Made by a program: the position numbers and the translations under genes. From positions 321,842,001-321,906,000 of the forward strand of contig NW_027362761.1 of assembly GCF_046119375.1 (NCBI RefSeq): a stretch of DNA of 64,000 nucleotides. The letters are read 5' to 3'. The number at the start of each line of letters is the position of its first letter. Positions within the stretch are counted from its first letter, which is position 1. The DNA comes from Phyllobates terribilis (taxonomy: Eukaryota). Shown here piece after piece: positions 1 to 64,000 of the stretch. The notes beneath the pieces were generated by a model. That model was not told the DNA's origin. It saw only the letters and a list, made by a program, of their open reading frames with translations, and did not search any database.

Positions 1-2595
1 TATGGAGTTGTGTGAATTCAGCCTTTGAAAAATAATTGACATCTGCTGCCTTTGTACTAACTTATGATGAAGGTTGCGGACTGTAGCCCTCACCCTATAA
101 TTGTACACAAAGGAAGCATTTGCCAGGTACACTGTGTACAGGGCATACGCTAGGCATGCACATATGTGGTGTGCCAGTGAATGAATATCCCAGCCCTCTC
201 TTACGGACACCCCCTTTCCTCGCTCCCAAAAAACCCACAATTTTTTCTTACTGAATCCATGTGAAAGCATATATATATATTTTTAATTGCAGTTAATAAA
301 AACTGATGAATAAGTGCCAATCGTTCACCAACAGAAAACTTTCTTGGTATACATTTGGCTAATGAAGTGAATAGGCCTGACAGCAGATACATTCAGCATA
401 TACTAATGGAAGCTCTCCTGTTGTAAAGCCCAGATGTATTGTGAAAAGAGCCTTATGTGTGAAACACTGCAAATGTCTGAATATGTATTAAAAAGACAAT
501 GCATGTGTGGAGGTGTACAAAGAAAACTTACAGCAAATGGGAAAATGTTCAGTAACCTTGCTGTTATAATGAGCTATTAGTGTGTATACGTGTAGAGGTG
601 GTGGGGGCTCTGACAGTGAACAAAGACCAATAATTGGCTATTACATACCAACATTTTTGCTTTTCAAGGAATATACTTTTACTGAAAGATGCCTAGGCTG
701 CAGAACATTTTCTTTTATGCATCTACACTATTAAAAGTTCATGTGTATCATTTATATAATTACATTTAATGAACCATGTGGGCTTGCAACATAAAAAAGG
801 AATTTCAGTATGTGGACATGATTGGAAATCTCAAAAATGGCATACCTGCTTCAGTAGGACTAAAGACCCCTAAATGCAGAAACACAATTCACTGCACTCA
901 CAGAACTCTTGCGGGGAATAGAAGTGTACTCTGTTCAGGTCACTGCATTCTAAGGTCCTTTCAGAGGTTTGTTTGAATCCTATTTTCAGGAGGAACCCAC
1001 GAAAGCATTGCAGAAAATCAGTGTGAACATAGCCTAAGAAATCCCCATAGTCCTTACTTTATATCCTAAATAGATTCTTCATAACCCATAGTAATCTGAC
1101 GCTTTACTACAGATAGAAATGCATAGTAAATAGTTCTATTATCCTTATAGATATGAAATCTATTGTGGGAAAGTATAACTGAAGGCATCTTACACCACAA
1201 AACACTTTAGCATGGAACATGGAAAAAAGAATTGATTAGCTGAAAAGGGCGTCAATCCTAAAACATAAAATGCCTGCCATACTGCGTAAAGACAGCTCAC
1301 CAATTGTTACTAGCTTTTCAGTCTCCACATATTCCACATAGAAATTTCTATGATGAGTGAGGCTAACCTACGTTCACTCACCAAGAAGTCTTTCACCTTA
1401 TGATAGTTTAAAGTCAAAGTTTTATTCAGCTTTGCAGCCCTTCTGCAGAATGAATTCCAACGGACTAAAGGAACAGTTGTCGTTTTGATAAATGATGGAT
1501 TGATATGAAAAGATTTCCACTTGCTAAGATCCAGCAATTATTTTCATCTTACGGCGCATGTGTCTGCCTCCCCACAGAACTTTATGAGACACCGGGAGAT
1601 TTGCCAGTCTCATTTCAGAGGTCACCTTACGGATTCCATCTCTGAATTGATATCAAAACTACCTTTCTGCTCTATAAAAATTCAAACTGTTTGGAGCTGC
1701 CCACACTGAATCTCAATGACATGTAAATGCCTTGGAACACAGCAGTAGACCATTATGATGAGTGCAACGACGAGCAATGCAGACCTTCCTCTCAAGCAAG
1801 TATTTTCAAGACATGGCTGATAGATGTGAGCTTGAGTGTTACTATACCAACAGTAAAATGTTAAGTCGTATTTGATGTATTAGGTAATGTATTATACACT
1901 ACATGGCTGGTGCAATGACACATGACACAATTAAGAGAACATCCAGAGGAGTTATTGGCTACTAAGTAGGATGTGAACCACTGAAAGGTGAGCAGCTGTT
2001 TGCATATTTCCCAGTTATCCCATTATCTAGACAGCACAGAATTCTATACATGTTGTTCACTATGATGTCAATGCACACTAAAAAACAGACTGGTTATAAT
2101 GAGCAACAAACAAAGGTTTAGTGAAAGGCTGAGATAAGGTATAGTGCTGACAACAGAAGAAAAGAACACAATGCTTCCCTTTTTCACAGATAAGGAAGTT
2201 ATATTCTGCATGCCGGACAGGAAGGAAAAGACATTCAAAGGAGACATAGGGGCAAATTCTCTGCAAACCTCGAGGAGGATAAAATGGCTAAATTTTCAGG
2301 TTACCCGAATGATAAAAACATTAAAACAAATTCACTCAGCACAGTGGACCTTACAGAATAGAACAAGAAAATGGGAGAAACAATGCAAAAGAAAAAAATC
2401 AATGTAGCTTGTGCAGCCTGGCAGAAAGGAAAAGTACAGATAATTAGCCCATGTGGCATACAGGTGGCAAAATGTCAGACTGGGACAATGAACTGGACAT
2501 TACTGGTAGCAAAGCTCGTGATCTTATTGGTTGACATTCTACATGAATGAAGGAACTCACATCCTTACGCCCACCCCCCACCATACACATTAGAC

Positions 2596-3208
2596 CACAC
2601 ATGTCAAACTTTGGCCGATGCATTGCACCTTCTACTGTATCTGCATCCTGGATGCCGATATAGATGAAGCAATGATGGAAGAGGGGACCCGTCAGCTGAC
2701 ATTCCCTCCTCCATCATTCTCCCTCTGCGTGTGACCTCCCAGCGTAGCAGGAATGATGATGCCAATATTTCGTGCCCGCTGTGTCGAGCAGTGAAGAGCT
2801 GCAGAAGACACCCTGCAGAGACGGGGCCATTATACTGTATGGAGGACTATGTGGGGCCCATTATACTGTATGGAGGACTATGTGGGGCCCATTATACTGT
2901 ATGGAGGACTGTGTGGGGCCCATTATACTGTATGGAGGACTATGTGGGGCCCATTATACTGTATGGAGGACTATGTGGGGCCCATTATACTATATGGAGG
3001 ACTATGTGGGGCCCATTATACTATATGGAGGACTATGTGGGGCCCATTATTCTGTATGGAGGACTATGTGCGGCCATTATTCTGTAAGAAATGATAAGGA
3101 AAAACGTCCTCAATTGTAGATGTGTTTTTAATAAATATCAAGGTTGGCCCACGACTTTGTCCAAGTTTTTAATTTTGTCCCTCTGTGTATTTGAGTTTGA
3201 CATCTCTG
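2596..3208. mobile_element. Non-autonomous hAT MITE with internal minisatellite
   Basis: TIRs CACACATGTCAAACT / AGTTTGACATCTCTG and a perfect 8-bp TSD cattagac (2588-2595, 3209-3216). Confidence 0.9.
2823..3085 (+). repeat. 31-bp minisatellite, about 8.5 copies
   Basis: Unit ggggcccattatactgtatggaggactatgt; explains the 31-aa periodic ORFs in all three plus frames. Confidence 0.95.
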
Positions 3209-3305
3209 CATTAGACTAATATCAACAGACGGCCTAATGTGTACGGTATGTGTTGGGAAGTTGAGGTCCAGCCGACAGCTTTCTATTATGTATGGGGGAG
3301 GCTTT

Positions 3306-4244
3306 AGGATATGTTCATATAACAGAAATACTGTGCATTTTCAGACATACAAAAGTGCTACAGAGGTTTTCAATGCAGAATGTGATCTGTGGCATGGATT
3401 TTTTTAAATTTGCAGTTTTGTGGATTTTCACATTGAGTTCAATGGTAAAGTCAAAATCCACAACAAATCCTAATTTTTGCAGATTTTGAGAAAGGAAAAC
3501 CCAAAAGTTAAAATATATTCTCAAAGCTTAAAATAAGAAAAATCTGTATACTAATATCTCCTGGTGTTCCTACGGCTCTCCTGCTGTCACCATTAATGTC
3601 TATGGCACCGCCGGCTCATACGTTTGGACCCCGTTTTGCAGGGGATAGATAGAGAGATTGGCCGAGGACAGGTTAATACTACCATGAGTGTATAAGAAGT
3701 GAGTATACAGATATTTAAAATGTAGCTGATTGCAAAGGCAAATCAACAAGTAAACTTGCAAAAATATCTGCATGCTTAAAGAAGCACTCTTATCAAAGTT
3801 TTTAGCCTCTTAATATTTTGAAATCATCATATTATATGGCACTGTGTACTTACAATTGCTCATTTTACCTTTCTAGCCAGTTAATTCTTCTGTTTTCCAA
3901 TTGGTCAATGACATCACGTGATTACAAACTGACTAAGTGAATCCTTTTAAGCTCTATGTAGAAACAGGAGATCAATTTTACCTGCATGAGTCATGAGTCA
4001 CTGTCAAAGTCCCTTGCAGGGGGAGGAGCAGAGCAGCTGGGTGAAGAGTTGAAGAGGGGAATGATTTTTGAAGTTACTAGAGATTTCCTGTTTTTACATA
4101 GAGCAGATAAAAGAGAAGAATTAGCTGGGTAGAAAAGCAAAATGAGCAAGTGTAAGTACACATTGCTTCTTTAACAGCACTTTTCCTTGCAGTTTTCTTT
4201 GGAAATTTTTGCACAATAATGTGCAGTATGCGAACATACCCTAA
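3306..4244. mobile_element. TTAA-type MITE with a second long-TIR MITE nested at about 3780-4172
   Basis: Outer ends aggatatgttca / gaacataccct. Inner element agaagcact...tgcttct is bounded by ttaa and has long internal inverted arms (gtgtacttacaattgctcatttt vs aaaatgagcaagtgtaagtacac). Confidence 0.65.
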
Positions 4245-4245
4245 A

Positions 4246-5040
4246 AGGCCCCGTCACACATAACGAGATCGCTAGTGAGATCGTTGATACGTCACGGTTT
4301 ATGTGACACAATAGCGATCTTGCTAGCGATCTCGTTATGTCTGACAGGTAGCAACGATCAGGCCCCTGCTGTGAGATCGCTGATCGTTACAAAGCTTCCT
4401 GGACCATTCCTGGGTCGTTGCGCTCCCGCTGGGCAGTGTGCATCGCTGTATTTGACACCTTATCAACGACCTCGTTAGCGATTCAAAACTGAGACACGTA
4501 GGTGTGCATAAATTGGACTTTTCCGTGCCCCTCGTCCCCGATTGGTAGTCGCTACAGCGTTCTCATTTTCTGCCGTGCATAAAGAAGGCAACAGAATAGC
4601 GATTCCATCCTTTGTTTCTGACCTCGTGCTGGATTGCAGATCCTAGCAGAATTCTCCGGGCTGTTGATATGTGGAGTCACAGCCGAAGAACACTACTACA
4701 ATCCACAAACCAGAACGCTTGTCAGGAACAAAGCCCAGATGAATGGATACAGAGTCACAGCCGCCAATCGGAGATGAGGGGGCGTGGAAAAGTAATTTTA
4801 TGCACGCCTTTGTGACACAGTACAGTCCCTATCAAGGTGTGGATTGTTGAAATGGCTGCTGTGTGAAAGCGTCCCAACGACCGCCGAGATCGTTAGTTAG
4901 ATCGCTGGGGCGGCCGAAATCGTTGGGAAGTTCTGCATGTTTGACAGCTCCCCAGCGATCACGAAATGACTCTCCAGCGATCCCAAAACTGTGATGTAAT
5001 AATGATCTCGCTAGCGATCTCGTTATGTGTGACGGGGCCT
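4246..5040. mobile_element. Palindromic T2/Kolobok-like MITE
   Basis: TIR AGGCCCCGTCACACATAACGAGATCGCTAG / CTAGCGATCTCGTTATGTGTGACGGGGCCT followed by ttaa; further internal inverted repeats. Confidence 0.85.
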
Positions 5041-5044
5041 TTAA

Positions 5045-5570
5045 GGCCCATTTAGACAAGCTGATAATCTCATGAACAATCTGTCTATGATTATCGGCTG
5101 GTGTAAACATTACCTAATGAATGAGTAAAACACTCATCCATTGGGTGATTGAATAGTTTCATGCTGACATTAAAATCATTGTAAATCGCCAGCAAATCAT
5201 CCTGTGTAAACAGGAGATGTGCTGCCTATAATATGATCTTTTTGTGCACGTAGATGATTATGTTAATGATCATTCAGTGCACACAGAATTCTGGTTTGCC
5301 TGTCTAAACAAGCCATTAAACGACAGCCCATCAGCTTGTATGACCCTTTACATCATAGGTGTTGCTCAAAAAAGACAAAGGTGCATTAACAACTCAAGAT
5401 TCTTGTAAACGAAAGTTCCTATGGACGCTCGTTCATGATAATCTTTTCAGTACAAACAGGCTGCCGATAACCCCCACGAGAAAAACCCTTGTTCAAGGGT
5501 TAAATTATCTTTTGCGCTGCACAAAAGATCATCATTCTTGGCAGCGCATTGTCTTGTGTAAATAGGACCT
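5045..5570. mobile_element. Degenerate palindromic MITE abutting the previous element
   Basis: Starts ggcccatttagac directly after the shared ttaa and ends gtgtaaataggacct; repeated gtgtaaac/gtctaaac subunits. Confidence 0.5.
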
Positions 5571-5712
5571 GAGCTGCCAAGAACATTATCAGCCTATGCG
5601 CACTGATCGATCAATTACAAATTGTATAGTACGCATTGTTAAGCATGGCCTGCCTGTGTAACCAGCTATTAAATGGCCACCAATCAGTAAATATTTACTG
5701 ATTGGTGGGCGT

Positions 5713-6024
5713 TAGTGATGGGCGAGCCTACACGGCACTGTTCGATACTCGATCAAGCATCGAGCAGTGTCCGAGTATCGCGTGGTGCTCGAGTCCCAGT
5801 AAGAACCTAATTTGAATCATCTGAGCTGCGTGCCGTACTGAAGTGAGGTATTCCCTGCTGGGAGCGCTCGGACTCCTCTGTCACTGAGAGAGAAACATAG
5901 TGCTCTGGAAAAATGCTCAAGTTTCACATTCACTTCCATTATGCATGGTACTTGAGTTGAGCATGCCCAAACATCCGACGTGCTCGATTTGAGTGCCGAG
6001 CATTTCAGTGCTCGATCATCACTA
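5713..6024. mobile_element. hAT (Ac/Tol2-like) MITE
   Basis: TIRs TAGTGATGGGCGAG / CTCGATCATCACTA; degenerate 8-bp TSD gtgggcgt / ctggtcgt; CpG-rich ctcga subrepeats. Confidence 0.75.
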
Positions 6025-7409
6025 CTGGTCGTGTAATGCTCTACAGAAGCTCTGTACACACCATTTTCCGTGAACACAAATATAACATTCTCTCACACCA
6101 AAATGTGCCAGATAATATGCCCGTCGATGGCACATGGCATAGTTTGTATGGTATTCAATATGAATCTGATAGAACAATACCTTTGCATGCCTTCATGTGA
6201 AACTTACTGTATATGGATGTACAGCATGGCCATTCAGTGGAAACGAATTCATGTATTCTGTAGGACTGGTATCACAGATTAAGAGTAACAAGAAATACTG
6301 GATGTCCATCCAGTTTACCAAGCAACATTAAATAGAAAGCAATCTGTGCATGAAAACTTCACTTTGTCCAAACAAATTAAAGGGGTAGCTGATATGGTTT
6401 GTTATCTCTTCCTTAATTGTATCCGTTCACAGCTGTCTGATGTTGGAAAAGAAAGGTGCTAAAAGGAAGCAGGGAAACAAACATTATTTCTCATCTCTCT
6501 GTGCCAGATCTCCCCGCAGTTGGAAACATGCCTGCTGGAAGCCTTTAGCCCAACATGGCTTTGAACTTGCTTTCACTAGACTCCATTTGAGCTTGCATTA
6601 TAGCACATGCTAATGAGTACTTGCCATCCTGTAGGGCTTTTTTAAGTTTGTTTCAAAATATGCATTTGTAAATTTATATTAAAAAGCCTGATTTTGTGTT
6701 ATTTCATCTGCTGGAGACACATTCAGAAGTGTAAAGCAGGAATTTGCAAGTTTAGTCTCTAAAGAGAATTCCAATTTTTGAACATAGGCACATTTAAAAA
6801 CAAAATATAAAAAGCAGATAAAAGTCCACAATAAATTGCTTTGAACATTTAACAACAGCTTAGAGACTGTGGATAGAAATGGCTTTTTTTTTCTTTTAGA
6901 GATCTCTGCAAGAACAAGTTATATAAACGGCAAATAAATCACCTAAAAAATTACACAAACTACTAAGAGCCAATGTCAAAAAATAAATTCTTAGGGTATA
7001 GCAAATTTAAAAGTTGTGCAGGATCCATCATTCTAAAATTCTTGGCAAAAAAGTAGTTTTGTTGTGGTTTGCATTTTCAGTTGTCCTGTAACTGCTTTTA
7101 CTAGGGAAATTTCCTACTGTATTTAAAATGTAATGTAGGAAAAACACTATCAACTACATTCATTATTAAAGATAACATCTTCAGAAAGTGTGGTAGTGGT
7201 CCAAACTGTAGCGTGACAGTGCTGGCCCTGGTGGCAGGAAATAGTAACGCTGTGACACGCTTGGTACATGATATTAGCAGTAGCTTGAAACTACAGTGGA
7301 GCCACAATTAAGGGGTCTGAAAGCCACACGAGACTCCTCAATCACTGATTGTCAGCACCAAGTATTAGGCGGTCTTATACCATTTTTACCGTTTGAACAG
7401 TAAACATTT

Positions 7410-7815
7410 AACGAGGACCTGTCACCAAGTCAAAAGTGGACAGTTTTTGCTATTTTTTTTAATTCCTGCTGCTCCCCTGAGAATATGATTTTTACTTTTT
7501 TTAAAAATCCACCATACGGTTCCAGAGGTATGGACTTTTTGTTTCGTGCTTTTTATGGTCTTTACAAAGGGGGCACTGCTCACTGGTTACTTATGTAGAG
7601 CTGCCTAAGGACACATCTCCAGAGAATCCTGTGAGCCAAGTAAAGACCATTAAAATGTACACTAAATAAAAAGATCCATATCTCTGGAACCATAATGGTG
7701 GATTTATTAAAAAAAAACAACAAAAAAAAAAAAACCCAGCATACTCAGGGGAGCAAAACGAATAATAAAAGAGCAAAAACAGACCACTTTTGACCTGACA
7801 ACAGGTTTATTTTAA
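7410..7815. mobile_element. T2-type MITE
   Basis: ttaa-bounded; arms gacctgtcaccaagtcaaaagtgg / ccacttttgacctgacaacagg, with a second inner inverted pair. Confidence 0.65.
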
Positions 7816-7940
7816 ACATTAGTGCCCTGATTCATCAGGTTCGGTGTTGATGAAGAAGCGTGTTGGAGTCAGTGGCGCTTTTTTTTTTTTTTATGTTTCT
7901 TTAGAAGACTTGCATGCCCATCTTGGCGTGGTTGACATTA

Positions 7941-8494
7941 AAGGGGTTGTCCACTACTTATTATCCCTTCCCCAATGTATCCCCCCGGGGCCCATAAGTG
8001 TCTTTGTAATTACCTTCTGTTGCAGGTTGTGCCTGTGAGTGGCGCTATCAATGGCCGCTCACAGGCAGCACGTGACCCTCGGCTGCAGCCGGCTCTGACA
8101 TCCACTGATGTCACGACAAGTCCAGGCTGCAGCCGGGGGTCCCTCTTCTGCGTTCCACTGGTGGATGCTGGGTAGTGGGTGGGGTTATCCCCCGCGTCAT
8201 ACCCAGCATCCACACCGCGCTCTCCCTCTCCCATTCATTGGGAAAGCACGCGGAGGATGCTGGGTGTGATGCGTGGGAAACCCCGCCCACAGCCCAGCAT
8301 CCACAGCGGGGATCGCGTCACTGATGTCACACCTGACTTGACGTGACATCAGTGGCGGGTCACGTGATGCCTGTGAGTGGCCCGTGATAGCGCTGCTTAA
8401 AGGCAGAACCTGCAACAGAAGGTAATTACAAAAACACTTATGGGCCCCGGGGGGATACGTTGGGGGCATAAAAAAAAGTTGTGGCCAACTTCTT
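7941..8494. mobile_element. GC-rich T2-type MITE with ~90-bp TIRs
   Basis: aggggttgtccactac...cccggggcccataagtgtctttgtaattaccttctgttgcaggtt is mirrored at the right end. Confidence 0.8.
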
Positions 8495-11400
8495 TAGTGG
8501 CAGAATCCCTTTAATGGAATGGGCATTCATATAGGAACAACTTTTGCGACCATGATTCTTTGTGTATGAAGTGAAGTAAATAACAAACTTGTATAGACAG
8601 ATGAGGACAGCTATTTTCATATTGAGCCATCAAATTCTCTGGACCACCACCTTTATTATACCACAAGAGGTTATTTAGTACTATGACCATCTCTAGTCTT
8701 TCTTCTGAGAATACTCTGGAATAGAAAGAAACTAATAAGGTTCTTGTCTTTCCATCCTCCTTTGAGTGAATAGATAGCGTCAAGCATATTAGCAAGCAGG
8801 CAAAAGCTTGATGAAATTATCAGACCGCCATGGTATAAACAATTTTAAGTTAATTTAGGAGCGGAGGTGAATATAAAAAGAAAAAAAATCCCACAAGGTA
8901 ATCAAGTAAATCAGGTAATTATATCCTGGAAGAGCAGATTACATCATGGAAATTAACCAGACTGCGGCTCATACCTCAGAGAAAAGCAAAGCTTTCACAC
9001 ACCAATTACACGTTATCATTTTGTGTATACATTATATTTACTGATAAGCAAAACACTTCCTAAACTCTCCCCAGAAATAAACAATGAATTAATCTAGCAT
9101 GAGCAATTTAGTCTTCTTCGCCTTTATTAAATTTGTGATTACTAGTAACTTTTCCAGCTCTAGCAAGATACATTATGCCCATGTACAGTATATAGGAAAC
9201 CTGACTGTATACATCTAGTTTCCAAAGAACCTGTCACTGTGACGGAGACTAATAAAAATGCATCATCAGTGTACTTTTACAGCCGCTGTTATGGGAGAAA
9301 GATGAGTGTGTCGCTCAAAGTGCGATGCTAAAAATATATACCCTGTTACGCCTGCTTTTACAAGCCACAATACCTTTACACTCTGTTCCTTGCCCCCCAA
9401 TTATATGCTAGGGTTCTGCCAGATGACGAAGGATCCCATCAGCATGCACAAACAATCTTTTGGCGGCCCTGGTTTCCAGGAGGCTCTGGCAATACTCAGG
9501 AGTTCTGCTAACTCTTCTGCAATATCTCCAATTTTTTTTAGCTACAGTACCTTACAGATGTTTTGTGAAAGTTGGCAAGCATGATCATTAGTACCATAAT
9601 GTAATAAAAAGTTATTCCAAGATGCAAAATTGCATCAATTAAACAGACCCTCCCCAGAATAACACTGATTTTGTGGAATCACTTGACCACTTTTCAGCCA
9701 GTTAACACGGGGTATAGATACCATGACTTCGCGCACAGAGTCACAGAATGTAGCATACAATCCTTCTCGGAACTGCTAATTGACCGACAACGATCATTTG
9801 ATTGACAACTCAAGTTCCAGAACTTAGTGGATACTGGTAATGTGGTAAATAATACAATTGTACGATTCCGCAATACAAATAAGCATTTCTGTGTGGTCTC
9901 CATAATTGCTTTTGCAGAACTGTCCAGCTGTAGGAGACATTACAATTGGGATACCATTATTTTCTGTGACAGGCTCTGCATATTGCCCCCAATGTATTAT
10001 GTTCTTGAAAAGCTTGGGTGACGAAGGATGCCTTTGTGGCATTTCGTTTCAAAGGTTTCTATTAAGCGTTTTACAAAAGGAAATGAATAGAGGGGTTAGT
10101 CAAATTTAACCACGCAAGCGGCATAAAGAATGATCTCCCATCATTTTTCAACAATTTCAGAACAGAATAAGAAAAAATGGAAATTAAGTTTGCAATATCA
10201 TGGAAGGAAGGGATATATATCCATGGTACCTCAGTATGTGAACAAAATTCATTCCACCTAACATTCGTTCGTTGGGTGATTGGCAGCCTGTTTACACTGA
10301 CAATTATTGGGAAATGGATGTTTCTAGGGAAGCTTGTTCCCAATAATCAGACAGTGCAAATAAACCCGTCAACAAAAGATGTAATGTGCCTAGACCTTGT
10401 TATAAAGACCATTTCATATCATTTATGCCCATCTTCGGGATAACATCATTTTCTTAGTATGTATATCATAGGGAAAACTGGGGACTGGAGTTTAGGATTT
10501 AAATTTGGTAGCATTTCAAAGAATTAGGGAATGACCACATAGGGGAAATTGGCGTGTAATATCATGTAGGTAACCCTTAACCTGTATTTATTCTGCTACA
10601 GGAGAGCATTTCATTACCTTGCTCAGCATCCCATCCACGTACTGAGGATCATTTCCATGCTGAACTTCACCTGCTCTGTGGATTTTTAAATTTGCAGCCA
10701 CTAAATGAATAGGGGGGAATTTGCTGCAAATCAGTACCAAAAATCAACATAGATTTTTTTGCCACATGTGGATGTACCCTTTAATGGGGAATATCTCACA
10801 TTTTTGTCTTGATACATATTGCAATAAATAGAAGAAGGGACCAATTCTTCTATCTTCAAGGTCATTCCTTAACATTCTCAAGGCAATCATAAAACTTTTT
10901 ACATTTTTCATTACTTCCTTGTAGGGACTGACAAAGTGCACTAGAGAGGAAGCAGGACAGCACAGGAGCCGTCTTCTGCAGATGTTTATACATTAAAATT
11001 TATGGGATCCAACATGTATTTATGATGGCACAAAGTGTAAAATACTGATAAAACTGCTGTAATTGATTAAAATTCAAAAACAAGAGACTATTAATAGAGT
11101 ATTTTTAACAAAAGCATCTAATTTAGTGCAAACTTAAGGTGCATTTACGCTGGCCGATTGTAGTTTATGAGCGTTTCTAAAAACGCTCGTGTCCTGATAA
11201 ATGGCCAGTGTAAATAGCCTGCCAATCACCTGAGGAACAAATGGAATACTTGTTCAAGTAAAATTATTTTTAAGTTTGATTAAAAGTCTTCATTTTTGGC
11301 AGCACATTGTCTGGGGTAAATAGGACATAGGCTGTCATTGCTTTTGGCAACACATGTACAGAGAAAACGATAAACTATTATCGCTATATGTTCACATTGG

Positions 11401-13784
11401 AATCATGGTCAGCCTGTCTAACAGACTATTAGATGAAAGCCAATTGGCTTCTGTTTATGGACAGTATGAAAATGTGCCATATTTATTGTAGTGATTCATG
11501 CTGTTTGATAAATCTGGTGCATCTTCACAACATCTAAACTTACTTTGTGCAGAAATTTGCACCACTTTTTTTTGGAACAAGGTGTTGAATGTTAGACCCT
11601 TTTTTCCGCCTAAGCCACAGCTTTCTGCCCCATTGTCTGACAACCGCTTCTATTTGAAATAAAGGTTTTTTCTCCTCTTTGAATCCCCATACTCCGCTCC
11701 AGATCTGAAACTAGCTGTTGATGTAAGAATAAATGGTGTTATTTTTTATTCAGACAAGGCATATGTCAGGACAAACCATTGGGAGAAAAAACGTGGCAAT
11801 TTACAGTGAATTAATCTGTTCAAAATTAAACAGCTCGTAAGAGTGCCCTATAAAACCAGGTCAAAATGACAAACATCCCAAGTTCATTTCATTCAGGAAA
11901 AAAAAAAACATTGGCAGGAAGACTTCAAAGAGAATAATTACTGACTGAGCACAGAATGCAGCATTTAATTCTTTCTGCTTTCAGAGAGAAACTATGTGTA
12001 ATAATGATACATTTATCCTCTCAACCCCTGATTAAGATTTCTCTGTGGATTTAGAGGAGTGCAGCAGCAGATACTCCATCATGAGCTTCCATTCTGTGTT
12101 CAAGGATGTTCTCTCCCCATTCAATGCTAGCATAAAGACATTACTCCCCCTCCGCGCACACATCCATGTCCCTGACTGAAGTCACAGGTAGAGAAGATTA
12201 CATTTACATTTCAGAAATTATTGCTACATCTCCCCTGAGATATGAAGTACAACATATATTTTCAACGGCAGCTGAAGAAACCTGCATCAGAGCTAGGAAT
12301 TTCATTAGCCAGGTCGAGAGGTCACAACCCCAATGCCCTTAAGGATTATCCGGATCAAAACCACATTTTGCTTGATATTTAATTGTAGACTAAATAAAGC
12401 CACAAATAGGCCAATCATGCTGTTTGATATTTGACCATTTCTGGCCAAGTCACATTAGATCTGCATGTTCATCCCTCAATGCCATCACTGATCCTCATTG
12501 GGGTGAGACTCTGTAGAGCCAAATTTGATTTTAATTGTGTGTTTACAATGAGTGGGAAACCATAGTAATAACTTTATCGTAATTATTAGCATCAACCTCT
12601 CAAACAAAAACCTCAACTGACCCAGAGTACATTGCATCTATGGAAGAAACTCTCCTCAGTTTATGATTCTTCAAAAGAGTGTTCATAGGAACTTGTGCTT
12701 TCTGGTGTGCAACCCTTCACTTCACTAACGCAGTCTTAATCACTGAAAAGCCAATGACTGGATGATAATTTCAGATCAATGTGACAAGCCCATGTCCCCA
12801 CCAGGTTACACAATCAGGCACAGTAACCATTCAGGCTCTTTTGCTACCATACTGTACAGAAAATTCACTATAGATTACCAAGAGTGAGCATGCTACTAAA
12901 CAGACCATAAGGGGCATCGGCCAAGCTGCTGTACTGAAAATATGTGCCGATTAAAGGGCTATTCCAGTCACTGTATCATGTCGAATCCTAAACATGTGTA
13001 ATATACACACTGTTAGGATTGTGCTCTACTTGCAGATATGAGAGGTCGTCACATGGCCGGGTACATATGATTAGAATACTTGCAGGCACGTGATGACTAC
13101 CTTCTCTTCCTGCTTCTCTGAAGTGAAGATAGTCATCATGTGCCCTTAAGTATCCAAATTGCATGTGAGCGGTCATATGACTACATTGTGAATCTGTAAT
13201 AGAGAGGAATCCTAACAATGTGTATATTATACACCTTTAGGAATCAGCACAATACAGTGCCTGCCAAAAATTAACACTGGCAAAGAAAACTTCAAGTTGC
13301 CAGTTAAGGTTAAGAGTGTTATTTCTGGTCACACGTTCCCTTTAAGACAGAAAACTGGCATAATCATAGAAAAATAAAAAGTAAAACACAAACATTTGGT
13401 AAAAGGAGTTCCATTTTTTAATTAAAGATGCTACGAATCCTTTGTGAAATTATCTGCTAGGAAAAGTAAATTACAATGAAATAATAATTAAAACTCAAAA
13501 TTGTCACTCTTTATCTTCATAGACAGGTCTGCTATAGAAGTCTGGCTGCGGAGTTGGTCACAAGATGTTAAACGTGTTCTCAATTTAATGGTTCACTGCA
13601 TTTAGTCCTATTTGAAAGTCCCCTCATACACATTTACTTGCATACTATAATTTCTAAAATTATGATTTACAGAGGGCTTTACAATTTAATACAACCGCAC
13701 ATTTTTATTATCTAGAAATTTTACAATGTATGTGGGGTACAAAATAAAAGTGTCACCTTTCTGGGAAAAGACTCAAAGGCCTAA

Positions 13785-14445
13785 ATGTGCCCATACACAT
13801 TACAGCCGAGTCGTCCAAATTGGCTTTTTGGCGGGGTCAGACAATTATCTTATGAATATGGGGGTTTTCAGAGTATTGATGTGTTGAATTTCAACTCCTT
13901 TTCCTTTGTTCCCACAGACATAAGTCGCCACTAAAGGGGTTCAGCAGCTGCTTATTCCAGTTTCCCCATTTGAAAACACTGGAATGTTTGACCAAACCGA
14001 GCATGCATGGGTATGGGAGCTGTTGGATGACATCTGATGAAGGTGTATAGGCACCTTAAGGGTATGTTCACATATGGCATTTTTAGAGCGTTTTTCTGCA
14101 TAAAAGAAGCTGATATTTACAGCACCAGCAAAAGCGATGAGATTTCAGAAATCTAATTCACATTTTTAGAACTGTGTTTTTGAAATTCTGCAATACGTAA
14201 ATTCTTTCATCGTTTTCTACCCATTGAAAGTAATGAGAAACTGCAAAAATGCTGAAAAAAGCAACATATTATTTGTACTGTGTGTTTGCAGCGTTTTTTT
14301 TTTGTGTGAATATAGCTAACTGTATTGATATGTTACTAGAGAAATCACACACGTAATCTGCCTCAAAACACTGCAAAAACACAGCAATTTTTACTGCCAA
14401 GAAAAAATAAAAACTGCAAAAACGTCACGCCTGAATATACCCATA
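13785..14445. mobile_element. Two abutting TTAA-type MITEs
   Basis: gtgcccatacac...gtgtataggcacct, shared taa, then gggtatgttcac...gaatataccc. Confidence 0.6.
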
Positions 14446-15072
14446 GGCTGGATTCACGTATCAGTGGAATCACAGTAAAGGATCTATATAGTTACGGTAC
14501 CAACCAATCTAACAATTCACAGAGCTCGTACCTCTTCAAGACAAATTCTAAAATATAACTTTTAATATCTGTATTGAATTATTGACAGCCATAAAATAAC
14601 AAACCACATCATCAGTGCACAATGAGAGGAGGGGATAGTGCCTCACCTTATTTAGGCCCTATCTCACCCTACCTTTCCGCGGAGGTTGGCACTCTATTTT
14701 CCTGCGCAATGGCGCCCCCGCTCAACGATGACTCTCCCTGGGATCCCTATAACACCCTATATTGACAGCCAATGGGGTACAGGGATTCTTAGTGGAGAAC
14801 ACACAGTTTCTTGTGACAAAAAGAAAATGCAAAAAAATGCTCAAAAAGTTTTTATATATCTGTAGCCCTGATCAGTACAATTTGACCACAGATACAAAAG
14901 GTGCATGAATATAATCAAAGCGCATAACATGGATCAATTTTTAAAATCTTTTTGTTTGCTTGAAATCATGCCACATAGAAAGATAAATCTTAAAATGCAC
15001 TACTAAATTTCCATGACATGGATAGAGGATCCATTTCAAGATAATACTCAATGCCCAATCAGCTTATATATA

Positions 15073-15512
15073 CAGTACAGACCAAAAGTTTGGACACACC
15101 TTCTCATTTAAAGATTTTTCTGTATTTTCATGACTTTGAAAATTGTACATTCACACTGAAGGCATCAAAACTATGAATTAACACATGTGGAATTATATAC
15201 TTAACAAAAAAGTGTGAAACATCTGAAAATATGTCTTATATTCTAGGTTCTTCAAAGTAGCCACCTTTTGCTTTGATGACTGCTTTGCACACTCTTGGCA
15301 TTCTCTTGATGAGCTTCAAGAGGTAGTCACCGGAAATGGTTTTCACATCACAGGTGTGCCCTGTCAGGTTTAATAAGTGGGATTTCTTGCCTTATAAATG
15401 GGGTTGGGACCATCAGTTGTGTTGTGCAGAAGTCAGGTGGATACACAGCTGATAGTCCTACTGAATAGACTGTTAGAATTTGTATTAAGGCAGGAAAAAA
15501 GCAGCTAAGTAA
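15073..15512 (+). mobile_element. 5' fragment of the DD38E Tc1-like family (left TIR plus transposase start)
   Basis: ta|cagtacagaccaaaagtttggacac, near-identical to 58299-58560 and 59222-59480; start codon mutated (aag gca gga aaa aag cag cta agt); truncated against a MITE half at 15512-15742. Confidence 0.85.
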
Positions 15513-18085
15513 AAAATCCGCAGCGGATTTTACTTGCGGAAAAATCCGCAGCATGTCCATTATTTGTGTGTTTCTACATGCGGATTTGAGGTCCCAATGC
15601 ATTTGAAAAAAGCAAGTCAAATCCGCATGTAAAAACGCTGCAAAAACGCGTGTAAAATCCGCAAGGGTTTTTACTGCCAAGAACATGCAGAAACGCTGCA
15701 GAAATTTTCTGCTTCATTTCTGCATCGTGGGCACATACCCTTACATCACCTTAGAAATCGGAAGATCAGCATACGCTAGCTGTTTGATAGGAGTCATGTA
15801 TTTAAATCACCCTGTTTTACTGCTGCCTTTACCCCACCAATCTCTACTCCTTGAAATCCCCTACCACTTCATCAGTTCTTAATGCAGGACCAGCTGGCTT
15901 CACTACCACGTCTTTAGTGGTTCCACTTTTTCCTGTAACTCTTCTTCTAGCTCCAACTCACAATTCTCCTGTCTAATATAGACACCTAGTGCCATCCAAC
16001 AATTGTTCTCCGCAATCAGCTGCTTCTCTCTAGGTAGCAGAACTCACTGTACCATAGCATTTACAGCATCAGGAGCCGGTCAGATACAACTGTGACAATT
16101 TAAAAGTCTTCTCTCAAATCAATAAGTTGTGCAACTCCCAAATTCCACCTGCTTTTCCCATCCTTCTTCTGACCCTCAATAGGTAGAGATGGCTGTAAAG
16201 TTGTCCATTCACAAAAGACAGTTACTGACCAATAAATATCTTCCTGACCCTACAAATATAAGTATGGAGGTTTACTGATCAGGCTGAAGGGTATAAACGT
16301 CTGCTATATATCTTTAGCAAGGGAATGAAGAATTAGATAAATTACACTACCTTGAACCTTCTTCACCTATCAAGGATGATGGCAGACAAATGGGGCCAAT
16401 GGGGTGACCACACACATTACAAATAAACAGCTACACACAACTTGAATTGTATGATGTAATCTCAGCCAAACTGCATGGTTTTTTATTTATTTTTTTAACA
16501 CAAAAGGTACACTCCTGATGCCGCTTTCCAGAGCGGCATTTTTTAGAAATCTATTTACTTGAATCCATTGTCCGACACCATAAGAAGTCCATCTAGTCTG
16601 CAGATTGTAGAACAAATGTAAAATACCAGTGACTTGTAGCAACACATGCGAAGCATTGAAGCTATTATACTAAATGGTAAAAAGAAAGCCTGAAAATCAT
16701 AGCTGTGTTTACTAAGTATAGATCTCCTGTCAATTATTGTTTGTCATGGTGTACACTATGAATCTCTGTTTAAGTGGATCCCAAAGGAAAAGGCTTCATG
16801 GCGCTTCAACACATTCAGCATCAGCAGTATACACTACACATAGCATAAAGGAAACTCATTAAAGTGAGTTTTTGATACATAGGACATTATAAAAGAGGTA
16901 AGAAAACTCAGGAGTGCTTTGTTGCGAAAGGTTGTATTTCAATGAATCACAGTGGCAACATCCCTGCTACAGCGGCAATATAAGGTTTCCATGAGCAATA
17001 GCACACAGACGATTAAATATAGCATGGGGAGTCTTTCTGCCGCTATAGGTCATGTTTTTCTTCATTTCTTCATTATTCGCTAGCGTCTTTTGAAAAGCTT
17101 TCTGAGATCACAGTGAAAACTGCTAACCAAATGTGGCAATGTGAATGTCAGCCCACGTAGAGGATGAAATAAGCCTTCGAGTGAGTCGATTTTGTAGATG
17201 TGCAGCAGTTTTACTGACATGTGACTTCTGTGGTTAACCTCACGAGATACTATCAGTCAATTCCAGTAAAGAAAAATCAGGTGAGAGATTTCCAAGAGAC
17301 GTGCGTGACAACAACAACTTTTCACACTATCTTCTGTGGACATACAGAGGCTACCATATCACTTGATTTCCCACTAATTCTAAAAGTACAAAAACAACCA
17401 CGATAACAAGCTAGGCTTTCAGAATAACTGTTCAAACAGCATATTTTGGTTTTCCTATGTCTGCTGATGTCCATTCGCTCATCCACATTATGGCGTATAT
17501 GGCTTTAAATACGACACATAATATGCTAATTAGTCCTGGGAGGGCCTGACTCCCCATGGCAAACAATGAATGAATGAACAGGCTTCTCTGTACCTAGACC
17601 AACACAAGGAGGGTTGTCAATTTAATAAAGGTTGTCAGAGCTGGATTTGGGGCTAGATGCAGGTAGTTTAGCATACTTTATGTGATGTTTGTAATTATAA
17701 TTCAACTCTTAGACAAAGGCTAAATCATCTAAAGCATGGAGGGGGAAGCTATCCGGGGGATCGGACTAATCAGGTCTCTCCCTATAGTCTTAAGCCAGAG
17801 TTTCAAAGCTTGTTTCTCGGAAATGAAGAAACATTTAAGAGTTGGGGCTCATTCACACATCAGTTTTTCACGTATGGATAGCACTCGTACGTATGACAGT
17901 CAATGGGTCTGTTCACGAGTCAGATTTTTTCCCTCGGAGCGAGTGGTCCATGCAAAATATAGCAGAGACATGTCAGATATTAATCCAAGTGTCTAACCAA
18001 AATCGGCAATGCAACTCTCTGGGTAAGTGTAAAAAATATGACAGCTAGAGGATGCCATCCATAGGTTGTCCTTTTTTCACTGATA

Positions 18086-18933
18086 AGGCTGTGTGCCCAC
18101 GATGCGGATTTAATGCGTTTCCGCGGCGGAAACAAATTAAAATCGCTTGCTAAGATGTCTGCCATGTTCCCCAATGATAATCCGCATGTGCTATGCACAT
18201 GCTGCGGAAATTTAAGCTGCGGACTATCATTGCGGAAAAATCTGCAGCACAACAAATTGGGCGTGATTTTATGCGGTTCAATACGCGGATGGTACCTGGG
18301 TCTGGAGAAGAGGAGACTCTCATCCGACCCAGGTAGCATCGTACCTGCAAGTTAAAAAAGAATTATAAAGTAAAAAATCAAAAAAAATTATTCATACTCA
18401 CCTCTCCGGCGGCCCCCGGTCTCCTCCCGGCGATGATCCTCTCTCTTCGATGTCCCGCGGTGTACTGGCAGGACCTGCGGTGACGTCATTTAATCAGCTG
18501 ATGGTCACGGGACCATCACCTGACCATGAGCTGATTAAATGACATCACCGCAGGTCCTGCCAGTACAACACAGGCCGCAGAGGAGACAGGATCGCCGGCG
18601 GGAGGAGACCGGGGGCCGCCGGAGAGGTGAGTACAAGGTTTTTTTTTTTTCTTTTTAATTCTTTATTTTTTTAAGTATAGATGCACCATTTGAAAGCAGA
18701 ACTCTCCTAATAAGTTGGTCACATAATATAAATCCATGCCAGTTGCATGGATTTATATTGTGTGACCAACTTACATTGTCAAGCTCTTTTCCAAATGCAT
18801 GAGTGATGCTCAAAATCGCTTGGAAAACGCATGCATAAACGCATGTAAAATCCACATGCGTTTTTTCTGCCAGGGAGAGGAAAAAACACTCAGTAAATTT
18901 CTGCTTCAAATCTGCATCGTGGGCACATACCCT
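18086..18933. mobile_element. ~850-bp palindromic MITE, family X copy 1, nested in an older MITE (about 17843-19088)
   Basis: TIR aggctgtgtgcccacgatgc / gcatcgtgggcacataccct; colinear with copies at 27918 and 38173. Confidence 0.85.
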
Positions 18934-19229
18934 AAGAGAAGGTGGAGAAACTTTTTTTTTTCCTCATCAGTGGAAAAAAAAAGCGATGAAACTCTGACCA
19001 AACTTCGATGAAAATCTGCTAAAAATCACTGATGAAACGTGGTCCGATTTTATTGTACATAAAAAACCTTATGTGTGAATTAACCCTAAAACATATCTGG
19101 CTGCAATGCTTAGACAGGCTGCGATTCATGCTGCCCATGAATTTAATGACAGGCTCCCTCTAATATGCTATAAAATGTTGGACCATTTGACTGCTAGAAG
19201 TGCTGAAAGAATACATCGGAGACATTTCA

Positions 19230-19635
19230 AAGAGGTTGTTCACTACTTTTACATTGATGGCCTATCCTTAGGATAGGTAATCAATGTCAGATTGGCCGGG
19301 GTCCGATAACAGCTAATCAGCAGGGGTGCAGGGTATCGGTGGCGGAGGTTGCCTGCCGAAAGTACTTACCGTACTTGAGGAGCAGGCTGTCTACTTGTAG
19401 TGTCGGGGGCTTGTTACTGCACATCTGCTTCCTATTGTACTCAAATGTGCAGTACCCGTCGGTAGCCACTATCAGTAGACGGCCAGCTCAGTAAGCAAGT
19501 ACTTCCTGCCGGTGGCCACCGCCAATTAGGACAGCTAATCAGCGAGAGTGCCGGGTGTTGGACCCCAGCCAATCAGACGTTGATTACCTATCCTAAGGAT
19601 AGGCCATCAATGTAAAAGTAGTGGACAACTTGTTT
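19230..19635. mobile_element. T2-type MITE with long TIRs
   Basis: gaggttgttcactacttttacattgatggcctatccttaggatagg mirrored at the right end; same family at 22831-23239. Confidence 0.85.
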
Positions 19636-20890
19636 AAGGGTGTGGATTTTACATGAGGAGATCTCTTCGTCTCGTCTTCCTGCAGTGACTGTTAGGCTGG
19701 TTTGTATATGTGCATATAGAAACTTGTCAGTCACCACCCTTAGGGACATGGAGAGGCAAGGGGAGCGCTATCATCATCATGAATACACTAGACTCAGAAA
19801 AGAGGCGTCCAGTGTATCCTTTCAACACTCCAAGAAGCCGAACAGCACAACTTTTACTTCTTTTGCCACATTTAGTGTTCACCTTTCAGTTACTATGCCA
19901 AGCAGCCACGTTATTTTACCCACATTCAAAGAGTAAGTCCATTCTTTCATTCCTTAGTTTACTTAAGTGCTTCCAGAACAGGGAGACACAGAGAGCCAAT
20001 ACTAATGAGTAAGATGTACTGCACCCTCCTTAATGAGACCAGTAAATTACAATGCTACCTAAGCAATGGTGGTCAATGTACTCTAGAATAGATTCTAACA
20101 AAAAAAAACCATTGTGCTTGATTTTACTTAGAAGAAAAAAAGACGACTGGAATAGAAAAATAAATGTCAAAAGTGTTGAGATTTTGACCAGTAGCTACAT
20201 AGAAAATCAACCTATCTAAGCACGGACATGAAGCAAGGAAACTTGAGGTCATAAAGAATTATATGCTACTCAATAAATTCATCCAAACAGAAGCTTGAAG
20301 ATTTTGCAGGCAAAGGAGATGTATGGTACTCTTCTCCCCCTAGTCATATTACGGTTTCAGCTGTAATACTGCAGACACGTTAACTTAATGAAGCCAGTGG
20401 TGTGAATAATGAAACTGTGATGAACAGAGAAATGGAATGCTTCTTTCGTTCCTTGTGAAAGCACACAGGAAATGTTGGCAAGTTAAACTATGAAGTGACA
20501 ACCCATATACCTTAGTATAGTGAGGAAAACTGACATCTGTTTCATAAAAAAAAAAAATCTTAATAGGACAGTGGATTTATGCTCTGATAGGTCATTGTTT
20601 AAAGATGGAGGCTGCAGATAGTGGGTTAAAACCCCATCATACACAAGCTCTACTCTCCACATTTTACAGAATATATATATTGATCACGACAGCAGCAAGG
20701 TAGGATATTTTATACTTCTATGTGGGAGCTGGTAATAAGCTGCCTTCCTTTACATAAAGTTTGCATTATGCAGTCCTGTGTACATCCCATTTAGGCCTCC
20801 TTCAGACGTCCGAGTTGAATGTACGCATTCTGTGTGTGTTTTTCACGGATACAACACGTACTCATTATAATCTATGAAGCTGTTCACATA

Positions 20891-22455
20891 CAGTGGGGAA
20901 AATAAATATCTGTTGCATTGCCAATTTTGCAAGTTTTGCCACCTAGAAAGAATGGAGAGGTCTGTAATTTTTATCGTACAGGTACACTTCACCTGTGAGA
21001 GACAGAATCTAAAGATAAAAAAACAGAAAATCACATTGTATGATTTTTAAATAATTAAATTTCATTTTATTGCATGAAATAAGTATTTGATCACCTACTA
21101 ACCAACAAGAATTCTGGCTCTCACAGATCTGTTAGTTTTTCTTTAAGAAGCCCTTCCACTCTGCACGTATTCCCTGCATTAATTGCACCTGTCCAAACAA
21201 TCAATCACACTCCAACCTCTCCACCGTGCTAAGACCAAAGAGCTATCTAAGGACACCAGGGACAAAATTGTAGACCTGTACAAGGCTGGGATGGGCTACA
21301 GGACAATAGGCAAGCAGCTTGTTGAGAAGGCAACAACTGTTGGCGCAATTATTAGAAAATAGAAGAAACACAAGAGGACTGTCAAATCTTCCTCAGTGTG
21401 GGGCTCCATGCAAGATCTCACCTCGTGGGGTAAAGATGATCCTGAGAAAGGTCAGGAATCAGCCCAGAACTACATGGGAGGACCTGGTCAATGACCTGAA
21501 GAGAGCTGAGAGCACAGTGTCAAACATTACTGTTAGTAAAACACTAGGCCGTCATGTATTAAAATCCTGCAGGGCACGCAAGGTCCCCCTGCTCACGTCA
21601 GCACATGTTCCAGGCCTGTTTGAAGTTCACCAATGACCATCTGGATGATCAAGAGGAGGCATGGGAGAAGGACATTTGGTCAGATGAGACCAAAATTGAA
21701 CTTTTTGGCATCAACTCCACTCGCCATGTTTGGAGGAAGAAGAAGGATGAGTACAACCCCAAGAACATCGTCCTAACCGTGAAGAATGGTGAGGGAAACA
21801 TCATACTTTGGGGGAGCTTTTCTGCAAAGAGGACAGGACGACTGCACCGTATTTAAGGGATGATGTATGGGGTCATGTATTGCAAAATTTTGGCCAACAA
21901 CCTCCTTCTCTCAGTAAGAACATTGAAGATGGGTCGTGGCTGGGTCTTCCAGCATGACAATGACCTGAAACACACAGCCAGGACAACTAAGGAGTGGCTC
22001 CATAAGAAGCATTTCAAGGTCCTGGAGTGGCCTAACCAGTCTCCAAACCTGAACCCAATAGAAAATCTTTGGAGGGAGCAAAAATTTAATGTTGCCCAGT
22101 GACAGCCCGGAACCTGAAAGATCTGGAGAAGATCTGTATGGAGAAGTGGGTCAAAATGCCTTGTGTGCAAACTTGGTCAAGAACTACAGGAAACGTCTGA
22201 CTTCTGTAATTGCAAACAAAGGTTTCGGTACCAAATACTAAGTTCTGTTTTTCTATTGTATCAAATACTTATTTCATGCAATACAATACAAATTAATTAT
22301 GTAAAAATCATACAATGAGATTTTCTGGATTTTTTTTAAGAATCTGTCTCTCACAGTTGAAGTGTACCTACGACAAAAATTACAGACCTCTCCATTTTTG
22401 TAGGTGGGAAAACTTGCAAAATCATCAGTGTATCAAATACTTATTTTCCCCAATG
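20891..22455 (+). mobile_element. Full-length decayed Tc1 (DD34E) transposon, inserted at TA into a MITE spanning 20793-22687
   Basis: ta|cagtggggaaaataa...ttattttccccaatg|ta with ~200-bp IR/DR TIRs. Transposase remnants 21226-22240 include WSDETK and FQHDND-34 aa-IE; multiple frameshifts and stops. Confidence 0.95.
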
Positions 22456-22830
22456 TAAGCATGTTTTTTTTCACAGAGCAAAAATCACAGAGACATGTCC
22501 ATTTTTTCCGGCAGCATGGATGCCATCTATGTGCTGTCAGTGTTTTACATTGCAAAGGATAGAAGAAGCTTTGCAATCCATTTATTTATTCATACATTAA
22601 AAACACTGATGACACACTGACCAAACACCGACGACACTGGCACCATTTTTTGCGTATGTGAAAAACACCAACGTCTGACTGAGGCCTTAGCCTGAATCAC
22701 TTTTCATCATGGCACTAAGCACTTGTGTTAACCTGAATTTATTTTTCTTACTAATAACAAAAATAATCTGTAAATCGAGAAACCAAATACACCAAACAAT
22801 CTTCATTGTTTAGGAACAAGCTAAAGTTAA

Positions 22831-23239
22831 CGAGGTTGTCCACTACTTTTACAGTGATAGCCTATCTTTAGGATAGGGCAACAATGTCTGATCGGCCGGG
22901 GTCTAACACCCGGCACCCCCGCTCATCAGCTGTTATCTCTGTCAGCGGCAGTTGCCACCGGGTGCAAGTACTCACTTGCCAAGCTGCTTTGTCTTCTTGT
23001 AGTGGCTGCCGCAGGGTTCTACATATCCGCCTCCTGCTCAAATCAATAGGAGGAGAATGTGCAGTATCCTGCAGCAGCCAATACTAGACTGAGCAGCTCG
23101 GCAAGTGAGTACATCCGGCCGGAGCCACCGACAACAGCTGATTGGCGGGGGGGGTGCCAGGTGTCGAAGCCCGGCCGATCAGACATTGATAACCTATCTC
23201 AAGGATAGGCCATCAATGTAAAAGTAGTGGACGACATCT
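22831..23239. mobile_element. T2-type MITE (same family as 19230-19635)
   Basis: ttaa on both sides; TIR gaggttgtccactacttttac / gtaaaagtagtggacgacatc. Confidence 0.85.
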
Positions 23240-25235
23240 TTAAGTAACTCCAGGAACCAGTTTCATGTTTCTTCCATAGTAATAGACAAATAAGTTGGTT
23301 GATCAGATCTGCCCAATCTTAGTGACAATGCAAGAGAGATCTCCTACTTCTTACAGATGATTTTCATATACTTGCCACCCCTTATTAGCTACAGAGTAAA
23401 ATGGCTGTCTACACTCAAACAAATGTTTTTCCTTCTTTCCTTTCTCCTGTAACATCAAAACAATATTAGACTATTTAAATGGTCTAAAAGATGCAGCCGT
23501 GATGCTGGGAATCCACTTGTCTGAGGTAATGATGCCTAGAGCTCTGTAATGTCACCCTGCAGGAACTGCGAGCAGAGACATGGGGGCGCAGAGACATGGG
23601 GGGAGCAGCCACTGGTCTGTAGATCAGATTTTGCAGAGGGAAGGCACGTTGACAAATATTCTGTTTGCTGAAGGATGCAGCTGAACACCAGAATTTTATA
23701 GTAACCATGATGGATTTCCAACACATAAAAAGCTCCCACTGCTCTACATCAGTACGTGAATTCATCAGTGTTATAGAGACTGCCAAAACAGGAAAAGCAG
23801 AGACCAGCACCTTTCAGCTAAGGCTTTGGCAGACAGTATGCACATTATAGATGAGAACATAAAATGTAACGCAGAAATAATAATGTGCTGGAAGAGCTGA
23901 ACGTTAGTTTTAAAATTATTACAATTTGCTAAAATCAGTCACACACGTCACCCCTGTGAACTCTGATAACAAATCACAGCACAAGAACTACTACAGGCAG
24001 CTTGTGGTACTGCAGCATCATCTGCTTTACCCAATGTGAAGCAACAATCACAGAAAGGTGATGGCATGGATACAGCTCACGAGAGCTAAATTGCCAGATA
24101 GACACCAAGGAAAAGAGAGCCATAGTTCCCATTTTATATTGTTGGATTTTAATCACCAATGCTAACTAATTAATGTAGCACTCCAAGTCGAATGTCACCA
24201 TGTCAGTCACCTGAACTTCCTGTATGATTAAATTATATTGACTGTACCACAAGATAGGAAAACATTTTTTATTACATATACTGATGATGATTATACAGCT
24301 CCAGTCAGGCAGTTACAATGTAGAAGATGACAGTAAAGCCTTCTGACAATTTTCTTATAATCTATTCGTTTACTTAGCGGTATAAAGAAAAGAGGGTAAC
24401 CATGGTGTTACCACAGAAGTAAGAGATGGTTTTAGCCCTATATGCCCATGTGTTGCTATGCTTATGCCTCATTGGATTGAGAGCAGAGAATACAGAAATA
24501 AAATGCAGCAAGAGATCTTTCTTTTATCAAGATGATGTCTGAAGGAAAGAAAACTGGAGTCTGAACTGCAGGTAACTAATACAGTATTTATAAAAAGAAG
24601 TGCATAGACAATAAGGTTGGGGTGCAGGGATGGGAAAAAATGGAGTACTTCTATAAATATTGAGACACATCAAATAAACCCTTAATGTTTTTTCCTCTCC
24701 TCATTCCCAGAGTAATAATGGTTTTATTTTTTTGTCAACATATCCATATGAGGAGGACTATGCAGTTACAGAGGCCTTCTGCGGGCCTTGGTAGCCATGG
24801 TAACCCTTAGGGGTGGGGAGGGTGATGGCGGCTGAGTCACGTGTTCTCAATGACTGTAAGTCAATGCTATATCAATATCTGATGCTGAGGGCATTACCAA
24901 TGGGGTTGGGATAAGCCAACGGCACACCAGAGGCAAAACTTGTAAATGAATGAAAGAAGGTTGCAAAAAAATTAGGATCATCAAATATAATAATACATTC
25001 TTTACTTACAAAGCATACACAAACAGAGTCATAATTATAAAATGAGTTAAAAAGCAAAGAAGCTAAGATAGTCCTAACATGGACACATCTGGTGGACTAA
25101 CACTCCTCCTCCAATGTTAAAGTCAAGGTTAAACGCTAACCAAATAGAATGATGACCACAGTAAATAATATAATACCATGGGGCACGAAAATGTCCCTTT
25201 ATGAAAAACCTGAAAGTGCAAAATATTTACAAATA

Positions 25236-26884
25236 CTACCCCTGGCAAAAATTATGGAATCACCAGGATCGGAGGATGTTCATTCAGTTGTTTAATGTTG
25301 TTGAAAAAAAGCAGATCACAGAAAATGGCACAAAACTAAAGTAATTTCAAATGGCAACTTTATGGCTTTAAGAAACACTAAGAGAAATCAAGATTAAAAA
25401 TGTGGTACTCAGTAAAGGTAATTTTTTTCAGACCAAGCAGAGGGAAAAAAATGATGGAATCACCCTGTAAATTTTCATTTCCAAAACTAACACCTGCATC
25501 AAATTAGATCTGCTCGTTAGTCTGCATCTAAAAAGGAGTGATCACACCTTGGAGAGCTGTTGCACCAAGTGGACGGACATGAATCATGGCTCCAACACGA
25601 TAGATGTCAATTGAAACAAAGGAGAGGATTATCAAACTCTTAAAAGAAGGTAAATCATCACGCAATGTTGCAAAAGATGTTGGTTGTTCACAGTCAGCTG
25701 TGTCTAAAATCTGGACCAAACACAAACAACATGGGAAGGTTGTTAAAGGCAAACATACTGGTAGGCCAAGGAAGACATCAAAGCGTCAAGACCAGAAACT
25801 TAAAGCAATATGTCTCCAAAACAGGAAATGCACAACAAAACAAATGAGGAAAGAATGGGAGGAAACTGGAGTCAATGTCTGTGACCGAACTGTAAGAAAC
25901 CGCCTAAAGGAAATGGGATTTACACACAGAAAAGCTAAACATAAGCCATCATTAACAACTAAACAGAAAAAAAACAAGGTTACAATGGGCTAAGTAAAAG
26001 CAATCGTGGACTGTGGATGACTGGATGAAAGTCATATTCAGTGATGAATCGCAAATCTGCATTGGGCAAGGTGATTATGCTGGAACTTTTGTTTGGTGCC
26101 ATTCCAATGAGATTTACAAAGATGACTGCATGAAGAGAACATGCAAATTTCCACAGTCATTGAAGATATGGGGCAACATGTCAGGTAAAGGCACTGGGGA
26201 GATGGCTGCTATTACATCTTCAATAAATGCCCAAGTTTACATTGATATTTTGGACAGTTTTCTTATCCCATCAACTGAAAGAATGTTTGGGGATGATGAC
26301 ATAATTTTTCAAGATGATAATGTATCCTGCAATAGAGCAAAAACTGTGAAAAAGGTCAATGTCATGGCCTGCAAATAGTCCGGATCTCAATCCAATTGAA
26401 AATCTTTGGTGGAAGTTGAAGAAAATGGTCCATGACAAGGCTCCAACCTGCAAAGCTGATCTGGCAACAGCAATCAGAGAAAGTTGGAGCCAGATTGATG
26501 AAGACTAGAGTACTGTTTGTCACTCATTAAGTCCATGCCTCAGAGAATGCAAGCTGTTATTAAAGCCAGAGGTGGTGCAACAAAATACTAGTGATGTATT
26601 GGAGTGTTCTTTTGTGTGTTTGTTTTTCATGATTCCATAATTTTTTCCTCAGAATTGAGTGATTCCATAATTTTTTCCCTCTGCTTGGTCTGAAAAAAAT
26701 TACCCTTACCGAGTACCACATTTTTAATCTTGATTACTTTTAGTGTTTCTTAAAGCCCTAAAGTTGCCATTTGAAATGACTTTAGTTTTGTGCCATGTCT
26801 GTGATCTGATTTTTTTCAACAACATTAAACAACTGAATGAACATCCTCCGAGCCCAGTGATTCCATAATTTTTACCAGGGGTTG
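25236..26884 (+). mobile_element. Full-length decayed Tc1-family transposon
   Basis: ta|ctacccctggcaaaaattatggaatcac...gtgattccataatttttaccaggggttg|ta. Transposase remnant 25586-26591 (HTH MSIETKERIIKLL..., [21 protein letters not shown]) with stops, frameshift and an internal deletion. Confidence 0.95.
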
Positions 26885-27201
26885 TATGTACAAAAATAAA
26901 GTGAGTCATAAACTAGAGACTTAGGAGTCCTGTATATATGGCTGTTAGCGTCTTTTGTCCTTGTGTAGGACCTATCAACCATATATACATGACTCATGTG
27001 TCTCTAGTTTATGACTTACTTTATTATTGTACATATTTGCAAATACATGACTGTCTTGTAGCACTTGGATCTTATCTGATATTTATATACCTGAACTCAG
27101 TGCATTGCTAAGATTCTTTTGTCCTTGTGTAGGACCTTAGTAATGCACTCAGTTCAGGTATATAAGATCAGATAAGATCCAAGTGCTACAAGATGATCAT
27201 G
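26885..27201. repeat. Double long hairpin with identical loops (unclassified element; see findings)
   Basis: Arms 26885-26948/26972-27035 and 27046-27112/27136-27201; identical tcttttgtccttgtgtaggacct at 26951-26973 and 27115-27137. Confidence 0.9.
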
Positions 27202-27917
27202 CAACAGCCATGTCCAATGGACACATTAAACAAAGGGGTTAGAGATGAAAAAAGCAAACATGCTCCACAAACCTTATAATATAACTGAACAGAGAGAGGA
27301 GGCAAAATGCCCATATATCAGTAAAACCTGAATGCGAGGACAAAGTATCTGTGTGCAGTGAACTAAGGGAATGTAGTAGGAACGCACTCTCAGGCTAGTG
27401 TAGTGCATAGTGTGCTTTTTTTTACCTAACAAGGACAATGCATGAAGGTAATAGACCGGTCATTGTTATAAAAGGAAACTACAACAATTCTTTGTGATGG
27501 CCAGGGACAGATAGAGAAGAAATTGTAAGTGAATGACTACAATCGGACATTGACTTTTAGTCAATTAACTTAAGTGTTCTGTATTGTAGATTAGAACTTC
27601 CTTGATCAAGACCTTATTTCTATTCCTGGTGTATAGCTTAATGATGCCCTACAGACCAAATGTGTTGGATTGTCACCGCATCATGGTATTATTCACTTAC
27701 TGTCTCCTACATTTTCAATGCACACAATTTAGATTAGCTGAATGCCCAAAAATATGACCAGAGTGACATTTTGTAGAACAAAGGACACATTTAAATATAC
27801 ACACATATATGATATAAAGGGGAAAGGATAAAGCACATAAAGGCATCACTGGCCATTGACGGCTATCAACTTGTGTAATATGAGATAGTGGGTTTTTGGG
27901 CTGTAACTAGCAGTCTA

Positions 27918-28756
27918 AGGCTGTGTGCCCACTATGCGTTTTTTAAGCGTTTCCGCAGCGGCAATTCCGCTGCAGAAAAGCTTAAAAAAAGCTTGGTAGA
28001 GGGCATGCCATGTTCCCCAATGATAATCCGCATGTGCTGTGCACATGTTGTGGAAATTTCCGCTGCAGATTATCATTGCGGAAAAATCCGCAGCACTACC
28101 AATTATTTTGCAGAATCGCTGCATTTTCGCCGCCATTGACTTGCATTGGACCGCATGACATCCGCATCACTGCATCTGCAGATGCGGATACCATGCCTTT
28201 CAATGTGCGGATGGTACCCGGGTTTGGAGAGAGGAGACTCTCCTGCAGACCTGGGTACCATAGTACCTGTAAAAAAAAAAGAATAAAATAAAAAATATAC
28301 ATTATACTTACCTTCTGATGGCCCCCGATGTCCTTAGCGTTGCGTCCTGGCTTGCCGGCAGCTCGCGATGGTCTAAAAAGGACCTGCCATGACGTCATTT
28401 AGTCATGTGACAGGTCACGCGACCGCCGACGTCACCGGGGGCCATCAGAAGGTAAGTATATATTTATTTTTTACCATTCTTTCGGTCACACTATATAAAT
28501 CCATGCCGGTTGCATGGATTTATATAGTGTGACTAAGTTGTCAAGCACTTTCCAAGTGATGCTAAAATCGCTTGGAAAGCGATTGACAACCCACATGCGG
28601 AAATGCATGTGAAGAACGCTTCACTTACGCTTGTCCTTGGCAGGAAAAATGCATGTACAATCCGCATGTACAATCCGCATGCGTTTTTTCTGCCAGGGAG
28701 ATGCAGAAATGCTCAGGAAAAATCCGGAGCATTTCTGCATCGTGGGCACATAGCCT
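27918..28756. mobile_element. Palindromic MITE, family X copy 2
   Basis: aggctgtgtgcccactatgc / gcatcgtgggcacatagcct. Confidence 0.85.
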
Positions 28757-29272
28757 AAGGCTCTTTTAAAGTGTCCAGTAGTTATTTCTGTTTTTGGCTA
28801 CCATTTCTGTCTTCTGCTACCATTTTGTAGCTGGATCGAAAAAAACACAAAAACAAAAGCAAGTGTATTTTCTTTTTTAAGCATTGAAAGTAAAACAAGT
28901 AATAACAGATGGTCTTCCAATATGTCATCCATTAACCGATACGTTTTTTTAGCACTGCGCATGCCCAGAAGATTAGAGGTGTTCAGAGACCGTTGTAGTA
29001 AAAACGACCCAAAGAGTCCATTTTTACATTTTTTTTCTTTTAAAGACAGATCTATTCAAAAAGGAAACTTTGGTTTCCATTTTGCATCCGTTTTTGCTCT
29101 ATTTGTAACCAATCGTTTTGTCGTTTTATGCTAAGCAATTCTAGCACGATTACCACACCAATTTTATCATATCAGCTGTGTGGTCAAAAACAACCCACAT
29201 TTTGTGTTATGTCTGATAACATACACTGCAAATGCTTTATATCCCAAACAAAATTCTATAGCATATCAGTTT

Positions 29273-29685
29273 CAGGCTGTGGTCACACGAGCGTATGTTC
29301 TCTCGATTATGCAAATGACACTCGGCTCATACTCTGTCAGTGTTTGATTCAAGTGTCATTGCTCTGTGCTCCGATCCTCTCGCATGACAAAATCACAGCA
29401 CAGGTGTGGAGGAGACTGAGAAAGTAATTTCTCCATCTCCTCCATTACCGGTGTCCGCGGTAATCGGACTGCACTGGGATGACATCCGATTGCAGTGCGA
29501 TGTTTCGCACGCACCCATAGACTTGTATGGGTACGTGCGCTCAGATTCTCTGATGCAATCGCAGCATGCTGAATCGGCATGAGAAAATAGTTGCAGATCT
29601 GCATTGCCCCATAGTATAACATTGGGCAGAGTGCTAACCGACAAAACATTGCATAGCACTCAGCCGTGTAATACGCTCATGTGAC
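29273..29685. mobile_element. MITE whose right TIR is truncated by the retrozyme-like repeat
   Basis: Left aggctgtggtcacacgagcgtat; right atacgctcatgtgact runs directly into gacttttagg. Confidence 0.65.
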
Positions 29686-30137
29686 TTTTAGGATTGCTAC
29701 TTCCTATAGGTGACACTAGAGTTCTAGTTCTCTTCCTCTCTGAAGAGACAATTTGCATATTTCCCAGAGGAGTTTTGTGGCTTAAAGGTCTCATCACCTT
29801 GACATGCTTAACATGTCACTCTACGCAAAGAGAAACATTACCCCTTGGATACCAGTCAGACGCCTCTCACCTAGCCAAACCATATCTCACACTTTGCACT
29901 GACGATGGGCAGTGCCCCGAAACACAGTGTCTGCAAATTGAGATTTTGGCTTTGTCTATTATCCTAAGTCATGGGACAAGGCTCGTTAAAGGGTCGATAT
30001 TGACTTTTAGGATTGCTACTTCCTATAGGTGGCACTAGAGTTCTAGTCCTCTTCCTCTGTGAAGAGACAATTTGCATATTTCCCAGAGGAGCATTGTGGC
30101 TTAAAAGTCTCCTCACCTTGACATGCTTAATATGTCA
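29683..30137 (+). mobile_element. Retrozyme-like short tandem retroelement, ~1.4 copies of a 319-bp monomer
   Basis: Direct repeat gacttttaggattgctacttcc... at 29683 and 30002 (period 319); contains a type I hammerhead; dispersed relatives at 37552-37750 (-) and 44897-45118 (+). Confidence 0.8.
29893..29937 (+). ncRNA. Type I hammerhead ribozyme (one stem II mismatch)
   Basis: tttgca-CTGACGA-tgggc agt gcccc-GAAA-cac a gtg-TC-tgcaaa: stem I 6 bp, full core, GUC cleavage triplet; the 10.1-11.1 pair is U/C rather than G-C. Confidence 0.85.
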
Positions 30138-30537
30138 ACACAAGAAAGCGGGCAGGGTTGCACTACCAATATATGTATAGATATCAGATGGGCGTGCTAC
30201 GTCATGTAGAGGAAGGAAACATGATATTGTGGAAGGAGAAAGCACTACATATAGACGAGCACACCTCCAAATAGAAAAATAGCAAAAAGATTTATTGAAC
30301 TACACATGCTAAAATCATTTAAAAAACCATAATCATGGTATAAAAGCTGTCCCCCACATGACAGAAATCAATAACAATCAAGTGTATATACCCCAAACCA
30401 TTTAACTAACAAGTAATGACAAGCAATTATCATTCCTAAATGATAATAGTATTTGAACACTCTCAGTAATACATATGCAAAAAAAAATACATACTGTATA
30501 TAGTACCAAATAGCAGCTGTAAAAGAACGTCCACAGT

Positions 30538-30677
30538 NNNNNNNNNNNNNNNNNNNNNNNNNNNNNNNNNNNNNNNNNNNNNNNNNNNNNNNNNNNNNNN
30601 NNNNNNNNNNNNNNNNNNNNNNNNNNNNNNNNNNNNNNNNNNNNNNNNNNNNNNNNNNNNNNNNNNNNNNNNNNNNN
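30538..30677. other. Assembly gap (140 N)
   Basis: Run of N. Confidence 1.
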
Positions 30678-30963
30678 AAGGAAGAGCCTCTACTAAACGG
30701 ACATAAAGACAAGGTAAAGTTCATATGATGTGATAGATTACCCAAAAAGAGATATATAGGAATAACATGATTACCAAGCTGGTATACGGAGTCTGAAGAT
30801 AATAAGGATATCCAAAGATGAATACAGCTAGAGAGTCACAAGCAACCTGTTAGCCTAAGGGGCTATATCAAGCACACCTCCTGACCAGACAATAAATAAT
30901 GCCCATAGTGTCGTCTCATATAGAGAAGGAGGGTAATAATGTCAGGGGGGACGCTAGGAAAAC

Positions 30964-31004
30964 CCCACGCGTATCGCCGTGACCCACACGGCCTCGTCAG
31001 GGGA
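30964..31004 (-). ncRNA. Degenerate Penelope-type hammerhead ribozyme
   Basis: ccc-CTGACGA-ggccgtg tgggt cacggc-GATA-CGCGT-gggg: GAAA mutated to GATA and no H17 residue, so probably inactive. Confidence 0.6.
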
Positions 31005-32179
31005 ATATGCTCTCCATCATTGTTCAAATCTTTTTATATCATCATTATTAGAGATAGGTGCTTACCGGTGGTGGTTTAGTGTTGCGCGATCGGCCCGGAC
31101 CGGAAATCACGTGGCCGGAAGAAGGTAGTACGTCAGTTCGTACAGCTCTCAACCAGAGAAGAGAGGTGGGGCGGGACGTCACATGTTATACACGTCACTC
31201 TCCACAACGAGAAATGTTACCCCTTGGATAGGAGTGTACAGGGACACACCATCAACTCGTAACGCCCAGTTGTCAATTTATTCATACATTTTAAAGCACA
31301 AAAAAAACCCAGAGGAACAGGCCAACGCTAAGACCTAAAACAAGATTCTTCTGAAATGTTATATTATGATGGATACAAGCATTTACAAACCATACCTGTC
31401 AGTAGAGCTGCAGGTACTCATTAGGAACAAGTGCTATACATTAAATACAACTTTTATAGTACAGTATTTTTCACAAAGCTTTACCCCTCCACCTGAGTTA
31501 CATCATTTTCTAGCTTGATATCTGTTATTATCAGTTTTTCACAAAACTACATTTACATTTCCTTGCTAAACACTCTTCCTTATTAGTGCTGTAAGTCAAA
31601 TGTCTCCTTGCCTGTGGGAACCGGATACTACTTGACTAGCAGACAGAAGATATTTACATTGGTTTTCTCTTCCAAGGACAACTTGTCTCTGCAGTGAAAG
31701 CCAGGGACTTAACAAAACAAAAAAATAGGTGCTTTTGCCAGCTATGTAAATGCCCATAGTGAAAAATTTAGGATCTTGTTAAATGAAATGCCCATGCATT
31801 TCACTTGTTTTCTCAACTCTTAACTGTTCACATATATGAGCTTTAAAGAAGCACTCCCATGAATATTTTTTTTTCATTAAATATATGTATAAGTGTATGG
31901 TGTGTAGTGTGAGTGTATTAATATACTCACCTACCACCGATTTCTCCATCAACTGCATAGTAGCCGTGGCCAGGTGCTGCACATTCACACTCTGTTGGTT
32001 CGAATATGGGTGAATGTGCTAAGTAACCAGCTGTGGCCACTATTCCGCTGACAGAATTTACCTGTTAAGCTTCGCAACTCAGCACATCCAGCCGCTGCCG
32101 TCGTCACTGGGAAGAGCTGATCAGCGGGGGTGCTGGGTGTGGTACCCCCACCAATCAGATATTGATGACCTATCCTGAG

Positions 32180-32464
32180 GATGACTCTTGTCAGAACAGA
32201 ATTACTGTTCAAACTAAGTCCCGCTGCTCGGTGCTTCATGATGGGGCCAATCATTTATATACACCTTCGCAACTGCTTGTTTTCCCTCAATCTCCACCCC
32301 CCTCTTCTTCGATTGACAGCTCTGGCTTCATAGGGCCAGAGTAGGGTGGAGATAGATGGAAACCAAGCAGGTGGGAAGGTGTATTAAATATTTGGCCCCA
32401 CTATGAAGTGCAGAGCGCCTGTACTTGGTTTGAACAGTCATTCTGTGCTGACAGACCATCTTAA
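32180..32464. mobile_element. Palindromic T2-type MITE (family of 43903-44183)
   Basis: tgtcagaacagaattactgttcaaac / gtttgaacagtcattctgtgctgaca. Confidence 0.75.
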
Positions 32465-32495
32465 AACTACATTCAATCCAATACAGATAGCAAAT

Positions 32496-33525
32496 TGTGA
32501 AGACACGGGGTCTTCCGTAGGCGTAATACTACTCCGACAACACAGGGTGAGGGTAAAAAAGTGTGGCAATACTTTATTGAACCACAAAGCGGACAATAAA
32601 CACATAGAACAGTCCCAGCAAATACCCAAGATGGTACAACCTTACACAGTCTCACCCTTCCGTTGGCCCACCTGAGATAGAACAGCAGCGACTTTGGGAC
32701 TCCCAGGGCCGACTTCCTCAACCAGTGGCCCCCCACAGAGAGAAGGTAGCGGCAAGCTTAGGAAGCTTGCAGTCCATCGGGGTACAAGGCCAGGAGACCC
32801 GAGGGTCCCACCCTGGCCTCTCCAAGAGTTTCCATGAGGCCAGATGACCGGCTGGTTCCAATCTGGCTTCTCCAAATGTCTCCATGGGTTCCAGGAAACC
32901 GGAGGGTCCCACCTGGCAACCCCAAACAACATATCTATGGGGCAAGTTGACTTCATCGTCCCCAACCTAGTCTCCCCAAATGTATCCATGGTCTCTCTGA
33001 TGGTCAATGGAGCAGTTCTGAATCTTTCCAGTCAGGGGCATATACCCTTAGGCTAAAATCATGTAGAATACAAAGCTGTGTCTCTTTGGGTAAAGCCATC
33101 CTAACCAAGCTGAGCGTGTGAAGAGAGTCTGAGCTTTGATTCTCCTTGTAAAGTCTCTTTTGAATCTCTGAGAGAAGTTTCACTCCTACAGACGCACATG
33201 CCCCTTAAAATAGTTACAGTTGTCCTTGCAAGTACACATTCACAGGTAAGGGGTTAGGGAGAGCATTACTCGCAGGGCTCAAATATCATTGTTTGAGCTA
33301 ATCTATTTACATAGTTGGTACAGTAGGGGGCTCCTTAAATCAACATCATTGTTTCAGAATCAAAGAGGAGACAACACTCGGCTATACAAATACTGGTCTG
33401 TTATTCTTGACCAGGCACATAAATGCAGATACATTTACAAGTCAACACAAAAATAATAGTGTATTTCTCTTGGATTAACAAATCTAAACGTCTGGCTTAT
33501 TAAAATTATAGGCTGCATCGTCACA
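32496..33525 (-). mobile_element. Solo LTR (Gypsy- or BEL-like)
   Basis: TGTGAAGA...TCGTCACA termini, 5-bp TSD caaat/ccaat, minus-strand aataaa about 75 bp from the end; removing it restores the L1 frame. Confidence 0.8.
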
Positions 33526-33642
33526 CCAATGGTACAAGGCAGGGGAGTCCATTATCTCCAGTGCTATTTGTTTTATCTATTGAACCTCCAGCGGCGGCAA
33601 TTAGAAAGCATTATGATATCCATGGTATAAAAATATAAGATA

Positions 33643-35211
33643 CACACGTGGGCAAAATTGGTGGTACCCCTCGTTTAATGAAGGAAAAACCCACAATGGT
33701 CACAGAAATAACTTACATCTGACAAAACTAATAATAAATAAAAAATCTATGAAAATGAACAATTGAAAGTCAGACATTGCTTTTCAACCTGGCTTCCACA
33801 GAACTTTTTAAAAAATTATACTCATGAAATAGGCCTGGACAGAAATGATGGTACCCCTGAAAATAATGTGACAAAAAGGACATATTAAATCAAGTTGTGT
33901 CCACTAATTAGCATCACAGGTGTCTACAATCTTGCAATCAGTCAGTGGGCCTGTATATAGGGCTACAGATACTCACTGTGCTGTTTGGTGACATGGTGTG
34001 TACCACACTCAACATGGAGCAGAGGAAGTGAAGGAAAGAGTTGTCTCCGTTGTCTTTCTTAGAAAGAAAATTATAGACAAGCATGTTAAAGGTAAAGGAT
34101 TATAAGACCATCTCCAAGCAGCTTGATGTTCCTGTGACTACAGTTGTACATATTATTCAGAAATTTAAGATCCATGGGACTGTAGCCAACCTCCCTGGAC
34201 GTGGCCGCAGGAGGAAAACTGATGACAAATCAAAGAGATGGATAATACGAATTATAACAAAAGAGCCCAGGAAAACTTCTAAAGAGATTAAAGATGAACT
34301 TCGAGCTCAAGGAACATCAGTGTCAGATTGCACCATCCATTGCTGTTTGATCCAAAGTGGACTTCATGGGAGACGACCAAGGAGAACATCATTGTTGAAA
34401 AAAGTTTGCCAAACTACATGCTAACAAGCCACAAAGCTTCTGGGAGAATGTCCTATGGACAGATGAGACAAAAATGGAAGTTTTTGGCAAGGCACATCAG
34501 CTCTATGTTCACAGACGGACAAATGAAACATATCAAGTTCTGGGGCTGCTTTGCTGCATCTGGTACAGGAAGAGATCTGTCTTGAATGTGTGCAGGATAC
34601 AATGAAATCTCAAGACTATCAAGGGATTCTAGAGAGAAATGCTCTGCCCAGAGTCAGAAAGCTTGATCTCAGTCGCAGGTCATGGGTCTTGCAACAGGAT
34701 AATGACCCAAAACACACAGCTAAAAACACCCAAGAATGGCTAAGAAGAAAACATTGGATTATTCTGAAGTGGCCTTCTATGAGCCCTGACCTAAATCTTA
34801 TTGAGCATCTTTGGAAAGAGCTGGAACATGCTGTCTGGAAAAGGCAACCTTCAAACACGAGACAACTGGAGCAGTTTGCTCATGAGGAGTGGGCCAAATA
34901 CCTGTCGAGAGGTGCAGAAGTCTCATTGACAGTTATAGGAATCGTTTGATTGCAGTGATTGCCTCAAAAGGTTGTTCAACAAAATATTAAAGTTAAGCGC
35001 ACCATCATTTCTGTCCAGGCCTATTTCATGAGTTTCATTTTTTTTTTAAATTCTGTGGAAGCAGGGTTAAAAAGCAATGACTGACTTTCATTTGTTCATT
35101 TTCAAATATTTTTAATTTATTATTACTTTTGTCTGATTCAAGTTATTTCTGTGACCATTGTGGGTTTTTCTTTCATTAAATGAGGGGTACCAACAATTTT
35201 GACCACGTGTG
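33643..35211 (+). mobile_element. Full-length decayed Tc1 (DD34E) transposon
   Basis: ta|cacacgtgggcaaaattggtggtacccctc...gaggggtaccaacaattttgaccacgtgtg|ta. Transposase remnant 34014-34990 with LQQDND-34 aa-IE. Confidence 0.95.
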
Positions 35212-35391
35212 TACAAAATTTAATCTCTCTTAGCAGACGACATCTTACCAGCACTGACAGATCTCACATCTCACTTCCTAATCCGCATGCTTTCCTGTGA
35301 TCCTTTGGGCGTCTTTCTGGATATAAAGTTAATACTACAAAGATGTAGCACTGTCACTTAATATCCCAGATAATCTTTTAAACTCCCTTAA

Positions 35392-35810
35392 AGGGAATCT
35401 GTCACCAGGTTATTGCTGCCTCATCTGAGAGCAGAGTAAATATATAGGCAAAGAGACCGTGATTCCAAAGATGTATCACTTACTTTACTGGGTGCAGCAG
35501 TTGTGATACAATCAGACTTTTCTCTACGGTAAATGCAGCAGTACTCAGAAAGGTGACCATGCCCACCCACTGAGAGACAGCTTTCTATGTAAATTGTGTA
35601 TTGACAATCAGCTGCTAATCAGTGGTGGGGTCGTGGTTGGACCAGGAGGCACGTGGGCAGCTAGTCCGGCAGTGATAATCTCCTGCTGATAAAACACTTA
35701 TAGTATTGAAAATACAGCACACAGCCTCGTAAGTGACACACCAAAATAAAGGCCTCAGCCCCTACCTCGTGGCATTCTCAGATTACATAGCAAAATCTGA
35801 CAGATTCCCT
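35392..35810. mobile_element. T2-type MITE
   Basis: Perfect TTAA TSD; TIR agggaatctgtca / tgacagattccct. Confidence 0.9.
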
Positions 35811-37551
35811 TTAAAACAAATGTTCATTATCAATAGGGATACTCACCATTAAATTATCTAGGAGTTAATTTGACAACATACAACCGCTTTAAGGAGATTG
35901 GTCTTTGATTAAATAAACGCAATGCTCTACCCCTATCCTGGTTTGGATGTCTTGCAGGAGTTTAGATGATTATTCTACCCAAGTTAAATCTTTCTGAGAC
36001 TTTACCAGTAGCAATCCCTTTTAATAAACTGAAGAAGCGACAGTCCTCCATTCTCCAAAGCCCACAAATGTCAGAGTTGTTAAAACAGTGATGACGGCAA
36101 GCAGACATAATGGTGGCCTATTGGTCCAAGATAAACAAATATGTTATTGGACTGCACATCTGAGAAGAATTCTGGCCTGGCCCACCCTTCCTGCATACTC
36201 TAAATCAATGGAAATAGAAAACTCTGGCTAGCTCATGTCCATCTTAAATCTTTACTATGGTCTACTGCACAGGTATAACCATCTACTCCATTACATGGCA
36301 CTATAACTTTTACGAGAACTATTTGGATAAAATATTTTGGGAAATCCTCCTTTGCATCCTCTCCCTCTCCTATGACATTGTCCCTTTATGACTCATTTCA
36401 TACAGATAGCACAACAAGAACTATGACTAAACCTTGGAGTAGGCATGGGTTATTACATATAGCAGACTTAACTGACCATATGGCTATGGAACTACTACGG
36501 TCAACAATACAAAAGTAATTTTATATTGTCTAATCAATATTTCTATCTTTAAATTAGGAACTATATTCAAAAATTATTTAGTTCTCTTAAAGTTTCGTCT
36601 CCTATGCCTTTCGAACGATTATGCAGTTCAGGGGTCTCTACTCAAGGATTAGTCTGTGACATTTATAAACTTCTAATAGACCCTGCTCCGACTGTGCCTC
36701 CTACACACTGTTATATGCAAAATTGGGCATCATTCATAATCTTCTCTATTGTCAATAAAACTGGGCAACTAATTTGGAAAAAAAACAGCCAAATCATCCA
36801 TATGCACAATATATAAGCTATTGTTTTTCTGGTACCATACCTCATCTCTCCTCCACAAACTTAACCCAAATATTTCTAATAAGTATTTGCGATGTGGAAA
36901 TACAGAGACAAAAACAATTCACATCTTCTGGTCTTTCACATCAATCCAACCTTAAAAACTTTTTTTTTGCTTAATAGATACACAGATTCCATTAAATCTT
37001 CTAGATTTTCTCCTCAATGTCCCATCATAGTGAAAAGCTGCTAGGCTGCTTCTTCACTTTCTGACAGATGTAAAATGTTTAATAGCAAAAAAAAAGGTGT
37101 CGTCACTGATGGGCCTATATTCTACACATTAAAAATATTAGGAACATGGAATACTTAACAGCCCTGCTTCAAAACAGTCGATGCCTTTTATGACACTTGG
37201 TCACTGTGGGACTATTGGCAGAACTCTATAAAGAGTCGACTACCTCCTGACACATTATTTTGTACTAATTATGAGCAATGTAGTTAAGAATGTTAATGTC
37301 TATGATCATAGGATATTTCCCCCCTATTATTCACCCCCTTATTTATGTCTTATCTTGATTTATTATTTCACCAAATTGTTTTGACTATTGTTATTTTCTT
37401 CTAACGTTATAGTTACTTAGCTCAAGTTTTAAGCTTATTTGTGTTATTTTAATAAGAACATTGTGACAATTTAACAATATTTTAGATTTTTATTTGTGGA
37501 AAGCTTCAATAACTAACCAGTAAAAAAAAAGTGTGTGGCTTATCAGGAAAT

Positions 37552-37768
37552 AGGAAGAGGACTTTAACTCTATAGCGCCACCTATTGGAAGCAGCAATCC
37601 TATAAGTCACAATCGACCCTTTAGCCAGCCTTGCAATATGACTTAAGATAATAGCCAAATCAGAATCTCAATTTGCAGACACGGTGTTTCGGGCTATTGG
37701 CCCTCGTCAGTGCAAAGTATGAGAACTGATTTGGCTAGATGAGAGGTTCTCAATGAGAAACATTACCC
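37552..37768 (-). mobile_element. Retrozyme-like copy with 13-bp TSD and short inverted terminal segment
   Basis: Reverse complement aligns with 29860-30050; flanked by cttatcaggaaat at 37539-37551 and 37769-37781. Confidence 0.75.
37672..37716 (-). ncRNA. Type I hammerhead ribozyme with intact core
   Basis: tttgca-CTGACGA-gggc caata gccc-GAAA-cac c gtg-TC-tgcaaa; all conserved core residues and the G10.1-C11.1 pair are present. Confidence 0.9.
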
Positions 37769-38172
37769 CTTATCAGGAAATGGCTTGGCTTTAAGTGCAA
37801 CAGCCCACGCCAAAAATGTGAAGCACAAAGTAAGCCATGTAATAAGTGGGTGTAAATGTAGACTAAACAAGTATTAAAATTCGATCAAACAGCATAAACC
37901 CGGCTGATTTTCAGACTGCCTAGTCTATGTTTACACTATCTAAGAAATAGACCGTATTAATAAATATGCCCTAATGGGTGTAATAATATTAATAATCTTA
38001 TTTATATAGCACTAACATATTCTGCAACACTTTCAACTGAAGAACGTGAATCAACAGACAAATAATCCCATGCATCAAAAACTGGAATAAATCATGGGGG
38101 GCGCATATACATCAAAGAATAAATGCTAGCAATGCTGTGGAAATGATAAGTGGGGTATGGCCCCATAGAATA

Positions 38173-39094
38173 AGGCTGCGTGCCCACTATGCTTTTTTCA
38201 AGCGTTTTTGCGGCGGAATTTCCGCAGCGAAAATGCTTAAAAAACGCTTGGTAATACGTGCCCCATGGTCCCCAATGATAATCTGCATGTGCTGTGCACA
38301 TGCTGCGGAAATTTCCGCTGCGGATTATCATTGCGGAAAAATAAGCAGCATGTCCATTAATTTTGCAGACACGCAGAGTAATCGCTGCCATTGAATCGCT
38401 TAATATCTGAATGACTACATGTGCACATGCAGATATTAAGCGATTCAATGTGCAGATGGTACCCGGGTCTGGATGAGAGGAGACTCTCCTCCAGACCCGG
38501 GTAACATAGAACCTGTTAAAAAAAGAATTTAAAATAAAAAATAAAGCTTATACTTACCCTCCGATGGCCCCCAGTCTCCTGGACGATGCGTCCGGTGTGT
38601 TGGGCAGCTCGCGATGGTCTAAAAGGACCGTCCATGACGTAATTTAGTCATGTGACAGGTCACGCAAACCGCTGACGTCGGCGGTCGCGTGACCTGTCAC
38701 ATGACTAAATGATGTCATGAAAGGTCCTTTCACACTACCGCGGGCCGTACGAGAGACTGGACGCAGCGGAGAAAAGACCGGGGGCCATCGGAAGGTAAGT
38801 ATAATTTTTATTTTTTACATTCTTATTCTTTAGCTATTACTTGGTCACACTATATAAATCCATGCCGGTTGCATGGATTTATATAGTGTGACCAAGTTGT
38901 TAAGCACTTTTCCAAGTGATGCTAAAATCGCTTGGAAAAGCGCTTGATAACCCGCATGCAGAAATGCATGTGAAAAACGCTTGACAAACGCTTCTACCTG
39001 GCAGGAAAAACGCATGTAAAATCCGCATGCGTTTTTTCTGCCAGGGAGATGCGGAAAAAATATGCAGCATTTCTGCATCGTGGGCACTTAGCCT
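38173..39094. mobile_element. Palindromic MITE, family X copy 3
   Basis: aggctgcgtgcccactatgc / gcatcgtgggcacttagcct. Confidence 0.85.
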
Positions 39095-39469
39095 TATTGC
39101 ACACAAATAAATATTTGCTGTTTAATAATATCAATCACATTAAATATGGCATACCTGGAATGTGACTGACGGAAAAGAATACATTTGATCACAATATATT
39201 ATTATATTATGCTTTCATATATGTATGCAATAGAAAGATGCTGATATCAGAAGTAGAATAGAAATAATAAATAGCTGCAAAATAAGGAAGTAGTAGGTAC
39301 GGTATATGCGGGTAGAGGAAATCATTTGTAACTCCATGTTTGGAAAGCAAGGGTCCATTGAAGTTAACATAATCTAGCATTACAAACAATATAAACGGCG
39401 CTGATTGTTGCCGTTTTATTGCTACCTCAGTAAGTATAAAGGCAAGAAGGTCTGCACCTTTCACAAAGA

Positions 39470-40010
39470 CAATAGCTGCTTACAGCCTTTAATAAAGACC
39501 TAGAGAAGGACGCCAGCTCCCTTGCAGAGGCGGATAATTGAGGGGTTAATTACACAGGCAATAAAATAGGTTTTATGATTTACTGTGCACAGCCAGTCTC
39601 AATATTCTGGCCATAAATAAAAGACTGCAGATAAGGAGAGCTGCAGGCAAAGCAGGACCCAGCATCTTTAATGGGCAGTTATACGACCCGCTGTGCGTAC
39701 ACGGGCTGTAAATCAGCAGAAACATCTTTTATGGAGTTCTGGCTTTTATGATGTCATTAACTTTCCTCCTTATACTTTAGGTTTAATGAAATAAAGTCAT
39801 GAGGAGGGATCAAAGGATGAGCCGATGCCTTTGGGTCCCTTGTTTTATTCTTTGTTACAGCCAAAGGGGAGGTTAATGTATCTGAGAAGGGACCTATTCT
39901 GGCACTACGCTACTTTGTGGGGGAAAAATTAGATATTGTGTCCTTGTCAGAGGTAAAAAATTGCTTTATGATTACCAGCTGCTGGCATTAATATGATTAA
40001 TAGGAATGTG
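39470..40010. promoter_or_regulatory. Candidate conserved enhancer with posterior Hox/Cdx/Pbx motif cluster
   Basis: Repeat-free; GCAATAAAA 39558, TTTTATGATTTAC 39571, GGCCATAAA 39609, TTTTATGG 39727, TTTTATGA 39744, TTTATGA 39965, TGATTAAT 39994. Conservation not tested. Confidence 0.45.
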
Positions 40011-40519
40011 CTCAGGGACACTGTACATTTTTTACTCATTAAGTAAATTCAGTCTTGCATCTAGGTTTTAACCTGTTTTGAAGCCATGCTTGCTGCCAAA
40101 AAAAAAGAATTCATTTACCTATTGGGATGAAAGCATACTGAGCAATCATTATTGGCTTTACAACTGCACAAGCAAGACACGTCTGAGTGTATCCCAATCA
40201 ATAGAGCAAGACATGGAGGCTATTATATTTTGGGAACAGGAAGCAGCGGGGAATCAAATACAAGTTATCTAATGTTCACAGTACCCAGAGACCCCGCAGG
40301 AGATCACTGCTCAGCAACTGTTAGAGAAACACCTCTTCTTGAGGATTTCTTTTGGTTTTAAAGGGACGCCATTAGCTCACATGCTATGAACCGTCCATAC
40401 CTTCACGTAAATTAATATTTTGCGGCTCTAGAAAGTATATGTAAAATTAGCAGTATAAATCATCAGACAGTGGCAATTCCTGAATGATCTTTTAAGAAAT
40501 CTGCACACTTTTACTAAGG

Positions 40520-41261
40520 CAGGGATCCCCAACCTGAGGCTCAGGAGCCACATATGGCTCTGGATTCTGTGATATGTGAGTCACGGTCGTCTCCCAGCTT
40601 GTTGCATTAGCACCAGATCTAGCAGACTGCTATGAAGAGCAGGTCTCCAGATGTGCCGTCTGAGTAGCCCCATACAGAAGAGCAGTCCTGGATGTGCATA
40701 TATTGGCCATGTGGGTGGAGAGATGAATATCGTAAGCTGCTAATAGGATGGTGCTTCCAGGTACAGGAGGCGCTTGATGGATGCGATAGTGTAGTGGGAG
40801 TGCTTGATGCGAGAATACAAAATAGTGGGTAGGTGGGAACACCTGGATGTAAGTATACTGCCTATAACGCAGGCTGGCACAAGGTCTCGGTGTGATTTCT
40901 GGGGGAAGTTTTCATTGTCATTATACCAGGTGGCAGGGGGTTCTGGATGTCACTACTGGGGAGGGTGGGGGAATTGAATGTCACTACTTCGAAGGCTCTG
41001 GATGTGCCTCCATACAATGTTAGAGTAGTAAGTGGCTCTTAGGCCACGTCCCCACTATCAGTATTTGGTCAGTATTTTTTCTCAGGAGTGGGAGCCAAAA
41101 CCAGGAGTGGGTGATAAATGCATAATTGGTGACTTGTTTCTATTATACCTTTTCTCTGATTGTTCCTCACCTGGTTTTGGCTCCCACTCCTGAGCAAAAA
41201 TACTGACCAAATACTGATAGTGGGGACGTGGCCTTAGTGAAAGAGAGGTTGGGGACCACTG
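40520..41261. mobile_element. hAT (Charlie-like) MITE with a near-perfect palindromic MITE nested at 41041-41234
   Basis: cagggatccccaacct / aggttggggaccactg; degenerate TSD tactaagg/gtctaagg. Inner element has ~65-bp arms aggccacgtccccactatcagtatttggtcag.... Confidence 0.8.
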
Positions 41262-43902
41262 GTCTAAGGCTGGGTTCACATATATGCAGTGCTGTCACTG
41301 AGTACAACGGGACAGTTTCTATTGGAATCCCAGAAGCACAGGATTATGACAGAAATTCCTGACAGAGCCATTCACTTCAATGGAGCAGACTGAGGCCCTT
41401 GGACACTGTCTGGCCTCCGTCCTGGCAGTATTCATCTTTTTCAGACATGCACAAAATGTAGCAGACCACATTTTATATAACTACACATACACACTGCCGG
41501 TAGCCTAATATAACAGCCACATAATGTACATACATAATGTACGTAAACGACTAAGAATAACATCTGCACATTGAAGGATACGAGTGTGCTTCACACTTGG
41601 TCTCTCTGCTGTATCGTTTTAATCCTTTTTTGGTAGGAGTGGAGGGGAGTTGGTTATGGAGGGATATTTGGAGAAGGATGGACTGGCTAATATCTGAGGA
41701 CAAAGCCTTTAGTCTGGTTAGAGGCAAGATGGGGGAGGGAACGGAATCAAAGAGTCTTCGTTAAATTAAGTCTTGTGGACTAAATTAGCCAACCTACACC
41801 ATAGTATGTTCAACCAGTGGAAATTATTTGGCATAACTGAAGCTGGGCGACAGACCTCAGCGCCTTTATTCTGAGCACATGACTGATGTGTTGCCATCCC
41901 TGCAGCGGTGAACAGTGATTCTTATCTGTTGCTAGCGGCAAGTCATTCTCCCGGCATGGGGTCCAGAGGAGGGTCTACTTGCTGATGCAGGCCCGCACAC
42001 CAGGACAGACAAATAGGCTTTGGAGCTGGACAGGCCTCATAGGGAGGTTTTGACATAAAGGGCCCTTTAGAAAGGCTGGAATTGTCAGCCGTTTGATGGG
42101 CTCATGCTGGGCCATTAGCTTCTGTTACTAATTTGCTGTGGATGTGAGAGGCTGAGCTGTGTGAACACCTGCAAGAGACTTTGCAATGCATTGTGGGAAC
42201 AGCCAATTTTGCAGAGAGGCCAGACAGCCCATGTCCACTACTCACAAGGCAGAGATTTTTCTCGCCAGAGAAAATACTTTTTCTTACAAAAAGAATTTCA
42301 GGTTGGAATCCAGGAAACTGGCGTTGCTATAAGGAAATCATTAATACCTGGCATAGTCTCATCCCGCGTGCTAGTAACCAGTTTCTATCTCACATGGCAT
42401 CTGGCGAGTCTACACAGACTCTTCTACCAATTTGTTTCTTATCCCACAGAAAATGTGACTCATATGGATTATCAGAATTTCTGTGCCGTCAGATACCCAG
42501 AATGCCCCCCTTCTTCCATAGCCATCATTATTAGCTCTCAGCCTTTAATGTTCGTAGCCAGCAAATGAAATAATGGAGAGAATACGTCTTCATTTCCCTG
42601 AGACTGATTATTCTCTGTCTGTCTGGCTCCATCCCAAGGTTTCAGAATTCTCTCAGAGCCATGATCCATCTACTCTGGTTTTCCGGTGGGGCAGACCTGT
42701 TTTCAGTTATCATTACTAAACTGTGGGGCGTAGTAGGTGAGAAGTCACAAGAAAACCATGCAAAGCTAACATTTCATGGTTTAGCCAGAGTTTTACGTAC
42801 AAGAGATACAACACAAGAGGACAAAAATAATTCAGAAGAAAAACAAAAGAAAAAAAAAAAGTTTGTTTGCCCAAATCAATCCGAAACCCCTGCCCCCAAA
42901 TGACTTCTTTATAGATGATTCGTTAAAATCAGGATCTAATATTATATCTGGCTTACCACATGGATATGAATATTAATGAATCATCAATAAAGAAGTGATT
43001 TTATCTTTTCGGATTGAGCCGGGCAAACAATCTCTTGTTCTCTTCAGCATTTACAAACACCAGCAACGCCAGGAATGAATATGGACAAGCACATCAACTG
43101 GGGGAGGTTCTCTATTTATAAATGTAATATGGAAAAAGTGGTAAAAATTGAGAAATCTTAGGAGTTATTTCCCCTCCCTCTGACTACTAGGACAAGAAGT
43201 CTTTTGCAGACATGTAATTGCCAGACACATGCATATTAACAGACACTGCCTGCAGGAGAATTATGGCTACTGTGCAGCATGAATAAATATTTCAGGGATT
43301 AAAATGGATGCTTCATTGCTGCATGGATTTAATATGCCCCAGCCCCTAGAGGAATACAGAATATCATCAAAAGGGAGATTTATCTTTTCAAACTTTAATT
43401 GGAAGACTGACACTATATAATGTATATATTCTTGCCGATGGCCACGGCTGCAAACGAATCAAAGAGCGAACATATGTTCTGCACATAAGATATAGGTTGC
43501 TTTCAAAATCCACAAGCAGTTTCCCAGGGAGACACCCAATTTTCACTGACCCTCACCAGTCACCCAAAGAGATTAAATGTGGAAAACATCTTTTTTTTAC
43601 AAGTGACATTAAAGCTTCGTGCATACAGTGAAGGTGGATTCAGCAATGTGACTGCCAGTTTTAGGTGTAAAAAAAGAGTCACAAATTACTTCTCATGTTA
43701 TATACACGCCATAACTTGCTACTTTTTTAAACTTTCACTCATGCCATATTACAAAAAAAAAAGGTAGGCAAAGCTTAGCGTAAGGGAGTGGGCCACATGT
43801 AAACCTGGGCTGGCATAGACAAATTACTGGTGAATGCATAGAACAGATTAAAAGGCATTTTAATCAGTCAGGCACATCTTATGTCAGCATGCAATTTATT
43901 AA

Positions 43903-44183
43903 AGGAACTCTGTCAGCACAGAATGACTATTCAAACTTAGCACTGCAGCTTGGTGCTTCACTGCAGGGCCAATCACTTAACTACACCTTCCCACCTGCTT
44001 GTTTTCCCTCTATCTTCGCCCCCTCTTCTTTGATTGACAGCTCTGGCTTGATACAGCCAGAGGACGATGGAGATAGAGGGAAAACAAGCAGGTGGGAAGG
44101 GGTAGTTAAGTGATTGGCCCTGCAGTGAAGCACTGAGCACCTGTACTTGGTTTGAACAGTCATTCTGTGCTGACAGAGTTCCC
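43903..44183. mobile_element. Palindromic T2-type MITE
   Basis: aggaactctgtcagcacagaatgac / gtcattctgtgctgacagagttcc; ~125-bp arms. Confidence 0.85.
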
Positions 44184-44896
44184 ACGAGGAGTGTTTGGTG
44201 CATTTTTGACGCTGCATATTCTAGCTATGCAAAAAAAAAACCACAGTGTATTGCAGTTCCAGAAAAATGAATATGAGTTCTAGAATTGTCATGCCCACTG
44301 TTTTTTTTTTTTTGTAAAACCCTATCATATCCAGAATCACAATTTAACTGCAGATATAGGGTTAATTTGCAAGTAAATAGCAATAAAAGCGTACCTGCCT
44401 TACTGGAAAAGAGGCTACATGGAGAAAAAGAACTTATATCCTCCCTGCAGCCGCTCACTTCCAGTCATCAGGGGTGGGGGGGGTTGATCAGTCATCCCTC
44501 ACTATATAGTGATCGCAGATGTAATCATTCGCCAGCTCTGAACATGTACAAATGCTGAAGATCGTGCTGTCAAAGTGTCAGTTAGTGACTACAGACGCTC
44601 TCTGTATAATTAGCGGCGACTGTAATCACACCCTGCATCACCTCGATGACTGGATGCGAGTGGCCACAGGGAAATATAACTTTAATCTCTCTCTATAGCC
44701 AAGCTTCCAGTAAGGCAAGAAGGCATGATTGTAGCGCCATTTACCAGCAAATTAACCCTGTATCTGCAGGTATATAGCATTTCTGGACATGACAAGTTCT
44801 CTTTCAATAAACAGTTTGCAAATGTATACCGGGACTGACAGAGGTCAAAAGAATACCTCTTTGACCTCCATCTGGTGTAATGGGCCTTTAAAAATG

Positions 44897-45118
44897 GTTT
44901 TGGCTGTTATCCTAAGTCATGTGACAAGGCTCGTTAAAGGGTCGATATTGACTTTTAGGATTTCTACTTTCTATAGGTGTCACTAGAGCTCTAGTTCTCT
45001 TTCTCTCTGAAGAGACAATTTGCATATTTCCTAGAGCAGTATTGAGGCTTAAAAGTCTCCTCACCTTGACATGCTTAACATGTCACTCTCCGAAAGGAGA
45101 AACATTGCCCCTTGGATA
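44897..45118 (+). mobile_element. Retrozyme-like partial monomer lacking the hammerhead
   Basis: ttttggctgttatcctaagtcatg...gacttttaggatt...ccccttggata is colinear with the 319-bp monomer. Confidence 0.85.
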
Positions 45119-47149
45119 TAGTATATGCGAGAAGCTTATTCCTACAGATACATTCAGCTAGTTGCACAAATGCAAAGTGCACCCAGCCTTATTGCTGGGT
45201 CTACACATGTCAACCCGGCCATTTAATATCCACCAATCAGCTACATGCATGCTAAAGCCACTTGTTTAATAGACAGGCAGACCACAGTTCTATGTGCGAT
45301 CGGTCTGTACGCATAGAATATCATTGTTTTAGGCAGCACACAACCTATTTACACAAGACAATGTGCTGCCATCAATGCTAAATTCAACTAAAAAAAATCA
45401 TTGTACCCAGCAAACAAGTGTTTAGCTTGTTTGTTGTGTGAACAGCAGCCTGGGAACGATTGTTCATAGAAACACACGTTCCCCCAATTATCTGCTCATC
45501 CAAAACCAGCATTAGTGACATTACAGGACTGTCCCCCTGCCTAGTATGTTGAACTAAAATTACGCCATTACCTTGTTAAAAAAATGCTATAGTTATGTCA
45601 ACATCAGATGAAACTAAGCTGTCAGGCCTTCCTTGCAATAATTTCACTCACTGGTTTTCCAGGTAATGAAAAAACACCCGCCTAAAAGTAGAATCGTCAT
45701 AAGCCAACTTATACTCCCTTAGTATAAGAGGGCGCCTCAAACTTTGTTCCTGCAGTGATTCTGTGCTGACTATGAGGATGAGACTGCAGCAGCCAGTGTC
45801 GTACATCATCACTGCAGGACAGTTATAGACAGGCGAGACCACCAGTGCGAGTACACCAAGTCATTTTAATCACATTACCTGCTTTTAGGCTTTTTTTTTA
45901 AACAAAAAAAACATGGCCAAACTCTAACAGGGTTGTGCTAAGTTTAGAACTTCTCTTCTAGCGATAGGATAGGGGAGAATATCGTGATTGCAAAGTGTAT
46001 GACCGCTGGGATCACCACCAATGCTGAGAATGGGGTTCTGCATAGACCAATCTGAATGCAGCAGAGCCCGAGCATGCCTACCTCCACGTCATTCATTCTT
46101 TATGGTACGGCTGGAGATAGCAGAGTTCCGCACTTGGCAATTTCTGGCAGTCCTATAGAGAATGAAGTGAAGAGGCACCTGCTTGTCAGCCAGTGATTAA
46201 TATGTTATTCCCTATCCCAATCCATAGGGGATAACTTTCATGCTTTATACAAAAACCCTTTAACATGTAAAGATCACTTTACTATTGCCTTTATACCTGG
46301 TATTTTATTATACTGGTCAACCAGTAAATGAAAAATAAATGGGAACTAAATAATTATAATTAAGCTCAACTTAAACCATTTTTTAGGTTGCAAGAACTCA
46401 TACTTGTACTAAGCCACAGCTACCCAGGGCATGGCATCTTTACATTAAGTCATTACTCAATCACCTTGTACCTATCTGATCTTTACACCTCTGAAAACTG
46501 GTGGTGAAATATCAGGTAACCATTGGCACTTCAGCAGTCTCCTTACTGTTAGGTCTGGACAGAAGGGAGGATATCACCAGATATCACCCGCACATTAGAA
46601 GAACCGAAGGCACAATGAACAAAAAAAAACATAAGACCAATGAACCAATGGACAACACTATTTCCTCTTATAAAACCCCCATGAAAAAAGTGAGATTTTC
46701 CTGGTCAGATGCAACAGACAGTGAAGTGTTTTCTACAGGTTACATAAATAGTCATTTCTTCATATCTCATTTTGAGACACACATACAAAACAACCTGCTA
46801 AGCTGATTTTTATCAGAATGCATGGTGGCCATCAGATAACCAAGCGGCTTCCGTCTCAGTCAGCCTAAGCTTTTCCGCTACACTGCAAGGGGGAAACCAC
46901 AGCGAGAAAGCCAGGGCTCCTCTGCCTGCCCACACAACCCCAAGCTTCAGCAGGAAGGAGAATGTATTGAGGGTTAAGTGACTCAGTGGCCGCAGACTAT
47001 GGGAGTATGACCACAGCTAGCACAATGATAACCGAGCATTAGCTTTCTTGACAGTTATCTGTTCCTGTGTGAAAACAAGATATTGTCTCCTTTATAACGT
47101 GGGGAAAGCGGATATAATTAATACTCACTGACTGTGACTTACCCATGTA

Positions 47150-47865
47150 AGGCTATGTTTACATGCAATGTTTTTTTGCAGCATTTTTTATGCAAAACTA
47201 AAAGCAGCTTTTTACCGCAGCAGCACAAGCTATGATGTTTCAGAAATGCCATGCTTGATTTTTTTCCTGACTGAATTGAACAGTGCTGCTGATTTGAAAT
47301 CTGCAAATGTCAATTCTTTCAGCATTTCAAAAGCAATGAGAAATTGAAAAAATTCTGCAAACATGCAACAATCTTTTTTGCGACGTTTTTGGCTGAATAA
47401 AACAAACTTTATTAAACATGTACTGTAAAACAAAGCTCACGTGTAATCTGCATCCATAAAATGTTGCAAAAAAAAAACAAAAACCAGGCACTTTGAAAGC
47501 AGCGTTTCTACTGCCAAGAGATTGATTGTTCTCAGTGGGTGAAACAAAATAATAATCTTATAGTTATGATACCTTTGTCAAGGATAATGGCCAAGAGATC
47601 ACACAGATCCCACCAATTTGTCGGCTTACGAGCTTTCCAGCTAGCGATGGCACCTCGGGTGTATGGTTGGCCTCATAGGTATTGGCAATCTGTGCGGCCT
47701 TGGAGGCCTCCTTTGGCTCCTGGGCTGCGGCCAGAAAAACTTTTCCAGCCTCCCCTAATACCTCAGGAGCACTGCTAATCATGGGGCAGCTACCACAGGC
47801 CATGTCACATGCCAAGAGGGCAGAAAAAAATGCACCAAAAATGCTGCGTGCGAACATAGTATAAC
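47150..47865. mobile_element. TTAA-type MITE with internal insertion
   Basis: aggctatgtttacatgca / tgcgtgcgaacatagt; repeated gcattttt/aaaaatgc motifs. Confidence 0.55.
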
Positions 47866-48475
47866 TGAAAATGATATTAGAAATGGCACTATAAATGAAG
47901 GAGCCTGGCTAAACTGGCCAGAAAAAGTTAAAATAGGGTCTACAAAAGCAAAAATCTAAACAGCTGCCAGATCTGATTTGGGGAGCAGCATCCTAAGCCT
48001 AGAAATATCAGGCAAGACACTATGCCTTTCTATGCATTTCCCATTATAAGGGAGGAAAACAAACCCTGAAGAAGCAGCATTAGTCTCATTCACGGTTTAC
48101 TCTCACCTCAGGAATACAGATGAACACATTTCTCCATGTTGTTAGATTTCATGTGACGCCGGGGGCCTTACTCACAGTGTGCCCCTCTTCCACCTCCCAG
48201 TTTACATGCCACTAGCTTAAATCTCCTAAGTGTTAATGGGATAAGTAAAAATGACGATAGCTGCCAGATATTACTGACTACAATCTACACACTGAGTAAA
48301 CCGGTAAACAACAAATTAAATCCCAAATCCCAAAAGGTAGTACACGGTCTGGGCCCATAAGCAGTGTATATTTTCAGGACAACGGTGTTATCTAACGTAT
48401 TGCATCCATTACGTTGAATGTGTCAGCATCCATGGGAAGTAGAGGAGGGGAAAAATGTACATGGAACTTATTTAA

Positions 48476-48843
48476 AGGGGTTGTCCGGGGACATAATATG
48501 TTACTTGGATAATTAGTAAATACAAATAAATTGAACTTACTAAACTACTTCCCAGTCCTGAACTAGTCACAGTGGTCCCCTCTCAGTCAATGCCACTCTC
48601 CCTCAGCACACAGTTTAGTACGTTATGAAGGGGGTCGTAATGAAGAAGGGCCAATGAACTGATTGTAACAGCCAGCCCCCTTCAATATGTACCAAAAGAT
48701 GAAGCTGAATCATCCAGCCTGTGAAAGTAGGGGTCTAAAATTGGGACATTGATGCAGTTTCATAGTTATTGTAAATGTTAAAGTTTTCACTTCTATGATC
48801 AAAATATCGAAAAACAACTTTTTATGTCCCAAGACAATCCCTT
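48476..48843. mobile_element. T2-type MITE
   Basis: ttaa|aggggttgtccggggacataa...ttatgtcccaagacaatccctt|ttaa. Confidence 0.7.
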
Positions 48844-50606
48844 TTAAATAACAGAAAATACATGCTTACACCAAGTCTGTCTGACTTTGCAAGTTTTCTT
48901 TCTTGCCACCATGATGATAACATCTGTTCTCGGCCTCAGGGGACTCTAGAGGGAAATAGAACTTAAAATGGGTTGCCCAAACCTTACACCGTCCACATTT
49001 TTCTTCTTGTTTGGTTAGCATTTAGTCAAAGTTCAATGGCCACATCATCTTTAATAACTGACACATTAGCGTTCGTACCCATTTCTAACATTATGAGCCA
49101 TAGAGTTTAAACACGGACACCTCTTCCATATTTTTGTACAAACCATGGCTTCAGGACACTCTACCTGACTGAACAATATAAAAAATGTAGATAAATTCAC
49201 GTGAACTGCTAGAGAGTTTTTATTTTCGACAGCTGATGTTGAGTGAAAATCCTGCCACGTACATCAATGTGTCAGAGTGAAATCCAGTTATCTCTCCAGC
49301 CTGCATCCCAGCTCAGATCATAACCTCTCCTCCCTCCCCTTCCAGCATCTGCACAGAAGCCAAATCCCCCTGTACTCAATTTTCACATCTCCGTAGACAA
49401 GTGGCGGATTATTTACGGCTTTTTATTCCTTTACCGCCACAATGTGTAGATCCGGTAAGCGTGCTGATCCCATGTGACAGTGCTTCAAAGAGACAGCTTA
49501 GAGTATTTATTCTTTAAGGTATTTGTAACACACAAAGGAGATGGGATCCCACTGGATATTACTTTCACTGTGGGTTTAGCTGCTGATCACAGAAGACGCA
49601 CATGTCACTTTCGCCCATCTTGGAGCTGGGACAATTTACAAGGGGAGTAAGACATGCTATAGTTATAAGACTATTATGTATACTGTATGGATTAAAATGT
49701 CCATATCGTCTCTAACCACAGAGGGTAGCTATAAGCGGCAAAGAAGGGAAAAAGAAAAATAATCAACAAATGCCATGGCCAATTCAAGGCATTATTTTGT
49801 CGATTTAAGAACCTCACTTAATAAAGACTTCAGGTTTTTCTCACACGTAAAAAAAGAAAAATGGCCCAATGTCCATCAGATTTTTAAGCGTTTGGCCAGT
49901 CAGTTTTTACCATCACCGTTTCATCATGATTTTTTTAGCTATAACTGAGAAGATTTCTGAAGCTTTCCTCATCAAACAAACATGAAAATTAGACTGCACT
50001 AGAATCAAATAAAGGGGATTAGAGTGCGGTCCGAGTATCACCCACGCCCATAGACTTTGGCGAGTTTGATCTGTGGTTATGATGAAAAATGACAAGCACG
50101 CAATATAGTCTATGTGAACAGCCACTTAAAACACATACCCATTATAGTCTGTGAAAATAGAACTCCTAAGTGAAACATGCATGTCTGAATGAGTCCTAAG
50201 AGTTAGTTCACACATGCCATTCTCAAACCGACGTAGTTCCGGGGTATGATAAATATTTTTTAGAAAATGGGTCAAGGGACACCCAATAAACAGCCCCGTA
50301 AAAAAAGGTGCTTTGTATCTCTACCAATGCCTTCATCTTGGCTAATTGTCAGAGGGATAGTTTGGTATACTGGGGCTCATTAGGAACTAGCCAGACAGCA
50401 CAAAAGGTAACATGTATGGGGCAAGTAGCCTGTCACCAGATAGCTGCTGTCTAGGAAACAGTGATTGGGCACGTTGGATTTCAACATGCTCAGTCCTTAC
50501 TTTCTCCCTATTCAAAAAGTACATTCAGCAAATTTAAGAGCCCACCCATGTTTATGAGGTAGTCGGGGAATATAGTGACTTGTCGAGCGATGTTTGACAT
50601 ATTAAT

Positions 50607-50812
50607 GATTTATTTATTTATTTTATTCCCTTATACAGCGCCATTAATTCCACAGCGCTTTACAGACATTATTGTCGCTGTCCCCATTGGGGCACACTAT
50701 CTAGTTTCCCTATCAGTATGGTTTTGGAGCGTGGGAGGAAACCGGAGAACCTGGAGGAAACCCACACAAACACGGGAAGAACATACAAACTCCTTGCAGA
50801 TGTTGTCCTTGG
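50607..50812 (-). mobile_element. SINE or L2-type 3' end, 5'-truncated
   Basis: (ttta)n tail, atacagcgcc...agcgctttaca stem, then ggaggaaaccggag...ggaggaaacccac...gaacatacaaactcc body, recognised as typical of L2-mobilised fish/amphibian SINEs. Confidence 0.7.
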
Positions 50813-50865
50813 TCTAATTCTATTAAAAATACTACCTCACTTGCACTAACTGGTTAAAGTATTTT

Positions 50866-51680
50866 GGGCCTGATTCATTATTGTATTTGCGCCATTTTTT
50901 GTTGATTTTTTAGCATTTTGCCACTTTTTTTCCATGCGCCACATTCATGTTTCTATTTGCGCCGTTTTATTCTATTTGACATATGTCTGCCTGTGGTTTT
51001 TTTTTCAGTGCGCCACTGTGGGCAGAGCTTAGGATTTTTTTCACCGGATTCATCACTTGCGACTTTTCAAAAAGTTGCAAAATATGTCGCATATGTATTT
51101 CAGTAACCCCCTCAGAATGATTTCATGTATGTCTGAAATGATGGCACAATTTTGCAAAACATATGACTTTTACAGCTAAAGATTTGCAAAAAAACGGCAA
51201 CGAATATCACTAAACAAGACAAGAAAAGTATGGAAAAAAAAACAAACATTACCTTTGCGCCTGTTTCTTTGTCTAATTTTGTGCTTTTTTATTTTGTTTG
51301 CTCCAATTCATTATTCTATTTGCGATTTCTTATCTCTACTTCATATGTGCTCGCCTGTATTTTTCCGCTTTGTGGGCGGAGTTTAGCAATTCCAGTTGTT
51401 TTTATTCAAACCTTCGTATGTAATTTTTTAAAAAGTTGCAAAATTTGGCCCTGATTTCACTCAAGTCCCCCCCTGGTGTATTTTTGAGTATACCAGTACT
51501 TTGAAGAAATGTTTTTTTACTTTTACAAAAACTTACAAAAAAACAGTTCAAGACAGCGAAAAAGTCCATTTTTGACTGTGTGATAAATTTATGAATTGGG
51601 CACCAATAAGTGCAACTAATGCCACAAGACAAAAAACGGAATATGACTTACAAAAATCTGCAAACGATAAATCTGGGACG
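50866..51680. mobile_element. Harbinger-like MITE with two diverged internal ~350-bp units
   Basis: gggcctgattcatta / gataaatctggg termini; repeated tttgcgcc...aaaaagttgcaaaat...cccccc blocks. Confidence 0.5.
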
Positions 51681-52750
51681 TAGTTTCTAAAATAAAACAT
51701 CTTAATTTTGTTGAGTTTTTTTCAACTAAAAAGAGAACTGTAACCATTATAATAGGATACTTTATGTTATTATGTTGAGCTGCTCTTTTTCTATTTCCTG
51801 CTTTATCCTTTCCAATCTCTCTATTTCTTCAAGGTCTGACTCATGCTAGTCCTGTATTACTGATGAGGGGCGAGGAATACAGGTTTTTACTCTATGCCTC
51901 TTATATATAAGCAGAGGAACAATTGCCAAGGAAGGCTCTTTTATTCTGGTTCACACATCTTGATCTATCTCTGAGTTTTAGTTCCTCATTAGTTCCTGAT
52001 TCGGAGACTTTCTTCTACACTACAGCCTATTAGATGTAAAGCACACTGTCAGCCATGTGAAAAGCAGAGTGATGATTCCTGCCATATGCTGCAAGAAAAA
52101 TCTGATAAAGGACAAAAGGAGTCAGATAGCACTGGTTAGGAGTCAGTTTTAACCATGAAAATGTGAAACACAATAATTGGGAAAAGCAGTCGCCTGTTTT
52201 AATCAGTGACCCATTCTAAAATGCTATCCTACTCGGAGTACTCAAATTAATCGGTAAATATCCCAAAAGCAATAAAACAGATTCATAAATGACATGCCAT
52301 TTAAACACTGGTTCTGATACATTTTAGAATAATTCAATGATCGCAATTAAAAATAAAAAAATTCTTGGATATCACTACGGTTTACAATCCGGGCACGTTA
52401 CAGATCCAAACCTTTAAAAGTCCTGCAAGCTATGTGCATCATTTTACAGCAAACAATACATCTAACCTTGCTGCTTTTTCAAACTACAGCTCCTAAAAAT
52501 GCTCGTTTCACAGAATATGCCACAAATGTCATATATATGTGGGTCCAACCTATCTAGAGCCCACACTTATCTCTAGAAAGAGGGTCCCTGACCTGCATTA
52601 CATAGATGTTGTGAATAAAGAGGTACACATGCTCTGAGACAAAGATGTATTTCCACAAAAGTGTTAGGCGTAGCACTTACTTTCCTAGGGGATTCTGTCA
52701 AATTAGATGATTAAGAGGGATATTCGCATGAAATATAATACTATCAAGTA

Positions 52751-53125
52751 AGGCCTCATTCAGATGTCCGACTTTTCATGTAGACAAAAAACGTTCCAAG
52801 TTTCAACAATCTTTTGGATCCAATATTCATCAATGTTTGGTCAGTGTCTGTTTTTACCATCAGTGACTTTCACGTATGAAAAAAATGAATAAAAACATTT
52901 CAAATCTTCTCCTATCCATTGCAATGTCAATCACTGACAGCACAAGGATTGCATACTGATGACATCCGTGTGCTCGCCGTGATTTTCAAAGGCCCATACA
53001 CTTGTACGGATAACTTTGATTGGCTACTTGGATCATGTCACCATAGATTTTAAGATGTACACATTCCATGCATGAAAATCACAGAGGAAATGTGTACGAG
53101 TTACACGGATATCTGAATGATGTCT
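52751..53125. mobile_element. MITE related to the 20793-22687 host element
   Basis: aggcctcattcagatgtccg / cggatatctgaatgatgtct. Confidence 0.7.
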
Positions 53126-53710
53126 AATATTTTGCTCAAATTCTCTAATTTACTATATCCAGTGATTCTGCAATTGGTAAGAAACTGCTCACTTGTCGTA
53201 AATCAAATCTTTTATGATCTAAAAATTAGCAATTTCAGGCACTATGGGGAAGATTTAGCAAGACTTGTGGTTTTGCCAGTATCAAAAAAAAAATAATTGG
53301 AGAAAATTGTGCCAAATATGTTAACTGGTGTAGACCAAGTAATAATAAACCTGATCAACTTTTCGAGAGCATGGTGCAAAAATGAAAAAATTTTCACACA
53401 ATGTTCGACTTTTTGTTGCTTTCTCTATGACAAAAACTTGCTTGCTAAATGTAGGCATGAATCCTCTTGTGTAAACTGGCATCTGACAAGGAGTCCAAGG
53501 AGAAGAGACAAGGGATCTCAAAAGTCAGCATCGTTATGAAAAATCATATAATTATTATTACTACATAAAAACGAAGGCATGTTGAACTTGAATGACTCGC
53601 TACATCGCTGATCAGTGCTTGATATTTATGCTCACGAATAAAAAGAACGCTCACTCTTTATAGCAAATGGTCTACTCGCTACTTGATAAACAAGGAAAGG
53701 AACCACTTAC

Positions 53711-53746
53711 TGAGTAGCCGCGTCCAGAAAGTGACTGAGCTGAGCT
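53711..53746 (-). CDS. fbrsl1: 36-nt internal coding exon of fibrosin-like 1 (AUTS2 family), equivalent to exon 4
   Basis: Minus strand reads AGC TCA GCT CAG TCA CTT TCT GGA CGC GGC TAC TCA = SSAQSLSGRGYS. It is flanked by a strong acceptor (ctgAc branch point, ttactctctttcctccacag) and donor (CA|gtaagt), phase 0-0. From recall, human FBRSL1 has SSAHAVSGRGYS, AUTS2 SSAPSSLGTGYF (also a 36-nt exon) and FBRS SSRHSLEAGYI at this position, so FBRSL1 fits best. Confidence 0.85.
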
Positions 53747-54699
53747 CTGTGGAGGAAAGAGAGTAAGGTCAGCAAAGACAAGTTGCCAAAGTCAAATTTT
53801 CTTTGTCAGTTCTTTCAAGATCAGTACACATCAGACACACCTGAAAGTAAATGTAGGTGAGGAAAATACACGGAACCAAATTTTAAGTGAATTAATAAAA
53901 ATGGCTACTATTCTTGGCTACCTACACCACTCTAATACTTTGTATCTCCTGATTTTAGTTAGCCATAGCTGCAGGCGCAGGAATATTAAGATGTTCTACC
54001 ACCAATTGGTATATGGAAAATATATATTTTTTACACTGCACAAATCTAAAAAGCAGAATTAGAATGATGAGAAAGCCGTACAAGTTGTGAAAAACAAAAG
54101 CAAAGCAGTTAAGCTGTAAACCCCCTCCCAATGCATGGATCGGCCTTACACGTTTACGGCTATAGGGAGAGCTAGAGATCTTTCTTTTACCGGACTACAA
54201 ACATTGTGAACACAAATGACCATGAAAGCAGTCTTCATAATCAACAGATTATATGTGTGACTAGTCCACAAGTTGTATGTACAGAGAGCATTAGTCTTAC
54301 TACAAACTAAAGAATGGACACACATCTCTTGCTCTAGGATGTTGAGTAATTTTGTGCCATTCTTTGCGATTCTATTCCTTGGTTTGCAGCAAGTGAATAC
54401 AAACATTTAACAAAAGAGAGATATAGTAAATGATAGAAGATTATTTGCAAATGTAGAAATATGACAAATACAAGATCCAAAAAAGATGATGTAGTCTCTT
54501 AATGAAGAAACAATTTTCTGCAAAACCGCACTCCCAAAACTGACATGATCAAGCACATTACACACGGATGACATCCCTCCCTATATGCAACCAATGTAAC
54601 CTCTTTCCCTACAGCAGTGAAGATGTTAAGCACAACATACGGGTGAATAATGCAGCTGCATTTCCGATTTTTCCCTGGTGAGTCAGAGGAGCACAGTGC

Positions 54700-56350
54700 A
54701 CCTGCCAACCTTTCCTGCTAAGCCAATAATTGCCAATTTAATCTTTGCCTCTTGGTATCACTCATGTTTAGCCCTTGCTGTGCCCTGAATACATCTTCAT
54801 TCATCTGGGGGGTTGCATTTGACAATTAGAGTGTTAGCTTCAGCTAAAAAGGGCAGCCAGTTTGGCAAGGCCAGGGAGACAATTATTAGTCTATTTTCCC
54901 ATCATGTAGTGGGTGGTGCTAGGGAAATCTGAAATCTACCACAATTACATTAGGTTTCTTCTCTTTTCCCTTTCCGCTCCTTCCCTCCTTCGCGCCTCAC
55001 ACCCTCCCTTCACCTTCAGAATATTTCACATTATCACAGCTTTACAACCACATTCAAATTTTCCATGTTCACACGGACTGAGGCTTCTATTTAAATGATA
55101 ATGAGGGACAATCCATTCAATTGAGCGAGGGAGAAAATCCATTAAAACACAGGCAGCTCTTAAGCTAGGTCATAACCAGATGTAAAAAAAAAAGCAAAAA
55201 ACCTTTCTTTCCCCTTGTTTTACAGGCATTATGCAAGGCCATGTATGGATTTTAACACGGGTCGCAACATTTCAAAAGATTAAGAGAACAATTACACAGA
55301 GATGTGCAAATTATTTAAGTGGCGAGTAACAAAGTCTAACGTGGATAATTGGTCACATATACCGCTGAAAAACAATCATATTATTAGATGAAAATCCAGT
55401 GATACCAGATTAAACAGGCTAGTACTGGCTTCACAAGTGGAAAATAATAAGCAGATTTTGTCATACGAACACTTTGCTGCTTTGCTCACAGATAACATGA
55501 TAAAGTCTCATTGGCCGCTGTGCCCAATAATATATTTTTGCCACCAATCAAAATGCCCCACATGGCAAGCTTGAGCTGAGCACATCATTACGTAGAACTC
55601 TGATAGGTTCTAGCTGTTGCCATAGTAACACTTGCGGCCTCCACAGCTCTTTATGATGTTCCATTCTTCCACCTCCTGAAGGGAAGGGGGGCTCAGCTGC
55701 TAATATTAAATAAGAATAAACTTTTATATTAGGTATACATCACGTACTATTGATCTGGGGACTGATGCCTACCAGCAAATTAGCTAAAAATGTTCTGCCT
55801 GTAGAGAACTGTGCTCCTCCCCATCCCCCAGTCTTACTTCTTTAATTAACATCCCATATCTAAATCAGAAGGACTCTGCTTCTGATCCCAGAAATCCGCA
55901 CTAGAGGAAATGTGCAGCTATGGTCCCCCGCCCCTTTTCTTCCTCCCCTCCCATCACTTTCGCCTGTCAAAGCTGTCAACTCAAATACAGCTTTAATCTG
56001 CCAGGAGCACTTTTCTCCTGACATTTTTAATAAATACTTTCAGCTCTTAAACACATTTGCTGCAGATATCTCCTTTCCCGCCTTCCCCCTCTTACTCCCT
56101 CTCCTTCCCTGCAGAATAAAAGCAGGGAGACAAAAAGCAGAAAACACTATTTGGGAACCAACTTCTGCCGTTCAGCAAATGATCGTGCTGCAGTGTAAAC
56201 CAATACAGAGTAACGCAATACGCTGCAAAATCTCTAGCACTGTGCACGCCATTTCAGGGTGCCACCCGTAGCATTTTATTCCAATAGTGCCAGTTTTTAA
56301 ATTATATAGATATACAAGATTATAGATGGAAGAGATGCAGCAAACAGGAC
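54700..56350. promoter_or_regulatory. Repeat-free candidate regulatory island upstream of the fbrsl1 exon
   Basis: RFX X-box GTTGCCATAGTAAC 55616-55629; tandem CTGTCAA (Meis/Pknox-type) 55964 and 55973; GC box near 55926; many TAAT/ATTA cores. Confidence 0.4.
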
Positions 56351-56359
56351 TTCTCCCCT

Positions 56360-56640
56360 TATTATCTGCTTTCAGGTGTGATTTTAATATTTCCCCACAC
56401 CTGTTATTTGCCACAGGTGAGTGTGAACGAGCATCATATGCTTAAAACAAAGTTGTTTACCCACAATTTTGGAAAGGTGCCAACAAATTTGTCCGGATCA
56501 TTTTGGGGGTTTTGTGTGGAATTATGTCTAATTTGCCTTTTTTTTCCGTTGTTCCAATACACACAAATGAAATAAACACGTGTATAGCAAAACGTGTGTA
56601 ACTGCAATGCTATGGGAGAAAGGCTTCATTTTCTGGAACA
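56360..56640. mobile_element. Fragment of another Tc1-type terminal region
   Basis: aaaggtgccaacaaatttgtcc inner DR-like motif and TIR-like tail related to the adjacent Tc1. Confidence 0.5.
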
Positions 56641-56669
56641 AATATATATTATATATACACATACATATA

Positions 56670-58292
<1,623 letters not shown>

Positions 58293-58298
58293 TATATA

Positions 58299-60629
58299 CA
58301 GTACAGACCAAAAGTTTTGACACACCTTCTCATTTAAAGATTTTTCTGTATTTTCATGACTATGAAAATTGTACATTCACACTGAAGGCATCAAAACTAT
58401 GAATTAACACATGTGGAATTATATACTTAACAAAAAAGTGTGAAACAACTGAAAATATGTCTTATATTCTAGGTTCTTCAAAGTAGCCAACTTTTGCTTT
58501 GATGACTGCTTTGCACACTCTTGGCATTCTCTTGATGAGCTTCAAGAGGTAGTCACCGGAAATGGTCTTCCAACAATCTTGAAGGAGTTCCCAGAGATGC
58601 TTAGCACTTGTTGGCCCTTTTGCCTTCACTCTGCGGTCCAGCTCACCCCAAACCATCTCGATTGGGTTCAGGTCTGGTGACTGTTGAGGCCAGGTCATCT
58701 GGCGTAGCACCCCATCACTCTCCTTCTTGGTCAAATAGCCCTTACACAGCCTGGAGGTGTGTTTGGGGTCATTGTCCTGTTGAAAAATAAATGATGGTCC
58801 AACTAAACGCAAACCGGATGGAATAGCATGCCGCTGCAAGATGCTGTGGTAGCCATGCTGGTTCAGTATGCCTTCAATTTTGAATAAATCCCCAACAGTG
58901 TCACCAGCAAAGCACCCCCACACCATCACACCTCCTCCTCCATGCTTCACGGTGGGAACCAGGCATGAGAGTCCATCCGTTCACCTTTTCTGCGTCGCAC
59001 AAAGACACGGTGGTTGGAACCAAAGATCTCAAATTTGGACTCATCAGACCAAAGCAAAGATTTCCACTGGTCTAATGTCCATTCCTTGTGTTCTTTAGCC
59101 CAAACAAGTCTCTTCTGCTTGTTGCCTGTCCTTAGCAGTGGTTTCCTAGCAGCTATTTTACTATGAAGGCCTGCTGCACAAAGCCTCCTCTTAACAGTTG
59201 TTGTAGAGATGTGTCTGCTGCTAGCCACCTTTAGCTTTGATGACTGCTTTGCACACTCTTGGCATTCACTTGATGAGCTTCAAGAGGTAGTCACCAGAAA
59301 TGGTTTTCACTTCACAAGTGTGCCCTGTCAGGTTTAATAAGTGGGATTTCTTGCCTTATAAATGGTGTTGGGACCATCAGTTGTGTTGTGCAGAAGTCTG
59401 GTGGATACACAGCAGATAGTCCTACTGAATAGACTGTTAGAATTTGTATTATGGCAAGAAAAAAGCAGCTAAGTAAAGAAAAACGAGTGGCCATCATTAC
59501 TTTAAGAAATGAAGGTCAGTCAGTTCGAAAAATTGGGAAAAATTTGAAAGTGTCCCCAAGTGCAGTTGCAAAAACCATCAAGCGCTACAAAGAAACTGGC
59601 TCACATGAGGACCGCCCCAGGAAAGGAAGACCAAGAGTCACCTCTGCTTCTGAGGATAAGTTTATCCGAGTCACCAGCCTCAGAAATCGCAGGTTAACAG
59701 CAGCTCAGATTAGAGACCAGGTTAATGCCACACAGAGTTCTAGCAGCAGACACATCTCTTCAACAACTGTTAAGAGGGGACTTTGTGCAGCAGGCCTTCA
59801 TGGTAAAATGGCTGCTAGGAAACCACTGCTAAGGACAGGCAACAAGCAGAAGAGACTTGTTTGGGCTAAAGAACACAAGGAATGGACATTAGACCAGTGG
59901 AAATCTTTGCTTTGGTCTGATGAGTCCAAATTTGAGATCTTTGGTTCCAACCACCGTGTCTTTGTGCGACGCAGAAAAGGTGAACGGATGGACTCTACAT
60001 GCCTGGTTCCCACTGTGAAGCATGGAGGAGGAGGTGTGATGGTGTGGGGGTGCTTTCCTGGTGACACTGTGGGGGATTTATTCAAAATTGAAGGCATACT
60101 GAACCAGCATGACTACCACAGCATCTTGCAGCGGCATGCTATTCCATCCGGTTTTGTTTAGTTGGACCATCATTTATTTTTCAACAGGACAATGACCCCA
60201 AACACACCTCCTCCAAGAAGGAGAGTGATGGGGTGCTACGCCAGATGACCTGGCCTCCACAGTCACTAGACCTGAACCCAATCGAGATGGTTTGGGGTGA
60301 GCTGGACCGCAGAGTGAAGGCAGAAGGGCCAACAAGTGCTAAGCATCTCTGGGAACTCCTTCAAGATTGTTGGAAGACCATTTCTGGTGACTACCTATTG
60401 AAGCTCATCAAGAGAATGCCAAGAGTGTGCAAAGCAGTCATCAAAACAAAAGGTGGCTACTTTGAAGAACCTAGAATAAAAGATATAATTTCAGTTGTTT
60501 CACACTTTTTTGTTAAGTACATAATTCCACACGTGTTAATTCATAGTTTTGATGCCTTCAGTGTGAATGTACAATTTTCATAGTCATGAAAATACAGAAA
60601 AATCTTTAAATGAGAAGCTTTGTCCAAAC
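58299..60629 (+). mobile_element. Rearranged DD38E (Intruder-type) Tc1-like element with inverted duplication
   Basis: ta|cagtacagaccaaaagtt; inverted transposase 3' two-thirds at 58462-59224 (-); forward transposase 59451 to about 60480; right TIR runs into the gap. QQD-38 aa-E spacing counted in the inverted arm. Confidence 0.92.
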
Positions 60630-60810
60630 NNNNNNNNNNNNNNNNNNNNNNNNNNNNNNNNNNNNNNNNNNNNNNNNNNNNNNNNNNNNNNNNNNNNNNN
60701 NNNNNNNNNNNNNNNNNNNNNNNNNNNNNNNNNNNNNNNNNNNNNNNNNNNNNNNNNNNNNNNNNNNNNNNNNNNNNNNNNNNNNNNNNNNNNNNNNNNN
60801 NNNNNNNNNN
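60630..60810. other. Assembly gap (181 N)
   Basis: Run of N. Confidence 1.
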
Positions 60811-60815
60811 TGGCG

Positions 60816-60904
60816 GTGGGGAAAACGGTTGTGTGACTCTACCCTGATTTATATATAAAATACATAAATAAATTAGGGTAGGGTCACACAACCGCTTTCT
60901 CCAC
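60816..60904. repeat. 36-bp inverted repeat beside the gap
   Basis: gtggggaaaacggttgtgtgactctaccctgattta / taaattagggtagggtcacacaaccgctttctccac (4 mismatches). Confidence 0.8.
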
Positions 60905-62089
60905 ATTCGAGATAAATGGTCAGATTCTTCTGACCAGATTTTGAATAGACTTTGATCAGTGGCGCATCAGTTTTTCTTGGCTGTTGAGATCATAAAAAAA
61001 CGTTTCTCCAACTTCTCAATTCTGTCAGTCCATGAAAACCAGGCCACACTTGGATGTCATCTGAGTATGGTCCGATTTTTTTCACAGACCCATAGTATTG
61101 CCGATTTTGATCCAACACTCGGATAAAAATAGTAAGTGTCTCTGATTTTTTCCGCGGAACATTCAGTACGAGAAAAAAAAAATCCCCATAGAATATCATA
61201 GGTACGAGTGCTATCCCTGAAACTACAGATAGCACTCGTCCAACAAAATCAGTTGTGTGCACGAGCTTTTAAAGTCAGAAAAGACTAATATACAAGTGGG
61301 TCGCATAATAGGTAATGACATGTGCACTCCTGTTATCAAACACAAAAGGAAATATGCTCCATGTCCATCATTCACCAGATTTACTGACCATATTGACATC
61401 ATCAGAATCTTGTCCTCTTAAGTACAAAAAGCGTGCAAACTGCTCAAAGGAAGTATCCTATCACTCGGGATTTAAAATAGGGAAAAAGGCTAAAACACAG
61501 ATTACTTCAATTAAAAAAAAAAATAGATGAAATATGGCAACTTCTATGACAAACATTAGATTGTGTGGAGCAGTAGATTTCCATCTCATCACAGCAGGCA
61601 TGGAGCTGGTTAATACTAAATGTTATTGTTTTGCAAACCTCGGAGACCTCCACCTCCACCCACTGCTTTGCATTCTGGAAAAGAGGCAGTGTTTCAATTT
61701 AAAACCTAAATTAGCTGTCCAATTGAATCTAGCTGGCACAAAGCTTTCCTTGTGACAGGCTGTACTTATGAAGCATATTTTACATTAATAGAACTCAACA
61801 TGAGTCCCACGTGGAGGGTGGTAGATGGAGGGGGTTACATGCAAAGCTATTGAAATGTTCAACCCAATATCTCAGAAATTCTAGACATTTTCTCTCTCAA
61901 AACCTCTGCAGAATAATGGCAGAGGCTTTCCACTCTAATTCATTAGAATAAAAGATGCTATAAAAAGATAAACCAGTTAATTTCGGATTAAAGGGATGTC
62001 TATATATCTTTCCTTTACCTCATATAGATTATACGCACAAATGCAAGCAGCACTCATATCATAACCACCTTTCTTGTATTGTACAGATA

Positions 62090-62300
62090 CCCTTCATGCC
62101 ACCAAAACATCCACTGAAGGTATTTGGCAGCAATTTGATAGCAGCAGACCAAATATATCCTGGAAGTTATGAACCAGCCTCCATGATTTGGACTCATTTT
62201 TCCAGAATATCCCACAAATGCTTCATCAGATTAGAATCTGGAAGCCAGGCCAATACCTTGAACTAATTGTCATGTTCCTCAAATCATTCCTGCCATTAGG
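62090..62300 (-). pseudogene. Old Tc1 transposase C-terminal fragment
   Basis: Minus strand reads QEWFEEHDN*FKVLAW...KHLWDILEK-like sequence. Confidence 0.6.
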
Positions 62301-62496
62301 GAACCGTGTTGCTATGAAAAACTATATTAGGCCTGCAACAATTAATTTTTATATTATTTTTGTTATAACTTTTTATAATCAAATATTTTATCAATCAAAT
62401 CACAAAATATATAAACCTTAACACCCTCTACCAGACCCACCTTCGAACTAAGACAAGAAAAAAATCTAAAACCAACCACTGCAAACAAATGTTTAA

Positions 62497-62956
62497 AGGG
62501 AATCTGTCAGAAGAATTTCACCCCCAGACTATTTATATGCGCATGTAGCTCAAAGAAAAGTCCAACAATACCTTTACATGGTCAGTCTATTCCTTCATTC
62601 CTGAGAAACCAGTGTTTGAAATATGAAAATTAGATGTGCAGCTCTGAAGCCTCTGTCACTCCAGCTCTATTCCCTGCCCAGTGCTGCCTCCACCCGCTTG
62701 ACTATCGGTTCCTTTGCCTGAAGTCACACTGCATAAAAACAGTTAGTCAAGCTGGAGGCAGAGCTGGGCAGGAATAGAGCTGGAGTGACAAATGTTTCAG
62801 ATCTGAGGCCACATTTACATATTAAATCAAACACGGATTTCTCAGTAACGGGAGGAACGAACTGGCCATGTAAAGGGTATTGCTGGACTTGTCTTTCAAA
62901 GAGCTATCAGTGCATATAAATAATTTGGGGGATGAAATCCTGCTAAACAATTGCTT
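62497..62956. mobile_element. T2-type MITE
   Basis: ttaa|agggaatctgtcagaagaatttcacccc...ggggatgaaatcctgctaaacaattgctt|ttaa. Confidence 0.7.
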
Positions 62957-64000
62957 TTAAGTTAAAAATTCTGAATTTGCATACATAGTAGAGGTAATTT
63001 TATATGGGCAAATTTTCTGACTGTAAAGAGAACAGGTCAAAAATAATGCAAGTGCTTGCAACAGTCATGGACTGAATGAATGCTAGTGTGATTTCTCATT
63101 TGCATAAGCTTTCTTCTTTTATTCACCAACACATCCCTGTTTATATATAGAGATGTGATGCCAACAATGATTTTAAAAGTCCACATGAAAAATACTATCA
63201 CATGGACAACACTTGGGGGTGAATATTCTTATGTTCATGTGCCCTTGAAAAACGTTTCCACAAATTAATGAATTTATAAAATGACATGTCAGATTTGAAA
63301 TATTTGTCACGGTCACTAAGGGGAAAATATAAACTCGGGGACGGAGGAGGAATAATTGTTATCAATTCAACCCACTCTTTTCAAGAAAGACCACCTCGAT
63401 CTGCAGCAATGTTTAGGTAGGTGTTAGAAGTCAAACAGCCATGCCAGGTGTCAAGGTTTCCCAGGGGAACATTGTTTCACACTCCCTTGGCCAGCTTGCT
63501 TTTTTTCCTTTTTTGGTGGCATCTCTTCATCAGGTAAGTGACATGTCTTATTCCTCCATGGTTCATTTCTGACATTTAGGTCCCTATTGTAGCCACTTTC
63601 CAGAAATTGGTCAGCATGTTATCTCAGATTGGTCCCGCAGCTATTGATTATAATCCACTATGTGTTCGGACTCCTTTCTATCAGAAGTCCGCATTAACTT
63701 TTCAACAGTAGTGTGACTGTGGTCCGCGCACATTACAATGATTGGCTAAGACCCTTTCATCAGGTAACAAACTATTGCCTATAGGAAACACCTACAATAC
63801 ATGACAGCTGGGTCAAAGCATTCCCAAAATGCCTAGTTATCACAATTTGGTTCTTGTGAAGGGTCACTCAGATCCTTAGGCTTTTCCTGCTTCAAAAACA
63901 CCTTACCCACAAGACCTAACTGATAATCGATGTATACTTCCCTTGTTCAGAAATTGCCATGTTATGGCTGATCTGTGTGTGTTCTCCTTTGTTTATCTCT

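What the first reader, a model, noticed from the sequence alone, without database searches (positions are those of the whole stretch)
29683..30137. Retrozyme-like tandem repeat (319-nt monomer) carrying a type I hammerhead ribozyme
Seen: 1.4 head-to-tail copies with period 319 and a type I hammerhead at 29893-29937 (GUC cleavage after 29931; palindromic CAC-N-GTG stem III with a 1-nt loop). The 5' end joins a MITE TIR through tgact microhomology. Established: non-autonomous retrozymes in metazoans, including newt satellite 2 and axolotl repeats, are 170-400-nt tandem monomers with minimal type I hammerheads that cleave as dimers, give circular RNAs and are thought to be mobilised by Penelope-like elements. 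Inference: three dispersed copies in 16 kb suggest an abundant frog retrozyme family that standard annotation would leave unclassified.
Basis: partly seen in the sequence, partly recalled or inferred. Interest (0 to 1): 0.72.

Follow-up and report, generated by a model that had tools for sequence, protein, structure and literature searches.

The report
Truncated frog hammerhead retrozyme copy
This is one old, cut-short copy (1.4 units of 319 bases) of a very abundant amphibian jumping repeat that carries a self-cleaving "hammerhead" RNA motif; the kind is already well described and this copy is almost certainly inert.

Summary
Window 29682-30137 is 1.43 head-to-tail units of a 319-nt repeat. 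A type I hammerhead motif lies at 29893-29937: 6-bp helix I, CUGACGA, 4-bp helix II, GAAA, palindromic ACAC-N-GUGU helix III, GUC with predicted cleavage after 29931. Three more pieces of the family lie in the window, and every insertion long enough spans the unit junction in a different phase. One has a 13-bp target-site duplication and a short 5' inversion, which points to insertion by reverse transcription of a multimeric or circular RNA. Contigs of a DNA run pile up on the repeat 10^3-10^5 times higher than on the unique flank.

It is a non-LTR retrozyme of the newt satellite-2 kind, described in amphibians in 2020 and 2026. This scan has already noted the family dozens of times on other DNA of this genome.

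This locus is a dead copy. It holds only one hammerhead. Position 10.1 is U where nearly all family contigs read G, which breaks the G10.1-C11.1 pair. It therefore cannot release a unit-length RNA or a circle. Rfam models do not detect it. Expression is not shown.

One loose thread remains. Insertion ends cluster at unit position 170-172, downstream of an octamer and a PSE-like box, which recalls the snRNA-type promoter of newt satellite 2.

The parts
29682..30000 (+). Unit 1 of the 319-nt repeat (copy A); unit position 1 = 29682
   Evidence: Direct repeat with spacing 319; blastn of the unit against the window; GC 0.44
30001..30137 (+). Partial unit 2 (unit positions 1-137), 94% identical to unit 1 with 8 differences
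   Evidence: Family contigs run on past 30137 with the expected unit sequence, seen as a loose end at 30137, so this is a true 3' end of the copy
29885..29943 (+). Extended type I hammerhead motif: helix I 6 bp, an internal loop, then 5 more bp; core CUGACGA..GAAA..GUC; predicted cleavage after 29931
   Evidence: Read directly; fold keeps helices I and II. U at 29906 (position 10.1) and G at 29914 (loop 2) differ from nearly all family contigs, which read G and A (table 3)
29751..29758 (+). Oct-1 octamer ATTTGCAT (unit 70-77); also at 30070-30077 and 45018-45025
   Evidence: Not rare in the window as a word (7 found, 7.3 expected). Kept in all three units that cover the position. Consensus taken from PMC5493778
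29794..29803 (+). PSE-like box TCACCTTGAC (unit 113-122); also at 30113-30122 and 45061-45070
   Evidence: 4 found, 3.9 expected in the window. Matches the first 10 letters of the PSE consensus in PMC5493778. Function is inferred only
29282..29685 (.). MITE-like element of about 404 bp with 15-nt terminal inverted repeats; abuts the 5' end of copy A with 4 shared letters (TGAC, 29682-29685)
   Evidence: It is itself a repeat (depth 6.5e3-8.6e4 in the DNA run). No matching target-site duplication around it
37552..37768 (-). Copy C: 14-15 nt inverted piece (37755-37768, reverse complement of unit ~151-165), then unit 172-319 and 1-56. Hammerhead with a canonical core at 37710-37678
   Evidence: Sub-threshold Rfam match to RAGATH-1-hammerhead (16.2 bits against a gathering score of 56.3, E=3)
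37769..37781 (-). Upstream target-site duplication ATTTCCTGATAAG of copy C
   Evidence: Exact 13-nt match to 37539-37551
37539..37551 (-). Downstream target-site duplication of copy C
44892..45118 (+). Copy B: unit ~262-319 followed by 1-170; no hammerhead core; spans the unit junction
   Evidence: 91-93% identity to copy A
31181..31230 (+). Fragment D: unit 121-170, 82% identity; ends at the same unit position as copy B

Best explanation
Window 29682-30137 is an old, truncated insertion of 1.43 units from a very abundant amphibian non-LTR retrozyme (newt satellite-2-like) family. The proposed life cycle of the family, taken from the literature, is as follows. Multimeric genomic arrays are transcribed. 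The type I hammerheads, whose weak palindromic helix III makes them pair up two by two, cut the RNA into unit lengths. A host tRNA ligase (RtcB) circularises the units. The reverse transcriptase and endonuclease of Penelope-like elements then copy multimeric or circular RNA into new sites. What the window shows is the outcome of that last step: copies longer than one unit or in arbitrary phase, all carrying the unit junction, and one with a target-site duplication and a twin-priming-type 5' inversion. What is inferred is transcription, cleavage, circularisation and the identity of the reverse transcriptase. The copy under study has one hammerhead only and a broken G10.1-C11.1 pair. At this locus it is an inert fossil lying next to a MITE, not a source of circular RNA.
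For: The repeat and the motif anatomy are as described. A second copy in the window has the same motif with a canonical core. The strict descriptor expects 0.0067 hits per 64 kb by chance. Helix II co-varies: copy C has GGGC/GCCC, whereas the family majority implied by table 3 is GGGG/CCCC, so the fourth pair is switched on both sides. Copies A, B and C all contain the 319->1 junction with different end points. Copy C has a 13-bp target-site duplication and an inverted 5' piece taken from just upstream of its direct part. Abundance is shown. GC is 0.44, there is no ORF, and there is no LTR. These features fit the published definition: ~300-bp tandem units, GC <45-50%, type I hammerhead, and target-site duplications longer than 4 bp when present (PMC7229834). 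Helix I of 6 bp, helix II of 4 bp and a short palindromic helix III match the canonical metazoan hammerhead, which is active as a dimer (PMC4209133). Amphibian retrozyme consensus averages 316 bp and derives from Penelope pLTRs (preprint). Decay of this copy: 29906 T against G in 159,191 of 161,916 depth units, 29914 G against A, at least 17 further majority differences, and 6% divergence between its two units.
Against: Rfam hammerhead models do not reach even E<=10 on this copy and only 16 bits on copy C. No cleavage, RNA ends or circles could be examined, because every run was available only as contigs and its RNA status is a guess. The retrozyme-to-MITE depth ratio is about the same in the 'RNA?' runs (9-17) as in the DNA run (11), so there is no sign of specific expression. 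No Penelope-like RT ORF lies in the window; the only ORFs >=150 aa are Tc1-type transposase pieces. Copies A, B and D show no target-site duplication. Circular fold stability is only modest, z = -2.1.
Confidence: 0.85

Rival explanations
1. The pieces are solo pseudo-LTR remnants of an autonomous Penelope-like element, not a separate non-autonomous retrozyme family.
For: In Xenopus, nearly every retrozyme family is sister to a PLE pLTR (preprint). PLEs carry hammerheads in their pLTRs (PMC4209133). Other notes of this scan report PLEs with hammerheads in this genome (unchecked).
Against: All three longer copies join unit end to unit start directly, with no internal PLE sequence. No RT or GIY-YIG ORF lies nearby. 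The motif is the canonical 6-bp/4-bp type with a palindromic helix III, not the minimal PLE variant described in PMC4209133.
Confidence: 0.08
2. This locus is a live retrozyme source that yields a ~320-nt linear and circular RNA.
For: It is longer than one unit. Octamer and PSE-like boxes are present in both units. Helices I and III of the hammerhead are intact.
Against: There is only one hammerhead in the 456 nt, because unit 2 stops at unit position 137 and the motif lies at 204-262. Two cuts, and an intramolecular double hammerhead, are therefore impossible. U10.1.C11.1 breaks a conserved pair that the family majority keeps. The copy is at least 4% diverged from the family majority.
Confidence: 0.03
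3. It is ordinary satellite DNA spread by recombination, and the hammerhead is a non-functional relic everywhere in the family.
For: Tandem organisation; no demonstrated RNA; eight of nine Xenopus dimer constructs did not cleave in vitro (preprint).
Against: Copy C has a 13-bp target-site duplication plus a 5' inversion. The copies are dispersed, short and phase-permuted. The family majority keeps every core letter and restores G10.1-C11.1. Helix II shows a compensatory change between copy C and the majority.
Confidence: 0.04

Closest known systems
Metazoan non-LTR retrozymes (Cervera & de la Pena 2020, PMC7229834; axolotl Rtz331/Rtz353)
   Same: Head-to-tail units of about 320-330 nt, low GC (0.44), no ORF, LTR, PBS or PPT. 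One type I hammerhead per unit with a weak palindromic helix III that is expected to need a partner. Very high copy number. A target-site duplication longer than 4 bp.
   Different: Here helix III is ACAC-N-GUGU (an odd palindrome with one central unpaired base), not the 1-2 bp stem with a palindromic tetraloop described for axolotl. Sequence homology to the salamander units was not tested. No RNA data were available for this species.
Newt satellite 2 (Epstein & Gall 1987; Forster et al. 1988; Coats et al. 1994, as cited in PMC7229834 and PMC2220036)
   Same: A ~330-bp unit with a hammerhead that works best as a dimer or in extended form. The frog unit also carries an octamer and a PSE-like box, which recalls the snRNA-type promoter proven for the newt.
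   Different: The host is an anuran, and the copies here are dispersed short insertions, not long arrays. Promoter function is inferred from motifs that are individually common. The Coats paper could not be read.
Xenopus non-LTR retrozyme families, e.g. REP4_XT (Li, Clavereau & Pollet 2026, doi 10.64898/2026.07.22.740005)
   Same: Anuran families with mean amphibian consensus of 316 bp, occurring as monomers, dimers and multimers, about 43% of them intronic, and related to PLE pLTRs.
   Different: The species here is coded and probably has a much larger genome.
Penelope-like-element minimal hammerheads (Cervera & de la Pena 2014, PMC4209133)
   Same: The same ACAC-N-GUGU helix III occurs in hammerheads from marine metagenome contigs, one of them in tandem 281 nt apart (L001 and L002). 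They are likely dimer-dependent.
   Different: The frog motif has the canonical 6-bp helix I and 4-bp helix II with loops, not the long helix II and short helix I of the minimal PLE variants. No adjacent RT gene.

Membership tests
Hammerhead ribozyme, type I | Core boxes CUGANGA and GAAA and a cleavage triplet NUH, in the order helix I strand, core, helix II hairpin, GAAA, helix III hairpin, UH, helix I strand | tested here: met
   29899-29905 CTGACGA, 29919-29922 GAAA, 29929-29931 GTC, open helix I; the same in copy C
Hammerhead ribozyme, type I | Helix II closed by a G10.1-C11.1 pair | tested here: not met
   Copy A has U29906 opposite C29918. Copy C and nearly all family contigs have G. The family meets this feature; this copy does not
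Hammerhead ribozyme, type I | Match to the Rfam hammerhead covariance models at gathering score | tested here: not met
   No hit at gathering score. None at E<=10 on copy A. Copy C gets 16.2 bits against 56.3 for RF03152 only. The 1-nt helix III loop is the likely reason
Hammerhead ribozyme, type I | Self-cleavage at the predicted site | not testable with these tools
   Only contigs were available, with no read ends (table 6 empty)
Metazoan non-LTR retrozyme | Head-to-tail units of about 170-400 nt, each with a type I hammerhead | tested here: met
   Unit of 319 nt, 1.43 copies. The junction is present in three independent copies. At this locus only one of the two units reaches the hammerhead
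Metazoan non-LTR retrozyme | Low GC; no ORF, LTR, PBS or PPT | tested here: met
   GC 0.44; no ORF >=150 aa in or near the copies; no terminal repeats other than the unit itself
Metazoan non-LTR retrozyme | Dispersed insertions with target-site duplications longer than 4 bp, when present | tested here: met
   13-bp duplication around copy C; none detectable for A, B or D
Metazoan non-LTR retrozyme | Expressed as unit-length linear and circular RNA | tested here: inconclusive
   Family contigs are present in three runs guessed to be RNA, from three organisms. However, the retrozyme/MITE depth ratio equals that of the DNA run, and contigs show no ends or circles
Metazoan non-LTR retrozyme | Co-occurrence with autonomous Penelope-like elements | not tested
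   None in this window. Other notes of the scan report them in this genome, unchecked by me
Newt satellite 2 | Sequence homology of the whole ~330-bp unit | not testable with these tools
   No salamander sequence was reachable through the tools
Newt satellite 2 | Internal snRNA-type promoter (octamer plus PSE) driving unit-length transcripts | tested here: inconclusive
   ATTTGCAT at unit 70-77 and TCACCTTGAC at unit 113-122 in every unit that covers them. Each word is at chance frequency in the window. No clear 3' box

The most novel reading that the evidence does not exclude
The anuran unit may carry an internal snRNA-type Pol II promoter like newt satellite 2: an octamer at unit 70-77 and a PSE-like box at 113-122. 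On this reading, promoter-initiated linear RNAs starting near unit position 172 are templates for retrotransposition, and not only hammerhead-cut circles. The support is as follows. Three of eight insertion ends in this window fall at unit 170-172 (P about 0.01 by simulation). That position lies about 58 nt after the start of the PSE-like box. No end lies clearly at the hammerhead cleavage site (unit 250/251).
Probability: 0.15. Interest if true: 0.5.

Novelty: new member of a known kind. Interest (0 to 1): 0.2.

Why it matters
It matters little on its own. It is one more decayed copy of a hammerhead-bearing retroelement class known since the newt satellite 2 work of 1987, formalised in 2020, and surveyed across vertebrates, including frogs, in 2026.

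It has three uses. First, it is annotation: these repeats should be labelled as non-LTR retrozyme fragments. Second, it is a reminder that Rfam hammerhead models miss this dimer-type helix III. Third, copy C is a clean example of target-primed insertion, with a 13-bp duplication and a 5' inversion.

The clustering of insertion ends downstream of snRNA-promoter-like boxes could be worth a genome-wide count. It would bear on which RNA form, promoter-started linear or ribozyme-cut circular, is actually reverse-transcribed.

Tried and rejected
TRF on 28-32 kb finds no array because there are too few copies.

Rfam finds nothing useful, either at gathering score on the whole window or at E<=10 on both hammerhead copies.

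A loose hammerhead pattern is uninformative: 5 hits against 2.55 expected. It was replaced by a strict descriptor with simulated controls.

RNAcofold of the motif as a homodimer only swaps the same helices between strands and does not model the double hammerhead. No conclusion was drawn from it.

A metagenome scan for the core with ACAC-N-GUGU returned three contigs from other organisms, one of them a 281-nt tandem. There is no homology outside the core, so they gave no extra frog copies for covariation.

The supplement of the 2026 preprint held as text is an oligo order sheet, not consensus sequences. Coats et al. 1994 is not held.

I considered copy A and fragment D as one insertion split by about 1 kb with a 17-nt duplication. 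I rejected this because D is only 82% like unit 1, whereas unit 2 is 94% like it, and the DNA between them is low-copy.

No target-site duplication was found for A, B, D or the MITE. No clear snRNA 3' box was found by eye.

No family consensus was built. Only single majority letters from table 3 are quoted. The N runs at 30538-30677 and 60630-60810 were left alone.

Full report
**What is there**

Window 29682-30137 consists of a 319-nt unit (29682-30000) followed head to tail by its first 137 nt (30001-30137). The two overlapping parts are 94% identical, with 8 differences. Tandem Repeats Finder does not report it because 1.43 copies is too few.

- Helix I: TTTGCA (29893-29898) paired with TGCAAA (29932-29937).
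- Core: CTGACGA (29899-29905).
- Helix II: within 29906-29918.
- GAAA: 29919-29922.
- Helix III: A-CAC-A-GTG-T (29922-29930).
- C17 at 29931, so the predicted cut is after 29931.

Helix I is open-ended, which makes the motif type I. Helix I continues beyond a small internal loop (CAC opposite U) with TCTCA (29885-29889) paired with TGAGA (29939-29943). This is the "extended" form (the fold keeps these helices).

**Is it more than chance?**

A loose pattern is not informative: 5 hits against 2.55 expected. I therefore used a strict descriptor that requires both core boxes, at least 3 nested pairs in helix II starting at 10.1-11.1, A15.1-U16.1 plus at least 2 pairs in helix III, a non-G residue at position 17, and at least 4 pairs in helix I.

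This descriptor finds one hit in the window, at 37710-37678 on the minus strand. It finds 0.0067 hits per 64 kb of first-order Markov sequence, that is 2 hits in 300 simulations. The hit is the sister copy of the same repeat.

Copy A fails the descriptor at one point only: position 10.1 is U (29906) opposite C11.1 (29918).

**The family and this copy's state**

Laying contigs of four public runs on 29300-30500 shows three things.

- The repeat is extremely abundant. In the best DNA run of the same (coded) organism, 32,771 contigs lie on the stretch at >=85% identity. Summed depth is 9e4-1.4e6 across 29710-30119, against 10-220 on the unique flank 30161-30500. These figures are not copy numbers, but the contrast is three to five orders of magnitude.
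- Nearly all family contigs read G at 29906 (159,191 of 161,916 depth units in the DNA run, and likewise in the other three runs) and A at 29914. The family majority therefore has an intact G10.1-C11.1 pair and a GGGG/CCCC helix II with a 5-nt loop. Copy A carries two private changes inside the ribozyme. No majority alternative is listed at any core-box letter. Copy C has GGGC/GCCC, so the fourth pair of helix II is changed on both sides relative to the majority, a compensatory change.
- Copy A differs from the majority at 17 or more further listed places, so it is old.

I quote single majority letters only and built no consensus.

**Other copies and how they got there**

Blastn and local alignment give the following pieces:
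- Copy B, 44892-45118(+): unit ~262-319 then 1-170.
- Copy C, 37552-37768(-): unit 172-319 then 1-56.
- Fragment D, 31181-31230(+): unit 121-170.

Copies A, B and C all contain the junction from unit end to unit start, but begin and end at different unit positions. The source was therefore a multimer or a circle, not a linear element with fixed ends plus internal sequence.

Copy C is flanked by an exact 13-nt duplication, ATTTCCTGATAAG (37769-37781 and 37539-37551). It starts with a 14-15-nt piece that is the reverse complement of unit ~151-165, the sequence lying just upstream of where its direct part starts. A target-site duplication together with a 5' inversion and a small junction deletion is the signature of target-primed reverse transcription with twin priming. 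That interpretation rests on established knowledge of LINE-type insertion.

No target-site duplication is detectable for A, B or D.

The 5' end of copy A abuts a ~404-bp MITE-like element with 15-nt terminal inverted repeats (29282-29296 and 29671-29685). The letters TGAC (29682-29685) belong to both. The MITE has no matching duplication either, so the order of events there is unresolved.

**What it is**

The features are: a unit of about 320 nt, GC 0.44, no ORF, one type I hammerhead per unit with a 6-bp helix I, a 4-bp helix II and a short palindromic helix III, very high copy number, and a target-site duplication longer than 4 bp.

These are the published definition of metazoan non-LTR retrozymes (PMC7229834) and of the canonical metazoan hammerhead that is active mainly as a dimer (PMC4209133).

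The class is already known in amphibians:
- Newt satellite 2 and axolotl Rtz331/Rtz353.
- A 2026 survey found such elements in all seven Amphibia sampled, with a mean consensus of 316 bp. It counted 57 families in Xenopus, nearly all sister to Penelope-like pLTRs. In vitro, only one of nine dimer constructs cleaved.

This scan has itself noted the same ~328-333-nt family dozens of times on other DNA of this genome, and two earlier follow-ups reached the same verdict. I take those as leads, not evidence.

**How it most likely works, and what applies here**

The family-level mechanism comes from the literature and is not shown here. It runs as follows: transcription of multimers; pairwise folding of neighbouring hammerheads into a double hammerhead and cleavage after GUC; circularisation by RtcB-type ligase; then reverse transcription and insertion by Penelope-like enzymes.

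At this locus that cycle cannot run:
- Unit 2 stops at unit position 137 and the motif lies at unit 204-262, so there is a single hammerhead.
- There is no second cut site and no intramolecular partner.
- The one motif present has lost the 10.1-11.1 pair.

Copy A is a fossil.

Expression remains open. Family contigs occur in three runs guessed to be RNA, from three coded organisms. However, the retrozyme-to-MITE depth ratio there (about 9, 13 and 17) is like that of the DNA run (about 11), and contigs carry no end or strand information. The circular fold of the unit is only modestly more stable than shuffles, z = -2.1.

**Database tests**

- Rfam hammerhead models do not detect copy A even at E<=10.
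- Copy C gets only a 16-bit alignment to RAGATH-1-hammerhead, which does place the core, helix I and the 1-nt helix III loop as I read them.
- A metagenome scan for the core with ACAC-N-GUGU found the same helix III design in hammerheads of unrelated marine contigs, one a tandem 281 nt apart. The design is a recurrent natural one that curated models miss.

**Loose thread**

B and D both end at unit 170, and the direct part of C starts at 172. Three of eight ends falling within 3 nt has P of about 0.01 under random placement.

Upstream in the unit lie an Oct-1 octamer (unit 70-77) and TCACCTTGAC (unit 113-122). The latter equals the first ten letters of the PSE consensus quoted in PMC5493778. 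Position 172 is about 58 nt after the start of that box. This is where an snRNA-type start site would fall, and newt satellite 2 is reported to use such a promoter (Coats 1994, as cited in PMC2220036; the paper itself is not held).

Each word alone is at chance frequency in the window. The alignment depth near unit 170-173 is low, but this may only reflect private changes of copy A. I found no clear 3' box. I give this reading about 15%.

**Surroundings**

The only ORFs of 150 aa or more in the window are Tc1/mariner transposase pieces at 57-60 kb. No Penelope-like RT is present. The host-gene assignment made in another note on this window was not tested. The N runs at 30538-30677 and 60630-60810 were left untouched.

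**Verdict**

It is a new member, at most, of a well-known kind, and of low interest.

Noticed in passing
window 37539-37781 (-): Sister copy with a canonical hammerhead core, an exact 13-bp target-site duplication (ATTTCCTGATAAG) and a 14-15-nt 5' inversion of the twin-priming type. It is the cleanest evidence in the window for insertion by target-primed reverse transcription.
   Followed up: yes
window 29282-29685: A ~404-bp MITE-like element with 15-nt terminal inverted repeats (GTCACAYGAGCGTAT). It is itself high-copy in the DNA run and has no matching target-site duplication. It shares its last four letters with the start of the retrozyme copy.
   Followed up: partly
unit positions 170-172 (window 29851-29853; ends of copies at 45118, 31230, ~37754): Three of eight insertion ends coincide within 3 nt (P about 0.01). 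The point lies about 58 nt downstream of a PSE-like box and about 100 nt downstream of an octamer that are kept in every unit.
   Followed up: partly
window 57124-60161: Three ORFs of 162-236 aa are pieces of Tc1/mariner-type transposases (HTH_Tnp_Tc3_2, DDE_3), on both strands around the N run at 60630-60810.
   Followed up: partly
L001:2643-2956 and L002:949-981 (metagenome contigs): Hammerheads of unrelated, probably marine-animal, origin share the ACAC-N-GUGU helix III. In L001 two identical motifs lie 281 nt apart in tandem. There is no similarity to the frog unit outside the core.
   Followed up: partly
window 28303-28590: Several long, near-perfect hairpin-forming inverted repeats, e.g. 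28485-28506/28512-28533 (22 nt, 100%) and 28303-28339/28424-28460 (37 nt, 86%), upstream of the MITE. They are probably other foldback or MITE elements.
   Followed up: no
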